Positions 1 to 64,000 are shown, numbered from the stretch's first letter. The stretch is 64,000 nucleotides of DNA from Bacteroidales bacterium (GCA_026416115.1 JAOAFU010000080.1:15899-79898), one strand, 5' to 3'. Notes: a model not told the origin generated them from the letters alone. Numbers and translations: made by a program.

Positions 1-1699
1 TTATCATGTCAGTCCACCTGAGTTTACCTGTTGCAATTTCGTCGAATTGTTTTTCGACGTTTGCTGTAAACTGGTAGTCCATGATATTGCTAAATTTATC
101 TACCAGAAAATCATTTACTAGCATCCCTATGTCGGTAGGAAAAAGTTTGGCTTTTTCTGCGCCAGTTATTTCTGTCTCGGTTTTCGATAGTATTTTGTTG
201 TTTTTTAGTTCAATAATTCGATACGTCCGCTCGGTACCTGGTCTGTCCTCTTTGACGACATAACCTCTTTGCTGTATGGTGGATATGATGGGTGCATAGG
301 TTGAGGGACGTCCTATACCCAGTTCTTCAAGTTTTTTCACTAAACTAGCTTCGGTGTAACGAGGAGGATGATTTGGGAAACGTTCAATGGCTTGAATTTT
401 CTGGAGAGTAAGAGATTGTTTTGCTTTCAGAGGGGGTAATAAGTTTTTTTTCTGTTCGTTTTCTTCGTCCGATGAGGCTTCGGAGTAAACTTTTAGGAAC
501 CCATCAAATTGCATTATTTCTCCAGTTGCAATAAATCGAAGAGGCTGATTTGATATGTTTATTGTGATAATTGTTTTTTCGAAGAGAGCGTCGCTCATCT
601 GGCTTGCAATAGTACGTTTCCAGATGAGTTCGTACAAACGTTTTTCGGCTTGTGTACCCTGGATAGTCTGTTGTTCCATGTAAGTAGGGCGGATGGCTTC
701 GTGAGCTTCTTGTGCCCCTTTTGTTTTGGTTTTATATTGACGAAGATGATGATAATCGGGCCCAAACAGTTTAACTATCTCTTTTTGAGCAGTATTCAGT
801 GCCAGGTCGGACAGGTTTACCGAGTCGGTTCGCATGTAGGTGATTTTTCCCGACTCGTAAAGACGTTGAGCAATTGACATGGTATAGGCAACCGAAAATC
901 CTAATTTTCGACTTGCATCTTGCTGCAAGGTAGAGGTAGTAAAAGGAGGTGAGGGCGATTTTTTCGCTGGCTTTTTTGTTATCTCTACAATTCTAAATTC
1001 GGCTGTAGCGCATTTTTCGAGGAATGCTTGTGCTTCTTCGAACGTATTGAATTTTTCCTCGAGCTCGGCCTCGAGTACCGATTTTTTATTGTTAATATCG
1101 GTAACCTCAAAAAAGCCTACCACCTTAAAGTGAGAAGAGCTTTTAAAAGTTATTATTTCTCTTTCCCTCTCGACAATTAGTCTAACAGCTACTGATTGTA
1201 CGCGACCGGCAGACAGTTGTGGCTTAACTTTTTTCCACAAAATGGGCGAAAGTTCGAATCCAACAAGTCTGTCCAGTACCCGACGAGCTTGTTGAGCGTC
1301 AACAAGGTTGTAATCAATTCCTCGGGGATTGGCAATGGCTTGGAGGATTGCATTTTTTGTTATTTCATTGAAAACAATTCTACGTGTTTTATTTTCCGGT
1401 AATTCAAGCACTTCGGCTAAGTGCCAAGCAATAGCTTCTCCTTCCCTGTCTTCATCTGACGCAAGCCAAACAGTTTTAGCTTTTTGAGCTAGTTTTTTCA
1501 GCTCGTTTACTATCTTTTTTTTGTCTTCCGATATTACATAGTCGGGATTGAAATTGTTCTGTATATCAATGCCCAGATTTTTTTTCGACAAATCTCTAAT
1601 GTGTCCGTAGCTGGAGACTACATGAAATTCTTTACCAAGAAATTTCTCTATTGTTTTAGCTTTTGCAGGAGACTCAACGATTACAAGGTTTTCTTCCAT
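1..1699 (-). CDS. topA: DNA topoisomerase I, N-terminal part (3' end lies beyond the left window edge)
   Basis: Absent from the ORF track because it runs off the edge. Reverse-strand translation from the ATG at 1699 gives MEENLVIVESPAKAKTIEKFLGKEFHVVSSYGHIRDL...WLASDEDREGEAIAWHL (type IA TOPRIM). The frame is still open at base 2 (...QFDEIATGKLRWTDMI). Confidence 0.9.
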   Translation of the reverse strand, partial: MEENLVIVESPAKAKTIEKFLGKEFHVVSSYGHIRDLSKKNLGIDIQNNFNPDYVISEDKKKIVNELKKLAQKAKTVWLASDEDREGEAIAWHLAEVLELPENKTRRIVFNEITKNAILQAIANPRGIDYNLVDAQQARRVLDRLVGFELSPILWKKVKPQLSAGRVQSVAVRLIVEREREIITFKSSSHFKVVGFFEVTDINNKKSVLEAELEEKFNTFEEAQAFLEKCATAEFRIVEITKKPAKKSPSPPFTTSTLQQDASRKLGFSVAYTMSIAQRLYESGKITYMRTDSVNLSDLALNTAQKEIVKLFGPDYHHLRQYKTKTKGAQEAHEAIRPTYMEQQTIQGTQAEKRLYELIWKRTIASQMSDALFEKTIITINISNQPLRFIATGEIMQFDGFLKVYSEASSDEENEQKKNLLPPLKAKQSLTLQKIQAIERFPNHPPRYTEASLVKKLEELGIGRPSTYAPIISTIQQRGYVVKEDRPGTERTYRIIELKNNKILSKTETEITGAEKAKLFPTDIGMLVNDFLVDKFSNIMDYQFTANVEKQFDEIATGKLRWTDMI

Positions 1700-1970
1700 T
1701 TCCTTCCTAATTTTATGTCTCTTTTTTCAAAAAATTCCTGCACAAAGTAAAAGAATAAGTAGAGTAACTTCAAAATTTTAAACTAAATAATTGTAATTTT
1801 GCCCGAACAGTTATGTCTGTTGGTGGCAAAAAATCTACACTATAAAAGGTTTTAAAAGAAATAGCCGATGAAAATTCGGCAGAGCAATTTCTTTGAATGG
1901 CTTTTGTGTGGTCTAACAGACTTCAAAAAAGGTTCTATGAGGCGTTTTTTAATAAATAAAATATTTGCTC

Positions 1971-4298
1971 ATGAACTATAAAAAGATTTTTTGGATATTG
2001 TATGCAGTTCCTTATGCTCTGTTTTTTTTAATATTTATAGGTATTGCATTAGGAATATTTGGGTTTATGCCCACTTTTGAGGAGCTTGAAAATCCGCGAA
2101 ATAATGTAGCTTCAGAAGTTATATCGTCCGATGGAGTAATGTTAGGTACATACTATTATCAAAATCGTTCATTTGTTAGGTACGATGAAATCTCACCCAA
2201 TGTTATAAATGCTCTGATAGCGACCGAGGATGTGCGATTTTATAAGCATTCAGGGATAGATTTCAGAAGTCTTGCACGTGTATTTTTTAAGACAATTTTA
2301 CTTGGAAGTAATGCTGGTGGAGGTAGTACAATAACACAGCAATTGGCCAAAAATCTTTTTCCGCGCGATACAACTCTTTATAGTTTTTGGGGAACCAGGA
2401 TGATAGCTTTATCGATAGCTAAGTTTAAGGAATGGGTTACTGCTATTAAGCTCGAACGTAATTATACTAAGGATGAGATTATTACCATGTATCTTAATAC
2501 AGTTCCTTTCGGAGGTACTTTGTTTGGTATCAAAATGGCGGCCAGAGCCTATTTTAATAAGACTCCCGATTCACTTAGCATTGAGGAAGCGGCCTTGTTG
2601 GTTGGAATGTTAAAAGCTCCAACACGATATTCACCGGTTCTAAACCCGGAGCGTTCTCTTCAGAGAAGAAACGTAGTACTAGGACAGCTAAAGGAATATA
2701 AATATATTACTGAGCAACAATATGATTCTTTGTTAAAAATTCCTATTCGCCTTAAATACACTCCACAAGATCAGAACGAGGGCATAGCAACCTATTTTAG
2801 AGAAAGATTGCGGATGATTCTTACTGCTAAGGAACCTAAGCGTGCAAATTATTTTGTATACGAAGATTATCAAGCCGATTCGACAGAGTGGGTGCGAAAT
2901 CCTTTATATGGGTGGTGCAATAAGCATACAAAGCCAGATGGCACACCTTATAATCTTTATACCGACGGATTAAAGATTTATACCACTATCGATTCGCGCT
3001 TACAGAAATATGCCGAAGAAGCTGTTACAGAACACTTAAAAAATGATTTGCAAAAAGCTTTTTTCAAGGAAAAAGCTAAAAGTAGAGTGGCTCCTTTTGC
3101 TTACGACCTAACTCCCGACCAGATTAATTACATTATGGAGCTTGCTATTCGTCGTAGTGAGAGATATCGTGTATTACGAAATGCAGGGTATGATTGGGAG
3201 GATATTTTAAAAAATTTCAAGAGAAAAGTACCTATGCGTGTGTTTACTTGGAACGGAGAAAAAGACACGCTGATGACACCTTACGACTCGATTCGATACT
3301 ATAAGTTTTATTTACAGGCAGGTTTGATGTCTGTCGATCCGCATACAGGGCAAGTAAAGGCGTATGTAGGAGGAATTAACTATAAGCATTTTAAGTACGA
3401 CCATGTCATGCTGAGTAAGCGACAAGCTGGTTCGACTATTAAGCCTTTCTTATATACCCTGGCCATGCAGGAGGGTTATTCGCCCTGTTACCGAGTTCCT
3501 AATGTGCCAGTTACCTTTATTGTGGGCGATACTATTTGGAGTCCAAAAAACTCTGGACGTCCCGATTACGAAGGTAAAATGGTTACTTTAAAATGGGGTT
3601 TAGCAAATTCGGTGAATTACATCTCAGCTTGGATTATGAAACAGTTTAATCCACCGTCGGTTATTGAGATTATGCGTAAGATGGGCTTTACCAGTTATTT
3701 GGCGCCCTATCCTTCATTGGTTCTTGGAACCTCTGAGGTTACCCTCTACGAAATGACTGGTGCCTATGCTTGCTACGCCAATAAAGGTATTTTTATTAAA
3801 CCTTTTTTGGTAACAAAAATCGAAGATAAGACGGGCAACGTGATTGCCAGTTTTGTTCCTGAGAAAACTGAAGCTATTAGCGAGCAAACTGCCTATTTGA
3901 TGTTAAGTATGATGGAAGGCGTCGTTAATTCAGGTACTGCTGTTAGGCTGAGGTATATGTATAAATTTACTAATCCCATTGCCGGTAAAACGGGTACTAC
4001 CCAGAATCATTCAGATGGTTGGTTTATTGGGATAACTCCCGACTTAGTAACAGGCGTATGGGTAGGTGCAGAGGACAGAGCTGTTCGATTCGAAAGTCTT
4101 GAGCTTGGTCAAGGGGCAAATATGGCTCTTCCCATTTGGGCTATATACATGAAGAAAATTTATGCCGATAAGTCAATTCTCATCTCCGATGGACCATTTG
4201 CTGTTCCAAGGGATTTTCCTTATTCGACTAATTGTCCCGATGTGGATAAGCAACTCGATGAAAACGATATCCGCATGATTGAGGAAGGAGAGTATTGA
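1971..4298 (+). CDS. mrcA: Class A penicillin-binding protein 1A (glycosyltransferase GT51 + transpeptidase)
   Basis: N-terminal TM segment; GT51 motifs EDVRFYKHSGID and GGSTITQQLAKN; transpeptidase motifs STIKP (SxxK) and KTGTT. The track ORF begins at TTG 1965; the first ATG is at 1971. Confidence 0.9.
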   Translation: MNYKKIFWILYAVPYALFFLIFIGIALGIFGFMPTFEELENPRNNVASEVISSDGVMLGTYYYQNRSFVRYDEISPNVINALIATEDVRFYKHSGIDFRSLARVFFKTILLGSNAGGGSTITQQLAKNLFPRDTTLYSFWGTRMIALSIAKFKEWVTAIKLERNYTKDEIITMYLNTVPFGGTLFGIKMAARAYFNKTPDSLSIEEAALLVGMLKAPTRYSPVLNPERSLQRRNVVLGQLKEYKYITEQQYDSLLKIPIRLKYTPQDQNEGIATYFRERLRMILTAKEPKRANYFVYEDYQADSTEWVRNPLYGWCNKHTKPDGTPYNLYTDGLKIYTTIDSRLQKYAEEAVTEHLKNDLQKAFFKEKAKSRVAPFAYDLTPDQINYIMELAIRRSERYRVLRNAGYDWEDILKNFKRKVPMRVFTWNGEKDTLMTPYDSIRYYKFYLQAGLMSVDPHTGQVKAYVGGINYKHFKYDHVMLSKRQAGSTIKPFLYTLAMQEGYSPCYRVPNVPVTFIVGDTIWSPKNSGRPDYEGKMVTLKWGLANSVNYISAWIMKQFNPPSVIEIMRKMGFTSYLAPYPSLVLGTSEVTLYEMTGAYACYANKGIFIKPFLVTKIEDKTGNVIASFVPEKTEAISEQTAYLMLSMMEGVVNSGTAVRLRYMYKFTNPIAGKTGTTQNHSDGWFIGITPDLVTGVWVGAEDRAVRFESLELGQGANMALPIWAIYMKKIYADKSILISDGPFAVPRDFPYSTNCPDVDKQLDENDIRMIEEGEY

Positions 4299-4356
4299 AA
4301 GCCTAAATGGTTAGTTTATTTTTTTTAGAAAAAGAAAAAATTCTGTTTGCACCTTT

Positions 4357-6018
4357 TTAAAGCGATGCTCGAATGAGCTGTTGAGTATATGCGTGTTGTG
4401 GATTTTCGAATAGGGTATAAGCATTATTTTCTTCGACTATAAGCCCATCTTTGAGAACGATAACCCGATCGGACATAAACCTAACTATGCTTAGATCGTG
4501 CGAAATGAAAATGTAAGAAAGATTAAACTTTAGCTTTAATTCGTTTAAAAGACTAAGAATTTGGGCGGCAATAGTAGCATCGAGCGCCGACACACATTCG
4601 TCGCAGATTATAATTTTGGGTTCAAGTGCTAAAGCTCTTGCAATGGCTATTCTCTGACGTTGTCCTCCCGAAAGCTGATGAGGGTAACGATCGTACCAAT
4701 TTTTATCTATTTGAACCGACTCGAGTAACTCCTTGACACGATCAATCTGTTCTTTTTTTGTTTTGTACAGTCGATGAACTGTAAGGGGTTCTCGAATGAG
4801 TTCACCTATAGTTATTCTAGGGTTAAGCGTGGAATATGGATCTTGAAAAATAATCTGAATTTTTCTGTAAAATTTTTTTCTATCTAATGAAAAGAGTTTA
4901 TTGGCAGGTATTCCTTCGAATAAGATTTCTCCGTCGTAGGAACGTATCAGTTGCATAAGGGTTCGCCCAAGCGTTGTTTTACCACTCCCCGATTCTCCGA
5001 CAATGCCAAGCGTTTCCCCTTCCCAAAGCTGAAGGCTTATTTGTTTCAGAATTTTTTTATCTTTTTTACCAGCAACAAAGCGAGTAGAGGGTAGCTTAAC
5101 TTCAAGATTACGAATCTCTATAATGGGGCTCGCTTGAGTAGGATTATTGTTTGTCGAAATTTTGGGTTTTGTCGGTGGGGAACTATCAAAGGAGCTTTTT
5201 TCTGGAGTATTTTTTTTTAGGGTATGTTGAGTAATTCGGCAAGATAGCAGATGTTGAGTATACATTTCTTTTGGAGAAAGAAAAATATCGGGATTATCAG
5301 CTGTTTCAACCATTTTTCCGTTTTGCATCACGACAACCCTGTCGGCAATACGTTCAATTAGTCTAAGATCGTGGGATATAAATAGGATTGATAGGGCATA
5401 TTTTTGTTGGAGTTGTTTTAGAAGGGTGAGAATTTCCTGCTGGGTTGTAACATCGAGAGCAGTTGTTGGTTCGTCGGCAATCAAGATGTGAGGATTACTA
5501 GCTAAAGCAATGGCCATCATAATACGCTGACGTTGTCCTCCAGAGAGTTCGTGGGGATAGCGCTTATAAATTTTTTCGGGATGAGGTAGTTGCATTTCCT
5601 CAAATAGTTTCAATATGCGTTTTTTTCGCTCGGCAGATGATAATGGGGTATGAAGCTCGAGCATTTCGTCTACCTGATTGCCGCATCGAATTGAGGGATT
5701 CAGAGAGGCCATCGGATCCTGAAAAATGATGGAAATTTTTTTTCCTCTATATTGATTGATTTCTTTTTCTGAGAGAGAGGTTAAATCGATTGATCTTTTT
5801 AGGGTGTAGTCCCTAAAATAAACAGCACCAGAAATGGAAGTTCCTTTAGGCAGAAGACGTAATATAGCATGAGCAGTAGCCGATTTTCCTGAACCCGATT
5901 CACCAACAATACCTAAAGTTTCTTTTGGGAATAATTCGAAATGCAAATTGTCGACTGCCGGAACCGAGCTGCCGGGGAATATTACCCTTAGATCTTTAAC
6001 CTCTAACAGTGGTTCCAT
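4357..6018 (-). CDS. ABC transporter ATP-binding protein with duplicated ATPase domains (DppD/DppF- or YejF-like fusion)
   Basis: Two Walker A motifs (GESGSGKS, GESGSGKT), two LSGGQRQR signatures and two Walker B motifs (ILIADEPT, IIICDECV). An S/P/T/N-rich linker joins the halves, and the C-terminus has an Opp-type PQHAYTQQL motif. No permease gene is adjacent. Confidence 0.85.
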   Translation of the reverse strand: MEPLLEVKDLRVIFPGSSVPAVDNLHFELFPKETLGIVGESGSGKSATAHAILRLLPKGTSISGAVYFRDYTLKRSIDLTSLSEKEINQYRGKKISIIFQDPMASLNPSIRCGNQVDEMLELHTPLSSAERKKRILKLFEEMQLPHPEKIYKRYPHELSGGQRQRIMMAIALASNPHILIADEPTTALDVTTQQEILTLLKQLQQKYALSILFISHDLRLIERIADRVVVMQNGKMVETADNPDIFLSPKEMYTQHLLSCRITQHTLKKNTPEKSSFDSSPPTKPKISTNNNPTQASPIIEIRNLEVKLPSTRFVAGKKDKKILKQISLQLWEGETLGIVGESGSGKTTLGRTLMQLIRSYDGEILFEGIPANKLFSLDRKKFYRKIQIIFQDPYSTLNPRITIGELIREPLTVHRLYKTKKEQIDRVKELLESVQIDKNWYDRYPHQLSGGQRQRIAIARALALEPKIIICDECVSALDATIAAQILSLLNELKLKFNLSYIFISHDLSIVRFMSDRVIVLKDGLIVEENNAYTLFENPQHAYTQQLIRASL

Positions 6019-6500
6019 TAGTATTTACGTTTAATGATTACTTTATTTCCATTTAGGAAAGCTTTCCAGTTGTGGTTAAGTAAACGCTCGGCGTAACGCA
6101 GATATAAACGTGACCGAATACTTGGTCGATTTTTATCGTTCAGCTCATCTTCTTTAAATTCACCGGCAAACTCATAAGAGAGGGTAAAATTGTGGTGACG
6201 GTGAAACATTTTCATTATCTCGATAACCGTAGCTATCACGCTGAAAATTTCACCTCTGTTGGTTACTGGATAATCGTCTTCGAATTCATCGCTTTCGACA
6301 GTAAAATTTACAACTATATCAAGGATATTTCCTGCTTTTGGGGCAAAACGCACTTCATATAACAAATTGCTTCGGGTAGTAAAATGATACACATAACCCG
6401 TTTCAATGGGAGGTGGTTCGATGGGAAAAACCTCACATACAGGTTTGTAGTCGGGAAGAATCAAATAGTCGTATCGGGAGTCTTCAGCCGTAACGTTCAT
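6018..6500 (-). CDS. Hypothetical cytoplasmic protein (160 aa), translationally coupled to the ABC ATPase
   Basis: Intact ORF. Its TAA stop shares one base with the ATG of the downstream ABC gene (TAATG at 6016-6020). I recognise no motif in it. Confidence 0.5.
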   Translation of the reverse strand: MNVTAEDSRYDYLILPDYKPVCEVFPIEPPPIETGYVYHFTTRSNLLYEVRFAPKAGNILDIVVNFTVESDEFEDDYPVTNRGEIFSVIATVIEIMKMFHRHHNFTLSYEFAGEFKEDELNDKNRPSIRSRLYLRYAERLLNHNWKAFLNGNKVIIKRKY

Positions 6501-6583
6501 ACGAAAGAGTCATTCGAACGTGTAAAAATAACTATTTTCCTTTTTACATTTACGCTATGGTTTGTTTTTTCCCTACTTTAAAT

Positions 6584-7279
6584 CTAAGTAATTTGCCAAT
6601 CGACAGGTTCGATACCGTTATTAATAAGGTATGCGTTTGCTTTTGAAAAGTGTCTGCAACCAAAAAATCCATTATAAGCCGAGAAGGGAGAGGGGTGGGC
6701 GGCTTTAAGAACCAAGTGACGGCTAGGGTCGATCAACGATTCTTTAGCTTTAGCATCGTTGCCCCAAAGAAAAAAAACAAGGTTTTTTCGGACTTTTGCT
6801 AAACGTTCTACGGCTGTATTGGTAAATATTTCCCATCCTTTATTAAAATGAGAACGGGGCTGATTAGCCCTTACAGTTAAAGTTGCATTTAGTAACAAAA
6901 CACCATTATCGGCCCATTTTTCGAGGCACCCATGAGGGGGTGGACTAATGCCCAAATCCGATTGAAGTTCCTTAAATATGTTTACTAAAGAAGGAGGAGG
7001 TTGAATACCTTTGGGCACAGAAAAACAAAGCCCATGTGCCTGTCCTTGTCCATGATAAGGGTCTTGTCCCATAATCACCACTTTTACTTTATCGACAGGA
7101 GTTTTGTTAAAGGCATTGAAAATAAGCTGCCCCGGAGGATAAACAATATATTTTTTTTTCTCCTCAATCAGGAAAGCTTTTAACTCTTTGAAATAAGCCG
7201 CATCAAACTGATCATATAGTAGCTGTTTCCAGCTTTCTTCAATTTGCACACCTTCTGCTGCCATATGCAAGAAAAACAT
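6584..7279 (-). CDS. ung: Uracil-DNA glycosylase, family 1
   Basis: Catalytic water-activating loop GQDPYHGQGQAHGLCFSV, the LLLNATLTV motif and the HPSPFSA leucine-loop region. An alternative start, MAAEGVQ, lies at 7264. Confidence 0.9.
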   Translation of the reverse strand: MFFLHMAAEGVQIEESWKQLLYDQFDAAYFKELKAFLIEEKKKYIVYPPGQLIFNAFNKTPVDKVKVVIMGQDPYHGQGQAHGLCFSVPKGIQPPPSLVNIFKELQSDLGISPPPHGCLEKWADNGVLLLNATLTVRANQPRSHFNKGWEIFTNTAVERLAKVRKNLVFFLWGNDAKAKESLIDPSRHLVLKAAHPSPFSAYNGFFGCRHFSKANAYLINNGIEPVDWQIT

Positions 7280-9139
7280 TTAATCGGGATCGAACACGTA
7301 TTGGCCTAATTTTTCTTTGATCGAAATAACGTCAGTTTTGGCCAATAGAAAATTGTTTAACACAAGGTAATCGATATCGGTATTGACGAAACATCTAAGA
7401 GCATCCTCCGGAGAGCACACGATAGGTTCGCCACGAACATTAAAACTGGTATTGATGAGTATGCCATACCCAGTGAGTTTTTTGAAAGCGTTAATCAATG
7501 TCCAAAAACGAGGGTTGATTTGTTTGTTTACAGTTTGTATGCGTGCAGTATAATCGATGTGGGTAACGGCGGGGATATCGGAACGTACAAAGTACAATCG
7601 GTCGAAAAGTTTGTCGGAGTTTAGAATATGCTCGGGTATATCGTAGCAGCGTTCTTTTTTAACCTTATCGATCAGAAGCATATAGGGCGATTTAAAGCCA
7701 TGTTCCATGAAGTTCAGGGAATCTTCTTCGAGTAACGATGGAGCAAAAGGGCGAAAACTTTCGCGGAATTTAATTTTCAGATTCATGCGTTTTTGCATTT
7801 CGGGATTTCTTGCATCGCCGAGTATGCTCCTATTACCAAGGGCACGTGGGCCGTATTCCATTCTACCCTGAAACCAACCTACAACATTTCCTTCAGCAAT
7901 CAAACTGGCTACTTTTTCGGCAAGTTCGTTGAAGTTTTCGAAATAAGAAGCAGAAATGGAAAATTTGTCTATAATTTTACTTATATATTCGTTTGTATAT
8001 GAGGGGCCGAGATAAGCACCTTGCATCGAATCAAGGGGTCGAGTTGGCCTAGTATTTTGAAAATAGATGTGCCAAGCTGCCAATGCAGCACCTAAAGCTC
8101 CTCCTGCATCGCCAGCAGCAGGTTGAATCCATATATCATCAAAAATTTTATTTTCGAGTATTTTACTATTCGATACGCAATTGAGCGCTACTCCGCCAGC
8201 CATCACCAGATTGGAGCAACCAGTTATTTTCCTTGCAGTTTGTGCAAGTTGTATTACAATATGGTCGGTGATTTCTTGAATAGCTAATGCCATATCCATG
8301 TATGGCTGAGAGATGGGTTCGTTGGGTTGACGTGGAGGAAAACCAAAAAGAGCTTTCCAACGTCGATTGCTTGTCATAGTCAAACCAGTTGCATAGTTGA
8401 AATATTTCATGTTAAGCAATATCGAACCATCAGGACGTATGTCCACCAGATGTTTAAGAATTAGCTCTTTGAAATGCTCGACCTGTTTCGAACCTTTCTG
8501 ACCATAGGGTGCTAGCCCCATCAGTTTATATTCACCACTGTTTACTTTAAATCCGCAATAATAAGTAAATGCAGAGTAAAGCAGGCCCACCGAGTGAGGA
8601 AAATGAAGCTCTTTAAGCAGCGTGATTTGGTTTCCTTCTCCAATACCTATAGTTGTTGTAGCCCATTCTCCGACGCCATCGATTGTAAGAATAGCTGCTT
8701 TTTCGAAGGGTGATGGAAAAAAAGCACTGGCTGCATGCGAAAGATGATGTTCGGGAAAAAGAAGAGGGACTTGGTTTGGAATACCTGTTTCTTTAAGTTT
8801 TTTTCGAAGCTGTTGCTTCATAAAAAGTTTGTCTTTGATCCAAACCGGTATAGCGGTTGCAAAACTTTTAAAACCTCGGGGTGCAAAGGCATGATATGTT
8901 TCTAAAAGGCGTTCGAATTTTATCAAAGGCTTCTCGTAAAATACGACTGCCGTCAGGTCGGATGGGTCGATAGCTGCTTCGGACATAACGTATCGAATAG
9001 CGTGAGAGGGAAAACCTGCATCGTGTTTTTTTCTTGTAAAACGTTCTTCTTGAACAGCTGCAATAATTTCGCCATCCTTAAGAAGCGCGGCAGCACTGTC
9101 GTGATAATATGCCGATATTCCCAGAATATAAGAAGGCAT
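7280..9139 (-). CDS. Carbamoyltransferase (NodU/CmcH/SxtI family)
   Basis: N-terminus MPSYILGISAYYHDSAAALLKDGEIIAAVQEERFTRKKHD is typical of the family, and the length is ~620 aa. The track ORF extends to 9169, but that extension would overlap the upstream 49-aa ORF. With ATG 9139 the two genes are 1 nt apart. Confidence 0.85.
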   Translation of the reverse strand: MPSYILGISAYYHDSAAALLKDGEIIAAVQEERFTRKKHDAGFPSHAIRYVMSEAAIDPSDLTAVVFYEKPLIKFERLLETYHAFAPRGFKSFATAIPVWIKDKLFMKQQLRKKLKETGIPNQVPLLFPEHHLSHAASAFFPSPFEKAAILTIDGVGEWATTTIGIGEGNQITLLKELHFPHSVGLLYSAFTYYCGFKVNSGEYKLMGLAPYGQKGSKQVEHFKELILKHLVDIRPDGSILLNMKYFNYATGLTMTSNRRWKALFGFPPRQPNEPISQPYMDMALAIQEITDHIVIQLAQTARKITGCSNLVMAGGVALNCVSNSKILENKIFDDIWIQPAAGDAGGALGAALAAWHIYFQNTRPTRPLDSMQGAYLGPSYTNEYISKIIDKFSISASYFENFNELAEKVASLIAEGNVVGWFQGRMEYGPRALGNRSILGDARNPEMQKRMNLKIKFRESFRPFAPSLLEEDSLNFMEHGFKSPYMLLIDKVKKERCYDIPEHILNSDKLFDRLYFVRSDIPAVTHIDYTARIQTVNKQINPRFWTLINAFKKLTGYGILINTSFNVRGEPIVCSPEDALRCFVNTDIDYLVLNNFLLAKTDVISIKEKLGQYVFDPD

Positions 9140-9140
9140 C

Positions 9141-9290
9141 TTAGAACAGGGTATAAATAAAAGGTGCAATGGCTGTACCTGCAGTCAAAAAAATGATGAT
9201 ACCAAATAAAAGCAATACTATTATAAGCGGAAGCAGCCAGAATTTTTTTCTAACCTTCAAAAATTGCCATAATTCTTTTAGAAAATCCAT
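9141..9290 (-). CDS. Small single-TM protein, SxtK/DUF5989-like (49 aa)
   Basis: Below the ORF-track size cutoff. Manual translation gives MDFLKELWQFLKVRKKFWLLPLIIVLLLFGIIIFLTAGTAIAPFIYTLF*. It fits exactly between the SxtJ-like gene and the carbamoyltransferase. The KKFWLLP...APFIYTLF pattern matches my memory of small proteins found next to carbamoyltransferases. Confidence 0.7.
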   Translation of the reverse strand: MDFLKELWQFLKVRKKFWLLPLIIVLLLFGIIIFLTAGTAIAPFIYTLF

Positions 9291-9301
9291 CATTTGTCCT
9301 C

Positions 9302-9682
9302 CTAAAAAGTGTTCGACATGTCTTTAGGTGTAAAAGTATAATTTCTTTCGTGAAAAACAGATTCGTCACCTTTTTTAAATTTTTTTAGCTTCAGGGGATC
9401 TTTACCTAGTAGTTTTCGAACCAACGCCATAGGTACAACAAAAATCCAATAAACTACATTAAGAAAAATGAAAGAAGCAATATGACCTAAGAGATCGGAT
9501 AAGTTGTACCACAAAAAGGAAAAAGGGAAAAATATTTTTGGAATAAGAAGAGCAATCAAAAGTAAAGTCAAGAGCAGCGTATCGGGAAGGGTGATATTCC
9601 CTAGTATTTTAATCAGCAAAATTAGTAACAACAAGGCAAGTCCTGCGTCTTGGTTTTCTTTTTTAGAGAATGTTTTACGCAT
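9302..9682 (-). CDS. SxtJ-like membrane protein
   Basis: 126 aa with 3 predicted TM segments followed by a basic tail. Size, architecture and position beside a carbamoyltransferase match the SxtJ family. Confidence 0.6.
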   Translation of the reverse strand: MRKTFSKKENQDAGLALLLLILLIKILGNITLPDTLLLTLLLIALLIPKIFFPFSFLWYNLSDLLGHIASFIFLNVVYWIFVVPMALVRKLLGKDPLKLKKFKKGDESVFHERNYTFTPKDMSNTF

Positions 9683-9692
9683 GTTGAATTAA

Positions 9693-11885
9693 TTATTTTA
9701 TTGGAAACGCCTTATTAAACATGGCTTGTAGTTGAACATATTGTTCGGGCGAACCAATATTTTTGTATTTTTCTAAATAAAATCTTGCTTTCTGGAAATT
9801 TTTCTGTAACACTGCCAAAACAACCAAATTATTTATGGTAGCCTCGTCGGTTGGGTTAAGAGTATAAGCACGTTCGAGCATGGCAAAAGCACCAGGATCG
9901 TTTAATTTATACAGTACACTTCCTAACATCTGACAGGCAAATGCTGTTTCTTGAATTTGAATAGATTGTTGTAAAAGTTCAGCAGCTTCTTTCAGTTGAC
10001 CTTGTCGAGCTTTTTGGATAGCTTGTTCGATAAGTGGTTTTACTTTAGGATCGACAACTACTACTAAATCTTTTTTGGGCCCGGATGAAATTTTATAATT
10101 GGGGTCGATGTCCCTAATTTCGAGCAGGGTACGTTTAGCCTTCGATTTGTCGCCCATTTCCATGTAGGTAAAGTACATTGCTTCAAGTGCATATACTTTA
10201 TCATTATTTGTTTTCGAAGCTATCAAGGCACGTTTAAAAAAGCGGAGTGCATCGGAGTGTTGTTGTTGCTTTAAATAAATTTTTCCTAAACGCATAAGTG
10301 CAAAAACAGCACTGTCGAGTGTTGGCATGTTTTTGAGTAAAATAAAGGCTAGGCTATCGGATTTTACAATGTCGGCCAAACGCAATGCTTCTATGTAATA
10401 GTTGAGGGTATAAGGACTCGTATAAACAAGAGCTAGATATTCGTTATAAGCTTTTTGGTAGGCTCCAACTTTCTCGTAATTGCGTGCCAGCTCTTGGTGC
10501 ATCAGCGTAAGAGATAAGTTATCGTATTTAATACTCAGCAGTGCCAACGAATCTTCGAGCGATACGGGATGGTAGGTATATAAGAAATTATTGATTACTG
10601 TGTCGGGTTTAAAAGGCCAACCTGCCGTAAGGGCTTTAATACTTTTATCGGCTGCTAAACTGTCGAGTAAGGTATAGCCCCACACTTTCATGTAAGAGTC
10701 GAAAGGTTTTAGTAAAGTTGTATCCCAATTGGAGCTAATTAAGTTTTGTCTTTTCATCGTATGCAGAAAAGCGTCGGCTATGAGAAAATAACCTCGTGCA
10801 TTAGGATGTAAATGCTCGAGAATAAGTTCGTCTCCAATAATACCATTTTTACTATATTTTTCAAAAATGCTTATCATGGGGATAACAGGAACATCCCATT
10901 TCTCACCAAGCTTGTGGATAGCAACATTAATATCTTCGGGTGCACGGAATCGGATAACGTCTAGATCTTTAGCTCTATAATATAGCTGACGAGCTTTTGT
11001 ATAATCTCCATTCGACTCGGCCATCTGAGCCTGAACAAAAACCGAATCGGCCAAAGGATAGCTTTGGTATTTTTCTGATTGAAAAGGGGGTAAGGTACGC
11101 ACATTCGAGACCAACTCGCTTATAATGACGGGTATATTATTTTTTTTAGCTTTTGCGAGTATTTCATCCATATTGAGGGTAAACTGTTCGATTCCCTCTT
11201 GGTATGCTTCTGACTTGTACGGGATAGATTTCTGTTTTGCCATGCGTTGCATCAAAGTGGCTGTGGTGGGTTGCTTTTTCCCCGAAAGTAAACTAAGAAT
11301 CCCTTGCTGAATTAATTGATATGTACGTAAATGAATCAAACTTAGGTGTATTTTTTTAATCCAGCGAATATTGCCTCCCCATTCGGCAGAAGCCACACCC
11401 ATTGCCCCGTAATATTCGTTATGACCTGCATAAATTAATATAGCGTCGGGTTTTTGTTCTAATATCTCATCAATATAATCGGCAAGTGCGTAACTGTTAA
11501 TAGCAGCCATGGCTACATTAACTACCTCAATGTTTCGGTCGGGAAATAAATCTTTCAGCCTATAATAGAGTATTCGGCTAAAACTAACATTCATTTCATA
11601 GGGAAAACCTCGGGTTGTTGAACTTCCCATTACGAAAATCCTGTATGTATTTTCGGGTTTCTCAATCAGAAAAATATCATTTGAAGGCGAAGTTGGATTA
11701 TTTTGAGTGAAAAAACGTTTAGTAACTAATGGATTGATTTGATAATAACCTTTGTTTTGAGTCGATGGTGTGAATAAGGAAAGATTGTAACCATACCCTG
11801 CTAATCTTAATCCGAATTCAATGATTAAAAAAAGTAATAGCGGAATACAAAAAAGTATGATGGTGAATAGAATCTTTTTTCGCAT
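9693..11885 (-). CDS. Membrane-anchored SGNH/GDSL-type hydrolase fused to TPR repeats
   Basis: N-terminal TM MRKKILFTIILFCIPLLLFLIIEF (ATG at 11885; the track ORF starts 18 codons earlier). SGNH blocks FVMGSSTTRG, YAGHNEY and LEHLHPN, then a C-terminal ~300 aa of TPR-like helices. Confidence 0.65.
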   Translation of the reverse strand: MRKKILFTIILFCIPLLLFLIIEFGLRLAGYGYNLSLFTPSTQNKGYYQINPLVTKRFFTQNNPTSPSNDIFLIEKPENTYRIFVMGSSTTRGFPYEMNVSFSRILYYRLKDLFPDRNIEVVNVAMAAINSYALADYIDEILEQKPDAILIYAGHNEYYGAMGVASAEWGGNIRWIKKIHLSLIHLRTYQLIQQGILSLLSGKKQPTTATLMQRMAKQKSIPYKSEAYQEGIEQFTLNMDEILAKAKKNNIPVIISELVSNVRTLPPFQSEKYQSYPLADSVFVQAQMAESNGDYTKARQLYYRAKDLDVIRFRAPEDINVAIHKLGEKWDVPVIPMISIFEKYSKNGIIGDELILEHLHPNARGYFLIADAFLHTMKRQNLISSNWDTTLLKPFDSYMKVWGYTLLDSLAADKSIKALTAGWPFKPDTVINNFLYTYHPVSLEDSLALLSIKYDNLSLTLMHQELARNYEKVGAYQKAYNEYLALVYTSPYTLNYYIEALRLADIVKSDSLAFILLKNMPTLDSAVFALMRLGKIYLKQQQHSDALRFFKRALIASKTNNDKVYALEAMYFTYMEMGDKSKAKRTLLEIRDIDPNYKISSGPKKDLVVVVDPKVKPLIEQAIQKARQGQLKEAAELLQQSIQIQETAFACQMLGSVLYKLNDPGAFAMLERAYTLNPTDEATINNLVVLAVLQKNFQKARFYLEKYKNIGSPEQYVQLQAMFNKAFPIK

Positions 11886-12016
11886 AATTTCGATGTTTAT
11901 TGTCCCCGAACAAATGTAAAAATATTTATGAATTTCCAAAAATAGCCTTTGGGTTAGAAATGTCTGAAATTACTTACTCTCTTTTTTACAACAATTAGCT
12001 GTTTGGATAATTTGGT

Positions 12017-12024
12017 TACCTTTG
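12017..12024 (+). promoter_or_regulatory. Bacteroidota -7 promoter box TACCTTTG (TAnnTTTG) upstream of the ZIP transporter gene
   Basis: Exact match to TAnnTTTG, ending 27 nt before the ATG at 12052. Confidence 0.35.
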
Positions 12025-12051
12025 TAAATTCAATGAAAAGCAAATAGTGTT

Positions 12052-12813
12052 ATGGATCTTCAATATTGGGGTTACCCTCTAATAAGTACAATTTTAGTAA
12101 GTCTTGTTTCGTTGACAGGAATTATTTTTCTTAATCTTTCGGGTCAAAAGCTCGAAAAGCTTGTTTTTATTTTGGTAAGTTTGGCAGTAGGTGTTATCTT
12201 AGGTAATACTTTTTTACACATTATTCCCGAAAGCTACGAATATTTCGAACATAGCGATATACCATCTTTACTTATTTGTTTTGGTATAGTGCTTTTTTTT
12301 ATTGCCGAGAAGGCCCTTCATTGGCATCATCATCATGTAGGAGAGCGTATTGTTAAACCTTTGGGCAAGATAAATCTTTTGGCCGATGGTATCCACAATT
12401 TTACCGACGGAATATTGATTGCTGCAGCATGGATGACCGATAGCTATTTGGGTATTTCAACTACCATAGCAGTACTGGTTCATGAGGTTCCACAGGAAAT
12501 TGCCGATTTTGGTATTTTACTTCATGCAGGCTATTCCCGTAAACGGGCTTTGATGTGGAATTTTGTTTCGGCCCTTTCGGCCATTGTGGGTACTATTTTG
12601 ATGCTCTGGGTAGGAAGTTGGTTATTGCATTTAAGTTATTACGTTTTACCTATTGCTGCTGGTGGGTTTATTTACCTTGCTGGTAGCGACCTTATCCCAG
12701 AGCTTAATAAGCAAATATCGAAATATTCCACATTAGTTCAAATAGTAATGGTGGTACTGGGGATTGTAATTATGTATTTGCTTTCGACAGGGATTGAAAA
12801 CCATGCCCATTGA
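12052..12813 (+). CDS. ZIP family metal (Zn/Fe) transporter
   Basis: Multi-TM protein with a His-rich loop (HWHHHHVGE) and the ZIP signature HEVPQEIADFGILL. Confidence 0.85.
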   Translation: MDLQYWGYPLISTILVSLVSLTGIIFLNLSGQKLEKLVFILVSLAVGVILGNTFLHIIPESYEYFEHSDIPSLLICFGIVLFFIAEKALHWHHHHVGERIVKPLGKINLLADGIHNFTDGILIAAAWMTDSYLGISTTIAVLVHEVPQEIADFGILLHAGYSRKRALMWNFVSALSAIVGTILMLWVGSWLLHLSYYVLPIAAGGFIYLAGSDLIPELNKQISKYSTLVQIVMVVLGIVIMYLLSTGIENHAH

Positions 12814-12942
12814 TTTTTTTACATTCTTATTTGCTTTTACTCACTTAATTTAGATTTTCTGCTTTTGAAAATTTTTTAAAATTCTTTCAAACAATCTTAG
12901 TATATTTACATTATTACCCCTCTTTTTCAATATTTTACCATT

Positions 12943-15411
12943 ATGTTCATAGATCTTGTTCAAAATATTGCCTTATTATTATCATTTGCCTTACTTTACG
13001 ATTATGTATGGCTAAAATTTAAGTACAAAGATTCATTAAAAGTAAAGGCTCTTACAGGGGGTATTATTGGATTTATCGGGATAATCCTGATGAATACTCC
13101 CTGGGTTATGACCGATGGCCTGATTTTCGATGTACGATCGGTTCTACTCTCAATAACCGGTTTATTCTTTGGAACAATACCTACGATAATTGCAATTATA
13201 ATAACTGCTCTGTTTCGATACTGGCTAGGAGGTCAGGGCATGATCATGGGCATCATGGTAATCATTTTGTCGGGATTTGTAGGATTATTATGGAGAAATT
13301 ACATTCCCGATGTTTTCGGGAAAAATCGTTTATGGAAAGTATATTTGTTAGGTGTTGTTGTACACTTGTTAATGTTAGCTTGTACGGTTTTTTTACCTCG
13401 AAACATTTCTTTCGATACTTTAAAAGCAATAGCCCCTGTTACTCTCACCCTTTATCCAATAGCTACCGTATTACTTTCGGCTCTTCTTTTTGAACGAGAA
13501 AAGAAACAGGAAAGAGAAAAGCTTATCGAAGAGAGCGAAAAACGTTTCCGAAACCTTTTTGAAAACAGCCAATCGATCATGTTAATAATGGATTCAAAAT
13601 GCGAAAAAATTATTGACGTTAACGCTGCAGCCGTAAGGTTTTTTGGATACGATTTCAACACGCTTATACAATTGTCGCCCAAAAAATTGTGTCTTACTGA
13701 AGATATATGTTTTAAAAAAGACCTAATCAATTCTTCTGGTGAAAAAGAAAATTATCAAAGACTTAGTTTACGACTGGCCAATGGTGAAATACGCGAAAGT
13801 GAAGTTTATCGCAGTTTCATTGAATACCAGAACAGAAATTCGATTTTTGTCATTATTCACGATATAACCGACCGGATAAAGGTTGAACAAAAGTTGCAAA
13901 ATTTATCAAGTATTATTGAGAATGCTTTAAACGAGCTATATATATTCGATGCAAATTCTTTCGAAATTTTGGAGGCCAATAAAGGGGCTGTACATAGTAT
14001 AGGTTTTACCAGAGATGAATTACTTGGCAAACCATTTACTGAACTCACTCCAGCATTTACAAAGGAGGCTTTTAGCAAAACACTATACTCCTTGCGTAGT
14101 CAAAATGATAAAGTCGTTATTGAAACAAATTTCAGAAAAAAAAATGGAACGCTTTTTCCTGTAGAAATGCACTTGCAGAAGATGCAGTATGGCGAAGTTC
14201 CGGTTTTTGTTGCATTCATCAACGATATCTCATCACGTAAAAAATTTGAAAGGGAACTTATTGCAGCAAAAGATAGAGCCGAAGAGAGTGACAGGTTAAA
14301 ATCTTCATTTCTTGCAAATCTATCGCACGAAGTTCGTACACCACTAAATTCGATCATTGGATTTAGTAGCTTGTTAAAGAAAGGGAATCTCCCTAAAGAA
14401 AAGGTCGATTTGTATAGCAGTATCATTGCTGGAAGCGGAAGTCAGATTGCTGAGATTATAAACGAAACTATCGAAATTGCCGAAATTGATTCGGGTACAA
14501 TAAAGGTAGAGTTATCTGCTTTTAATCTCAACGAGTGCATTAAAGAAGTTTATCTGGAGATGAGCACTTTACTGCCACAAAATAATACAATTGAGCTTTC
14601 AATTTTTAATTCGAATTTAGATGAACCATTTTACATACAAAGTGACAGGTCGAAACTTACAAAAGTATTGTATCATCTAGTATCCAATGCTGTAAAGTAT
14701 ACCCTGGAGGGATTTGTTTCGTTTGGTTATACGGCCGAAAAAGATAAGCTGATATTTAAGGTTATAGATACTGGTATTGGAATTGAGTCTCGTGAGCTAC
14801 CAAGGGTTTTATCGCGTTTTTACCGATCTAAAAATATACTTACTATTAAAAAACCTGGGATAGGTTTGGGTTTAGCTATAGTCCAGGCATATGTAGAATT
14901 GCTAAATGGAAAAATAGAAATTGAATCGGAAGTAGCTAAAGGCACTACTGTAAAAGTTGAGCTTCCTTATACACCAGCAAGGCCAGAGGTTCGAGAAATT
15001 GAAACTGATGTATCGATTGAAAAATTTTCGAACAAACATCTTCTTGTTGCCGAGGACGACGATTACAACTATCTGCTGATGGAAGAAATTCTCACCTCTG
15101 CCGGATTTACGTGTATTAGAGCCAGCAATGGTTTAGAAGCGATTGAATTTTTCGAAAAATATAAACCTTTTCAGCTGGTAATCATCGATTTAAAATTGCC
15201 CGAAAAGGACGGTTTTGAGTTAGCCTCTGAAATTAGAATGAAAGACAAAAAGATTCCGCTTATTGCTGTTACTGCTTATGCTCACTATCTTAACCGAGAT
15301 ACAAAAGAAATTAACGAATTCGACGAAATTATTACAAAGCCTATTAATACTTTTACTTTTTTGCACACTATAAAAAAAGTAGTAAGTAAAACCTCGGGTA
15401 GAAATTATTGA
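12943..15411 (+). CDS. Hybrid sensor histidine kinase/response regulator with an N-terminal 5TM (LytS-type) sensor and PAS domains
   Basis: About 5-6 N-terminal TM helices, two PAS-like segments, the H-box SHEVRTPLNSIIG, the HATPase G-boxes DTGIGI and GIGLGL, and a C-terminal receiver (LLVAEDDDYN...IIDLKLPEKDG...KP). Confidence 0.85.
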   Translation: MFIDLVQNIALLLSFALLYDYVWLKFKYKDSLKVKALTGGIIGFIGIILMNTPWVMTDGLIFDVRSVLLSITGLFFGTIPTIIAIIITALFRYWLGGQGMIMGIMVIILSGFVGLLWRNYIPDVFGKNRLWKVYLLGVVVHLLMLACTVFLPRNISFDTLKAIAPVTLTLYPIATVLLSALLFEREKKQEREKLIEESEKRFRNLFENSQSIMLIMDSKCEKIIDVNAAAVRFFGYDFNTLIQLSPKKLCLTEDICFKKDLINSSGEKENYQRLSLRLANGEIRESEVYRSFIEYQNRNSIFVIIHDITDRIKVEQKLQNLSSIIENALNELYIFDANSFEILEANKGAVHSIGFTRDELLGKPFTELTPAFTKEAFSKTLYSLRSQNDKVVIETNFRKKNGTLFPVEMHLQKMQYGEVPVFVAFINDISSRKKFERELIAAKDRAEESDRLKSSFLANLSHEVRTPLNSIIGFSSLLKKGNLPKEKVDLYSSIIAGSGSQIAEIINETIEIAEIDSGTIKVELSAFNLNECIKEVYLEMSTLLPQNNTIELSIFNSNLDEPFYIQSDRSKLTKVLYHLVSNAVKYTLEGFVSFGYTAEKDKLIFKVIDTGIGIESRELPRVLSRFYRSKNILTIKKPGIGLGLAIVQAYVELLNGKIEIESEVAKGTTVKVELPYTPARPEVREIETDVSIEKFSNKHLLVAEDDDYNYLLMEEILTSAGFTCIRASNGLEAIEFFEKYKPFQLVIIDLKLPEKDGFELASEIRMKDKKIPLIAVTAYAHYLNRDTKEINEFDEIITKPINTFTFLHTIKKVVSKTSGRNY

Positions 15412-17846
15412 GGATCGACGTCGATAACGATATTGACTGTGGAGTATGTGCTTTTAATTTTTGCGATACATTCGAGCAAATATTTTTTCACAGGCGTTAA
15501 TGGAGTAGCTGGATTTATTTTTAAGTAAATATCGCGTAAATACAAGTTAAACATTCGGGCAATGATAGGTTTCTGAGGGCTAAGTACCTGGTGATGTAGC
15601 TTTTGTTGTAATTGCCTAAAAAGCATTTGAGACGCCTCTTCACACTTTTGCTCGTTGGCGTGTTGAATAGATAAGTGAATCATTCGTACGAATGGTGGAT
15701 AATGAAAAGTTTGTCGTTCGGATAGTTGCAAGCGATACATAGCCTCGTAATCGTGACGTAATGCCATTTGGACGATTGGATGTTCGGGCATATAGGTTTG
15801 AATAATTACTTTTCCTTGCTTATTTCTTCGACCAGCACGTCCACCTACCTGTACTATTAGTTGAAAACTCCTTTCTGAAGCCCTAAAATCGGGATAGTTA
15901 AGTAGACTATCTGCATCGAGTATACCGACAAGCTCAACGCGGGCAAGGTCGAGCCCTTTGCTTATCATTTGTGTACCAACTACGATGTCGAGTTCTCCAT
16001 TCTCCAATCGACCAATTATTTCGTCAAAAACGTCACGGCTTCGTGCTACATCTTGGTCTAGACGTCCTATTCGTGCATCAGGAAAAAATATGGCCAACTC
16101 CTCCTCCACCTTTTCAGTGCCATACCCTCTTATTTTAAGGTCTGTACTTGCACATTGAGGGCATACTGTGGGGACAACTATGGAGAATCCACAGTAATGG
16201 CAAGTTAGGCTTTGGTTCAACTTATGGTAGGTCAATGATACATCGCAATTGCGGCATCGAAAAATATACTTACAGTTATTGCATTGAATGTAAGGCGAAA
16301 ACCCTCGTCGATTATGAAATAATAGAACCTGTTTATTTTCATCAAGACATTGTTGGATCTCGTTCAGAAGAATTTGCGAAAAATGTGATTGAACCTTACC
16401 TTTTCTTTGGGCAGCAACCATGTTGACCAATTCCATCTTGGGTAATTCGATACCCCGGTAACGCTCTTTGAGTTTTACTAATCCGTATTTCCCGATGGAG
16501 GCATTGTAGTAACTCTCTACAGCGGGAGTTGCCGAACCTAAAAGTACTTTTGCATTTAGCAAGCTGGCAAGTTTTATTGCAGTGTCTCGGGCATTGTATC
16601 GTGGCGCTGGTTCGTATTGCTTGTAGCTATTCTCGTGTTCTTCGTCTACAATTATTAGACCCAAGTTGCTAAAAGGTAAAAAAACCGACGAGCGAACCCC
16701 AATAATTACCTGTCCCTCTGTACTTTGATTGTAATGTACACGATAATATGTTTCCATACGTAACCTGGCTGAAATTCGCGAATGATACACAAATACTCGG
16801 TTACCGAAAACACTTTTAAGCCGTTTGATTATTTGGTAGGTAATGGCAATTTCGGGAAGTAAGTATAACACCTGTTGTCCTTTCTGCAAAACATCGGCTA
16901 TAAGGTGAAAATAAATTTCGGTCTTTCCGCTACCTGTTATACCATGTAAAAGCACTACCGATTTTTTTTCAAAACCTTGATTAATCTCTTCCAGTGCACG
17001 CTGTTGGTCTGGAGCGAGAATTGGCAGATTGCTTTTTTCATCTACCTCTTCCTCTACTTCCCAATCGGACAAGGAGTATGTTTCCAATATTCCTTTATCT
17101 ATCAGATTTTTTAACGATGGATAACTGCCCTGGGTCATTTCAAGAAGTATTTTTTGACTCACTTGTCGGGGCTTAGGGCTATCTCCAAATGCATCGGATA
17201 ATCTCAGGTAAGCTTCGAGTATTTCCTTTTGTTTTGGAGCCTTAACTAATTTATCTAAGGTACTGTTAAGAAAAGCCTCGTCGGCTGCTTGAGGTGAAAG
17301 TCTGACAAATTTTTCCTTGCGAGCAGGAGTTTTATCTTCAATTTCTTCTATAAACAGAATAGCTTGCTTTTTAATTAAACTACGGAGGGTGTGCATTAAC
17401 TTAACACCAAAATCGTGGAGATAGGCAACCTCATTTGTAACTTTTATGAGTAAATTGCTTTCTTCTTCGGTTAATTTATCGAAAGCCTCAAAATTTGGGT
17501 TTGAAAGTATGCGGGTTTTACTTTCGATACGAAGTTGTGAAGGAATAGCAAATTGCATTACCTCGCCAGCTGTACACATATAATAATTTGCCACCCACTC
17601 CCAGAATTCCATTTGTGTTTGAGACACAACAGGAATTTTGTCGAGAACAAGTTGAATGGGTTTATATGAGATGCCTTCCGAAACTTGAGAATGAACCTTT
17701 CTTACAATTGCTGCATAGAATTTTTTTCGACCAAATTGTACTAACACTCTTTTCCCTAACTCTACTTCTTCAGCCATTTCGTCGGGAACAGAGTAGGTGT
17801 AATACTGAGGCAAAGGTAAAGGTATAATGACCTCGACAAAAATCAT
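15405..17846 (-). CDS. priA: Primosomal protein N' (replication restart helicase PriA)
   Basis: Walker A GITGSGKTE, the DEEH box, and Cys-rich zinc-binding insert CNNCKYIFRCRNCDVSLTYHK...CHYCG...CPQC. Length ~810 aa. Confidence 0.9.
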   Translation of the reverse strand: MIFVEVIIPLPLPQYYTYSVPDEMAEEVELGKRVLVQFGRKKFYAAIVRKVHSQVSEGISYKPIQLVLDKIPVVSQTQMEFWEWVANYYMCTAGEVMQFAIPSQLRIESKTRILSNPNFEAFDKLTEEESNLLIKVTNEVAYLHDFGVKLMHTLRSLIKKQAILFIEEIEDKTPARKEKFVRLSPQAADEAFLNSTLDKLVKAPKQKEILEAYLRLSDAFGDSPKPRQVSQKILLEMTQGSYPSLKNLIDKGILETYSLSDWEVEEEVDEKSNLPILAPDQQRALEEINQGFEKKSVVLLHGITGSGKTEIYFHLIADVLQKGQQVLYLLPEIAITYQIIKRLKSVFGNRVFVYHSRISARLRMETYYRVHYNQSTEGQVIIGVRSSVFLPFSNLGLIIVDEEHENSYKQYEPAPRYNARDTAIKLASLLNAKVLLGSATPAVESYYNASIGKYGLVKLKERYRGIELPKMELVNMVAAQRKGKVQSHFSQILLNEIQQCLDENKQVLLFHNRRGFSPYIQCNNCKYIFRCRNCDVSLTYHKLNQSLTCHYCGFSIVVPTVCPQCASTDLKIRGYGTEKVEEELAIFFPDARIGRLDQDVARSRDVFDEIIGRLENGELDIVVGTQMISKGLDLARVELVGILDADSLLNYPDFRASERSFQLIVQVGGRAGRRNKQGKVIIQTYMPEHPIVQMALRHDYEAMYRLQLSERQTFHYPPFVRMIHLSIQHANEQKCEEASQMLFRQLQQKLHHQVLSPQKPIIARMFNLYLRDIYLKINPATPLTPVKKYLLECIAKIKSTYSTVNIVIDVDPQ

Positions 17847-18072
17847 GTTCTTTAATCATATCAAATATGCAAATATGCGTAGATTTCGTGTGAATTTTAT
17901 TTTTTTCAAAATCAAAAGTATTTGCTATTAATTGGTTGTTCGAAAAATTATTTCAATTGTAAATGGACGAAAAGTCAATCAAGCAAAACACTTGTTTGAC
18001 AAAATTACCCAAAAGTCAAATTATTTTTGAACACAAGATTTCTTGAATTTAACCAAATAAAACAAAAAACAG

Positions 18073-18080
18073 TACTTTTG
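18073..18080 (+). promoter_or_regulatory. Bacteroidota -7 promoter box TACTTTTG upstream of the gldG-like gene
   Basis: Exact TAnnTTTG match ending 22 nt before the ATG at 18103. Confidence 0.35.
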
Positions 18081-18102
18081 AGTCGGAAAACGAGTTTTCG
18101 TT

Positions 18103-19794
18103 ATGAAAGTTGGAAAAAAGAACAAGTTGCTCTACCACGTGGGCATTTTAATAGCATTTATTCTCGTAATTAATGGTTTAGCCTCATTTTATTTTGTCCG
18201 CTTTGATCTTACACAGGAAAAAAGATACACACTAAGCCAGGTTTCGAAAGAAACATTGCAAAGTCTTCCCGATCAAGTAATGGTTCGCATCTATCTATAT
18301 GGTGATTTGCCTTTAAGTTTTCGCAAATTTTCACAAACAATTCGTGAGATGCTCGATGAATTTCGAGTTTACGCAGGAGCAAAGTTGCAGTACGAATTTA
18401 TTGATCCCTATGAGAGCAAAGATGAGAAGCAGATACAAGCCAATATAGAGAAGCTTTATCGGATGGGGTTACAGCCTACCAGTGTTAAGATGCAGGATCC
18501 AAAGGGAGGATACAGCGAAAAAATGGTTATACCGGGAGCTATTGTCTCGTATGGTAACCGCGACTTTGCAGTTAATTTGTTAAGTAATAATCCCGCTTTT
18601 TCTGGAGAAGAGAACCTTAATCATTCAGTTCAGAATCTTGAGTACAACCTAATTAATGCTATTCGATGTGTGATCCAAAGCAAAGTCGAGAAAGTGGCGT
18701 TTCTCGAGGGTCATGGTGAGTGGGACGAGTATCATACTGGCGACATGATGAAAGCTTTGTCCAATTATTTTCAGGTCGATCGTGGTCGACTAAAAGGAGA
18801 TGTTAATGAGCTTAAGCCATATAAGTGCCTTATAATTGCTGGCCCCACATTACCTTTTACAGAAGAGGACAAATTCATTATCGACCAGTATATCATGGGA
18901 GGAGGAAAGGTACTATGGCTGCTGGATGCTGTTTCGATTGACCGCGATAGCTTTGCTCAGGGTAATGCGTATGCTACTATAGCCCAGCTAAATCTCGACG
19001 ATATGCTTTTTAAGTATGGAGTACGTCTAAATCCTGTACTTGTTCAAGATATCCAATGTGCTTTAATTCCTATAGCATCGGGCTCTACCACGGGGCAAGC
19101 TAAATTTGTTCCTACCCCTTGGCCATACTTCCCCCTTATTGCCGGTGCTTACGACCATCCTGTTTCAAGAAATTTGAACCTTATCAAACTCGAATTTGCA
19201 AGCTATATCGATACGCTAAATGTTCCTAATGTGCATCATACAGTGCTTTTGAAAACATCAAAATATTCGAGACTTAAGAGTGTTCCTTCTTTTGTTCGTC
19301 TCTCAGAAATTCGAAATGGATTTGCGCAAGAAGAATTCAATAATTCCTATCTTCCTGTTGCTGTACTTTTAGAGGGAGTTTTCCCATCGGTTTTTCAGAA
19401 CCGTATGCTTTCAGCACTTAAAATTACAGGTAACTATACCTTCCGACCTCATAGCAATCAAAATAAAATGTTGGTTGTAGCCGATGGAGATATCATTCGA
19501 AACCAAGTCCGACAAACTCAACGTGGGATATTAATTACACCTCTAGGTTTCGATTCATATACCTCACAGATTTTTGGTAATAAAGACTTTTTGCTTAATG
19601 CTGTTCAGTATCTCACCGACGAAAAAAACATTATAGATTTACGTAGTCGTAATATAGAACTTCGCTTACTCGATAAAGCTAAAATACTCGATCAAGCTAC
19701 AAAGTGGAAAATAATCAATACCCTTTTACCTTTGGTTATTATTATCTTTTCTGGTATAGTTTTTTTCTGGTGGCGAAATAAAAAGTATACCTGA
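18103..19794 (+). CDS. gldG: GldG-like gliding-motility-associated ABC transporter auxiliary protein
   Basis: 563 aa with N- and C-terminal TM anchors and a large periplasmic domain. The start (FVRFDLTQEKRYTLS) is typical of the GldG/ABC_transp_aux family. No gldF or gldA is adjacent. Confidence 0.7.
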   Translation: MKVGKKNKLLYHVGILIAFILVINGLASFYFVRFDLTQEKRYTLSQVSKETLQSLPDQVMVRIYLYGDLPLSFRKFSQTIREMLDEFRVYAGAKLQYEFIDPYESKDEKQIQANIEKLYRMGLQPTSVKMQDPKGGYSEKMVIPGAIVSYGNRDFAVNLLSNNPAFSGEENLNHSVQNLEYNLINAIRCVIQSKVEKVAFLEGHGEWDEYHTGDMMKALSNYFQVDRGRLKGDVNELKPYKCLIIAGPTLPFTEEDKFIIDQYIMGGGKVLWLLDAVSIDRDSFAQGNAYATIAQLNLDDMLFKYGVRLNPVLVQDIQCALIPIASGSTTGQAKFVPTPWPYFPLIAGAYDHPVSRNLNLIKLEFASYIDTLNVPNVHHTVLLKTSKYSRLKSVPSFVRLSEIRNGFAQEEFNNSYLPVAVLLEGVFPSVFQNRMLSALKITGNYTFRPHSNQNKMLVVADGDIIRNQVRQTQRGILITPLGFDSYTSQIFGNKDFLLNAVQYLTDEKNIIDLRSRNIELRLLDKAKILDQATKWKIINTLLPLVIIIFSGIVFFWWRNKKYT

Positions 19795-19796
19795 GC

Positions 19797-20765
19797 ATGA
19801 AAAAGAAAAAAATTGTTGTGTGGGCTATTTTTGTTGTTTTATGTGCACTTTTAGCTTACAATCTCCTTACCAAACGCCATACAACATTGAGTTCGTACGA
19901 CGCCCGTTTGAGTATAAAAGATACAACTTCTATACAACAAGTATTTATTCTTCGAAATAAAGATACCCTTTCTTTTTCGCGAAAAAGTAACAAGACATGG
20001 GTAATAAACAATAATAGAACCGTTAATCCGGTCTTAATAAATTTTTGTTTTCGTATTTTTTCGCAACTTAAAATTTCATCTGTTGTTCCTCGGACGCAAT
20101 GGAATAGCATTCGCGACAGTATTTTACGTCAAGGAGTTGAAGTGGTACTAACCAACGATAATAACGAAAATGTATTGCATTTGCACATATACCCCAATAG
20201 AGAACTCCAAAAAACCTATGCGCTAAGACATGGTGCACTTGAGCCATTTTTAGTTGAGTTACCAGGTTACGAAGGCAATTTTGCTGGTGTTTTTTATCTT
20301 CCTCGAACCCAATGGTATCAGCCTCTGATTATTAATTATCTGCCTTCGCAAATAAAAGAAGTGCTTGTTGAACATGTGGAATCGGACAAAAACAGCTTTT
20401 TCCTTCGACTAAGTGAAGGTCTAAAACCACAGTTGCTCGACTCCGAAAACAATCCTCATCCATACAGCGACGAAGCAGTAAAAGCTTATCTCACTTTTTT
20501 CCGTAACATTAAAGTTGAGCATTTTATTGATAATAAAAGTATAAGCGACTCTTTGTCGAAAAAAAATCCCATATACCAACTTCGCATTGTCGACTGGAAC
20601 GACAGTGTCAATCAGCTTAATTTTTATGCTATCGTTCAGAAAGGATTAACGGATAAAAACTTTTGTTATGTATCGTTGTCCAATGGTTTAGTAGGTGTAA
20701 TACCCTATTACCGTATCGATCCAGTAATTAGAACTATCGATTTTTTTACATCTATGGGTAAGTGA
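19797..20765 (+). CDS. Hypothetical membrane-anchored protein, possibly DUF4340-like (a frequent GldG neighbour)
   Basis: N-terminal TM anchor. It starts 2 nt after the gldG stop, so it is co-transcribed. The family assignment is from memory of context only. Confidence 0.45.
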   Translation: MKKKKIVVWAIFVVLCALLAYNLLTKRHTTLSSYDARLSIKDTTSIQQVFILRNKDTLSFSRKSNKTWVINNNRTVNPVLINFCFRIFSQLKISSVVPRTQWNSIRDSILRQGVEVVLTNDNNENVLHLHIYPNRELQKTYALRHGALEPFLVELPGYEGNFAGVFYLPRTQWYQPLIINYLPSQIKEVLVEHVESDKNSFFLRLSEGLKPQLLDSENNPHPYSDEAVKAYLTFFRNIKVEHFIDNKSISDSLSKKNPIYQLRIVDWNDSVNQLNFYAIVQKGLTDKNFCYVSLSNGLVGVIPYYRIDPVIRTIDFFTSMGK

Positions 20766-20864
20766 TTTTTCAGATGTTATCGGGTACTTGTTTGTTTATA
20801 GTTGAATAGTACTATGTTGCATGATAATTTTTATTAACAGGTTTTAAAAAAAATAATTTTTTAA

Positions 20865-22424
<1,560 letters not shown>

Positions 22425-22432
22425 ACTGGTTT

Positions 22433-22675
22433 ATGATGCACCTCGAAATTATTTCGCCAGGTAAAAAAATCTTCTCAGGTAAAGTTAAAAGCGTTCTTGT
22501 ACCTGGGAAAAAAGGAGCATTCGAAATTCTCAACAATCATGCTCCTATTATTTCAACCCTTTCTTCGGGCAAAGTAAAAGTTGTCTCTCACGATGATGAA
22601 AAAACTTTTATCGACATTGCAGGAGGGGTGGTTGAGGTAGTAAACAACAACATTACCATTCTGGTCAGTGTTTAA
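22433..22675 (+). CDS. atpC: F0F1 ATP synthase subunit epsilon
   Basis: 80 aa, immediately downstream of atpD. The beta-sandwich N-terminal pattern (LEIISPGKKIFSGKV...VPGKKGAFEILNNHAPI) is present. Confidence 0.85.
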   Translation: MMHLEIISPGKKIFSGKVKSVLVPGKKGAFEILNNHAPIISTLSSGKVKVVSHDDEKTFIDIAGGVVEVVNNNITILVSV

Positions 22676-22700
22676 CGATTGATACCTATTTTGCTATATA

Positions 22701-22733
22701 GCCCACGATAGCAACATCGTGGGCTTTTTTTTT
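22701..22733 (+). terminator. Rho-independent terminator after atpC
   Basis: Perfect 9-bp stem GCCCACGAT/ATCGTGGGC with a 6-nt loop, followed by a run of 9 T. Confidence 0.85.
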
Positions 22734-22795
22734 AAATGCTTTCGTTTATAAACTTTTAATATATTTAGATTGTTAAATGTATAAAATGGCCTTTT

Positions 22796-25177
22796 ATGAA
22801 AAAATATATATTTTTTGTAGTATTATTCATAGGATTGGTTGTAAATGCCCAGAAAGGAAGGATTGAGGGTACGATTAGAGATTTAAGTACAAACGAGCCA
22901 GTGCCTTTTGCATATGTTATAATTGCTGGAACAACTACAGGTACAACTGCCGATTTAGATGGTAAGTATATTATAACAAACCTCGATCCGGGTTTCTATC
23001 AAATACAAATAAGTTCGGTAGGGTATAAAACGCTGATAACAGAGGATGTCCAAGTAGTGAGTAATAAGACTACTAATATCGATTTTAGTATAGAACCCCA
23101 GCAGTATGCTTTAGAGCAGGTAGTAGTTAAAGCCGAACGATTTGTTAGAAAGGTCGAAACACCCGTTTCGGTACGTAGTATTGGTATTGCTGAGATTGAA
23201 AATAGTGCCGGAGCCAATCGGGATATAGCCCGAATTATTCAGAATTATCCTGGTGTTGCCTCTTTTCCTGGTGCCAATCGTAACGACATTATAATACGCG
23301 GTGGAGCATCGAACGAAAATCGATATTTTGTCGATGATATTGAAATTCCTAATATTAATCATTTTGCAACTCAGGGAGCATCGGGAGGAACAAACGGAAT
23401 AATCAACTCCGACCTAATTCGTTCGGCCGAATTTTTAGCTGGTTCATTCCCAGCAAACAAATACAATGCTTTAAGTGCAGTTTTTGATTTCCGAATTATC
23501 GATGGAAATTCGGAAAAGAACCGATTTAGAACAGCTATTGGTGCTTCAGAATTTGCTTTAACAGCCGACGGCCCTATTGGCGAAAAGACAACTTATATTG
23601 CTACTGTTCGCCGATCGTATCTACAATTCTTGTTCAAGGCTCTTGGATTACCCTTTTTACCAACTTTTAATGATTATCAGTTTAAGATAAAGCACAAACT
23701 CGATAATAAAAATGAAATTACCCTTATTAGCATTGGAGCTCTCGACCAAATGCGCTTAGATACAAGCATTGAGAACCCTACCGAAGACCAGAAATACATC
23801 TTAAACTATCTTCCCGTATACAAACAATGGAGCTATGCAACAGGTGTGGCATACAAGCATTTTACCGATAATGGCAACTGGACCTTTGTAGCAAGTCGTA
23901 ACATGCTTAATAATAGGCAATACAAGTATCAAAACAATATAGAGCTTGCTTCAAATCGTATTATCGATTATGTAAGCGAAGAACATGAAAATAAATTTCG
24001 GGCCGAACGACTCATTAGGAGTGGGGACTATCGTTTTTTGTTTGGTGCTTCGTTCGAGTATGCTAAATATACCAATGAAACCTTTCAAAAGTATTTTAGA
24101 ACAGGGGTAATCGATACTTTCGAGTTTAACTCCAAGCTCGATTTTGTTAAATATGGGATGTTTGGACAGGTGAGTCGTAGTTTTTTTAACGAAAAGTTAA
24201 CCTTCTCAGTGGGAATGCGTACCGATGCAGCTTCCTATAGCAGTAAGACATCCGATTTATCCCGACAACTTTCACCACGTATAGCCGTATCGTACATGTT
24301 TTCAGATAAGTGGAGTGTTAATGGTAGCGTTGCTCGTTATTATCAATTACCTGCTTATACCATTTTAGGTTACCGCGACAATCAAAATGTACTGGTAAAT
24401 AAAAGCCGAATTACATACATTCGAAGCGATCATTATATTGTGGGCACCGCATTTCAGCCTAATAGGTCGACCCGTTTTACCTTCGAACTATTCAGGAAAG
24501 AATACACAAACTACCCATTTTCGTTAGTCGATTCCATTAGTTATGCTTTTAAGCCTATCGATTACGGGTTTGTTGGTAACGAGCCTACCAATTCTACATC
24601 CCGAGGTAGAGCCTATGGAATGGAATTCTTAGTTCAAAGCGCATTAACGCAAAATTCGAATATTGTGGTTGCTTATACGCTGGCAAAAAGCGAATTTATG
24701 GACAAAAATGGTCGATATCGCCCAACATCTTGGGATAATCGCCATATTCTAAATATAACTTTAAATAATAAATTTTCAAATTATTGGCGCACAGCTTTGA
24801 AATGGCGATTTGCAGGAGGTTTACCATATACTCCATACGATATCCAACGTTCGAGCCTAGTTTCTGCATGGGATATCCAAAACCGACCGTATTTCAATTA
24901 TAACGAAATCAATTCCCGTCGTTTCAAGGCTTTTCACCAACTCGATGTTAGGGTAGAAAAATGGTTTGTTTATCAAAAAAGTACGCTTAGAATCTATTTA
25001 GATGTGCAAAATCTCTATAACTTTAAAGCTCAGTCGTTATCGAGACTCACTAATTTAGATCAGCAAGGAAATAAGCAATTCGATCCTAATGATCCATCGA
25101 GATATTTACTGCGCGAAATTCCTTCTGATGGGCAAGGCACTGTTCTACCAACTATTGGAATAATGCTTGATTTTTAA
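22796..25177 (+). CDS. TonB-dependent outer-membrane receptor with an N-terminal carboxypeptidase-regulatory-like domain
   Basis: Signal peptide, a CarboxypepD_reg-like segment (GRIEGTIRD...DGKYIITNLDPGFYQIQISSVGY), a plug region (PVSVRSIGIAEIE...IIIRGG), a long beta-barrel, and a C-terminal F. Confidence 0.85.
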   Translation: MKKYIFFVVLFIGLVVNAQKGRIEGTIRDLSTNEPVPFAYVIIAGTTTGTTADLDGKYIITNLDPGFYQIQISSVGYKTLITEDVQVVSNKTTNIDFSIEPQQYALEQVVVKAERFVRKVETPVSVRSIGIAEIENSAGANRDIARIIQNYPGVASFPGANRNDIIIRGGASNENRYFVDDIEIPNINHFATQGASGGTNGIINSDLIRSAEFLAGSFPANKYNALSAVFDFRIIDGNSEKNRFRTAIGASEFALTADGPIGEKTTYIATVRRSYLQFLFKALGLPFLPTFNDYQFKIKHKLDNKNEITLISIGALDQMRLDTSIENPTEDQKYILNYLPVYKQWSYATGVAYKHFTDNGNWTFVASRNMLNNRQYKYQNNIELASNRIIDYVSEEHENKFRAERLIRSGDYRFLFGASFEYAKYTNETFQKYFRTGVIDTFEFNSKLDFVKYGMFGQVSRSFFNEKLTFSVGMRTDAASYSSKTSDLSRQLSPRIAVSYMFSDKWSVNGSVARYYQLPAYTILGYRDNQNVLVNKSRITYIRSDHYIVGTAFQPNRSTRFTFELFRKEYTNYPFSLVDSISYAFKPIDYGFVGNEPTNSTSRGRAYGMEFLVQSALTQNSNIVVAYTLAKSEFMDKNGRYRPTSWDNRHILNITLNNKFSNYWRTALKWRFAGGLPYTPYDIQRSSLVSAWDIQNRPYFNYNEINSRRFKAFHQLDVRVEKWFVYQKSTLRIYLDVQNLYNFKAQSLSRLTNLDQQGNKQFDPNDPSRYLLREIPSDGQGTVLPTIGIMLDF

Positions 25178-25214
25178 TTTTGACAATATCAATTTACCCT
25201 AAAACGAGAAAAAA

Positions 25215-25973
25215 ATGAGAATACAAAGAAGAAACAATATCATTTGTATCCTAAAGCAAAGAGCGGTTTTGTGTACAATTCTACTTCTCATTGGCGTTCG
25301 ATTATTAGGACAACAATCGTTTCAGCAGTATTTGTTAAATCAAGCTGGGGAAGGTCAACAATTAAAGATAACAGTCGAAAAGGGAAAAGAGTATGGACAT
25401 CCTGTAATTGCTATCTGGCTTACTACACCTGATGGAAAATATCTTCAAACATTGTATGTTTCGGAAACAGTGGGCAAGGGTGTATATCCACACGGGAAGG
25501 CTCATGAGGGTAAATGGTTACCCGGTGAAAAAAGAAATCCTGCTACTTTACCCTATTGGGCATATTCGCGAGGAGTTATTGCCCCCGATAGCCTATATTT
25601 GCCAACTTCCGACTATCCCATATTAGATGCATACACAGGAGCGACTCCTGCTGGAAGTTTTATAATACAAACTCGACTCGATACGGTTTTAACCGGCAAG
25701 GCGACTCTTTTATTTGAAATAAACAAACCTTTCGACTTTAATGATTTTTGGCACAATACCTTGTTTCCCGATAACCAAGCGTATAAAAGTTCTGGTCAAC
25801 CCAGCGTGGTTTATGCAGTTACTATAGATATGAGCAACCCCGATAATCCCTATTTTCTTAATCCCATAGGACACGGTGATCCAGCCGGTAAAAGCGGCAA
25901 ACTATATACCGATTTGAGTACGCTAACATCGGCACTTAAAATAATTTCTAAAATCAAAGTCGAAATTTTTTAG
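25215..25973 (+). CDS. Secreted protein of unknown function downstream of the TonB-dependent receptor
   Basis: Hydrophobic signal-like N-terminus (LCTILLLIGVRLLGQQ). The segment HPVIAIWLTTPDGKYLQTLYVS is faintly reminiscent of DUF2271-type periplasmic proteins, which is a weak guess. Confidence 0.4.
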   Translation: MRIQRRNNIICILKQRAVLCTILLLIGVRLLGQQSFQQYLLNQAGEGQQLKITVEKGKEYGHPVIAIWLTTPDGKYLQTLYVSETVGKGVYPHGKAHEGKWLPGEKRNPATLPYWAYSRGVIAPDSLYLPTSDYPILDAYTGATPAGSFIIQTRLDTVLTGKATLLFEINKPFDFNDFWHNTLFPDNQAYKSSGQPSVVYAVTIDMSNPDNPYFLNPIGHGDPAGKSGKLYTDLSTLTSALKIISKIKVEIF

Positions 25974-26035
25974 TGCGGCTTTTAGCTAGAGTATATAAGT
26001 TACTTTTTGCTCATCCAAATAACATTTTTTTGGAA

Positions 26036-27463
26036 TTATCGCAATACTTCTAGTCGGCTGGCATCGAGACGCAAAAAGATAAAGAGTAATAAGGTAAATG
26101 CCCATAACGATGAACCACCATAGCTGAAGAATGGAAGCGGAATACCTATTACTGGAAGAAGCCCAATGGTCATCCCTATGTTAATGGCCATATGCATAAA
26201 AAGGATAGCAGCTACACCGTATCCATAAATTCGGCTGAAGGCAGAGCGTTGTAATTCGCTTAAATGTAGAATTCTTAGAAGAAGAATAACAAAAAGCCCT
26301 AATACTATCAAAGAACCAACAAATCCCCATTCTTCGCCTACGGTGCAGAAAATAAAGTCGGTACTTTGTTCGGGGACGAAATTAAATTTTGTTTGTGTAC
26401 CTTGCAGGAATCCTTTACCGAAAAGTCCTCCCGAACCAATTGCTATCTTACTTTGAGCCACATTGTATTCTGCTCCTTTAGGGTCCGATTCTTTACCTAA
26501 TAGAATGTTTATTCGTTGTTGTTGGTGAGTTTGTAAAAAATTATCGAAAAGATAATCAACAGAATAGGTAAACCCTATTGCCAAAAAAGTAAACAAGACA
26601 ATCCAGAATAAGTAGGGTATTTTTTTAAATGCCAAATTGATAAGGGTAATAATGCCTAAAGTGATCGTTGAAATGAGCAGAAAAAGGTAAGAATTGTTTG
26701 GCAAGTGTAATATATGAGTCGCAATTAGTTTGGTTAAAAAGTAGCCAATAATTAAACCTACTATGCCTATAATTACCTCAGCAATTCGAAGTCTAAGAAT
26801 AAAAAGTGCAGCGAATGCAAGTAATAGAATTATAATAAGTACTGTTAAGGGCGAAGCTATAAGGGCAATTAAGGATAGAAATATCAAAAGAAATCCGAAC
26901 AATAGGATGATACCTGGGAAACCTTCACGATAGAAAGCAAGTGTGAAAGCTGCAAAAACAACTACCGAACCCACATCGGGTTGGAGTACAATAAGAGCTG
27001 CAGGAACAAACATTATTATACCAGCAATGACCCAGGTTTTTATTTTATCGGGACGGACATTGTATGAACTAAGGTATTTGGCCAATGCAAGGCAAGTAGC
27101 TACTTTAGCAAACTCGGTAGGTTGAAGGCGTAGTTGACCAATTTCGAACCATGCACGAGCACCGTTCACTTCTTTACCAAAAACAAGGACTAATAGTAAG
27201 CTTATAAGCGATAAGGCGTATATTACATAAGCAAAAAAAGAGTAAGCACGGGTATCGATAGAGAGTGTGACTAGGGCAATAATTAGCGCTGCACCAATCC
27301 ATAGCAACTGTTTTCCATATCTCATATTCCAATCGAATATGCTACGGTGTTCTTCGGAGTAAACGGCAGCATATATATTTAACCAACCCATCAATACCAT
27401 AATCAGATAGATAATTATGGTAAACCAGTCGACTCGTGCCCAAATATTCACATTTCTGCGCAT
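26036..27463 (-). CDS. rodA: Rod shape-determining protein RodA (SEDS family peptidoglycan polymerase)
   Basis: About 10 TM helices and the FtsW/RodA/SpoVE C-terminal motifs (PEQSTDFIF, GLLPVIGIPLPFFSYGGSS). The probable start MRRNVNIW at 27463 lies 4 nt after the mrdA stop; the track ORF extends into mrdA. Confidence 0.9.
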   Translation of the reverse strand: MRRNVNIWARVDWFTIIIYLIMVLMGWLNIYAAVYSEEHRSIFDWNMRYGKQLLWIGAALIIALVTLSIDTRAYSFFAYVIYALSLISLLLVLVFGKEVNGARAWFEIGQLRLQPTEFAKVATCLALAKYLSSYNVRPDKIKTWVIAGIIMFVPAALIVLQPDVGSVVVFAAFTLAFYREGFPGIILLFGFLLIFLSLIALIASPLTVLIIILLLAFAALFILRLRIAEVIIGIVGLIIGYFLTKLIATHILHLPNNSYLFLLISTITLGIITLINLAFKKIPYLFWIVLFTFLAIGFTYSVDYLFDNFLQTHQQQRINILLGKESDPKGAEYNVAQSKIAIGSGGLFGKGFLQGTQTKFNFVPEQSTDFIFCTVGEEWGFVGSLIVLGLFVILLLRILHLSELQRSAFSRIYGYGVAAILFMHMAINIGMTIGLLPVIGIPLPFFSYGGSSLWAFTLLLFIFLRLDASRLEVLR

Positions 27464-27467
27464 GGTA

Positions 27468-29294
27468 TTAATTTTTGGGATAGATAATTGTTTTTGTACG
27501 CAAGTATTCTTCGTACCAGGGTCGGGTAATGGTATCAGTAAGGTATTTCTCAATCATCAAACTGGCAATTGGTACAGCTATAGTGGCACCAAATCCTCCA
27601 TTTTCGATATAAACTGCAATGGCAATTTTGGGATTATTACGCGGAGCAAAAGCGATAAAAATAGAATGGTCGTCTCCATGAGGGTTTTGGGCAGTACCGG
27701 TTTTGCCACATATATCTAAACCTTTTACAGAGCCATTAAGTGCAGTACCACCACCCGGGCCATTTACTGCCCGATACATCCCTTCTACAATTATTTCGAA
27801 ATATGAGCTATCAAAGGCAGTAAATTGTTTCTGTTTAAAACGATTGTCGATGGAATCGTATCCATTTATCAACTTAACTGAATGAGGAATGTAGTAATAC
27901 CCCCGGTTCGCAATTGTTGCTGCCATATTAGCTAGTTGTAAGGGAGTTATTCCAATTTCACCTTGACCAATGGATAGCGAAATAATAGTAATAGAGTTCC
28001 ACGATTTACGGTAAATACGGTTGTAATAATCTAGACTCGGAATATTGCCTCCCAATTCATGTGGCAGGTCGGTTTGGATTTTTTTTCCTAAGCCAAAACT
28101 CATAACCAATTCTCGCCAGTGCTGATAAGCCGAAAATCGATCATTTTCTTTAGGATTGTCGATAATACGTCTAAATACATTGCAGTAATATGCATTACAT
28201 GAATACTGAATACTTCCTATCAGATCGAGCGGGGTAGGGTGAAGATGGCAACCTACGTGAACAGGTCCAGCAGTATAGCCCATTGCGCAACCAAAAGTGC
28301 TTTGAGGTGAAATGGCACCCGTTTGTAAACCTACTAGGGCGTTGAGTAACTTAAAGGTTGAGCCTGGAGGATTTTTCGATTGTAACGCCCTGTTGAAAAG
28401 GGGGTTAGAGGGGTCATCTCGAAGTTTGACGAAATTTGAAGCTCTACCTCTACCTATCAACATTTGAGGATCGTATGAGGGATTGGAGGTCAGAACCAGA
28501 ATCTCACCGGTTGATGGCTCAATGGCTACAATACCACCACGAAAGTTTTTTATCAGTTTCTCTCCGTATGCTTGGAGGTCGGCGTCGATGGTTGAGGTAA
28601 TATTTTTCCCCTGGATAGCAGGTTTGTCGAATCGACCATTTGCCAATGAGCCTTTGATGCGATTATGAACATCAACAAGGTATATCTTTACCCCTTTTAC
28701 TCCTCGCAATTCCTTTTCGTATGCTTTTTCGAGCCCACTCATACCAATGTAATCGCCCATCTGATAATAAGGGTCGTTTTTAATATGGGATGAATCGACT
28801 TCGCCTACATAACCAAGAAAGTGTGCTGCGATTTTTCTTTCGTAATGTCGTAAAGTTCTTGGTTGTACGTAGAACCCCGGAAATTTGTATAGCTGCTCCT
28901 GAAATGCGGCATAGACACTATCGGGTATTTGGTATAAAAAGGGAGAGGATTTGTATCTGGAGTAGTTTCGAGCTTTACGAATAGTTAGTCGAACATAATC
29001 TGGCGTTATACCCAGTATCGAACAAAAAGTTGAGGTATCAAAAGGCCGAAGTTCCTGCGGGTTAACCATTAAATCGTAGGCAGCCTGATTACTTACGATA
29101 AGCTTACCATGCCTGTCGTAAATTAGCCCACGAGCTGGATATAATGTTACATAGCGTTGCGAGTTATTTTCAGCAGAAAATTTGTACGATGTGTCGATTA
29201 TCTGCATAAAAAACAACCTGATGAGGTAAACAAAAACCACCAGAACAAATATTCCGGAAATAATGTAGTACCGGTTTGCATACTGATTGTTCAT
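27468..29294 (-). CDS. mrdA: Penicillin-binding protein 2 (elongasome transpeptidase)
   Basis: N-terminal TM anchor, a PBP dimerisation domain, STFK (SxxK) and KTGTAQ (KTG). It sits between mreD and rodA. Confidence 0.9.
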   Translation of the reverse strand: MNNQYANRYYIISGIFVLVVFVYLIRLFFMQIIDTSYKFSAENNSQRYVTLYPARGLIYDRHGKLIVSNQAAYDLMVNPQELRPFDTSTFCSILGITPDYVRLTIRKARNYSRYKSSPFLYQIPDSVYAAFQEQLYKFPGFYVQPRTLRHYERKIAAHFLGYVGEVDSSHIKNDPYYQMGDYIGMSGLEKAYEKELRGVKGVKIYLVDVHNRIKGSLANGRFDKPAIQGKNITSTIDADLQAYGEKLIKNFRGGIVAIEPSTGEILVLTSNPSYDPQMLIGRGRASNFVKLRDDPSNPLFNRALQSKNPPGSTFKLLNALVGLQTGAISPQSTFGCAMGYTAGPVHVGCHLHPTPLDLIGSIQYSCNAYYCNVFRRIIDNPKENDRFSAYQHWRELVMSFGLGKKIQTDLPHELGGNIPSLDYYNRIYRKSWNSITIISLSIGQGEIGITPLQLANMAATIANRGYYYIPHSVKLINGYDSIDNRFKQKQFTAFDSSYFEIIVEGMYRAVNGPGGGTALNGSVKGLDICGKTGTAQNPHGDDHSIFIAFAPRNNPKIAIAVYIENGGFGATIAVPIASLMIEKYLTDTITRPWYEEYLRTKTIIYPKN

Positions 29295-29323
29295 GGATAG
29301 CTTCTGTTATTATTTTTAGAACC

Positions 29324-29827
29324 TCACTTTCTAAAAAAGAAAAACTGACTTAGCACGATTAACAAACTTGTAAAAAGCGTACTTAAAATAGCTCTAAAGA
29401 AGGTGTGAAAAAAATCTGACCATCGAAACATTTCAATAAAAAAAAGCACAAAGTGGTGAACAAAAACCATAACCAGAGTATAACCCACAAACCATCTTAG
29501 ACCGTAATATTGAAGAGTTGGTAATGAATCAATCTCGTAATCTTCGCGAGGTGAAATCCATTTTAAAACAACAGGACGAACAAAAGCCATACAAGTGGTG
29601 GCTGCTGCATGCATACCAAGGGTATTGGAGAACAAATCGATAGTTAAACCCATGAAAAATGCTGCCAGAAGCATTGCCGTTCGAGGAATGTCAAATGGTA
29701 GAAGCAAAATAAAAATTACATAAAAATATGCGTTGATAAAATTGCTAAACTGTATATTATTAAAAATAAAAATCTGCAAGAGAACTAATAATACGAATCT
29801 TAATATGTAAGAAGGAATCCTATTCAT
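29324..29827 (-). CDS. mreD: Rod shape-determining protein MreD
   Basis: 167-aa polytopic membrane protein immediately downstream of mreC, overlapping it by 8 nt. Confidence 0.8.
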   Translation of the reverse strand: MNRIPSYILRFVLLVLLQIFIFNNIQFSNFINAYFYVIFILLLPFDIPRTAMLLAAFFMGLTIDLFSNTLGMHAAATTCMAFVRPVVLKWISPREDYEIDSLPTLQYYGLRWFVGYTLVMVFVHHFVLFFIEMFRWSDFFHTFFRAILSTLFTSLLIVLSQFFFFRK

Positions 29828-30641
29828 TGGTTACGGAATTTTCGAGTGTCGTACGCTCGTTTAATGAATTATCGGTTATGAGATAAACATAATATAGATT
29901 TTTAAAATCGGTCGTTAAACGCACATTAATACTGTAAAAAGTACCCATCGAAACAGAAAAGTCCTCGACAACACCAATCATAATACCCTCGGGAAAAATG
30001 TTTGAGTAGCCACTTGTAATGATTGTATCGCCCTTAGCTACCGGCACATGTAAGGGTATATCGTTTAATACCCCAATTCGGTAGTTATTGCCCGACCATT
30101 CAAATGAACCAAAGTAATTGTTTTTCTTGAATTTAGCACTTACCCTAAATTTTTTGTTGAGCACGGGCATGACTACTGAAAAATGTTTACTAACTGCTAT
30201 TACTACTCCCACAATACCTTGATCGCAAATAACAGCCATGTTGGGTTGTACACCTTCTTCTGTGCCTTTGTCGAGGGTAAGATAGTTGTATGGAAGGTGT
30301 ACTGAACTATTAATTACTTTTGCAACAAGAAAACGAAGATTTGTACTATCGATATTTCTCTGTTCCGATTGCTTATTAAAGGCCTTCTTGTAAAAAGCCA
30401 ATTCGTTTCTTAGGCTTTCGTTTTCAGCAACTAAGCGTTCGTTTACGGTTTTAAGTTTAAGATATTGCTTTATGCGTTCTTTTTTGAGCGATACACTTGC
30501 ATGCCATTTTTGAGCGAAATTCAGATACGAAAGTTGATGGTAATAATTGTATCTTATAACAAGAGATATTGCAATAGTTTCGAGCAGAAGAAACAATAGG
30601 AGAAATTGATACTTTATTAAAAATTGAAGTATATTTCTCAT
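29820..30641 (-). CDS. mreC: Rod shape-determining protein MreC
   Basis: N-terminal TM segment, a coiled coil (ENESLRNELAFYK) and a beta-rich C-terminal domain. It lies between mreB and mreD. Confidence 0.85.
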   Translation of the reverse strand: MRNILQFLIKYQFLLLFLLLETIAISLVIRYNYYHQLSYLNFAQKWHASVSLKKERIKQYLKLKTVNERLVAENESLRNELAFYKKAFNKQSEQRNIDSTNLRFLVAKVINSSVHLPYNYLTLDKGTEEGVQPNMAVICDQGIVGVVIAVSKHFSVVMPVLNKKFRVSAKFKKNNYFGSFEWSGNNYRIGVLNDIPLHVPVAKGDTIITSGYSNIFPEGIMIGVVEDFSVSMGTFYSINVRLTTDFKNLYYVYLITDNSLNERTTLENSVTNE

Positions 30642-30665
30642 AATTGTTTCTTACGTATTTTTCAT

Positions 30666-31688
30666 TTAACGCATGAGGAATGTAAATCGGTCGATATTTT
30701 TTAGCGCAATACCTGTACCACGGGCTACTGCATGAAGTGGGTCATCGGCTACATGAAATGGGATTTGTATTTTATCGGTAAGCCTTTTGTCGAGCCCTCT
30801 TAATAATGCTCCTCCACCGGTGAGAAAGATTCCTTTTTGAACAATATCGGCATATAATTCGGGAGGGGTTTGTTCGAGAACTGCAACAATAGCCGATTCT
30901 ATTTTTGAGATCGATTTATCGAGGCAGTGTGCTATTTCCTGATAGGAAATGGGAATTTCAATAGGCATGGCAGTCATCAAGTTAGGGCCTCGAACTATAT
31001 AATCGGCAGGTGGGTTATCTAGGTCGGGTAAGGCCGAACCTACTTTAATTTTGATTTCCTCTGCTGTACGCTCTCCAATCTTGATATTGTGTTGATGACG
31101 CATGTACGATTGAATGTCGGCAGTAAAACCATCGCCAGCAACCCGAATACTTTGATTGCAAACAATCCCACCTAGCGCTATAACAGCTATCTCGGTTGTT
31201 CCACCTCCTATATCAACCACCATACTACCTTCTGGAGCTTCAACATCTAAACCTATACCCAGGGCAGCTGCCATTGGTTCGTAAATCATATATACTTCCC
31301 GACCGTTGGCATGTTCGGCCGAGTCGCGAACAGCTCTGATTTCTACATCGGTACTCCCCGATGGGATACTTACGATCATTTTCAAAGCAGGATTGAAAAG
31401 CTGATTTTTCTTATTCACCAGCTTAATCATCCCTCTAATCATTTGTTCGGCTGCATTAAAATCGGCAATCACTCCATCTTTCAATGGCCGAATGGTTTTT
31501 ATGTTTTCATGGGTTTTTCCATGCATCTGCTGCGCTGCATGGCCAATTGCTATCAATTTACCCGTTTTGGTGTCTATGGCTACTATCGAAGGTTCGTCAA
31601 CAACTATCTTGTCGTTGTGTATGATAATGGTATTGGCCGTACCCAAATCCATTGCTATTTCCTGTGTCAGGAACGAAAATAAGCCCAT
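30666..31688 (-). CDS. mreB: Rod shape-determining protein MreB (actin homologue)
   Basis: N-terminus MGLFSFLTQEIAMDLGTANT, the DIGGGTTE phosphate-2 motif and the LTGGGALLRGLD adenosine motif. Confidence 0.97.
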   Translation of the reverse strand: MGLFSFLTQEIAMDLGTANTIIIHNDKIVVDEPSIVAIDTKTGKLIAIGHAAQQMHGKTHENIKTIRPLKDGVIADFNAAEQMIRGMIKLVNKKNQLFNPALKMIVSIPSGSTDVEIRAVRDSAEHANGREVYMIYEPMAAALGIGLDVEAPEGSMVVDIGGGTTEIAVIALGGIVCNQSIRVAGDGFTADIQSYMRHQHNIKIGERTAEEIKIKVGSALPDLDNPPADYIVRGPNLMTAMPIEIPISYQEIAHCLDKSISKIESAIVAVLEQTPPELYADIVQKGIFLTGGGALLRGLDKRLTDKIQIPFHVADDPLHAVARGTGIALKNIDRFTFLMR

Positions 31689-32019
31689 AATAGAATTGCT
31701 TTAAAATAAAAATGTTTATTTCTCGGTTGCTAAATTATAAAATTGTCAATTCATTCCTGCATAAATATAATTTTTTTTTGAACCTTTTAAATGGATTTTT
31801 ATGCTATCTAACAAAATATAAAAATCATCCTAAATTACCTTGTGAATTATCGAATTATCAGTGATGCCGAAACGTCTATAAATTTCTGTAAACCATCTCT
31901 TTTTCTCGGAGTTTTTCGATTAAGATGGACAAAATAAAATTTATTCTTCGGAATCATCAAAAAAAACGCAAGGATATTGGTATTAAAATGAATTAAGCAT
32001 TTATTGCTTAAAATTGGAA

Positions 32020-32027
32020 TATATTTG
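32020..32027 (+). promoter_or_regulatory. Bacteroidota -7 promoter box TATATTTG upstream of panC
   Basis: Exact TAnnTTTG match ending 23 nt before the ATG at 32051. Confidence 0.35.
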
Positions 32028-32050
32028 CAATATTTTTAATTCGTAAGTAG

Positions 32051-32881
32051 ATGGAAGTTTTTTATACCATAAATTCGTTGCGATATTATCTCGATCAAGT
32101 TGATAAAAAGGTTGGTTTTGTCCCTACTATGGGTGCGTTGCACGAAGGACATCTGTCGCTTGTGCGGTATTGTAAAGCCAACAATGATGTTACGGTGGTT
32201 AGCATCTTTGTTAATCCTACGCAATTTAACGACAAGGAAGATCTTGCTAATTATCCCCGAACATTAGAGAAAGATCTTCAAATGTTGCAAAAAGAAGGGG
32301 TTGATGTGGTATTTTGCCCTTCGGTAGATGAAATGTACCCCGAGCCCGATACACGAACATTCGATTTAGGCGGATTAGATAAAATGATGGAAGGAGCTTT
32401 CCGACCGGGGCATTTTAACGGCGTAGTACAAATTGTTACTAAACTTTTCGAGGTAGTACGACCTCAAACGGCTTACTTTGGCGAAAAAGATTTTCAACAA
32501 CTCACCATAATCCGCTATGTGGTAAATCAGTTGCAGATTCCGGTTCAGATTGTGTCTTGTCCAATTGTACGCGAACCCGACGGATTGGCTATGAGTTCCC
32601 GTAATCTGCTATTGGGCGAAAATGAGCGAAAAGCTGCACCACTAATTTCGCAAGTTTTGTTTAAAGCTAAAAACCTAAAGGGTAATTACTCTGTCGAAGA
32701 ATTGAAAAATTGGGTTATCAACCAAATTAATTCCAACCCATATCTAAAAGTGGAATATTTCGAAATTGTCGACGATGTTAGCTTACGTCCTGTTTCGAGA
32801 TGGGACGAACCTGTTGCTAAGGTAGGATGTATTGCTGTTAGGGCAGGAAAAATAAGGTTAATTGATAACGTAAGGTTTTAA
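32051..32881 (+). CDS. panC: Pantoate--beta-alanine ligase
   Basis: Motifs VPTMGALHEGHLSLV (HIGH-like), FVNPTQF, and GEKDFQQ. Confidence 0.93.
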   Translation: MEVFYTINSLRYYLDQVDKKVGFVPTMGALHEGHLSLVRYCKANNDVTVVSIFVNPTQFNDKEDLANYPRTLEKDLQMLQKEGVDVVFCPSVDEMYPEPDTRTFDLGGLDKMMEGAFRPGHFNGVVQIVTKLFEVVRPQTAYFGEKDFQQLTIIRYVVNQLQIPVQIVSCPIVREPDGLAMSSRNLLLGENERKAAPLISQVLFKAKNLKGNYSVEELKNWVINQINSNPYLKVEYFEIVDDVSLRPVSRWDEPVAKVGCIAVRAGKIRLIDNVRF

Positions 32882-32971
32882 GCTTACCGTTGAAAACTTT
32901 TATAACATTACTTTATTGCTGCGCGAGACGGAAAGCAAGCCACTAAGTGATACCGAAGCTCTATGGTAAAT

Positions 32972-34090
32972 TTATATATACTCTTCGCCAAAATTTAGTT
33001 TTACATCATTCACATACTGTCTTATCATCTGTTCATTTTTAAGGCTACAGATGAGCAAAACATTGGAAGTATCGACTACAATATAATCGTCGAGTCCTTC
33101 AACTACTACACATTTGTCATTATCCGACCGGATGATATTTCGAGAGGAATTGTAAGTAAGAATTTTACGATGGCTAAGATGATTTCCATTCTCGTCTTTC
33201 TGCAGGTGCTCAAATATTGAACCCCAAGTTCCAAGATCGGACCAGCCAAAGTCTCCGCAGCGTACAAAAACATTATCGGCCATTTCCATTATTCCATAGT
33301 CGATCGAAATATTTTTGCAGCGGGGATAAATTTCATTAATATAATTAGCTTCGTTAATAGTATTGAGCAGACTCTTACCTTCGGTGAACAGATTGAAAAT
33401 GTCGGGCAGATATTTCTGAAAAGCTCGTGAAATACTCTCGAGCGACCAGAAAAATAGTCCCGAATTCCAGAAAAACTCACCACTTTCGACAAATACCTTT
33501 GCCATTTCGTAGTCGGGTTTTTCGGTAAATGTTTTCACTTTTTTCAAGTTTGGGTTTGCTGCAAGGAAAGATTTCACCTCATCGGTTTTACTGTTTTTCT
33601 CAGTATCGATTTGGATGTAACCATAGCCAGTCTCCGGTCGGTTTGGGCGGATACCAACGGTAAACAGCCCATCAATTTTTGTTGTTGCTTCGAGGATTTC
33701 TTTAGCAATATTTAAAAAGGTATCCTCATCAACAATACGATGGTCGGAAGGTGCTACGACCATTGAAGCAGCCGAGTTCTGAAGAGCAATTTTAGATACG
33801 GCATATGCTATGCATGGTGCAGTGTTACGTCGAAACGGCTCGAGTAGGATGTTAGAAGGCAAGAGCTCGGGCAATTGTTCGCGTACAATGCTTTCATATC
33901 TTGCATTCGTCACCACTAGTATGTTGTCGGTAGGAATTATTTTCGAAAAGCGATCGAAAGTCTGTTGTAATAATGTGCGTCCGGTATTGAGGATGTCGAG
34001 AAATTGTTTTGGATGCGATTCTCTGCTAAAAGGCCAGAAACGACTTCCAACTCCTCCGGCCATTATTACACAATAGTAGTTTTTGTTCAT
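32972..34090 (-). CDS. Mannose-1-phosphate guanylyltransferase (nucleotidyltransferase domain only, no isomerase domain)
   Basis: N-terminus YCVIMAGGVGSRFWPFSRESHPKQFLD is a typical sugar-phosphate nucleotidyltransferase start. Length ~370 aa. Confidence 0.8.
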   Translation of the reverse strand: MNKNYYCVIMAGGVGSRFWPFSRESHPKQFLDILNTGRTLLQQTFDRFSKIIPTDNILVVTNARYESIVREQLPELLPSNILLEPFRRNTAPCIAYAVSKIALQNSAASMVVAPSDHRIVDEDTFLNIAKEILEATTKIDGLFTVGIRPNRPETGYGYIQIDTEKNSKTDEVKSFLAANPNLKKVKTFTEKPDYEMAKVFVESGEFFWNSGLFFWSLESISRAFQKYLPDIFNLFTEGKSLLNTINEANYINEIYPRCKNISIDYGIMEMADNVFVRCGDFGWSDLGTWGSIFEHLQKDENGNHLSHRKILTYNSSRNIIRSDNDKCVVVEGLDDYIVVDTSNVLLICSLKNEQMIRQYVNDVKLNFGEEYI

Positions 34091-34232
34091 AATAATTTAC
34101 TATTCGGTTGATGCAAAAGTTCAATTTTAGCATAAAAGTTTCGAAGGGCGAAGTTAGAAAATATTTGTACAAATTGGAAACGTCATATTTTTTTCGTGTT
34201 CTTAGAAAGTAGTGATCAAAGATGATATTTGT

Positions 34233-34832
34233 TTATGGTTTTATCAATCCCTGCGAAATGGCAAAAATAGTTAATCCAGATACAGTTTTTATACCTGTTT
34301 TTTGGGTAATATTTTTTCGATGGGTTATAACCGTATTTACGCTAATATTGAGTATATCAGCTATTTCCTTATTCGATAGACCCGAAGCAAGATGTTGAAG
34401 AACTTCTGTTTCGCGGTCACTAAGTACCGACGTAGGCTCGTATGAGAGTGCACTTTCTGCCTTCTCATGCAATTTTTTTAGTTTGTTTACGATATTTTCC
34501 GAATTGTCGTATAAAAGTATTGTATCGTGGAACAGACCGCTTATTTGAGAGTCGAAATATATCGATTGTATAGCTATCCATGTAACCCCCGGGCATCGCT
34601 CTTTGATGTCGGAAAAAAGCCTTACTCTGTTTATTATAAGCAGTGGGCTTATAATTGCAAGTGAAAATTTTTTTCTCAAATGATATTCGGCAATTTCTTC
34701 CAACTCATTAAAATAAAAAGCCTCGTATCGAAGCTGGGATTTAATAAGCATAGATCTCAATCCTTCACGCAATATCTCTGAAGGTTCGGCTATTGCTATA
34801 ATTAATGGTTTATTGGCTTTTTCCTTTAACAT
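34233..34832 (-). CDS. LuxR-family transcriptional regulator with a degenerate (pseudo-)receiver domain
   Basis: C-terminal HTH LSDRETEVLQHLASGLSNKEIADILNISVNTVITHRKNI. The N-terminal ~120 aa is receiver-like in spacing, but by eye the acidic pocket (IAIAEPSE) and phospho-acceptor position (LAIISPLL) lack Asp. Confidence 0.7.
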   Translation of the reverse strand: MLKEKANKPLIIAIAEPSEILREGLRSMLIKSQLRYEAFYFNELEEIAEYHLRKKFSLAIISPLLIINRVRLFSDIKERCPGVTWIAIQSIYFDSQISGLFHDTILLYDNSENIVNKLKKLHEKAESALSYEPTSVLSDRETEVLQHLASGLSNKEIADILNISVNTVITHRKNITQKTGIKTVSGLTIFAISQGLIKP

Positions 34833-35541
34833 GTTTTTCCATTTGCGCTACCAGGGGAACCAGAACATGATCCTCGATTTTTGAGTGAATGGTTAGATCC
34901 GATTCTAATTCAAAAAGATGAGTAAGTAATCTGCGACGTGAGGATTGGTCGTCTTTTGCTGGCAAATATTTTATAAGCAGATTTTTTAAATCCGAAAGTT
35001 TTTCTTCAATATTGTCGTGGTGTTCGCGATACTCTTCAACAGAATATCCGTTGTCGGCATAAGCAGCGTTTTTTTCGTGTAAAGCCTTGTAAAGACGAGT
35101 AACGTAAGGAAATACGATTTCGTTTTCATATTTGAGATGCTCTACCACTTCGGCAAAGTACTCGTTGAAAAATTTTTCGACCAACACAATTTCTTCCTGA
35201 TTTGAACTACTTTTCATTTCTCGAATGAGCGCGAGAATTTGAGGATATTTTTCATCGGTAAAATATTGATGGTCGTTTTTTAAATATTGTAAAATCACCG
35301 GAATGTCTTCAAAAACCAAATTATTGGTAAATTCTTTAGAGGTACCACTGAATAAGCTTGCTAACGAGATAAACAAATCTACATTAATGCCATTTTCGGT
35401 ACAGAGTTTTACTACAGTTTTTTCTTTTAAAGGAAAAGCTATGCCAAAATGTTCGAGCATTAAAGCAAGGTAGGGATTTTCGAGCACTAAATCGGCGACT
35501 TTAGTGTCGGGCGAAATTTGAATATCACAGAAATGAAACAT
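34810..35541 (-). CDS. Hemerythrin-like di-iron protein (RIC/ScdA/YtfE-like architecture)
   Basis: The N-terminal ScdA_N-like segment (KVADLVLENPYLALMLEHFGI) is followed by His/Glu-rich helices (HQYF..E, VEHLKYENEIVFPY, EEYREHHDNIEEKL, HSKIEDHVLVPL) that resemble hemerythrin cation-binding motifs. It overlaps the downstream LuxR gene by 23 nt. Confidence 0.6.
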   Translation of the reverse strand: MFHFCDIQISPDTKVADLVLENPYLALMLEHFGIAFPLKEKTVVKLCTENGINVDLFISLASLFSGTSKEFTNNLVFEDIPVILQYLKNDHQYFTDEKYPQILALIREMKSSSNQEEIVLVEKFFNEYFAEVVEHLKYENEIVFPYVTRLYKALHEKNAAYADNGYSVEEYREHHDNIEEKLSDLKNLLIKYLPAKDDQSSRRRLLTHLFELESDLTIHSKIEDHVLVPLVAQMEKHVKGKSQ

Positions 35542-35810
35542 AAGCCACTTTTTTGTGAATAAAATAACAACACATTTTAAAAAATGTTTTTAATCATTTG
35601 CCACATAGTTTATCTAACAATGCTGATGACAATTTTTGTTAGTCATTTTTTCAAACAATTTGCCACGATGAAGCATATTGTTAAATTAATTTTTTCAAAT
35701 AGTAAAAAATTATCTATTTTTGTTTAATAATCAGAAACTTAATTTATAGCATAATTTGCTGGTATTTCCGTTTGTTAGATGAACAAAATACTCACAACTA
35801 AAGCATTTTT

Positions 35811-36680
35811 ATGGAAAAAAGAAAAGTAACGGTAAAACATTATCTTAACTATCGCGCAAAGGAAAGAACCTTTCAACGCGATAAATTTTTTCCATTATAC
35901 ATTCAAATCATAGTTAATGGGAAGAAAGCCCAGATTAAAAGTCGTATACAGGAATATCTTAAAATTTATCGAAGCGACATTGAAAGATTAACACAAAACA
36001 ATGCAGAATATTACAATCTTATCCTCGAAGGTTATTTTTCCGAACGTTTGCTCGATGCAATAGAAAAAAAACAAATATTCCCTTTATATCAGCTTTTGAA
36101 CGATGAGATTGCTGTTCTTAAACGTATTATCATCAGCATGCGTCCTTTCGACAATAAAGATTTTACATTATTTAACTTTGGATGGGAATATCAAATACAT
36201 ACAACCGAAATTACCAAAATCTTCGACAATAGTATAAAAGAGCAGTTCAAGAAAGAATTGCATCAGCTTTTTCTGCGCACTATCGATCAGGACGATAATC
36301 GCCAAATTTTCAAAATTGTAAACTTTTTCATTAATTATCTAAACTGGGGCAACTCGTTTAGCAGCATCTACGAGGCAGCTTCCGAAATCATGGCCGAGGA
36401 GATAAGGCTACTCGAAAATCTCATATCAAAGGAACTTTATACTTCAATAAAGGCCTATCTTGCTTATCTTGGCAAGGTAAATATTGTAAATCGACTCTTC
36501 GAACGGCGTCAGGAGGGGCGAATAACGACACTTTCCTATCTCGATTGGCAAACAGAAGTTAAAGATCAGGTGTATAAGGAATTTATTAGTTTAGTTGGGG
36601 AGCAAAAAGCTTTGGAGTATATACTGAGTCTTGATAGCATTTTACAACGCACAATAAAATCAGGCGTCACCACTTCCTAA
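35811..36680 (+). CDS. Hypothetical protein with an integrase Arm-type-like N-terminus and no recognisable catalytic domain
   Basis: N-terminus [42 protein letters not shown] resembles the Arm DNA-binding domain that opens Bacteroidota tyrosine integrases. The remaining ~230 aa is helical, with no R..HxxR..Y catalytic pattern seen. Confidence 0.4.
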
Positions 36681-36713
36681 TTTTCTTCTTTTTTCGAATT
36701 GAGGGGAAAAAAC

Positions 36714-36721
36714 TAACTTTG
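36714..36721 (+). promoter_or_regulatory. Bacteroidota -7 promoter box TAACTTTG upstream of cysS
   Basis: Exact TAnnTTTG match ending 18 nt before the ATG at 36740. Confidence 0.35.
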
Positions 36722-36739
36722 CACCAATTTTGTAGAAAA

Positions 36740-38215
36740 ATGGGATGGGAATTATTTTTATACAACTCACTCAGCCGAAAAAAGGAGAAGTTTGAGCCAA
36801 TTAATCCTCCACACGTTGGAATGTACGTATGTGGCCCTACAGTTTACGGCGATCCTCATTTAGGTCATGCGCGGCCAGCAATTACCTTCGATGTACTTTT
36901 TAGGTTATTACAGCATTTGGGCTATAAAGTACGCTATGTTCGAAATATCACCGATGTTGGACATTTAGAGAATGATGCCGATGAGGGTGAGGATAAAATC
37001 GAAAAAAAAGCTCGGATTGAGCAACTCGAACCGATGGAGGTTGTTCAATTTTATACTAACCGTTATCGTAAGTTTATGGAGGCCATGAATGTACTGCCTC
37101 CTAATATCGAACCTCAAGCTTCTGGCCATATTATCGAGCAGCAGCAATTGATTGACAGAATTCTTACGAACGGCTTTGCATATGAAAATGAGGGCTCAAT
37201 ATATTTTGATGTTGTAAAATACCACCAGCAACATCACTATGGCAAACTTTCGGGACGTGTCCTCGAAGAGCTTCAAAATCAAACACGTAGGCTCGAAGGA
37301 CAGGAATACAAAAGAAATCCTGTTGACTTTGCCCTATGGAAAAAGGCTACTCCAACTCATATCATGCGCTGGCCTTCGAAATGGGGCGAAGGATACCCTG
37401 GTTGGCATCTCGAATGCTCGGCTATGAGTTATAAGTACTTGGGAGAAAAGTTTGATATCCATGGGGGAGGCATGGACCTTATTTTCCCTCACCACGAGTG
37501 CGAAATTGCTCAAACTGTTGCTGCATTTGGACATGAGTCGGTAAAGTATTGGGTTCACAACAACCTTATTACTATCAATGGACAAAAAATGGGTAAGTCG
37601 TTGGGTAATTTTATTACCCTCGAGGAACTTTTTACTGGTAATCATCACTTACTCGAGCAGGCGTATAGTCCAATGACTATTCGGTTTTTTATTTTGACGG
37701 CTCACTACCGCAGTACGCTCGATTTCTCTAATCCAGCGCTTCAATCAGCCGCAAAAGCATTAAAACGTCTATTTAATGCAAAAAAACTTCTTGCAAATCT
37801 TCCAGTATCGACCAAAACTACTTTCGATCTTGAAGAATGGAAAACTAAGTGCTTCGAAGCAATTTGCGATGACCTAAATACAGCTTTGCTCATATCTCAT
37901 CTGATGGACCTTTCTCATTTTATTCATGCCGTTTACGATGGAAAGGCTACCATTACCGATAACGATAAAAAGGATGCTTCAAAATATTTTATGCTTTTTG
38001 TCGAGAATATTCTCGGACTCAAAGAAGAAGCACATACCGACAATCATACTTTGGAGATCGTCGGAAAATTGGTTGAAATGATTCAGCAAATACGTTTGCA
38101 AGCTAAAGCTAATAAGGATTATGAAACATCCGATCGTATACGACAGCAGCTTAGTGAAATAGGGATCGAGGTTCGTGATCGTAAAGACGGATATGAGTGG
38201 TCGATTAAAGAATAA
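36740..38215 (+). CDS. cysS: Cysteine--tRNA ligase
   Basis: HIGH region [17 protein letters not shown], zinc and active-site motifs WHLECS and FPHHECE, and the KMSKS variant KMGKS. The first ATG is at 36740; the track ORF uses TTG at 36719, which overlaps the predicted promoter box. Confidence 0.95.
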
Positions 38216-38321
38216 TGAAAAATAGTGGACAATATTCGCTTTAAGCCAATTTTAAAAGGTAGAGTGAATGGTAAGTTCATATATTAAACAAAAGATTTAA
38301 TGTAGTACAATCTTGTAACTA

Positions 38322-38867
38322 ATGTCATTATTGAACCCTACTCATCCTGCAAATGTTTTTCGTTTTTGTCCACGTTGTGGTACCCGATCATTGGGTTATG
38401 ATAACGAAAAACGCTTTAATTGCTCTTCGTGTAATTTTGTATATTACCTCAATGCAGCTACAGCAGTGGCTGTTATCGTAAGATTACCCGATGGACAAAT
38501 TATTCTCACCCAACGTCGCTTCGAACCTGCAGCAGGTAAATATGACCTACCCGGCGGATTTGTCGACATGGGCGAACGTGCCGAGATAGCTGCTATACGC
38601 GAGGTTAAGGAAGAAATTAACATCGATCTTCGTGTCGAAAAGCTCGAATTTTTAGCCTCTTTCCCAAATACTTACGAGTATAAAGGCATATGTTATTATA
38701 CCTGCGACATTGCTTTTGTTGCCCATTACGACGGGCCTGCTATCTTTGAGGCAAATGACGATGTTCAGAAGGTAATGATAGTTCAACCCTCGCAAATAGA
38801 TTTTGACATAATTTCTTTTGATTCAATTCGCAACATTCTTCGATTGTATATCGAAAAGATCGGATAG
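38322..38867 (+). CDS. NUDIX hydrolase with an N-terminal zinc ribbon (NudC-like layout)
   Basis: Zinc ribbon CPRCGTRS...CSSCNF followed by the Nudix box GGFVDMGERAEIAAIREVKEEINI. Confidence 0.8.
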   Translation: MSLLNPTHPANVFRFCPRCGTRSLGYDNEKRFNCSSCNFVYYLNAATAVAVIVRLPDGQIILTQRRFEPAAGKYDLPGGFVDMGERAEIAAIREVKEEINIDLRVEKLEFLASFPNTYEYKGICYYTCDIAFVAHYDGPAIFEANDDVQKVMIVQPSQIDFDIISFDSIRNILRLYIEKIG

Positions 38868-38898
38868 AATTGTTTGTATATTTTAAAGGGGGATAGCA

Positions 38899-38930
38899 TT
38901 TGTTTGGTTACAAAAAAAATATTACATTTG
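38899..38930 (+). promoter_or_regulatory. Bacteroidota-type promoter for tRNA-His (-33 TTTG plus -7 TACATTTG)
   Basis: TTTG at 38899-38902, a 20-nt spacer, then TACATTTG at 38923-38930. The mature tRNA 5' end is at 38948. Confidence 0.5.
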
Positions 38931-38947
38931 CGCCGCTAAAACAACAT

Positions 38948-39022
38948 GGTGGATGTAGCTCAGTTGGTTAGAGTACCGGATTGTGGTTCCGAGGGTCGTG
39001 GGTTCGAGTCCCATCTTCCACC
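38948..39022 (+). tRNA. tRNA-His (anticodon GTG)
   Basis: Folded by hand. It has an extra G-1 opposite C73 (a His identity element), D-arm GCTC/GAGT, anticodon loop TTGTGGT and T-arm GTGGG-TTCGAGT-CCCAT. There is one U6-U67 mismatch in the acceptor stem, and CCA is not encoded. Confidence 0.9.
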
Positions 39023-39025
39023 CAA

Positions 39026-39060
39026 AAGCAGGCTGTAATTCAACAGCCTGCTTTTGTTTT
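39026..39060 (+). terminator. Rho-independent terminator after tRNA-His
   Basis: Perfect 10-bp stem AAGCAGGCTG/CAGCCTGCTT with an 8-nt loop, followed by TTGTTTT. Confidence 0.8.
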
Positions 39061-39839
39061 ATAGAACGAGGTTTTGTCTAAACCTTTCAAGCTATACGTT
39101 CCCAGAACCTAAAAGCTTATTTTTTGTATACTTCGTTCAAATCTATCTATTTACCATAAGGTTTTCTTAGTCAACTGCACTCAATTTCGATTGAAAAAAC
39201 CATTCATTGCGAACGTCATTAGATATTTCCCCTTTTGACAATTTTGGGGTTAATTATCCTGTCGACCTTCTAATCTAAAATGTATGTTTTTCCGTACAGA
39301 AGTTGGGGTAGGAGGGAGTTTTTACTTCCTTTCCACCATAAGTTAGCCCCTACAGGGAAAATATTTATTAGCTCCCTATTCGAGTTTTGTTTCTAAGAAA
39401 TCTTCGAGGATTAATTCAGATAATTCCAAAATTGACCCTGAAAACAAAGAATGAATAATTTCATTTTATCTTGTTTGGTGTGTGAATAATCCAAACGTTA
39501 TTGTTTTCTATTATAATCTTCTTGCAAAAAGAGAAACCTAGTTATTAATAGCATACATTATTTTCTAGTCAATATATCAAAATATTAATACGTATTTTTT
39601 CAAATAGCCGAGATTAATAATTTTTTCTGTTAAAAATTATGGGTTATTATCTTTTTGAAAACAAGCTTTTTCCAATGGTATTTTAGAGTAATTTTATTAG
39701 TTGATTCTATCTAATAAGAATTATGGATGGAAAAATCAAAGCAACTTTTTTAAAAAAATTCTATCAAAAGAATACAAGGTATTTAATATACAATTATATT
39801 AGTGAAAATATTACTAAAATCCTAAATCCTTATTATGGC

Positions 39840-40628
39840 ATGAGAAAGAGAATTCTAAGTTTAATGACTTTTTTGCTGCTAAGTGGGCTATTTGTAGAGG
39901 CTCAGGATGTGGCTAACCTATGGAAAAATAATTTTATCCTCGAGAGCGAGATGATTTACCCGCGTGTTACCCTATACGACGATATTGCCATACGTCAGAA
40001 CCCAATGAGCGATAGCTGGTCTTCGCACGACGATGGTTCTGTTTCGCTCTCATCGATGGGGGCAATGTTGGGCACCCGTTGGAAATTTTCGAACACGACA
40101 TCAAATTTTAGTTTTTCTTTTGGAGTTCGTTTTCGGGTCTTTTTTAACGAAATAACCGGAAAGTCTACTCGTAATGCCGATTATTATTATTTACGCTATT
40201 ATTCCAACAACGACGTAACTAAATTTGCCCGGACAAAACTAATAGATGAAGGGTTGTGGCTTCTGTCTATCCCTGTCGAAATGCACTATGTATTCTGGAA
40301 ACACGAATTTTTTGATGTTTTTACCACTTTGGGTTTCGAAGGGGGATACATTATGAATCGTTATCTGGACATAACTTTTCGCGATCAGTCAATGGATATA
40401 TACAAGAACGAAGTTACCCTATTACTTAAGCATCCAACAAATAGTTTATTTGGCTCGGCATATGGAACTATGGGGATTCAAATTGGAAATTCACGAAATA
40501 TAGTATTTGAATTATGCCCAGTAGGATTGTTTTTTAGTTCTAAATATTTTTATTTGAGCACTTCTTCACAATATTCCTCAGTTCGATTTTCAATTCATTT
40601 ACCCATTTCAAAAACTCAGCAACCATGA
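39840..40628 (+). CDS. Secreted hypothetical protein, possibly an outer-membrane beta-barrel
   Basis: Signal peptide MRKRILSLMTFLLLSGLFVEAQ at the internal ATG 39840; the track ORF starts 39 codons earlier with no signal. The rest is rich in alternating aromatic/polar beta-like segments. Confidence 0.45.
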   Translation: MRKRILSLMTFLLLSGLFVEAQDVANLWKNNFILESEMIYPRVTLYDDIAIRQNPMSDSWSSHDDGSVSLSSMGAMLGTRWKFSNTTSNFSFSFGVRFRVFFNEITGKSTRNADYYYLRYYSNNDVTKFARTKLIDEGLWLLSIPVEMHYVFWKHEFFDVFTTLGFEGGYIMNRYLDITFRDQSMDIYKNEVTLLLKHPTNSLFGSAYGTMGIQIGNSRNIVFELCPVGLFFSSKYFYLSTSSQYSSVRFSIHLPISKTQQP

Positions 40629-41212
40629 AAACCAAGATATTTGCTATAGTTTTATTTATTATTGGTTTGGTTTCTTGTTCCGAAACCGACGATTATAATC
40701 TGACAACCTCTATTTTTATCGAAGATCCTGAATGGCCCGGATTACCACAGTATTCCGAATGGGGTTACAATACTTTTGGCGCCTATATTGATAGAGTTGC
40801 TTTTACTTCTACAGATTACCAGATTCCGGGAAAAGTAATAATAAAGAATGATTCTCTTATGCTGGTTTTGAAAGGAAATTATAAGAATTCCGAGGCTACA
40901 ATGATTTTCAAGATGGTGGGCTATAGCTTTAACTCGTACTCCGAGCTTATAGCTTTGAACGGTGATACTATCGACTTTAAACGCGACTCATCCAAAATAG
41001 TATTTAATAACAATGAAATGGAAGTTATCGAGGGAAGAGTGATTTTTAAAAAAGTTCAGAGGTTATTTGTCGATGAACAAGAAGCTAAATGTATCGTTTC
41101 AGGCACATTTCAATTTAAGTACTATTTGGGGGTAGAACCTATAGCCGTCTCACAGGGAAGATTTGATCTGGGTATTGGGTATGATAATTTTTTTAATCTT
41201 AATGGAAAATAA
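40625..41212 (+). CDS. Lipoprotein of unknown function
   Basis: Lipobox MKTKIFAIVLFIIGLVSC. Its start overlaps the upstream stop (ATGA), indicating coupling. Confidence 0.55.
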   Translation: MKTKIFAIVLFIIGLVSCSETDDYNLTTSIFIEDPEWPGLPQYSEWGYNTFGAYIDRVAFTSTDYQIPGKVIIKNDSLMLVLKGNYKNSEATMIFKMVGYSFNSYSELIALNGDTIDFKRDSSKIVFNNNEMEVIEGRVIFKKVQRLFVDEQEAKCIVSGTFQFKYYLGVEPIAVSQGRFDLGIGYDNFFNLNGK

Positions 41213-41268
41213 AGCATTATGCTTGCATGAAGGCAATATCGATACTTCTTTGCAAGCTTTATAAATAA

Positions 41269-41997
41269 TTAATATTTAAATACTTCATGAAGCACCGACA
41301 GGCTTTTTATAGAGGCAAATTCGTGAAGATGTATTTGCAAATAATCGATTATTTTATTAATTAAAAAGGTCCGTTCGTTTGAGTTAAGCTGAACATTCCC
41401 CATATTCGAAAAGTCGCTTCGAAGCAAATGGAAGAACTTTAAGGATAAGGATTCGTCCATATCGTCGATCCGAACATGACTTGCCGGCAAAAACCGAGCT
41501 GCACTTATGCTGAAAATTTTGTTCTCGTCGGAGAAGTTTTGGGTGGGAGAAATACCTTCATATTTCAATAACTGGATGAGGAAAATCAGATGAAAGTTGT
41601 GATAATCTCTCTCTGTTTTATCGTATAGAATCATGGCATTATGTACGAACGAAAAAAGTTCGGGATTAAAATGTTCGGTCTGTACTAAACGATAAAGCAC
41701 TTCGGCAAGGAAAAAAGTTACAGCCGATTTAATCGGGTTGGTATGTATAGTTTCGTAAATGGGATTAAGGTTGGCTTCCTTAATTTTTTGCAAAGAGACG
41801 TTTGGGCGAAAGTATGCTTCAATATCCAATAAGCTAAGGGGAAAAAAAAGATTAGGGCGGAAGGCCGATTTTTTCGAACGAGCACCTTTAATAATAAAGG
41901 CTTGTCGTCCAAATTGTTCTGTAATCAAGTGGACGATCAGGCTAGTGTCGCCATAGCGTATGGAATGTAATACAATGGCGCGTGACTTGTACAGCAT
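41269..41997 (-). CDS. recO: DNA repair protein RecO
   Basis: N-terminal OB-fold pattern MLYKSRAIVLHSIRYGDTSLIVHLITEQFGRQAFIIKGARSKKS. Length ~240 aa. Confidence 0.8.
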   Translation of the reverse strand: MLYKSRAIVLHSIRYGDTSLIVHLITEQFGRQAFIIKGARSKKSAFRPNLFFPLSLLDIEAYFRPNVSLQKIKEANLNPIYETIHTNPIKSAVTFFLAEVLYRLVQTEHFNPELFSFVHNAMILYDKTERDYHNFHLIFLIQLLKYEGISPTQNFSDENKIFSISAARFLPASHVRIDDMDESLSLKFFHLLRSDFSNMGNVQLNSNERTFLINKIIDYLQIHLHEFASIKSLSVLHEVFKY

Positions 41998-42017
41998 GAT
42001 TCAGTTGAAATAGCAGA

Positions 42018-42416
42018 CTATTGTTTACGAGTTGCCAGAATAACCTTAATTTTTAATTTGTTACCTAAATCAATCACATCTACCACAGGTTGAAGTGTAA
42101 TCTCGTTGTCGGCACGCAGGATAACAGTGGTTTCCTGGGCTTTTCGCATGGCCATTTTGAGTCGGAATTCCAACTTATCGGGAGAAATTTGTTCGTCGTT
42201 GAGGTAATACTTCAGGTCTTTAGTAATGGTAAGATTAATGGTTTGTTTTGAAACAGTTTGTTCGGAATGCTCGGCTTTAGGAAGAAGCAATTTAATGACC
42301 GATGGGTTTACCATGGTTGATACAATAAGAAAAAAAAGCAGCAGAAAGAACATGATGTCGTTGAGCGAGGCAACGTACACTTCGGATGTTCGGGATTTTC
42401 TGCGTTGTATCTTCAT
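42018..42416 (-). CDS. exbD: Biopolymer transport protein ExbD/TolR
   Basis: Single TM after a basic N-terminus (SLNDIMFFLLLFFLIVSTM) and a periplasmic domain with ILRADNEITLQPVVDVIDL. The likely ATG at 42416 is 2 nt after the exbB stop; the track ORF starts at 42434. Confidence 0.8.
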   Translation of the reverse strand: MKIQRRKSRTSEVYVASLNDIMFFLLLFFLIVSTMVNPSVIKLLLPKAEHSEQTVSKQTINLTITKDLKYYLNDEQISPDKLEFRLKMAMRKAQETTVILRADNEITLQPVVDVIDLGNKLKIKVILATRKQ

Positions 42417-42418
42417 AG

Positions 42419-43087
42419 CTAGCAGTTGAGGCAATTTTTATAATCTTTCAGCGCAATCAGTACCCTATTAACCTGAATTTCCATTCGGTTTACAATATCG
42501 TCGATTTGGGTATTAAGATAGTAAAAACCCGCATAGGCCAGTATTCCGATGGTTAATCCTACTGCCGAGCTAACCATTTTCTGATAAAGACCACTTGCAA
42601 TTATGCCAATACTGATGTTGTCGGCCAGTGAAATGTTGTAAAAAATTTTAATTACACCAAAAATGGTTCCTAAAAAACCAAACATAGGAGCAATAGTTGC
42701 AATGGATCCAATATAACCAAGGTTTTTTTCCATTTGAACGACTTCGGCTTTAGCATGGTCGGCCATTATTTGTTCAATATCAGCAATGGGTCGATTGGGA
42801 TTTTCGAGTCCTTTTGCAAGGATTCGTCCTACGGGATGATGATAATTTTTGGCCAGCTGTTGCACTTTCTGGAAATTTCCTGCATGAATAGCCTTGCAAA
42901 TTTCGTCTATTATCGAGACATCGATCCGACGATAAGAACGATAGAGGGTGAATCGCTCTATAATGAAGTAAATAGCCACAATCGACAGGAGAAAAAGAGG
43001 AATAAGAATCCATCCTCCTTTCAGCAGGATATCCAAAGCCGATTCGGTTTTGGTAATTTGAACTGTAGTAGCCTGAAGTAGTAACAT
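42419..43087 (-). CDS. exbB: MotA/TolQ/ExbB proton-channel protein
   Basis: Three TM segments and the conserved IGSIATIAPMFGFLGTIFGVI segment typical of ExbB/TolQ. Confidence 0.85.
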   Translation of the reverse strand: MLLLQATTVQITKTESALDILLKGGWILIPLFLLSIVAIYFIIERFTLYRSYRRIDVSIIDEICKAIHAGNFQKVQQLAKNYHHPVGRILAKGLENPNRPIADIEQIMADHAKAEVVQMEKNLGYIGSIATIAPMFGFLGTIFGVIKIFYNISLADNISIGIIASGLYQKMVSSAVGLTIGILAYAGFYYLNTQIDDIVNRMEIQVNRVLIALKDYKNCLNC

Positions 43088-43089
43088 AA

Positions 43090-44073
43090 TCAGGGATTAT
43101 TAGTTAGTATTTCGTTCCAAACCAAAGCTCCTGCCCCCATAACAGCCGCATTCACTTCGGTCATTTCCGACAGCAAGATTTGAATTTTATTTCGATATAC
43201 GGGCAATAGGCTTTCTTCGAAATATTTACGAGTAGGATTCAAAATCAGCTCGCCGGCCTTTGCTAATCCACCAAAAAGAAAAATGGCTTCGGGACTGGTA
43301 AAGGCGACAGCGTCGGCCAATTTTTGACCAAGAATTTTAGCTGTAAAATCGAAGGCTTTTAAAGCAATTGTATCGCCTTGCTGAGCATTTTTAGCAATGA
43401 TTTCGGCCGTTAACTCATTGAAAGTAATATTGCGTAGAGGACTATCGTCCATAGAACTGGCAAGTAATTCGAAAACTGTACGTTTTATTCCCGTTGCAGA
43501 TACATATGTTTCCAAACAACCTTTACGTCCACAACCACAGGTTCGACCTTCGGGGTAAACGGTTATATGCCCCAGCTCGCCAGCAAAACCATCGTGTCCA
43601 TAAATGAGATGACCATTGGAAACTATGCCGCTACCCAAACCTGTACCCAAGGTGATGACAATAAAATCGCGCATTTTTTTTGCACCTCCATATACCATCT
43701 CGCCTATGGCTGCTGCGTTGGCATCGTTGGTAAGCACTACCGGAAGTGAAAAGTGTTTGCGGAATAAGTCGGCCAACGGAACAATACCTTTCCACTTTAA
43801 ATTTGCAGCATGTTCAATGGTGCCTTTATAATAATTACCATTGGGAACTCCTATCCCTAAGCCACAAATCTCAAGCTCTGGAAAGTTGTTAATAACCGAT
43901 TTAATCTTTGATGATAAATTTTCTACATAATTTTCAACATGCTCAACCTCTTCAGACTGGGTGGGAACACTTCCTTCAAAATAGCAATTTCCTTCCTTAT
44001 CAACTATCCCAAACTTAGTAAATGTGCCACCAATGTCAATTCCTACTACTGCTTTTTTCATTCGTTCAATCAT
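43090..44073 (-). CDS. ROK family glucokinase
   Basis: Motifs GIDIGGT, the ROK signature region NDANAAAIGE, and the zinc motif GHDGFAGELGH...CGCGRKGCLE. Confidence 0.85.
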   Translation of the reverse strand: MIERMKKAVVGIDIGGTFTKFGIVDKEGNCYFEGSVPTQSEEVEHVENYVENLSSKIKSVINNFPELEICGLGIGVPNGNYYKGTIEHAANLKWKGIVPLADLFRKHFSLPVVLTNDANAAAIGEMVYGGAKKMRDFIVITLGTGLGSGIVSNGHLIYGHDGFAGELGHITVYPEGRTCGCGRKGCLETYVSATGIKRTVFELLASSMDDSPLRNITFNELTAEIIAKNAQQGDTIALKAFDFTAKILGQKLADAVAFTSPEAIFLFGGLAKAGELILNPTRKYFEESLLPVYRNKIQILLSEMTEVNAAVMGAGALVWNEILTNNP

Positions 44074-44384
44074 TTAGCTTCGACGACAAAAGTAACTAAT
44101 TTTCTTTTACCCCCTTTCGCTCGCAATTAAAAAATAAATACCATTTAGATACTGCATGTACATCATTATGCTCTCTGTGATTTTTAGAGCGCTCTGAAAA
44201 TTAGATACATAATCATTTATTTTGTTAGATTGAAATTTTGAATCGCCAAAAAACAAAATATTATATCACCCATTTTGAGGTAGTTGTCCATGTTGGTTAG
44301 ATAAAAAATTTGTACATCAATTTTTTTGTTAAAAATCTGGCAATTGTCTATCGAATCATTTTAACATTACAAAAAAATTTTTCG

Positions 44385-46190
44385 ATGAGTATTTTTACCA
44401 GCCTTGGGGTAGTATTAGTTGCTTTTCAATCCTTTGTGGCAGCTCCCAAGTCGTTGATGAACATTAAGCTAGACGAAGCAACCCGCACAATTAACGTTAA
44501 GAATCAATCGTCGGGCGGTAATGTATATATTATTACCTATGGCGATGGTAAAGAAGAAAAAAGCACTACAGCGGTTGACTATGTACATACTTATGCACAG
44601 CCTGGGATTTATCAGGTTTGTATGATCACACAGCTCATAACCTCAACGTCTGATAAACCGCTTGCCGATACTTTGTGCGAGACCGTTGAGATACCCGACA
44701 TTTCGTGCAAAGCTAATTTTTCAATAACCGCACAAGGCATGAGCATTGAAATGATCGATCAGTCGACAGGTAATTACCAAAAGACTTACTGGTACTTAGG
44801 CGATTTAAAGCAATGGGTCAATGAAAGCAAAGTTAGCTACCAAGTTAGTAAGCCAGGTTATTATAACGTTAGATTAAAAATTGAAGGAAAATATTGTACC
44901 AGTGAAAAAGATACGCTGGTTCTTTTACGATCCGACCCTCAGGCTTGTATAGCTAGTTTTTCGTATACATTGGCTGGCACGTTGACCTATAATTTTCACA
45001 ATAATTCCGTAGGACAGTGGACTCATCTTCAATGGGATTTTGGAGATGGTTCTTTTTCCAACGAATTAAATCCTACTCATGTTTATCCACATGGGGGAAA
45101 TTTTAAGGTTAGGTTAACTTTACTGGATAATTCACGTAACCAAATTTCCGAACAGGTAGCTCATATTAAAGTAGAAAAAGAATCTTTACAATATTTTCCT
45201 GATTTTGAGGCCATTACATATCCTGATACCAATTTAGTTGAATTTATTAATACTTCGCTATCAACTTCATCCAGCAGTTATATTTGGACCTTTGGAGATG
45301 GCTCTGTTAGCGTCGATTCTGCGCCATCACATTTGTACTCTACCATTGGGCAATATCGTGTATGTCTGACTCAACAAATCAAAACCAAAAGATATACGAC
45401 TTGTAAAGAAATCACTGTGGGTACTGGAAATGTTCCTTTATCGTTTAATTTTTTAATACTAGGTAAAAGACAAGTTGTTTTCAATCCAAACTGGGCAGTT
45501 GTCCCCGATTTTGTTGAGTGGAATTTTGGTGATGGGGCTTTATCAACAGATGTTATGCCTATTCATACATATACAAGCGATAGCGTGTATCTAGTTATAC
45601 TTAGAGCAAGGTGGGGAACACAAACAGAAGAGGTGGGCCAAATTGTCAATTTAACTTCAAAACCAGAAAAATTAAATGCCCGTTTTTTCATTCAGATGAG
45701 TAAGAATAAATCAACCAACAAACGTGTGCGCTATCGGGGTTCTTTATCGGGCGATGTATCACGAGTTAGGTTCGAGTGGAGTTTTGGGAATAATACTGCC
45801 GATTCTTTGAGCCTCGACCCAACCACCAACTATTCGAACGATAGTATTTACACAGTTTGCCTGAAAGTTTTTAATGACCTGACAAATGACTCAGATCGAT
45901 TCTGTCAACAAGTGAGAATTGGTGAAACTGTTGTTAAAAATTCTACGCTCGGATCGTTTTTAACTACAACTCAGCACAATGGAGAGGTAAGCCTTCGCTG
46001 TAATTTTTTAGGTCCGGATTTTGTTCGAATAGAACTTTTTGATGTTGCAGGAAGGAAGGTACGAAATATTTATACGGGTCGGGTTATTTCTGGGGAGCAA
46101 ACATTCAAGTTCAAATGTATTAGAGGTATATACATCATCAGGCTAATAGGAAATACATATCAGACCTCTGAGAAGTTAGTAGTTTATTAA
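44385..46190 (+). CDS. Secreted multi-PKD-domain protein with a T9SS C-terminal sorting domain
   Basis: Signal peptide at ATG 44385 (MSIFTSLGVVLVAFQSFVAAP). About 5-6 PKD-like repeats are marked by (W/Y/F)xFGDG...H.Y...G.Y.V.L. The C-terminal ~80 aa ending GIYIIRLIGNTYQTSEKLVVY is typical of a type A Por secretion tail. Confidence 0.8.
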   Translation: MSIFTSLGVVLVAFQSFVAAPKSLMNIKLDEATRTINVKNQSSGGNVYIITYGDGKEEKSTTAVDYVHTYAQPGIYQVCMITQLITSTSDKPLADTLCETVEIPDISCKANFSITAQGMSIEMIDQSTGNYQKTYWYLGDLKQWVNESKVSYQVSKPGYYNVRLKIEGKYCTSEKDTLVLLRSDPQACIASFSYTLAGTLTYNFHNNSVGQWTHLQWDFGDGSFSNELNPTHVYPHGGNFKVRLTLLDNSRNQISEQVAHIKVEKESLQYFPDFEAITYPDTNLVEFINTSLSTSSSSYIWTFGDGSVSVDSAPSHLYSTIGQYRVCLTQQIKTKRYTTCKEITVGTGNVPLSFNFLILGKRQVVFNPNWAVVPDFVEWNFGDGALSTDVMPIHTYTSDSVYLVILRARWGTQTEEVGQIVNLTSKPEKLNARFFIQMSKNKSTNKRVRYRGSLSGDVSRVRFEWSFGNNTADSLSLDPTTNYSNDSIYTVCLKVFNDLTNDSDRFCQQVRIGETVVKNSTLGSFLTTTQHNGEVSLRCNFLGPDFVRIELFDVAGRKVRNIYTGRVISGEQTFKFKCIRGIYIIRLIGNTYQTSEKLVVY

Positions 46191-46191
46191 G

Positions 46192-47478
46192 ATGAAGGGA
46201 TTATCATTAGTGATATTTTTTCATACGGTGGCCATGCTTTCGATAGCCCTGCCATCAAATCCTTTTTCTGCCCTTACCTTACCCGATAGTCTTAAAGCAA
46301 AGCTTAATAGGGCAGAAGACGAAAAACAAAAAATAGATATTTTTAATGATGTATGTTATTATTTTTCCGACAAGACACCGCAACAGATTATTCCTATTGC
46401 TCAAAAAATAGTTTTCTGGGCCGATTCGGTCGATTATAAGAAAGGTTTGTTTGATGCTACGCTTAATTTAGGCATACTTTTCTTCAACACTTCGCAGTAC
46501 ACTCAGGCATTAGCATGTTATAAAGAATGCCTTGAATTAGCCGAAGATATGGATGATACCGGACGTAAAGCTGCCACAATAAGTAATATGGGTTTGGTAT
46601 TTACAAGCTTATCACAGTATCAGAAAGCTATTGATTATCAGCACAAGGCATTGAAGATTCGCGAGCGACGAAAGGATACTTTGGCAATAGCTCTTTCGCT
46701 TAATAATCTTGGAATGACCTATCATACCAAAGGAGACTGGAATGTAGCTTTACATTATTATAGGCAAGCCATCCATTTGCTCGAGGGCACTCCTTATAAG
46801 AATACGCTGGCCAATACATACAACAACTTAGGGCAACTTTTTTTTACCTGTTATAACGATACTGCAACCTGGGCGGCTGATAGTGCCGAGTATTATTATA
46901 TGAAAGCTTACACTCGCTTTTCGGTCGACGATAACCGCTTGGGTGTGATTCGCACTTTAATTAATTTAGGGAATACTTATTCTATTACAGGAAGTAGAGA
47001 AAGAGCAGTTGATGCTTATCGGGCAGCATTAAATTTACAGCGACAGAGTGGCGATTCATCTGGAATTGCCTTAACTCTCTTTAACATGGGCATTCTTTTC
47101 GATGAAATGGGCGATTCTAAACGTGGAAAAGAATATTTATTAGAAAGCTTGCGAATAGCTAAAAATTATAATTTGGCCGAACTCTCCCGTGATATTTACC
47201 AGCAGCTTTTTCATATGAATGAAAAAAATCAAAACCTCAGCGAGGCTGTCCTATATGCATCGAAATTCTTTGCTATAAACGATAGCCTTAACGAAATGTC
47301 GAAAAAGCTATTAATCGAGCAGTTTAAAGGTAAGTATAACTTTCAGGAAGTCGAAAATGCTTTATTGTCGTCTCAGTTAATTAGGTGGAAACAAATTGGT
47401 TGGGCGACAACAGGATTAATTATTGTAATTTTATCGGGATTTATAATTTACAAATTAAGAAGTCGAAAAAGTGCATAA
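46192..47478 (+). CDS. TPR-repeat protein with a signal peptide, a single C-terminal TM anchor and no output domain
   Basis: Repeated TPR consensus (NLG..Y...G....A...Y..AL) about 7 times, then a coiled coil, the TM segment GWATTGLIIVILSGFIIY and a 9-aa tail. It starts 1 nt after the PKD gene stop. Confidence 0.75.
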   Translation: MKGLSLVIFFHTVAMLSIALPSNPFSALTLPDSLKAKLNRAEDEKQKIDIFNDVCYYFSDKTPQQIIPIAQKIVFWADSVDYKKGLFDATLNLGILFFNTSQYTQALACYKECLELAEDMDDTGRKAATISNMGLVFTSLSQYQKAIDYQHKALKIRERRKDTLAIALSLNNLGMTYHTKGDWNVALHYYRQAIHLLEGTPYKNTLANTYNNLGQLFFTCYNDTATWAADSAEYYYMKAYTRFSVDDNRLGVIRTLINLGNTYSITGSRERAVDAYRAALNLQRQSGDSSGIALTLFNMGILFDEMGDSKRGKEYLLESLRIAKNYNLAELSRDIYQQLFHMNEKNQNLSEAVLYASKFFAINDSLNEMSKKLLIEQFKGKYNFQEVENALLSSQLIRWKQIGWATTGLIIVILSGFIIYKLRSRKSA

Positions 47479-47678
47479 TTTTCAACATATTACCAAGCAA
47501 TACTTCTAAATTTCCTTTTTCCAGTATTTTCTTTCATACAAAATCTCAAGCTCAAAATTTTAATTAACTTTTAGAACTATTGATATTGGGCTTAAGTTTT
47601 ATTTTTTATTATTAATAGATATGGTCTGAAAGTTAAAAATTTATTTTCTTTGTTGTTTCTTTTAAAAAATGTTTAGGT

Positions 47679-48035
47679 ATGAAAAAGATAGAAGCAATCG
47701 TTCGTAAGTCACGTTTTGAAGCAGTAAAGAAAGCACTGCATGAAATAGATATCCACTTCTTTACCTATTGGGATGTAACAGGTGTTGGTAAAGAACGGGA
47801 AGATTTTGTGCTACGCGGAGCAGTAGTCGAAGCCAATACTATCGAACGGGTGATGCTCTCAATTGTGGTCAGAGATCATAATGTAGACAAGACTGTTGAA
47901 GCAATTCTTAAAGCTGCTAAGACTGGTAAAATTGGCGACGGTAAGATTTTTATTTCAAACGTCGACGAAGTAATTCGTATTCGTACTGGCGAGCGTGGTC
48001 CCGAAGCTCTTTACCTAAAGGGAGAGGAAGAATAA
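47679..48035 (+). CDS. P-II family signal-transduction protein (GlnB/GlnK-like)
   Basis: MKKIEAIVRKSRFEAVKKAL..., a T-loop region GVGKEREDFVLRGA, and the C-terminal signature TGKIGDGKIFISNVDEVIRIRTGERG. Confidence 0.9.
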   Translation: MKKIEAIVRKSRFEAVKKALHEIDIHFFTYWDVTGVGKEREDFVLRGAVVEANTIERVMLSIVVRDHNVDKTVEAILKAAKTGKIGDGKIFISNVDEVIRIRTGERGPEALYLKGEEE

Positions 48036-48126
48036 TTTAGTTTTATATTTACCGAAACAATTTTTTTTTATAAATCTTAGCCGACAAATTTGTTTCGGTG
48101 TTGTTTATTATTCAAAAAGTTCGGCC

Positions 48127-49932
48127 ATGAATTCATTGCCGCTTATCATTATTGGATTGGCAGTATTAGCATTGGCCTATCGGTTTTATTATGGCTTTAT
48201 AGCTGCCAAAGTTTTAACATTGAACGATATACAGTCAACTCCCTCTTATCGTTTAAGAGACAATCATAACTTTGTTCCTACTCATAAGTGGGTTTTGTTT
48301 GGGCATCATTTTGCAGCAATTGCGGGTGCAGGGCCCTTGGTAGGTCCAGTATTAGCTACACAATTTGGTTATTTTCCAGGTTTTGCATGGATAATATTGG
48401 GTGCAGTTCTTGCCGGAGCCGTTCACGATATAGTAATTCTTACTGCCTCAACGCGTTTCGATGCTCGTTCATTGGCCGAAATTACAACTAAGGAAATTGG
48501 CGTCAGGAGTGGTTTTGTTGTTTCGGTTGCTATTTTTATCATCATCATTATTGCATTAGCAGGCTTGGGTCTTGTTGTTGTAAATGCATTGGCCGAAAGT
48601 GCCTGGGGAACTTTTACCATAGCTGCAACTATACCCATTGCCATTGTAATGGGTTTGTGGATGTTTTTTGCCAAAAAACATTCTATTACTACTGCTACTG
48701 TTTTTGGAGTTTTTATGCTTACCTTGGCTGTGATTTTAGGCAAGCATGTACCCGAATCGGCATTTGGCAGCTATTTTTTGTACGATAAAAAAACTCTGAC
48801 TTTATTGTTAGCAGGATATGGCTTTCTAGCGTCGGTTTTGCCCGTTTGGTTACTTCTTACTCCACGCGACTATCTTAGCTCTATAATGAAATTAGGAGTA
48901 GTTGCTTTACTTGGACTGGGAATTATTATTGTGGCACCCGATTTAAAAATGCCTGCCTTCACCCAATTTGTGGAAGGTAATGGGCCTATAATATCTGGAA
49001 ACTTGTATCCTTATCTTTTTATTACCATCGCTTGTGGAGCGATTTCAGGATTTCATTCCTTGGTTAGTTCGGGCACTACCCCTAAAATGTTGATGAAAGA
49101 ATCGCACATTAAGCCAATTGCAGCTGGTGCCATGCTTTCAGAGGCATTCGTTAGTTTGCTTGCCCTAATTGCTGCAGCTAGTCTTTATCCGCTCGATTAC
49201 TTTATAATAAACGTTACACCCGAAAAGCTTCAACAAATTCTTCCCACACTGCAAGCCATGGGCTTTACACATTCCGAAATTAACGAACTTTCAAGAGAGG
49301 TAGGTGAAAATTTGGCCGGTAGAACTGGTGGTGCTGTTTCACTGGCCGTTGGTATGGCTCAGATCTTTTCGTCGATTCCTGGTATGAAATCCTTGATGCA
49401 GTATTGGTATCATTTTGCAATCATGTTCGAAGCTTTGTTTATTCTAACTACCATCGATGCTGGAACTCGTATAGCTCGTTTTATAACACAGGATATGTTG
49501 GGACATCTTTACAAACCACTCTCGCAACCCAAGAATGTGTTTAGTAATGTATTGGTTAGTGCTTTTGTAGTATTTTGCTGGGGTTACTTTATCTATACAG
49601 GCACGGTATCAAGTATTTGGCCCATGTTTGGTTCGGCAAACCAGATGTTGGCTGCAATAGCCTTAATTGTGGGCACCTCGTATCTTATTAACAGTGGAAA
49701 GGCAAAATATGCATGGGTTACACTAATCCCTATGACTTTTGTTGCAATTACGACACTCACTAGTGGGATACTGAATCTTAAAAATTTATTTTTTCCTTTA
49801 ATTTTTAATCAAACCAACATAGGACAAGGTATTGTCAATTCGTTGCTTACAATAATTATAATGTTTGCAGTTGTGGTATTACTTATCGACGCTGTACCAA
49901 AATGGTATAAGGTTTATAAAAAAATGGTCTGA
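48127..49932 (+). CDS. cstA: Carbon starvation protein A (CstA family peptide/pyruvate transporter)
   Basis: Strong by-eye identity to E. coli CstA blocks: VLFGHHFAAIAGAGPLVGPVLA, LPVWLLLTPRDYLS, FITIACGAISGFHSLVSSGTTPKM and WYHFAIMFEALFILTTIDAGTRIARF. Confidence 0.93.
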   Translation: MNSLPLIIIGLAVLALAYRFYYGFIAAKVLTLNDIQSTPSYRLRDNHNFVPTHKWVLFGHHFAAIAGAGPLVGPVLATQFGYFPGFAWIILGAVLAGAVHDIVILTASTRFDARSLAEITTKEIGVRSGFVVSVAIFIIIIIALAGLGLVVVNALAESAWGTFTIAATIPIAIVMGLWMFFAKKHSITTATVFGVFMLTLAVILGKHVPESAFGSYFLYDKKTLTLLLAGYGFLASVLPVWLLLTPRDYLSSIMKLGVVALLGLGIIIVAPDLKMPAFTQFVEGNGPIISGNLYPYLFITIACGAISGFHSLVSSGTTPKMLMKESHIKPIAAGAMLSEAFVSLLALIAAASLYPLDYFIINVTPEKLQQILPTLQAMGFTHSEINELSREVGENLAGRTGGAVSLAVGMAQIFSSIPGMKSLMQYWYHFAIMFEALFILTTIDAGTRIARFITQDMLGHLYKPLSQPKNVFSNVLVSAFVVFCWGYFIYTGTVSSIWPMFGSANQMLAAIALIVGTSYLINSGKAKYAWVTLIPMTFVAITTLTSGILNLKNLFFPLIFNQTNIGQGIVNSLLTIIIMFAVVVLLIDAVPKWYKVYKKMV

Positions 49933-49987
49933 TTTTTGGTATTTGCCCCTTCATTGAGTATTTTTACCACAATTAACCCCTTAAAAC

Positions 49988-51331
49988 TTGCCACGTAAAT
50001 TTCACATAACTAATATTTTAGGCCTGCAGCTTTTTCAGGTCTTACGTTTTGTCTCTTTTTTAATTATCAGTGCTGTTTTTACCCGCACCGAACTTACAAA
50101 AAAGGATATAGGAGACTTTGAGCTCTTGCTTTTTCTGGCCAGTGCGCTCACTTTTTTTTGGATTACTGGCATTATTCAGTCGTTGTTACCGCTATTCAAT
50201 AATAATAGTAGCTTTGTACAACGCAATAAGTTGCAAAAATCCCCCGAACTTTATAATGCTTTTTTACTTCTACTTTTCATCAGCTTTTTTATCACTGCTG
50301 CTGGCTTTATTTTAAAAGATGAAGTCGCATTCTATAAGGACGGTCATCCGCTTCCTTATGCTACACCGCTATTACTTTACATTTTTTTAAGTAGTCCTTC
50401 TTGTTTAAATGAGTATATTTACCTGTTATACAATAAAGCATCTCATATTTTAATCTATGGGCTACTGACTTTTACTTTGCAGGTAATATTTGCAATAGTT
50501 CCTGTTCATATGGGGTTTGGTATCGAAGGGGCTATTTGGGGTTTAGTGGCTGTTTCGGCTATTCGCTTTATTTGGCTGTTAATTCTTCTAAAAAAATATA
50601 GCGTACCTAAAGTTTCTTTCGATTTCCTTAAAGAGCTCATTATTCTATCGCTACCCTTGATGCTTAGCACTCTCTTAAGTGGTAGCTCTCAGTATATCGA
50701 TGGTTTAATTGTTTCGGCTAAATTCTCCCCTGAGAAGTTTGCAATTTTTCGTTATGGTGCAAAAGAAGTACCTTTGGTTGTAACACTTGCTAGCGGGCTT
50801 AATAATGCAATGCTTACGCAATTTGCATCAATCGATAAAATTAAGTATGGACTTCTTACCCTTAAAAAGCGATCGTTGCGATTGATGCATATTCTTTTTC
50901 CTATCTCTATTCTATTACTCTTTTTTAGCGACATCTTGTTTCATGTCCTTTTCACCCGAAATTTTGTTCAGAGCTCCGACGTTTTCATGGTTTATGTTTT
51001 ACTTATAACAAGCCGACTTATCTTTCCTCAGACCATCCTGATAGGTCTTAAGAAAAATAAGGTTGTAATGTTTACATCAATTCTGAACATTGTATTAAAC
51101 ATCGGACTTACTTTGCTTATGATACCTCGGTATGGAATTGTGGGGGTTGCTGTTGCTACGGTTATCATTTATGTGATCGAAAAATTGGTGTTGGTAGCAT
51201 ATAATTATTTCAAATTGGGTATCAAACCTACCGATTATATACCAGTGGGCTGGTATGTGTTTTATTCTTCCTTAATTACCCTTATTTTTGTGCTTATCGA
51301 CCACCGTATATTGGTTGTACGTTTGTATTAA
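49988..51331 (+). CDS. MOP-superfamily polysaccharide/oligosaccharide flippase (Wzx-like)
   Basis: 447 aa with ~12-14 TM helices and a typical polysaccharide-biosynthesis-protein layout. It uses a TTG start, and no in-frame ATG lies nearby. Confidence 0.6.
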   Translation: MPRKFHITNILGLQLFQVLRFVSFLIISAVFTRTELTKKDIGDFELLLFLASALTFFWITGIIQSLLPLFNNNSSFVQRNKLQKSPELYNAFLLLLFISFFITAAGFILKDEVAFYKDGHPLPYATPLLLYIFLSSPSCLNEYIYLLYNKASHILIYGLLTFTLQVIFAIVPVHMGFGIEGAIWGLVAVSAIRFIWLLILLKKYSVPKVSFDFLKELIILSLPLMLSTLLSGSSQYIDGLIVSAKFSPEKFAIFRYGAKEVPLVVTLASGLNNAMLTQFASIDKIKYGLLTLKKRSLRLMHILFPISILLLFFSDILFHVLFTRNFVQSSDVFMVYVLLITSRLIFPQTILIGLKKNKVVMFTSILNIVLNIGLTLLMIPRYGIVGVAVATVIIYVIEKLVLVAYNYFKLGIKPTDYIPVGWYVFYSSLITLIFVLIDHRILVVRLY

Positions 51332-51344
51332 TTTTAGCTTTTGA

Positions 51345-52778
51345 ATGTTACGACGCGATTTTTTACGTTTACTGGGTTTAACGACTGCAGGGATTGGGAT
51401 TGGACAAAATGTTAGAGCAAAAGCATATCTTTCTACCGACGATATTAAGGCAATTCATTTTGACAAGTTTTGGTGGGGTGTAGCCACCGCAGCCTATCAG
51501 ATAGAAGGAGCTGCAAATGTCGATGGAAAAGGTTTGTCAATTTGGGATAAGTTTACGCACGAAAAGCTTGGGAGAATTAAAGATAGATCCAATGCTGATG
51601 TAGCTTGCGATTTTTATCAAAGATTTTCGACCGATATTCCGTTAACCGCCTCTCTTGGATTCAATGCTTTCCGTTTTTCTACTTCCTGGACTAGAATTAT
51701 GCCCAATGGTTCGGGTGAGATTAATCTTAAAGGGATAGATTATTATCATCGGGTTATCGACACTTGTCTTGAAAATGGACTTACACCATGGCTAACCCTC
51801 TACCATTGGGATTTACCTCAGAGTCTCGAGGAAAGGGGTGGATGGCAGAATAGGGAAATTGTCGACTGGTTTGGCGAATATACCTATTTGTGCGCAAAGA
51901 CATATGGTGATAAAGTTAAGCACTGGATAGTTCTAAACGAACCTCTAAGTTTCACGCTTTTTGGCTATGGCATAGGAATTCATGCCCCTGGAAAAATTGG
52001 ATTGGATAAATTCTTCAGAGCTGCACATCATGCCGCGCTTGCACAAGCTGAGGGTGGGCGGATATTACGACAAGTTATTGGCTCAGATGCGCATATTGGC
52101 TCAGCTTTTTCCTGCTCGCCTATTTATCCATTCAATCCTAATTCCGAGCACGATGTAAGAGCTGCAGTACGTATCGATGCCGTAGTAAACAGGATGTTCA
52201 CTGAGCCTACGCTAGGTATGGGATATCCATACAACGATGCCCCCATTCTTCGTAAAATAGATAAACATATGCTGCCCAACGACGAAAAAAAGTTGGTTTT
52301 CGATTTCGACTTCTGGGGTCTACAACACTATTTCAGAATTGTTCTTAAAGGTAATGCGCTTATTCCTATTCTAAAGGCCTATCAGGTAAAACCTTCAAAA
52401 CTGGGTAAAACTACTACTATGAACTGGGAAATTTTTCCCGAAGGAATTTATCAAATCCTAAAGCAATTTCAGAAATATCCTGTGAAAGAATTTGTGATTA
52501 CAGAGAATGGAGCAGCCTTTGCTGAAAAGTTAGAGAATAACACAGTTAACGATCTTCAACGTATCAGCTATTTTCAGGAATACCTTGCGCAGGTTTTAAG
52601 AGCAAAAAAAGAAGGAGTACCAGTTTCAGGATATTTTGTCTGGACATTGATGGATAATTTCGAATGGGCTGAGGGTTTCACTCAACGATTTGGTATAGTA
52701 TACAACGACTTTCAAACTCAGCAGCGATATCTCAAACAGTCGGCTTTGTGGTGGAAAGACTTTTTAAATGCTAAGTAG
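51345..52778 (+). CDS. GH1 beta-glucosidase with a Tat-type signal peptide
   Basis: Acid/base motif VLNEP and nucleophile motif ITENGAAF, plus FWWGVATAAYQIEGA. The N-terminus MLRRDFLRLLGLTTAGIGIGQNVRA resembles a twin-arginine signal. Confidence 0.9.
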   Translation: MLRRDFLRLLGLTTAGIGIGQNVRAKAYLSTDDIKAIHFDKFWWGVATAAYQIEGAANVDGKGLSIWDKFTHEKLGRIKDRSNADVACDFYQRFSTDIPLTASLGFNAFRFSTSWTRIMPNGSGEINLKGIDYYHRVIDTCLENGLTPWLTLYHWDLPQSLEERGGWQNREIVDWFGEYTYLCAKTYGDKVKHWIVLNEPLSFTLFGYGIGIHAPGKIGLDKFFRAAHHAALAQAEGGRILRQVIGSDAHIGSAFSCSPIYPFNPNSEHDVRAAVRIDAVVNRMFTEPTLGMGYPYNDAPILRKIDKHMLPNDEKKLVFDFDFWGLQHYFRIVLKGNALIPILKAYQVKPSKLGKTTTMNWEIFPEGIYQILKQFQKYPVKEFVITENGAAFAEKLENNTVNDLQRISYFQEYLAQVLRAKKEGVPVSGYFVWTLMDNFEWAEGFTQRFGIVYNDFQTQQRYLKQSALWWKDFLNAK

Positions 52779-53216
52779 AACCTTTATTACCACTTTGCGC
52801 ACAATCGACGATTCATTGATCATGATGCCTGGTTTGTGATATTCGCCTGGAAACAGGATGACAAAATAATCGTTACCCAGAGGTAGCTCGTATCCTTTAC
52901 CTTGGAAAAAGGCTATATCTTTTTCTTCGTTATATGGTTCGATACATTGAAAATTATCCCCTGCCGAGTATCCAATTTTTTCTTCACCCCAAATAAGGTA
53001 TTGAATGTCGAGATATTTCCGATGCGCCTCCCATCGAAGTTGATCGGCTGATTGGGTGGGGTACTCGTTGATAATAGCATAAATATCCCTAGTCAAATCA
53101 TATCTTTGAGGTGGTAATTCAGCTAAACTATTGTTAGTTAAGAATTGGTGTATGATTTTAAATTCGGGAAAGATAGGCTTATAACGCTGAAGTTGTTGGA
53201 TTTTGTCGCAAATCAT
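52764..53216 (-). CDS. YhcH/YjgK/YiaL family protein (DUF386)
   Basis: 150 aa. The pattern ...AHRKYLDIQYLIWGEEKIGY...FFQGKGYELPLGNDYFVILFPGEYHKP is typical of the family. It converges on the GH1 gene and overlaps it by 15 nt. Confidence 0.7.
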   Translation of the reverse strand: MICDKIQQLQRYKPIFPEFKIIHQFLTNNSLAELPPQRYDLTRDIYAIINEYPTQSADQLRWEAHRKYLDIQYLIWGEEKIGYSAGDNFQCIEPYNEEKDIAFFQGKGYELPLGNDYFVILFPGEYHKPGIMINESSIVRKVVIKVLLSI

Positions 53217-53227
53217 AAAAACTGTAT

Positions 53228-55186
53228 TTAAGGATAAATGGTTCGGTTTCCAAGTGATATGGCAAAAGTACGTTTAATCTGATTTAAATGTTGTATGTGA
53301 GCGCTAAGCATGGAAATTTTTCCTTCGTCGTTTTGTTCTTGAGCCTCTTTAAGTTGTTCTATCATTTGATTGAGCAAAGCAAGCGCTTTCTTATTCTTAA
53401 AATCCATCACAACAGAGGGTACCAGATCCTGAAGTTTCATCTCTTCGGTTTCGATCAAATTATCGGTATATCGGGCAAATAATTTTTTGCTTATAACATC
53501 TTTTTTTGATATCAGGTCGCTTACAACCGTTGTTACTTCCGGATTGGGGTGTCGGACAAAATATTCGAGTGCCATTTCACTGTCGTTGAAGTAATATCGG
53601 GCATATTCGGCAAAAATAATTTTATAAATAGGATGTTGAAAAGTTAGCTCGTCTTTAAGCACTTCCGAAATAATATACTGCGCAACAGTAATTATCCATT
53701 GTTCAGAGGAATTAGGGTGATTGCCCTGAAACAGAATATGATTCCCATAATTTAGCAATAATCGCACTAACTCTCGTTCATTTGTCTCGAAAGGGTTTGC
53801 TACTGCTTGTGGAACATGTATATTGCTAGACTCGGAAGTTACGCCATATGCTTCAACATGCTGTAGAGGTATTTTTTTCTCGAAATATTTACGGCGAAAT
53901 TGAATAATTTGAGAGTACAATAGTTGTTCGCCAGTTTTAAGAAGGGCTGCACATTCTTTTACGTATACCGAACGAATAATAGGATCGGGTATTACAGCAA
54001 TCGACTGAACAATATCGGAAATAAGAGTAGCCTTTTTTATTGGATCGGTTTGGGCCTCTTTTATTAGCAAATGTGTTTTGAAAAGAACAAAATCGGTTTC
54101 GTTGTCCTGAAAAAATTTTGTCACTTCGGCCGGAGGATGCGAACGACAAAATGAATCGGGATCTTCTCCTTCGGGAAGTAATATTACCTTGACATTTAAT
54201 CCTTCTTCCAAGACCATATCGATACCTCGTAATGCGGCCTTAATGCCTGCCGCATCGCCATCGTACACAATAGTAACATTGTTGGTAAAACGTTTAATAA
54301 GACGAATCTGGTCGACAGTCAAAGAGGTACCCGACGAAGCAACTACATTTTCGATACCTGCCTGATGCAAAGAAATAACGTCGGTATATCCTTCGACAAG
54401 GTAACATTTATCGTATTGTGAAATAGCTTTTTTGGCTTGAAAAATGCCGTATAGCGTTTTGCTTTTATGGTAAATTTCCGACTCGGGCGAATTGATATAT
54501 TTGGCTATATTTTTATCGGTCGACAGAGTCCGTCCGCCAAAAGCAATTACTTGCCCAGCAAGGCTATGAATAGGAAATATTACTCTACCCGTAAACCGAT
54601 CGTAATGGTGACCTTCTTTTTCTGATATCAATCCAGCTTTAAGAAGGAATTCGGGTTTGTAGCCCCCTTTGAGAGCTGTTTCGGTAAAAGCACGACGATT
54701 ATCGGGAGCATAACCCAGCTGAAACTTATCTATCATATCGTCGCGGATACCTCGTTCTCGAAAGTACGAAAGACCTATCGAACGACCTTCGTCGGTAGTA
54801 AGTAAGGTCTGGTGAAAAAAACGGCCAGCAAAAGCTGTAACAACCAATAGGCTTTCGCGTTCGTTCTTCAGTGCAAGGTCGTCGGAAGTTGCTTCTTTCT
54901 CAATTATGGGAATGTTGTATTTCCTGGCAAGATACTTGAGGGCCTCGTAATAGCTTAACCCCTCGTGTTCCATGATAAAATTAACAGCATTTCCTCCCTT
55001 CCCACAACCAAAACATTTGTATATCCCTTTCGATGGTGAAACCGAAAACGATGGGGTCTTTTCATTGTGAAAAGGACAAAGGCCTGTGTAATTGGCTCCT
55101 CTACGTTTTAAAGTTACAAAGTCGCCAACCACTTCCACTATCTGTGCTGTCTCATAAATCCTATCGATGGTGGACTGATCAATCAT
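53228..55186 (-). CDS. dnaG: DNA primase
   Basis: Zinc-binding motif CPFHNEKTPSFSVSPSKGIYKCFGCGKGGN and a TOPRIM region (LVEGYTDVISL, YDGDAAG). Confidence 0.95.
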   Translation of the reverse strand: MIDQSTIDRIYETAQIVEVVGDFVTLKRRGANYTGLCPFHNEKTPSFSVSPSKGIYKCFGCGKGGNAVNFIMEHEGLSYYEALKYLARKYNIPIIEKEATSDDLALKNERESLLVVTAFAGRFFHQTLLTTDEGRSIGLSYFRERGIRDDMIDKFQLGYAPDNRRAFTETALKGGYKPEFLLKAGLISEKEGHHYDRFTGRVIFPIHSLAGQVIAFGGRTLSTDKNIAKYINSPESEIYHKSKTLYGIFQAKKAISQYDKCYLVEGYTDVISLHQAGIENVVASSGTSLTVDQIRLIKRFTNNVTIVYDGDAAGIKAALRGIDMVLEEGLNVKVILLPEGEDPDSFCRSHPPAEVTKFFQDNETDFVLFKTHLLIKEAQTDPIKKATLISDIVQSIAVIPDPIIRSVYVKECAALLKTGEQLLYSQIIQFRRKYFEKKIPLQHVEAYGVTSESSNIHVPQAVANPFETNERELVRLLLNYGNHILFQGNHPNSSEQWIITVAQYIISEVLKDELTFQHPIYKIIFAEYARYYFNDSEMALEYFVRHPNPEVTTVVSDLISKKDVISKKLFARYTDNLIETEEMKLQDLVPSVVMDFKNKKALALLNQMIEQLKEAQEQNDEGKISMLSAHIQHLNQIKRTFAISLGNRTIYP

Positions 55187-55244
55187 AGCGCATGAAAATT
55201 CATGGCTAAGTTAACTATTTTGAAAGGAATGGGGTAAAAAAATA

Positions 55245-57644
55245 TTACCCCATGATGGCCACAATCGTATTTTCTTCTTTTAAAACATGGTAGGGTATCA
55301 AATTTCCTTCAATTATCTGCCCGTTGACTACTATACGTTTAATACCCTTCTCGACTCTTTCGGGATTAGAAATTTTAATATTCAACAATTTTCCACGGAA
55401 TCGACGTACAACCGAAAACTCTTCCCATTGGGCTGGAATGCAAGGATCTATTATCATCCCATAATAATGAGGGCGAATACCCAGAATATATTGCGTTGCT
55501 ACATAGTACGACCAAGTAGCAGAACCGCTTAGCCAAGGAAGACGTGAGGCTCCAAAATGAGGACTGTATTTTCCATGAGTCGATTGGTTATATACGTATG
55601 GTTCAATTTGTCGGATTTCGGCTCTATCATTATAGGCTGCCGGAAGGTATGCTCTGAAATATTGATATGCTCTGGATCCTCTGCCAAGAATAGTTTCGGC
55701 CATTACAGCCCAGCCTTGCGTATGGGTAAAAATGGCTCCGTTTTCTTTCATGCTTGGGTTAAATAGAGCCGAACGTATGGTTTGATAGTCGACCCCATAG
55801 GTGTAAGGTGGATTACATAGCGCAATACCATACTCGGTTGCCAACCATTCGTGTACTTTATCCATTACTAGATAAGCCTTTTCTTTGTCGACAATACCAC
55901 TTATAACAGCCCAAGCTTGAGGATTAAGATATATCTTTCCTTCTTTGTTTTCGCGAGAACCAACTTTTTCGCCAGCAGCAGTGTATCCCCGTAAAAACCA
56001 TTCGCCATCCCAACCGTATTGCCAAATTTTTGTATCCATTTCGCTTAGTTGAGCACTAGCCCATTGTTTTTCAGATTCATTTTCGAGGACTTCACATATT
56101 TCAATATATTCTTTTAAAGCAAAGCGTATTTGCATGGCCACAAACATGCTAACACCTCGACGTCCGAATCTTAGACAGTCGTTCCAGTCGGCCAACAAAC
56201 CACTGGGTAAATCGTACCAACCAACTCTTTCGAGGTTAAATTCTATAGCTTTACGAAGATGTCCCAACACAGAATCCTCGCCCTTATCGGCATATGGGAG
56301 CACTTTATTGTAAAAGTCAATATCGCCTGTTTCTTTAACATAGGCTGGAACTGCGTTAAAAAGCCACAAACAGTCGTCGGAACGGTATTGGTTTTCATCT
56401 GGTGCTTTCTCGTGTCCGGGTTTATGAGTAATTCTATTAACTACAGGCATAGCTCCACCGGTTGAGACCTGACCTGTTATCATCAGCTCGAGACGTTGTC
56501 GGGCGTCGTCGGGGCTGTTAGCAATAACACCCAAAACATCCTGTACGCTATCGCGGTAACCGAGTCCATCGCGTTCCATAGCTGTATAAACCAGGCTGGC
56601 TGCACGACTCCAATTGAAGGTAACCTGACAGTTGTAAGGACTCCACATATTTAACATGCTGTTTAACTCGGGATCGGGCGTTGTTACCTGAATAGCATCG
56701 ATACGGCTGTGCCAATAATTTTTTAAGCGTTCAAGCTCGTACTCAAGAATATCCACTCGGCCAAAATTTTGCACAGCATTTTTACCTTCTTTTGCAGCTT
56801 CGCCAATTCCCATCAAAACAATCAAATCGCGACTTTCGCCTGGTGCAAGTTCAATATCAATTTGGGTTACACCGCAAACATTGTCGCCAGCAGCCATAAA
56901 ATTGCTACATTTCCCCTTTTCAACAACAATTGGATTGGCATAGGTGCGGTAAGGGCCTAGAAAACGCGACAGGTCGGTCTCGTGGCCTGCAATCTCACCA
57001 CCCAAAAAGGCCAAAAATGTATGTCTTCCCTGATCGTTCTCTGCAAAGTTTTCAGGCATTGGAGGAATATGTACGTTGGTTCCATGATCAATAATCCCGT
57101 CAACAACCGACATTTTAGCAATATACTGGGTGTACTGCAGGTTTAGCAGATCCTGAAGTGCATTCCAGCAATTTGCGTATTCTACGAAAGTAAAAATACT
57201 CAGCTTACGTAATTTCTGGTCGTTGTTAGTAACTTTCAACTTCCATACCTCGAAGGTTTGTCCAAGAGGAACAAAATAGGTTGTTTCGGTTGCAATGTTG
57301 CTATATTTTGAGGAAATGATGGTATATGCTGCACCGTGCCGACATTCCGTTTGATAAAGTTCGAGGGGTTTACCTACAGGTTGCCACGAGGCCGACCAAT
57401 AATCGCCACTTTCTTTATCACGAAGGTATAAATATCTGCCTGGTTGGTCCATTGGTATGGCATTAAATCGTATGCGAGTAAAACGACCCATACCCCCCGA
57501 TTTATAGAAACTATATCCCCCTGCATTATTAGTAATAATAGCTCCATATTCTGTTGAACCCAGATAATTACTCCACGAGCGTGGTGTGTCGGGACGAGTA
57601 ATGACATATTCCTTGCGAATATCGTCGAAATATCCGAATTGCAT
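55245..57644 (-). CDS. GH94 cellobiose (or cellodextrin/chitobiose) phosphorylase
   Basis: Collinear by-eye match to clostridial cellobiose phosphorylase: MQFGYFDD..KEYVIT.P.TP..W.NYLG, YRDSVQD, ADWNDCL, GEWFLRGY, PYVYNQS, and a C-terminus ending ...IMG. Length ~800 aa. Confidence 0.9.
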   Translation of the reverse strand: MQFGYFDDIRKEYVITRPDTPRSWSNYLGSTEYGAIITNNAGGYSFYKSGGMGRFTRIRFNAIPMDQPGRYLYLRDKESGDYWSASWQPVGKPLELYQTECRHGAAYTIISSKYSNIATETTYFVPLGQTFEVWKLKVTNNDQKLRKLSIFTFVEYANCWNALQDLLNLQYTQYIAKMSVVDGIIDHGTNVHIPPMPENFAENDQGRHTFLAFLGGEIAGHETDLSRFLGPYRTYANPIVVEKGKCSNFMAAGDNVCGVTQIDIELAPGESRDLIVLMGIGEAAKEGKNAVQNFGRVDILEYELERLKNYWHSRIDAIQVTTPDPELNSMLNMWSPYNCQVTFNWSRAASLVYTAMERDGLGYRDSVQDVLGVIANSPDDARQRLELMITGQVSTGGAMPVVNRITHKPGHEKAPDENQYRSDDCLWLFNAVPAYVKETGDIDFYNKVLPYADKGEDSVLGHLRKAIEFNLERVGWYDLPSGLLADWNDCLRFGRRGVSMFVAMQIRFALKEYIEICEVLENESEKQWASAQLSEMDTKIWQYGWDGEWFLRGYTAAGEKVGSRENKEGKIYLNPQAWAVISGIVDKEKAYLVMDKVHEWLATEYGIALCNPPYTYGVDYQTIRSALFNPSMKENGAIFTHTQGWAVMAETILGRGSRAYQYFRAYLPAAYNDRAEIRQIEPYVYNQSTHGKYSPHFGASRLPWLSGSATWSYYVATQYILGIRPHYYGMIIDPCIPAQWEEFSVVRRFRGKLLNIKISNPERVEKGIKRIVVNGQIIEGNLIPYHVLKEENTIVAIMG

Positions 57645-57666
57645 AGTTTTCTGATTAAAATAGTTA

Positions 57667-59874
57667 CTAATTGTTTAAATTACGTCGCTGTGCTAATTCT
57701 GCTGTCATTTGTGCCAGCGTTTTTTCATTGAGCTTATAGAAGAGCATGGTCAGCCCTGCTAAAATGAGACCCATTGTAGGGATGTAACTTATCAGTAATC
57801 GTATACCTTCTTGGGCGTGCGCATTCTGTAATACATTGGCCTGAAAACCAAAATAAGCCAACAACCAGCCTGTAATTGCACTTCCAATAGCCCAACCAAA
57901 TTTAAGCGAGAAGACCGAAGCTGAAAGAACTAATCCTGTAGCCCGTCTACCGGTTTTCCATTCCGAATAGTCGGCAGAGTCGGTGTACATAGCCCACAAA
58001 AGAGGGGACAAAGGACCGGTAAAAAACTGAAGTATAGTTTGTAAGGCAAACATGGGAATCAGCTGGTCGGGTTTTACGTAGTAAGTCAATATTGTAAATA
58101 GCGAGCCCATAATGATGAGCGCAATGAAAGAGGACTTTTTTCCGTACTTTTTTGCCACAAATTGAATAAGAAAAGCACCTGCAAGGGAGGCAAGTGTTCC
58201 TGCAACAAGATATAACGATGCCAACTGGGTGTTTCCTACATAGTACTTAAAGTAGTAAATAATTGCGCTTTGTCTTACTGCAACATAAATTTGCATAAAA
58301 ATACTTAACGCAAAAAGTGCTAACCATGGCTTATTCTTTAGGAGGTCTTTAAGATCGTCTTTTATAGACGAAACTTTTTCGCTAATAGGCTTCACTCTTT
58401 CGCGGGTTGTAGCGAAAGTTATAAAAAACATCATAATAGCAATCAATGCAAATACCGACATGGTATGAAAATATCCTTTGGCTTCATTTACAACAGTTGC
58501 CGAAAACTGCATATCATTTCCGTCAATATCTGTAAAAATACTTGCCAAGGATATGGTATCTACACCAAAACCTTTATCTAGGGTTTGGTTTGGAATGAAT
58601 TGTTTTACGAACGGCGGATTGTTGCCTTTATGCACTACCGAAATTTTAAGTGTATCTGTTGCATAGCCTCCTTGTGTGTCGTAAGCATAAACAATTATAT
58701 TGGCAAAGCCTAAACCTGCTTCTTTTATTACCAATTGTCCATCTTTGATAGTAGCACCTACTACTTTAGGGTCGGTTGATGTGGCAAAAAAATGTAACTT
58801 GTCTGAGGTATTGTCGACAAACAATCCCGACAAAGGAATAATTTGTGATTTAAAATTTTGTTCCAGAGTAAGTGGTTGAAGTCGGTTTGCTACTCGAGGG
58901 AAGTTATTATTTTTGTTGGAAATAATGATAGGAAACGATAACGTAGCTGTTCCTGCTTTATTGCTAGCATTAACAGTTATCGTAGCAAGCCCTTTACCCT
59001 TTTCGTGAATAAACAGCAAGCCATTTTTAATAGAAAGTTTGGCTACTCTTGGATTGTCAATCTGGACGTCAAATTCTAATGTTTTCGCGTCGGGTGAACT
59101 GAAAAATTGATTCAGATCAACTGTATGTGTTAAAAAACCAGACCATAAGGTATCGGGTTGAGGTTGTGCTAAGATTTTGGGAGGTTTAAGTCCTGGTTTT
59201 AAAATTTTAACAACAAACTCAGTTGCTTGAGTTGCTCCACTACTATCTTTTGCAGTAACAATAATGCGTGCCGAACCTGTTCCTTTTTCAAAGAGTATAA
59301 GCTTGTCACCTTCTAGTTTAGATTCAACAATTTTATTATCGTCCTTACCCAGCTGATTGACAAGGGGTAGTGTAGCTGCTTGAACAACTATTCCAGCCAA
59401 AAAGGCAAACACGAACTTATACGAGGAAGCACTCTCACGTGCATGAGGGTCGGGCGATATTACACCTAAAAGGGCAGAATAAGGAACATTGATGAGCGAG
59501 TAGATCATCATCATAAGCGTATAGGTAATGTAAGCAAAAATGAGCTTACCCCCCTGGCTTAGATCGGGAGCTAAGTATGTAAGTGCGCCTATTACGCCAA
59601 AAGGAACAGCCAACCAAAGAAGATAAGGTCGAAATTTACCCCATCGGGACTGAGTACGATCGGCTATAATACCAACCAAAGGATCGAAAAAAGTATCCCA
59701 CACGCGGGTAACCAAAAACATGGTTCCTACAGCAGCTGCCGAAAGTCCAAAGATATCGGTATAATAATACAGTAAAAAAATGGTGAAAGGTTGCCAAAAC
59801 AGGTTCGATGCAAAATCGCCTGTAGCATAGCCAAGCTTTTCCTTTAAGCTTAGCTTAAAAGATGTTAAGTTCAT
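57667..59874 (-). CDS. GPH-family (MFS_2) glycoside:cation symporter carrying a ~290-aa cadherin/Ig-like repeat insertion in loop 5-6
   Basis: GPH loop 2-3 signature GIIADRTQSRWGKFRPY, with 5 TM before and 7 TM after an insert spanning track residues ~200-490. The likely start MNLTSFKLSLKEKLGY is at 59874; the track ORF begins at 59946. It lies 22 nt upstream of the GH94 gene on the same strand. Confidence 0.8.
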   Translation of the reverse strand: MNLTSFKLSLKEKLGYATGDFASNLFWQPFTIFLLYYYTDIFGLSAAAVGTMFLVTRVWDTFFDPLVGIIADRTQSRWGKFRPYLLWLAVPFGVIGALTYLAPDLSQGGKLIFAYITYTLMMMIYSLINVPYSALLGVISPDPHARESASSYKFVFAFLAGIVVQAATLPLVNQLGKDDNKIVESKLEGDKLILFEKGTGSARIIVTAKDSSGATQATEFVVKILKPGLKPPKILAQPQPDTLWSGFLTHTVDLNQFFSSPDAKTLEFDVQIDNPRVAKLSIKNGLLFIHEKGKGLATITVNASNKAGTATLSFPIIISNKNNNFPRVANRLQPLTLEQNFKSQIIPLSGLFVDNTSDKLHFFATSTDPKVVGATIKDGQLVIKEAGLGFANIIVYAYDTQGGYATDTLKISVVHKGNNPPFVKQFIPNQTLDKGFGVDTISLASIFTDIDGNDMQFSATVVNEAKGYFHTMSVFALIAIMMFFITFATTRERVKPISEKVSSIKDDLKDLLKNKPWLALFALSIFMQIYVAVRQSAIIYYFKYYVGNTQLASLYLVAGTLASLAGAFLIQFVAKKYGKKSSFIALIIMGSLFTILTYYVKPDQLIPMFALQTILQFFTGPLSPLLWAMYTDSADYSEWKTGRRATGLVLSASVFSLKFGWAIGSAITGWLLAYFGFQANVLQNAHAQEGIRLLISYIPTMGLILAGLTMLFYKLNEKTLAQMTAELAQRRNLNN

Positions 59875-59975
59875 AGGTGTGTGTGTTAAGTTTTTCTCTG
59901 GGTGCATAAGTAACAAATCTTTCCGAAATTTCAAAATTGTATGCAAATTAGCAAAAGGAAATAAACTGAAAAAGT

Positions 59976-59983
59976 TATTTTTG
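59976..59983 (+). promoter_or_regulatory. Bacteroidota -7 promoter box TATTTTTG upstream of the GroES-like gene
   Basis: Exact TAnnTTTG match ending 15 nt before the ATG at 59999. Confidence 0.35.
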
Positions 59984-59998
59984 CCGAAAATTTTTTGT

Positions 59999-60382
59999 AT
60001 GGAACTGGAATTTCAGCCCGAAGGACTCGATAAAATTCACGTTGTTGGCGATCGTGTGCTTATTAAACCAAGGACATTTCAGGAACGTACGTCGAGTGGA
60101 TTGTTTTTGCCTCCAGGAATACAGGAAAAAGAGAATATTATGTCGGGGTATGTGCTCAAAGTAGGCCCTGGTTATCCTATCCCCGCTATTTTTGATCCCG
60201 ATGAACCATGGAAAGAAAAATCCGATACGGTAAAATATGTACCGCTTCAGGCTAAGGAGGGAGATTTAGCTGTTTTTCTTCATAAGAGCGCATACGAGAT
60301 TGAGTTCGATAGAGAGAAATATTATGTTGTGCCTCACTCTGCCATTTTGTTGCTCATAAGAGACGAGGATTTATTTAAATGA
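59999..60382 (+). CDS. Cpn10/GroES-family protein (127 aa, with an internal insertion, no adjacent groEL)
   Basis: GDRVLIKP...TSSGLFLP......SGYVLKVGPG parallels the GroES sequence DRVIVKR...SAGGIVL....RGEVLAVGNG. The first ATG after the promoter box is at 59999; the track ORF starts at 59879, inside the divergent gene. Confidence 0.6.
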   Translation: MELEFQPEGLDKIHVVGDRVLIKPRTFQERTSSGLFLPPGIQEKENIMSGYVLKVGPGYPIPAIFDPDEPWKEKSDTVKYVPLQAKEGDLAVFLHKSAYEIEFDREKYYVVPHSAILLLIRDEDLFK

Positions 60383-60433
60383 AATCATACAGGAACCTAA
60401 AATACATCGAAGCATAAACCTATATAATATCGT

Positions 60434-61414
60434 ATGCAAAAAAAAGTTTTGGGTGTTGGTAATGCACTGGTAGACATACTCGTCAATATTGATGACAATT
60501 TTCTTGAGAAGAATCATCTGGCAAAGGGCTCAATGCAATTGGTTGATAAAGAGCGTATTGAAGAGCTTCTGACAAAGCTCGACAAGACCAATTTACAACA
60601 AGCTTCGGGAGGTTCGGCTGCCAATACTATATTTGGACTTAATGGTTTGGGTACCGAAACAGGTTATATTGGCAAAATAGGACATGACCCACTTGGAAAT
60701 TATTTTATTCAAGAGCTTAGTAAACAGAACATACTTTCTAAGGTATTGTATTCCGAGAAAACTGACACAGGAACAGCTCTAACGCTTATTACGCCCGATT
60801 CGGAACGGACTTTCGCAACTTATCTCGGGGCAGCTGTCGAACTGGGTGCTGACGATCTTCGTCCTTCCTTTTTTAAAGATTTCTCTCTCTTGCATCTCGA
60901 AGGTTATCTGGTATATAATCACCAGCTTATCGAGCATTCGATTCATTTAGCTAAAAATGAGGGCATGGAAATTTCTCTCGATCTTGCAAGTTATAATGTA
61001 GTTGAGGCAAATAAAGATTTTCTTTATCGCATAATAGAAGAAGCAGTAGATATTGTTTTTGCTAATGAGTTAGAAGCAAAAGCGTTAACCGGTAAAGAGC
61101 CTGAGGATGCTGTCGAAAAAATTGCTCAAATTTGTAAGGTGGCTGTAGTGAAGGTTGGTGCTAAAGGTTCTTGGGTAATGGTAGGTAAGGATAAATATTT
61201 TATCGAAGCCTTTAAAGTTAAAAGTATCGATACAACAGGAGCAGGAGACCTTTATGCAGCTGGCTTCCTACACGGATATCTTAATAATTGGCCGTGGATA
61301 TCCTGTGGAAAACTTGGTTCGCTTGTAGCAAGTGAGGTCATACAGGTAATAGGGGCCAAGGTACCCACCGAAAAATGGGAAGATATCAACAGGCTAAAAA
61401 CGACGATGGTTTAA
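60434..61414 (+). CDS. PfkB-family carbohydrate/nucleoside kinase (adenosine-kinase-like)
   Basis: N-terminal GxGNALVD and the C-terminal PfkB signature DTTGAGDLYAAGFLHG. Confidence 0.8.
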   Translation: MQKKVLGVGNALVDILVNIDDNFLEKNHLAKGSMQLVDKERIEELLTKLDKTNLQQASGGSAANTIFGLNGLGTETGYIGKIGHDPLGNYFIQELSKQNILSKVLYSEKTDTGTALTLITPDSERTFATYLGAAVELGADDLRPSFFKDFSLLHLEGYLVYNHQLIEHSIHLAKNEGMEISLDLASYNVVEANKDFLYRIIEEAVDIVFANELEAKALTGKEPEDAVEKIAQICKVAVVKVGAKGSWVMVGKDKYFIEAFKVKSIDTTGAGDLYAAGFLHGYLNNWPWISCGKLGSLVASEVIQVIGAKVPTEKWEDINRLKTTMV

Positions 61415-62365
61415 TTTTTCTACAAAGTAAAGTAGTTCTTTTTTTCTGTTTTGAGAAGCATCTACTTTTTCGAGATATTCAATAGCTTTTTGAAGATAGG
61501 CATTGATAGCTTGTTGAGTATCTTTATCGACTTCGAGGCTTATAAAGATAGATTTAACTCTTTTGATTTTTTCTTCCACTGATACATTTGGAGAAGAAAG
61601 CAAAAAATTTAATTCTTCTTGCTGTTTTTTATCGGCCTTTTCAAGTGCTTTGATGAGTAAATAAGTTTTTTTGTTTGAAGCTATGTCTTTTCCAATTTCT
61701 TTTCCCAATTCTTTTTCGCTGCCAAAGGAGTCGAGCAAATCGTCTTGTAGCTGAAAGGCAAGTCCAAGGTTGATACCAAATTCATATAATAGCTGTGCTT
61801 CATCCATTTTGGCACCACCAGCTATTGCACCAATTTTCAAGCAAGCTGCGAGCAGTACTGCTGTTTTAAGTTCGATCATTTTAAGATATTCCGTCTCGCT
61901 AACCCGGTCAATCGATTCGTAGTTCATGTCGTATTGTTGCCCCTCACATACCTTAAGTGCTGTGTCGTTAAAAACTGGCAATATATGAGTTAATTTATCG
62001 GAGGCAGTCTGGGCCAAAAGATGGTAAGCCAGGATGCACATGGCATCGCCCGAAAGAATAGCAACGTTTGTGTTCCATAATGTATGAACGGTTCGTTTCC
62101 CACGACGAAGCATTGCGTTATCCATTATATCGTCGTGGATAAGGGTAAAGTTGTGGAAAACTTCTAATGCCAGTGCTGCAGGTACTGCAACAGAAATATT
62201 ATCGGTAAAGAGGGAACAACTAAGTAACGTTAACCTCGGACGCAACCTTTTTCCTCCTAAAGTGAGGATATAATGTATTGGCTTGTATAACTCTTCGGGC
62301 CGACGATCTTTCGTAAGCTGCTGAAGCTCGTCTTCTATAATTTTTGAAATATCGATATTAGTCAT
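61394..62365 (-). CDS. Polyprenyl diphosphate synthase (trans-isoprenyl diphosphate synthase family)
   Basis: First and second Asp-rich motifs LIHDDIMD and FQLQDDLLD. It converges on the kinase gene and overlaps it by 21 nt. Confidence 0.85.
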   Translation of the reverse strand: MTNIDISKIIEDELQQLTKDRRPEELYKPIHYILTLGGKRLRPRLTLLSCSLFTDNISVAVPAALALEVFHNFTLIHDDIMDNAMLRRGKRTVHTLWNTNVAILSGDAMCILAYHLLAQTASDKLTHILPVFNDTALKVCEGQQYDMNYESIDRVSETEYLKMIELKTAVLLAACLKIGAIAGGAKMDEAQLLYEFGINLGLAFQLQDDLLDSFGSEKELGKEIGKDIASNKKTYLLIKALEKADKKQQEELNFLLSSPNVSVEEKIKRVKSIFISLEVDKDTQQAINAYLQKAIEYLEKVDASQNRKKELLYFVEKLNHRRF

Positions 62366-62420
62366 GAAACTAACTGCTGTAGTTTGTTAGCAAAGGTAGT
62401 AAAATATTAATAGTGCCCAA

Positions 62421-62455
62421 AAATATAAAAAGCATCTGTTTTTTTCAGATGCTTT
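62421..62455 (-). terminator. Rho-independent terminator downstream of tRNA-Leu (T-rich on both flanks)
   Basis: Stem AAAGCATCTG/CAGATGCTTT with a 7-nt loop. On the minus strand it is followed by TTTTATATTTTT. Confidence 0.7.
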
Positions 62456-62461
62456 CTTTTG

Positions 62462-62547
62462 TACCCGAAGCCGGAATCGAACCGGCACGGACATTTCTGC
62501 CCATAGGATTTTAAGTCCTACGTGTCTACCTATTCCACCATTCGGGC
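62462..62547 (-). tRNA. tRNA-Leu (anticodon TAA), class II with a long variable arm
   Basis: Reverse complement folds as GCCCGAA-TG-GTGG..CAC-G-TAGGA-CTTAAAA-TCCTA-(17-nt variable arm)-GCCGG-TTCGATT-CCGGC-TTCGGGT-A. Length 86 nt. Confidence 0.9.
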
Positions 62548-62582
62548 AACCTCATATCTTTTGACAAAGATAATCATAACCT

Positions 62583-62607
62583 AAAAAAAAATCCCGGAAA
62601 ACGGGAT
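62583..62607 (-). terminator. Short hairpin plus T-run between tRNA-Gly and tRNA-Leu (putative terminator)
   Basis: On the minus strand: ATCCCG-TTTTC-CGGGAT followed by 8-9 T. The stem is only 6 bp. Confidence 0.45.
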
Positions 62608-62615
62608 AAAATTAG

Positions 62616-62688
62616 AGCGGGAAACGGGACTCGGACCCGCGACCCCAACCTTGGCAAGGTTGTGCTCTACCAACTGAGCTATTCCCGC
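62616..62688 (-). tRNA. tRNA-Gly (anticodon GCC)
   Basis: Reverse complement folds as GCGGGAA-TA-GCTC-AGTTGGTA-GAGC-A-CAACC-TTGCCAA-GGTTG-GGGTC-GCGGG-TCCGAGT-CCCGT-TTCCCGC-T. The T-loop reads TCCGA rather than TTCGA. Confidence 0.85.
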
Positions 62689-62787
62689 ATTATGATTTAG
62701 AACTCTACAATCAAATTTTGGTGCTGCAAAAGTAAAAATCTTTTTAATTCTGACAAAAACTTGTCGCTAATTTTTTTATTCCTATGA

Positions 62788-63393
62788 TTAGAAATAAAAT
62801 CCGATGCGGATCTGGGGATTATCGTATGGCGAACGACTATCGTTGATAATATTATAAAGCAAAACAACATTGAACGATGAACGTCTACCCATGTGTTGCT
62901 TAAACCCTCCTCCCAAAAGTAATCCATGAACCCAAAAACGGTTTGAAGCTTTTACCAGATCGGGGTTCGAAAAATCTCGATCGAGATTAAGTATCTCATA
63001 TTCAACGTGAGAGAAAAACGAAAAATTGGGTTTCTGTTTATTTGATTTGTACATGGAGGTGTAAATAATATACTCGTCAAAGATCCTTCCTCCATATATC
63101 GACGACGAGATACGATCGTTATACCATTTTTCGCTATAGTATTCGTAGCTAACTCCTCCGCCAATTAGCATCTTTGGATTAACAAAGTATGCCACTTGAG
63201 GTGATATTGCAACAACCGAAACCGTACCTATCTGAAGGGTAAGATATCCACCCCAAACGACTTTATCCCATTTACGATCGGTAGGTCGAGGAGCTTTTTT
63301 TACTGAATCCTCACGAACCTGCCCCCATACCAAAGTCGAAGGAATAAGTATCAAAAATATAAGGGTACTAATTTTCCGTTTTGTGCAACCCAT
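62788..63393 (-). CDS. Small outer-membrane beta-barrel protein of unknown function
   Basis: Signal peptide (ISTLIFLILIPSTLVWGQ), alternating beta-strand pattern, and a C-terminal IRIGFYF aromatic terminus typical of OMPs. Confidence 0.55.
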   Translation of the reverse strand: MGCTKRKISTLIFLILIPSTLVWGQVREDSVKKAPRPTDRKWDKVVWGGYLTLQIGTVSVVAISPQVAYFVNPKMLIGGGVSYEYYSEKWYNDRISSSIYGGRIFDEYIIYTSMYKSNKQKPNFSFFSHVEYEILNLDRDFSNPDLVKASNRFWVHGLLLGGGFKQHMGRRSSFNVVLLYNIINDSRSPYDNPQIRIGFYF

Positions 63394-63632
63394 TGATATA
63401 TCTAAATTAAGTTGTTAATGTTATATTGCAATTGCGATACCATTTTTCACTAAACTATCAAAATTAACAAAATTTCATCTTTGTCAAAACATTGCCATAA
63501 TTTACCTCTAGATGTGATGGAGAGGAAATGTCGAAAAAATATCGATGTGTTTTCGAATTTGAGAATGTTTTTTTAGTTTAAGAGAAACAACCTTAAAATC
63601 TATTACTAAATTTGGAAGCAAATTTTCGAATC

Positions 63633-64000
63633 ATGAACTATTCGCAAGACAACCGCATTGTAATGACCCTCGACGCGGGTGGTACTAACTTTGTTTTTTC
63701 GGCTATTCAAGGAAACGAAGAGATAGTTGATCCTATTCGTATGCCTTCAGATGCCGATAATCTTGAAAAATGTCTTAATAACATTGTGAATGGATTTGCA
63801 GAGGTAAAAAATGTTTTGAAGAATAAACCGGTTGCTATCAGTTTTGCATTTCCTGGCCCTGCCGATTACGCCAATGGGATTATAGGAGATCTTGGCAATT
63901 TACCCTCGTTCAGGGGAGGCGTAGCGCTTGGCCCTATGCTCGAAGAGAAATTCAACATTCCTGTATTCATAAACAACGATGGGGATTTATTTGCATACGG
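63633..64000 (+). CDS. ROK family sugar kinase, N-terminal part (continues beyond the right window edge)
   Basis: Translation from ATG 63633 gives MNYSQDNRIVMTLDAGGTNFVF...ISFAFPGPADY...IPVFINNDGDLFAY (ROK/BadF-type ATPase phosphate-1 motif and NDG motif). The frame is open at the window end. Confidence 0.75.
   Translation, partial: MNYSQDNRIVMTLDAGGTNFVFSAIQGNEEIVDPIRMPSDADNLEKCLNNIVNGFAEVKNVLKNKPVAISFAFPGPADYANGIIGDLGNLPSFRGGVALGPMLEEKFNIPVFINNDGDLFAY

What the first reader, a model, noticed from the sequence alone, without database searches (positions are those of the whole stretch)
57667..59874. Sugar symporter with three cadherin/Ig-like domains inserted into a periplasmic loop, coupled to a cellobiose phosphorylase
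The ORF has the hallmarks of a 12-TM GPH/MFS_2 glycoside:cation symporter. These include the loop 2-3 signature DRTQSRWGKFRPY and the central loop TTRER that follows TM6. Between predicted TM5 (FAFLAGIVVQAATLPLV) and TM6 (YFHTMSVFALIAIMMFFITFA) it carries about 290 extra residues (track residues ~200-490, nt 58477-59349). That makes it ~736 aa, against the ~450-480 aa usual for the family. With the standard N-in topology, loop 5-6 faces the periplasm. The insert is built from ~93-aa repeats with a cadherin-like/bacterial-Ig signature (..P.tL..gF....I.Ls.lF.D.....l.F.a...dp.V..a.I.dG.L.I.E.G.G.A.I.V.A.D..G......l.I.V). There are two full copies, at residues 255-347 (nt 58906-59184) and 349-442 (nt 58621-58902). 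A C-terminal half-copy opens the insert (residues 203-250, KLILFEKGTGSARIIVTAKDSSGATQATEFVVKIL). An N-terminal half-copy closes it (residues 443-489, IPNQTLDKGFGVDTISLASIFTDIDGNDMQFSATV). The two halves could complement each other into a third domain, which would bring both ends of the insert back to the membrane. The gene sits 22 nt upstream of a GH94 cellobiose phosphorylase on the same strand. The insert may therefore act as a built-in periplasmic glycan-capture module. I know of no described GPH transporter with this architecture.
Basis: partly seen in the sequence, partly recalled or inferred. Interest (0 to 1): 0.7.

Follow-up and report, generated by a model that had tools for sequence, protein, structure and literature searches.

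The report
Sugar symporter with nested periplasmic Ig-like domains
A bacterial sugar importer of a well-known family carries three cadherin/Ig-like domains in one outward-facing loop, the first split so that the chain leaves and re-enters the membrane through the same domain; hundreds of unnamed relatives share this layout and I found no description of it.

Summary
ORF 57667..59874 (-) encodes a 735-aa GPH/MFS_2 symporter. Its Pfam match is split by a 291-aa insert (res 176-466, nt 58477-59349) between TM5 and TM6, a periplasmic loop by homology to MelB and by the positive-inside rule.

Profile comparison shows the insert is B0-R1-R2-A3. R1 and R2 are full ~95-aa domains. B0 is a C-terminal half and A3 an N-terminal half, and joined A3+B0 aligns full-length to R1/R2. 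AlphaFold2 gives 4+7+7+3 strands, and Foldseek matches the insert to tandem Ig/cadherin arrays. A profile of the insert hits about 25,700 proteins. The top hits I checked carry Big_9/Cadherin_4/He_PIG repeats.

It is not an artefact. 31 of the top 120 homologue clusters share the layout, 63 carry only the permuted B0+A3 unit, and 26 have no insert.

GH94 adjacency (22 nt here) holds for all three classes, and one insert-bearing relative sits next to GH130 instead. The closest characterised relative of this GH94 uses cellotriose and mixed-linkage oligosaccharides, not cellobiose.

What the insert does is untested. Glycan capture is my leading guess. Verdict: a new variant of a known kind, apparently undescribed.

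The parts
57667..59874 (-). Complete CDS of the 735-aa GPH/MFS_2 symporter (stop codon 57667-57669)
   Evidence: ORF list. Pfam MFS_2 341 bits and NCBIfam gph 404.8 bits. The ATG at 59874 matches homologue N-termini.
59350..59874 (-). N-terminal membrane part, TM1-TM5 (res 1-175), including the loop 2-3 motif DRTQSRWGKFRPY
   Evidence: MelB alignment 8-179 -> 3-174. AF2 helices H10-41, 46-73, 82-98, 107-137, 143-176.
59188..59349 (-). B0: the C-terminal half (4 strands) of a split cadherin/Ig-like domain, directly after TM5 (res 176-229)
   Evidence: hhalign to columns 44-94 of R1 and 42-94 of R2, E~1e-15. AF2 strands 183-188, 191-196, 200-210, 215-225 at pLDDT ~87-92.
58903..59187 (-). R1: first complete Big_9/cadherin-like beta-sandwich domain (res 230-324)
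   Evidence: hhalign R1 vs R2 E=3e-32. Seven AF2 strands. Weak Pfam Big_2/Invasin_D3 hits lie here.
58615..58902 (-). R2: second complete Big_9/cadherin-like domain (res 325-420)
   Evidence: hhalign. Seven AF2 strands. Foldseek matches to tandem Ig/cadherin arrays.
58477..58614 (-). A3: the N-terminal half (3 strands) of the split domain, running straight into TM6 (res 421-466). It carries a DIDGND motif.
   Evidence: hhalign to columns 2-46 of R1/R2, E~1e-16/2.5e-17. AF2 strands 430-433, 438-442, 455-462, followed by helix 464-489.
57670..58476 (-). C-terminal membrane part: TM6, the central cytoplasmic loop (TTRER...) and TM7-TM12 (res 467-735)
   Evidence: Pfam MFS_2 res 461-717 = profile 164-427. 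AF2 helices. Foldseek TM-score 0.80-0.85 on MelB/MFSD2A.
57645..57666 (-). 22-nt intergenic spacer between the transporter and GH94 (probable co-transcription)
   Evidence: Coordinates. The same gene order occurs in L007, L002, L003, L005, L006 and L009.
55245..57644 (-). Cytoplasmic GH94 beta-1,4-glucoside phosphorylase (799 aa)
   Evidence: Pfam Glyco_hydro_94 448.8 bits plus GH94 supersandwich 260.4 bits. Best PDB match 8BOU at 762 bits, CBP 3QDE at 564, ChBP 1V7V at 554.

Best explanation
The gene encodes a cation-coupled GPH (MFS_2, TC 2.A.2) symporter of an uncultured Bacteroidales bacterium. It most likely imports short beta-1,4-linked gluco-oligosaccharides (cellobiose, cellotriose or mixed-linkage oligosaccharides) from the periplasm. 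The co-transcribed cytoplasmic GH94 phosphorylase would then cleave them.

The protein's periplasmic TM5-TM6 loop, about 11 residues in insert-free relatives, has been replaced by a 291-aa module of three Big_9/cadherin-like beta-sandwich domains. The membrane-proximal domain is split, that is circularly permuted relative to the chain. Its four C-terminal strands (B0) follow TM5, and its three N-terminal strands (A3) run straight into TM6. Two ordinary domains (R1, R2) are nested between the halves. The TM5 and TM6 ends therefore sit where the C-D loop lies in a canonical unit, and both ends of the insert return to the membrane.

The simplest origin is tandem duplication of the permuted one-domain unit. 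(B-A)x3 reads as B-[AB]-[AB]-A.

Shown here: the architecture, the topology by homology, the fold class, conservation across lineages, and linkage to cytoplasmic oligosaccharide phosphorylases.

Inferred: the module is an accessory rather than an essential part of transport. Close relatives with the same GH94 neighbour lack it. My best guess is that it binds incoming oligosaccharide, possibly with Ca2+, next to the entrance of the transport path and so raises the local substrate concentration.

My confidence in the architecture is about 0.9. My confidence in the glycan-capture role is about 0.35.
For: - Family and topology.
- Insert anatomy and split domain: hhalign; AF2: 4+7+7+3 strands in the three-domain form, 4+3 in the one-domain form, pTM 0.79 and 0.80; sequences of the one-domain class.
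- Fold class: one search gives Foldseek hits to GH107 Ig-like domains, SbsB, titin Z1Z2, protocadherin-15 and desmocollin at E 1e-7 to 1e-5. One search gives 25,694 profile hits. One search shows the hits are Big_9/Cadherin_4/He_PIG/Cadherin_5 repeats, two of the six checked with T9SS tails.
- Reality and age: searches show 31 three-domain, 63 one-domain-class and 26 insert-free clusters among the top 120. One search shows domain units cluster by position in 29 of 36 nearest-neighbour tests across 12 divergent proteins. One search gives insert pN 0.25 against saturated pS ~0.79, so the insert is still under purifying selection.
- Metabolic link: GH94 lies next to or near the transporter in the window, L001, L002, L003, L004, L005, L006, L007 and L009, and GH130 plus an epimerase in L010.
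- Precedent for carbohydrate binding by bacterial cadherin-like domains: Fraiberg et al. 2011, J Bacteriol 193:283. I saw this only as a citation in PMC3124978 and could not read the paper itself.
Against: No binding or transport data exist. Within the insert, the invariant and near-invariant residues are mostly Gly, Pro, Phe, Ala and the E-x-G-x-G and A-x-D motifs. These look structural, and no conserved surface aromatic platform typical of CBMs is evident.

The insert is only 61% identical between two orthologues whose core is 93.5% identical. That fits a spacer or a fast-evolving interaction surface at least as well as a fixed sugar site.

The DxDGxD motif is intact only in A3 of this protein. 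It is degenerate in R2 and absent in R1.

Relatives of these domains are mostly repeats in giant surface proteins, where such domains are usually thought to act as stalks (my background knowledge). Packing of B0 against A3 was not seen directly because no coordinates were available.
Confidence: 0.55

Rival explanations
1. The insert is a protein-protein docking module. It tethers a periplasmic partner to the inner-membrane importer so that products are channelled. The partner could be a periplasmic beta-glucosidase (GH1 or GH3), the periplasmic face of a TonB-dependent outer-membrane transporter, or another copy of the transporter. This would resemble the way the Ig-like P2 loop of MalF docks the maltose-binding protein.
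For: Ig/cadherin-like domains are typical interaction modules. The insert evolves fast (61% against 93.5% identity), as co-evolving interfaces often do. The conserved residues look structural rather than sugar-binding. A probably periplasmic GH1 with a Tat-like leader lies three genes away and is syntenic in L007. The precedents are MalF-P2 (review PMC6906923, listed, not read) and the PepT1/2 extracellular domains, which were proposed to recruit trypsin (my recollection of PMC4597091, listed but not read beyond the start of its abstract).
Against: No conserved partner gene travels with insert-bearing transporters in the contexts examined. Apart from the phosphorylase, the neighbours differ. 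Nothing here tests binding.
Confidence: 0.25
2. The insert is a passive structural appendage with no ligand of its own. It could be a rigid spacer or shield on the periplasmic face, for example keeping the entrance clear of peptidoglycan and lipoproteins or stabilising the N-lobe. It would have arisen by capture and duplication of a common surface-protein repeat, and it would be dispensable.
For: Close relatives with the same GH94 neighbour lack it entirely. Insert-free clades are interspersed with three-domain clades on the core tree, which suggests repeated loss. The domain type is mainly found as a repeat in giant secreted proteins. Constraint on the insert is low.
Against: The three-domain arrangement, with positional orthology, is kept down to ~40% overall identity and across phyla (Bacteroidota and KSB1). 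pN remains well below pS. Linker lengths to TM5 and TM6 are conserved and very short. Together these argue for selection on more than mere presence.
Confidence: 0.17
3. The long ORF is an artefact: an assembly chimera or a frameshift fusion that places foreign Ig-repeat sequence inside a normal transporter gene.
For: None beyond the unusual length. GC content dips slightly over the insert (0.35-0.37 against 0.41-0.44 in the flanks).
Against: The same insertion point and the same B0-R1-R2-A3 order occur in 31 independent clusters from NCBI, JGI, ENA and Logan assemblies at 38-83% identity. These include contigs of 119 kb and 6.2 Mb. The frame is continuous, and the MFS_2 profile resumes exactly where it stopped.
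Confidence: 0.01
4. The insert faces the cytoplasm because the topology is inverted relative to MelB.
For: None.
Against: The full-length fold matches MelB/MFSD2A (TM-score 0.80-0.85). K/R residues cluster in loops 2-3, 6-7 and 10-11 and in the C-terminus: 17 in about 77 residues, against 1 in 30 for the short opposite loops. The cytoplasmic loop 2-3 signature DRTxSRxGKFRP is intact. Relatives of the insert domains checked are mostly secreted, and two of the six carry T9SS sorting tails.
Confidence: 0.02

Closest known systems
MelB / GPH family (TC 2.A.2; Pfam MFS_2; Salmonella MelB structures 4M64, 7L16)
   Same: The 12-TM core is the same, as are the loop 2-3 motif, the central loop, and the cation-site aspartates (MelB D55/D59 = D60/D64 here). 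Pfam and NCBIfam scores are above their cut-offs, and Foldseek gives TM-score ~0.8.
   Different: MelB has a loop 5-6 of a few residues, whereas this protein has 291 aa of beta-sandwich there. The MelB sugar-site residues D19, D124 and W128 are N24, N129 and S133 here, and N58 is F63 (alignment). Sugar specificity therefore differs, and cation specificity may differ too. A 2026 review gives 400-550 aa as the normal length of glycoside MFS transporters and mentions no Ig-like inserts (PMC13543919).
Mammalian PepT1/PepT2 (SLC15, POT family of the MFS) extracellular domain
   Same: It is an MFS transporter with immunoglobulin-like beta-sandwich domains inserted in an extracytoplasmic loop (PMC4597091). 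This is the closest functional and architectural analogue.
   Different: It belongs to a different MFS family, sits in a different loop (TM9-TM10, not TM5-TM6) and is eukaryotic. It has two ordinary tandem domains rather than a split domain with two nested ones. There is no detectable homology. The loop position and domain number for PepT come from my background knowledge and from the title and the start of the abstract shown.
MalF P2 loop of the E. coli maltose ABC importer
   Same: A bacterial sugar importer whose membrane subunit carries a large Ig-like periplasmic loop domain. That domain takes part in substrate delivery by docking the binding protein (review PMC6906923, listed; details from background knowledge).
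   Different: It is an ABC importer rather than a secondary transporter. It has one domain, which is not permuted, and it is unrelated in sequence.
Big_9 / Cadherin_4 / He_PIG repeats of large bacterial surface proteins (Pfam PF17963, PF17803, PF05345)
   Same: The domain family is the same. A profile of the insert finds these proteins at E=0, and the matched regions are the Pfam Big_9/Cadherin_4 domains. They share the motif pattern L..GF....I.L...F.D.DGD.L.Y ... E.G.G.A.I.V.A.D..GG.
   Different: There the domains form long tandem arrays in secreted proteins of 1,000-7,800 aa, some with T9SS tails. Here three units are embedded in a transporter loop and one of them is circularly permuted. 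The window protein itself stays below Pfam thresholds.
One-domain relatives (for example Marinifilum flexuosum WP_120239173.1 and the Puteibacter caeruleilacunae protein P0029)
   Same: They belong to the same transporter clade, have the same insertion point and the same B0 and A3 halves (hhalign E=1e-15 and 5e-13), and have GH94 neighbours.
   Different: A ~10-17-residue linker with a short helix replaces R1+R2. They are annotated only as 'MFS transporter' or 'sugar transporter'.

Membership tests
GPH cation symporter (TC 2.A.2 / Pfam MFS_2 PF13347 / TIGR00792) | Profile match above the curated threshold | tested here: met
   PF13347 scores 341 bits (cut-off 27). TIGR00792 scores 404.8 bits (cut-off 231.35). 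Both matches are split in two by the insert.
GPH cation symporter (TC 2.A.2 / Pfam MFS_2 PF13347 / TIGR00792) | Twelve TM helices as 6+6 with a central cytoplasmic loop, and an MFS fold like MelB | tested here: met
   AF2 model with pLDDT 85 and pTM 0.79, showing 12 TM helices. Foldseek TM-score 0.80-0.85 to MelB and MFSD2A.
GPH cation symporter (TC 2.A.2 / Pfam MFS_2 PF13347 / TIGR00792) | Loop 2-3 signature D-R-T-x-S-R-x-G-K-[FW]-R-P and conserved cation-site aspartates in TM2 | tested here: met
   DRTQSRWGKFRPY is read directly at res 72-84. D60 and D64 align with MelB D55 and D59, and MelB N58 is F63 here.
GPH cation symporter (TC 2.A.2 / Pfam MFS_2 PF13347 / TIGR00792) | Cation-coupled glycoside transport activity | not testable with these tools
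   This needs uptake assays. The substrate is inferred only from GH94/GH130 neighbours.
Big_9 / bacterial cadherin-like Ig domains (PF17963, PF17803; E-set) | Pfam match above the gathering threshold in this protein | tested here: not met
   The insert alone gives only Invasin_D3 at 19.5 bits (cut-off 33) and Big_2 at 15.3 bits (cut-off 22.8). Relatives P0012, P0013 and P0045 carry a precomputed PF17963 hit, marked faint for P0012.
Big_9 / bacterial cadherin-like Ig domains (PF17963, PF17803; E-set) | Profile-level homology to bona fide family members | tested here: met
   The insert profile A2 gives 25,694 hits at E<=1e-3. The top hits checked are Big_9/Cadherin_4/He_PIG/Cadherin_5 arrays whose Pfam domains overlap the matched stretch, for example P0224 at 230-506 against Big_9 at 374-462.
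Big_9 / bacterial cadherin-like Ig domains (PF17963, PF17803; E-set) | Seven-stranded beta-sandwich fold | tested here: met
   AF2 gives 7 strands each in R1 and R2, and 4+3 in B0+A3, at pLDDT ~75-94. Foldseek matches tandem Ig/cadherin structures at E 1e-7 to 1e-5.
Big_9 / bacterial cadherin-like Ig domains (PF17963, PF17803; E-set) | Ca2+-binding Asp-rich loop (DxDxDG-type) | tested here: inconclusive
   A3 has FTDIDGNDMQF, R2 has the degenerate FVDNTSDKLHF, and R1 has FSSPDAKTLEF. The family consensus keeps F.D.DGD.L.Y in R2 and A3. Metal binding was not tested.
GH94 cellobiose phosphorylase (EC 2.4.1.20), for the neighbouring gene | GH94 catalytic domain plus N-terminal supersandwich | tested here: met
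   PF17167 scores 448.8 bits and PF06165 scores 260.4 bits.
GH94 cellobiose phosphorylase (EC 2.4.1.20), for the neighbouring gene | Specificity for cellobiose | tested here: inconclusive
   The closest solved relative is 8BOU, BpGH94MLG, at 762 bits. It is inactive on cellobiose and active on cellotriose, G4G3G and G4G4G3G. Cellobiose phosphorylase scores 564 bits and chitobiose phosphorylase 554 bits. An enzyme assay is needed.
Carbohydrate-binding module (functional class) | Demonstrated glycan binding, or a conserved aromatic binding platform | not tested
The conserved positions in the insert are mostly Gly, Pro, Phe, Ala, Asp and Glu in structural motifs, and surface exposure could not be computed without coordinates.

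The most novel reading that the evidence does not exclude
The nested cadherin-like module is a built-in periplasmic receptor. It would make this a secondary (MFS) transporter with its own tethered substrate-capture or hand-off domain, comparable to the fused substrate-binding domains of some ABC importers or to TRAP-type binding proteins. Alternatively it could be a physical bridge that receives oligosaccharides from the outer-membrane uptake machinery. Because strand C' of the split domain runs directly into TM6 and TM5 runs into strand D', the module could be mechanically coupled to the rocker-switch cycle.
Probability: 0.25. Interest if true: 0.8.

Novelty: new variant of a known kind. Interest (0 to 1): 0.6.

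Why it matters
GPH/MFS_2 symporters are treated as compact 12-helix proteins of about 450 aa. Inner-membrane import is also the least studied step of glycan use in Bacteroidota.

A widespread, conserved family with one or three periplasmic cadherin-like domains grafted onto the N-lobe would show that bacterial secondary sugar transporters can carry extracytoplasmic accessory modules. So far this is known mainly from mammalian PepT1/2.

It also offers a clean natural example of a circularly permuted, split beta-sandwich that lets a multi-domain insert enter and leave the membrane at one point, and of how tandem duplication of a permuted unit produces ordinary domains.

In practice, current annotation ('MFS transporter') hides the feature. 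The insert-free, one-domain and three-domain orthologues form a ready-made comparison set for testing what the module adds to oligosaccharide uptake.

Tried and rejected
- BLASTP of the insert against itself found no internal repeat. The repeats are visible only at profile level.
- Direct Pfam and NCBIfam scans of the insert gave only sub-threshold Ig hits.
- The structure tools return no coordinates (one search shows no model files), so B0-A3 contacts and the relative arrangement of the three domains could not be read. I used the one-domain class as an indirect test.
- Foldseek with the one-domain model returned only MFS hits. This is expected, because a permuted single domain cannot align sequentially.
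- dN/dS between the window and its nearest DNA homologue (L007) could not be computed because synonymous sites are saturated (pS ~0.8). Only pN and identity are reported.
- The profile search of the insert was swamped by giant repeat proteins, so it gives no count of insert-bearing transporters.
It is not a census.
- Five literature searches aimed at the architecture (GPH + Ig-like; MFS + cellobiose phosphorylase + Bacteroidetes; GH130/epimerase + symporter; MFS + Ig-like + PUL; MFS_2 + Big_9) found no description of it. This is absence within the held library only.
- The Fraiberg 2011 paper on cadherin domains as CBMs is not held.
- A Bacteroidetes promoter motif upstream of the ATG was looked for by eye and not found convincingly.
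- Chimera, frameshift and cytoplasmic-location explanations were considered and rejected (see rival explanations).
Full report

Yes. The window has one uninterrupted ORF on the minus strand, 57667..59946 from a TTG. The ATG at 59874 gives 735 aa and matches the N-termini of all close homologues.

Pfam MFS_2 matches at 341 bits in two pieces. Residues ~6-180 cover profile positions 4-178, and residues 461-717 cover positions 164-427. NCBIfam's GPH model TIGR00792 scores 404.8 bits against a cut-off of 231. Salmonella MelB (4M64) aligns to residues 8-179 (MelB 3-174) and again after the insert. No hydrophobic stretch lies between residues ~177 and ~468. About 290 residues have therefore been added between TM5 and TM6.

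The downstream gene, 55245..57644 on the same strand and 22 nt away, has the GH94 catalytic and supersandwich domains.

**2. Topology**

The AlphaFold2 model was built on an alignment of 32 three-domain homologues and has mean pLDDT 85 and pTM 0.79. It shows 12 TM helices, with TM5 ending at residue 176 and TM6 starting at 464. The membrane part superposes on MelB and MFSD2A with target-normalised TM-scores of 0.80-0.85.

Loops that are cytoplasmic in MelB hold 17 Lys/Arg in about 77 residues. The short loops on the other side hold 1 in 30 (that tally was made on a sequence shifted by one residue, which does not affect it). The cytoplasmic loop 2-3 signature DRTQSRWGKFRPY is intact. The insert is therefore periplasmic by homology and charge bias. 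This is inference, not experiment.

**3. Anatomy of the insert (res 176-466, nt 58477-59349)**

BLASTP self-comparison shows nothing, and Pfam gives only sub-threshold Invasin_D3 and Big_2 hits. Profile-profile comparison of slices of the family alignment is unambiguous:
- R1 (230-324) vs R2 (325-420): E=3e-32 over 94 columns.
- B0 (176-229) aligns to the C-terminal half of the unit (columns 44-94): E~1e-15.
- A3 (421-466) aligns to the N-terminal half (columns 2-46): E~1e-16 to 2.5e-17.
- The artificial join A3+B0 aligns over the full length of R1 and R2: E=1e-26 and 3e-27.

AF2 predicts 7 strands in each of R1 and R2, 4 in B0 and 3 in A3, with pLDDT ~75-94 across the insert. Only 6 residues separate TM5 from the first strand, and 1 residue separates the last strand from TM6. 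Foldseek matches the insert to tandem Ig/cadherin arrays: the Ig-like domains of GH107 fucanases, SbsB, titin Z1Z2, protocadherin-15 and desmocollins, at E 1e-7 to 1e-5.

A profile of the insert searched against 1.84 billion representative proteins finds 25,694 proteins at E<=1e-3. The best are proteins of 1,000-7,800 aa with up to 37 repeats. Pfam labels the matched regions of six of them Big_9, Cadherin_4, He_PIG or Cadherin_5. Two of the six carry T9SS sorting tails, Por_Secre_tail in one and CHU_C in the other.

**4. The split domain**

Among the 120 best homologue clusters there are three size classes:
- 26 have an 11-19-residue loop and no insert.
- 63 have a 102-171-residue insert.
- 31 have a 295-334-residue insert.
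- None has an insert of the size expected for two domains.

The one-domain insert is exactly B0 (E=1e-15), then a short linker, then A3 (E=5e-13). Against the canonical unit, its first part aligns to columns 42-94 and its second part to columns 9-47, which is a circular permutation. AF2 on a one-domain protein (Puteibacter P0029, 56-sequence alignment, pTM 0.80) predicts 4 strands, a short helix and 3 strands, at pLDDT ~63-88.

In that class the two halves have nothing else to pair with. Half a beta-sandwich is not expected to be stable alone, so the halves must complement each other there, and by homology here too.

I could not view contacts directly, because the tools return no coordinates. 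This step is well supported but not seen.

The TM5 and TM6 ends correspond to the loop between strands C and D of a canonical unit. Tandem duplication of a permuted unit explains the layout naturally, since (B-A)(B-A)(B-A) reads as B-[AB]-[AB]-A.

**5. Not an artefact, and old**

The same insertion point and domain order occur in independent NCBI, JGI, ENA and Logan assemblies at 38-83% identity. These include Bacteroidales and candidate division KSB1, on contigs up to 6.2 Mb.

Across 12 divergent three-domain proteins, the nearest neighbour of a domain unit in another protein sits at the same position in 29 of 36 cases. The triplication therefore predates their divergence.

On a neighbour-joining tree of the membrane core, three-domain forms fall in at least six places among insert-free clades, while nearly all one-domain forms make one large clade. 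This suggests an old insert with repeated loss, but the tree is crude.

Against its closest DNA-level orthologue (L007, a syntenic Bacteroidales MAG), the core is 93.5% identical in protein and the insert 60.8%. Non-synonymous divergence (pN) is 0.043 for the core and 0.25 for the insert, and synonymous sites are saturated at ~0.8. The insert is constrained, but about six times less than the core.

**6. Genomic and metabolic context**

A GH94 gene lies next to or near the transporter in every context I fetched deliberately:
- Three-domain: the window, L007, L002/L003, and L001 (a longer GH94 two genes away, among GH3, GH30, GH5 and GH17 genes).
- One-domain: L004, between two GH94 genes and with GH9 and GH5 nearby.
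- Insert-free: L005 and L006.

In the genome scan, L009 (three-domain) and several insert-free loci also have a GH94 gene nearby. Most of the more distant insert-free GPH paralogues there do not.

One three-domain member, L010, is instead followed by two GH130 phosphorylases and a cellobiose-2-epimerase-like gene. That is the beta-mannan type of cassette.

The link is therefore between this transporter clade and cytoplasmic phosphorylases of beta-1,4-linked oligosaccharides. It is not a link between the insert and GH94.

The window's GH94 is closest to BpGH94MLG from Blautia producta (8BOU, 762 bits). Cellobiose phosphorylase scores 564 bits and chitobiose phosphorylase 554. BpGH94MLG cleaves cellotriose, G4G3G and G4G4G3G but not cellobiose (PMC10318527). 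'Cellobiose phosphorylase' is therefore not established, and the cargo may be DP3-4 beta-glucan oligosaccharides.

The rest of the window is ordinary chromosome with no adjacent SusC/D pair (PBP1, PriA, DnaG, CstA, a TonB-dependent receptor about 33 kb away).

**7. How it most likely works**

Shown: a GPH symporter core; a periplasmic three-domain cadherin-like module anchored through a split domain on the N-lobe; co-transcription geometry with a cytoplasmic GH94.

Inferred: the protein imports beta-1,4 gluco-oligosaccharides for phosphorolysis. The module is an accessory, because orthologues with the same neighbour lack it.

Its role is open, and I see three readings:
- Glycan capture next to the entrance, possibly Ca2+-dependent (~0.35). 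Bacterial cadherin-like domains have been reported to act as carbohydrate-binding modules. I know this from Fraiberg et al. 2011, seen only as a citation and not readable here. A DIDGND motif also survives in A3.
- A docking surface for a periplasmic partner (~0.25).
- A passive spacer or shield (~0.17).

Several points count against a fixed sugar site. The conserved insert residues look structural, divergence is fast, and the Asp-rich motif is degenerate in R1 and R2 of this protein.

**8. Comparison with what is known, and novelty**

The core is a bona fide GPH member. MelB's sugar-site residues D19, D124 and W128 are N24, N129 and S133 here. The cation-site aspartates are kept, but N58 is F63.

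The closest analogues for the appendage are the Ig-like extracellular domains of mammalian PepT1/2 (a different MFS family and a different loop, not permuted; PMC4597091) and the Ig-like P2 loop of MalF in the maltose ABC importer.

A 2026 review of bacterial glycoside transporters gives 400-550 aa as the normal MFS length and mentions no such insert (PMC13543919). Five literature searches aimed at the architecture found no description.

In databases the proteins are called only 'MFS transporter' or 'sugar transporter', including those of cultured Marinifilum species.

I rate it a new variant of a known kind. It is real and widespread, and I found no description of it. It is structurally neat, but its function is untested.

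Noticed in passing
window 51345-52778 (+): A GH1 beta-glucosidase (Pfam 476.8 bits) has a twin-arginine-like leader (MLRRDFLRLLGLTTAGIG), so it is probably periplasmic. It lies three genes from the GH94 and is syntenic in L007. It could trim beta-glucosides before import.
   Followed up: partly
window 53228-55186 (-): The DnaG primase gene sits 58 nt downstream of GH94 on the same strand, followed by a DUF386 (YhcH/YjgK/YiaL) gene at 52764-53216. The same order is kept in the MAG locus L007. This is an odd neighbourhood for a sugar-uptake pair.
   Followed up: no
L010:5989-11647: A three-domain transporter of a Bacteroidales MAG is followed by two GH130 phosphorylases and a GlcNAc_2-epim (cellobiose-2-epimerase-like) gene, with no GH94 within 6 kb. 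This is a beta-mannan-type cassette, which suggests the insert-bearing clade spans more than one substrate.
   Followed up: partly
L004:5546-14725 (Puteibacter caeruleilacunae): A one-domain transporter is flanked by two different GH94 genes (60% and 35% identical to the window's), with GH9, GH5, sulfatases and a GDSL/deacetylase gene nearby.
   Followed up: no
proteins P0107, P0111, P0113, P0115, P0100 (134-aa inserts) and P0119 (171-aa insert): A subclade of the one-domain class has a much longer and unrelated-looking segment between the B0 and A3 halves. Some three-domain proteins (P0013, P0014, P0015, P0081, P0084) have extra 10-40-residue insertions inside R1 or R2.
   Followed up: no
window 57667-59874 (-), res 24, 63, 129, 133: MelB sugar-binding residues D19, D124 and W128 are N24, N129 and S133 here. 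The Na+-site residue N58 is F63, while D55 and D59 are conserved (D60, D64). The coupling ion may therefore be H+ rather than Na+.
   Followed up: no
window 55287-55532 (+): An 81-aa ORF lies entirely inside the GH94 gene on the opposite strand. It is most likely spurious.
   Followed up: no
window 59879-60382 (+): A divergently oriented gene with a weak, split Cpn10 (GroES-like) match is followed by a PfkB-family sugar kinase at 60434-61414. Both are syntenic in L007. The listed GTG start overlaps the transporter's upstream region, and the orthologue in L007 is only 127 aa, so the true start is probably the internal ATG (MELEFQPEG...).
   Followed up: no
window 58250-59250: GC content over the insert (0.35-0.37) is lower than over the flanking membrane-coding parts (0.41-0.44). 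This fits the different amino-acid composition but was not analysed further.
   Followed up: no
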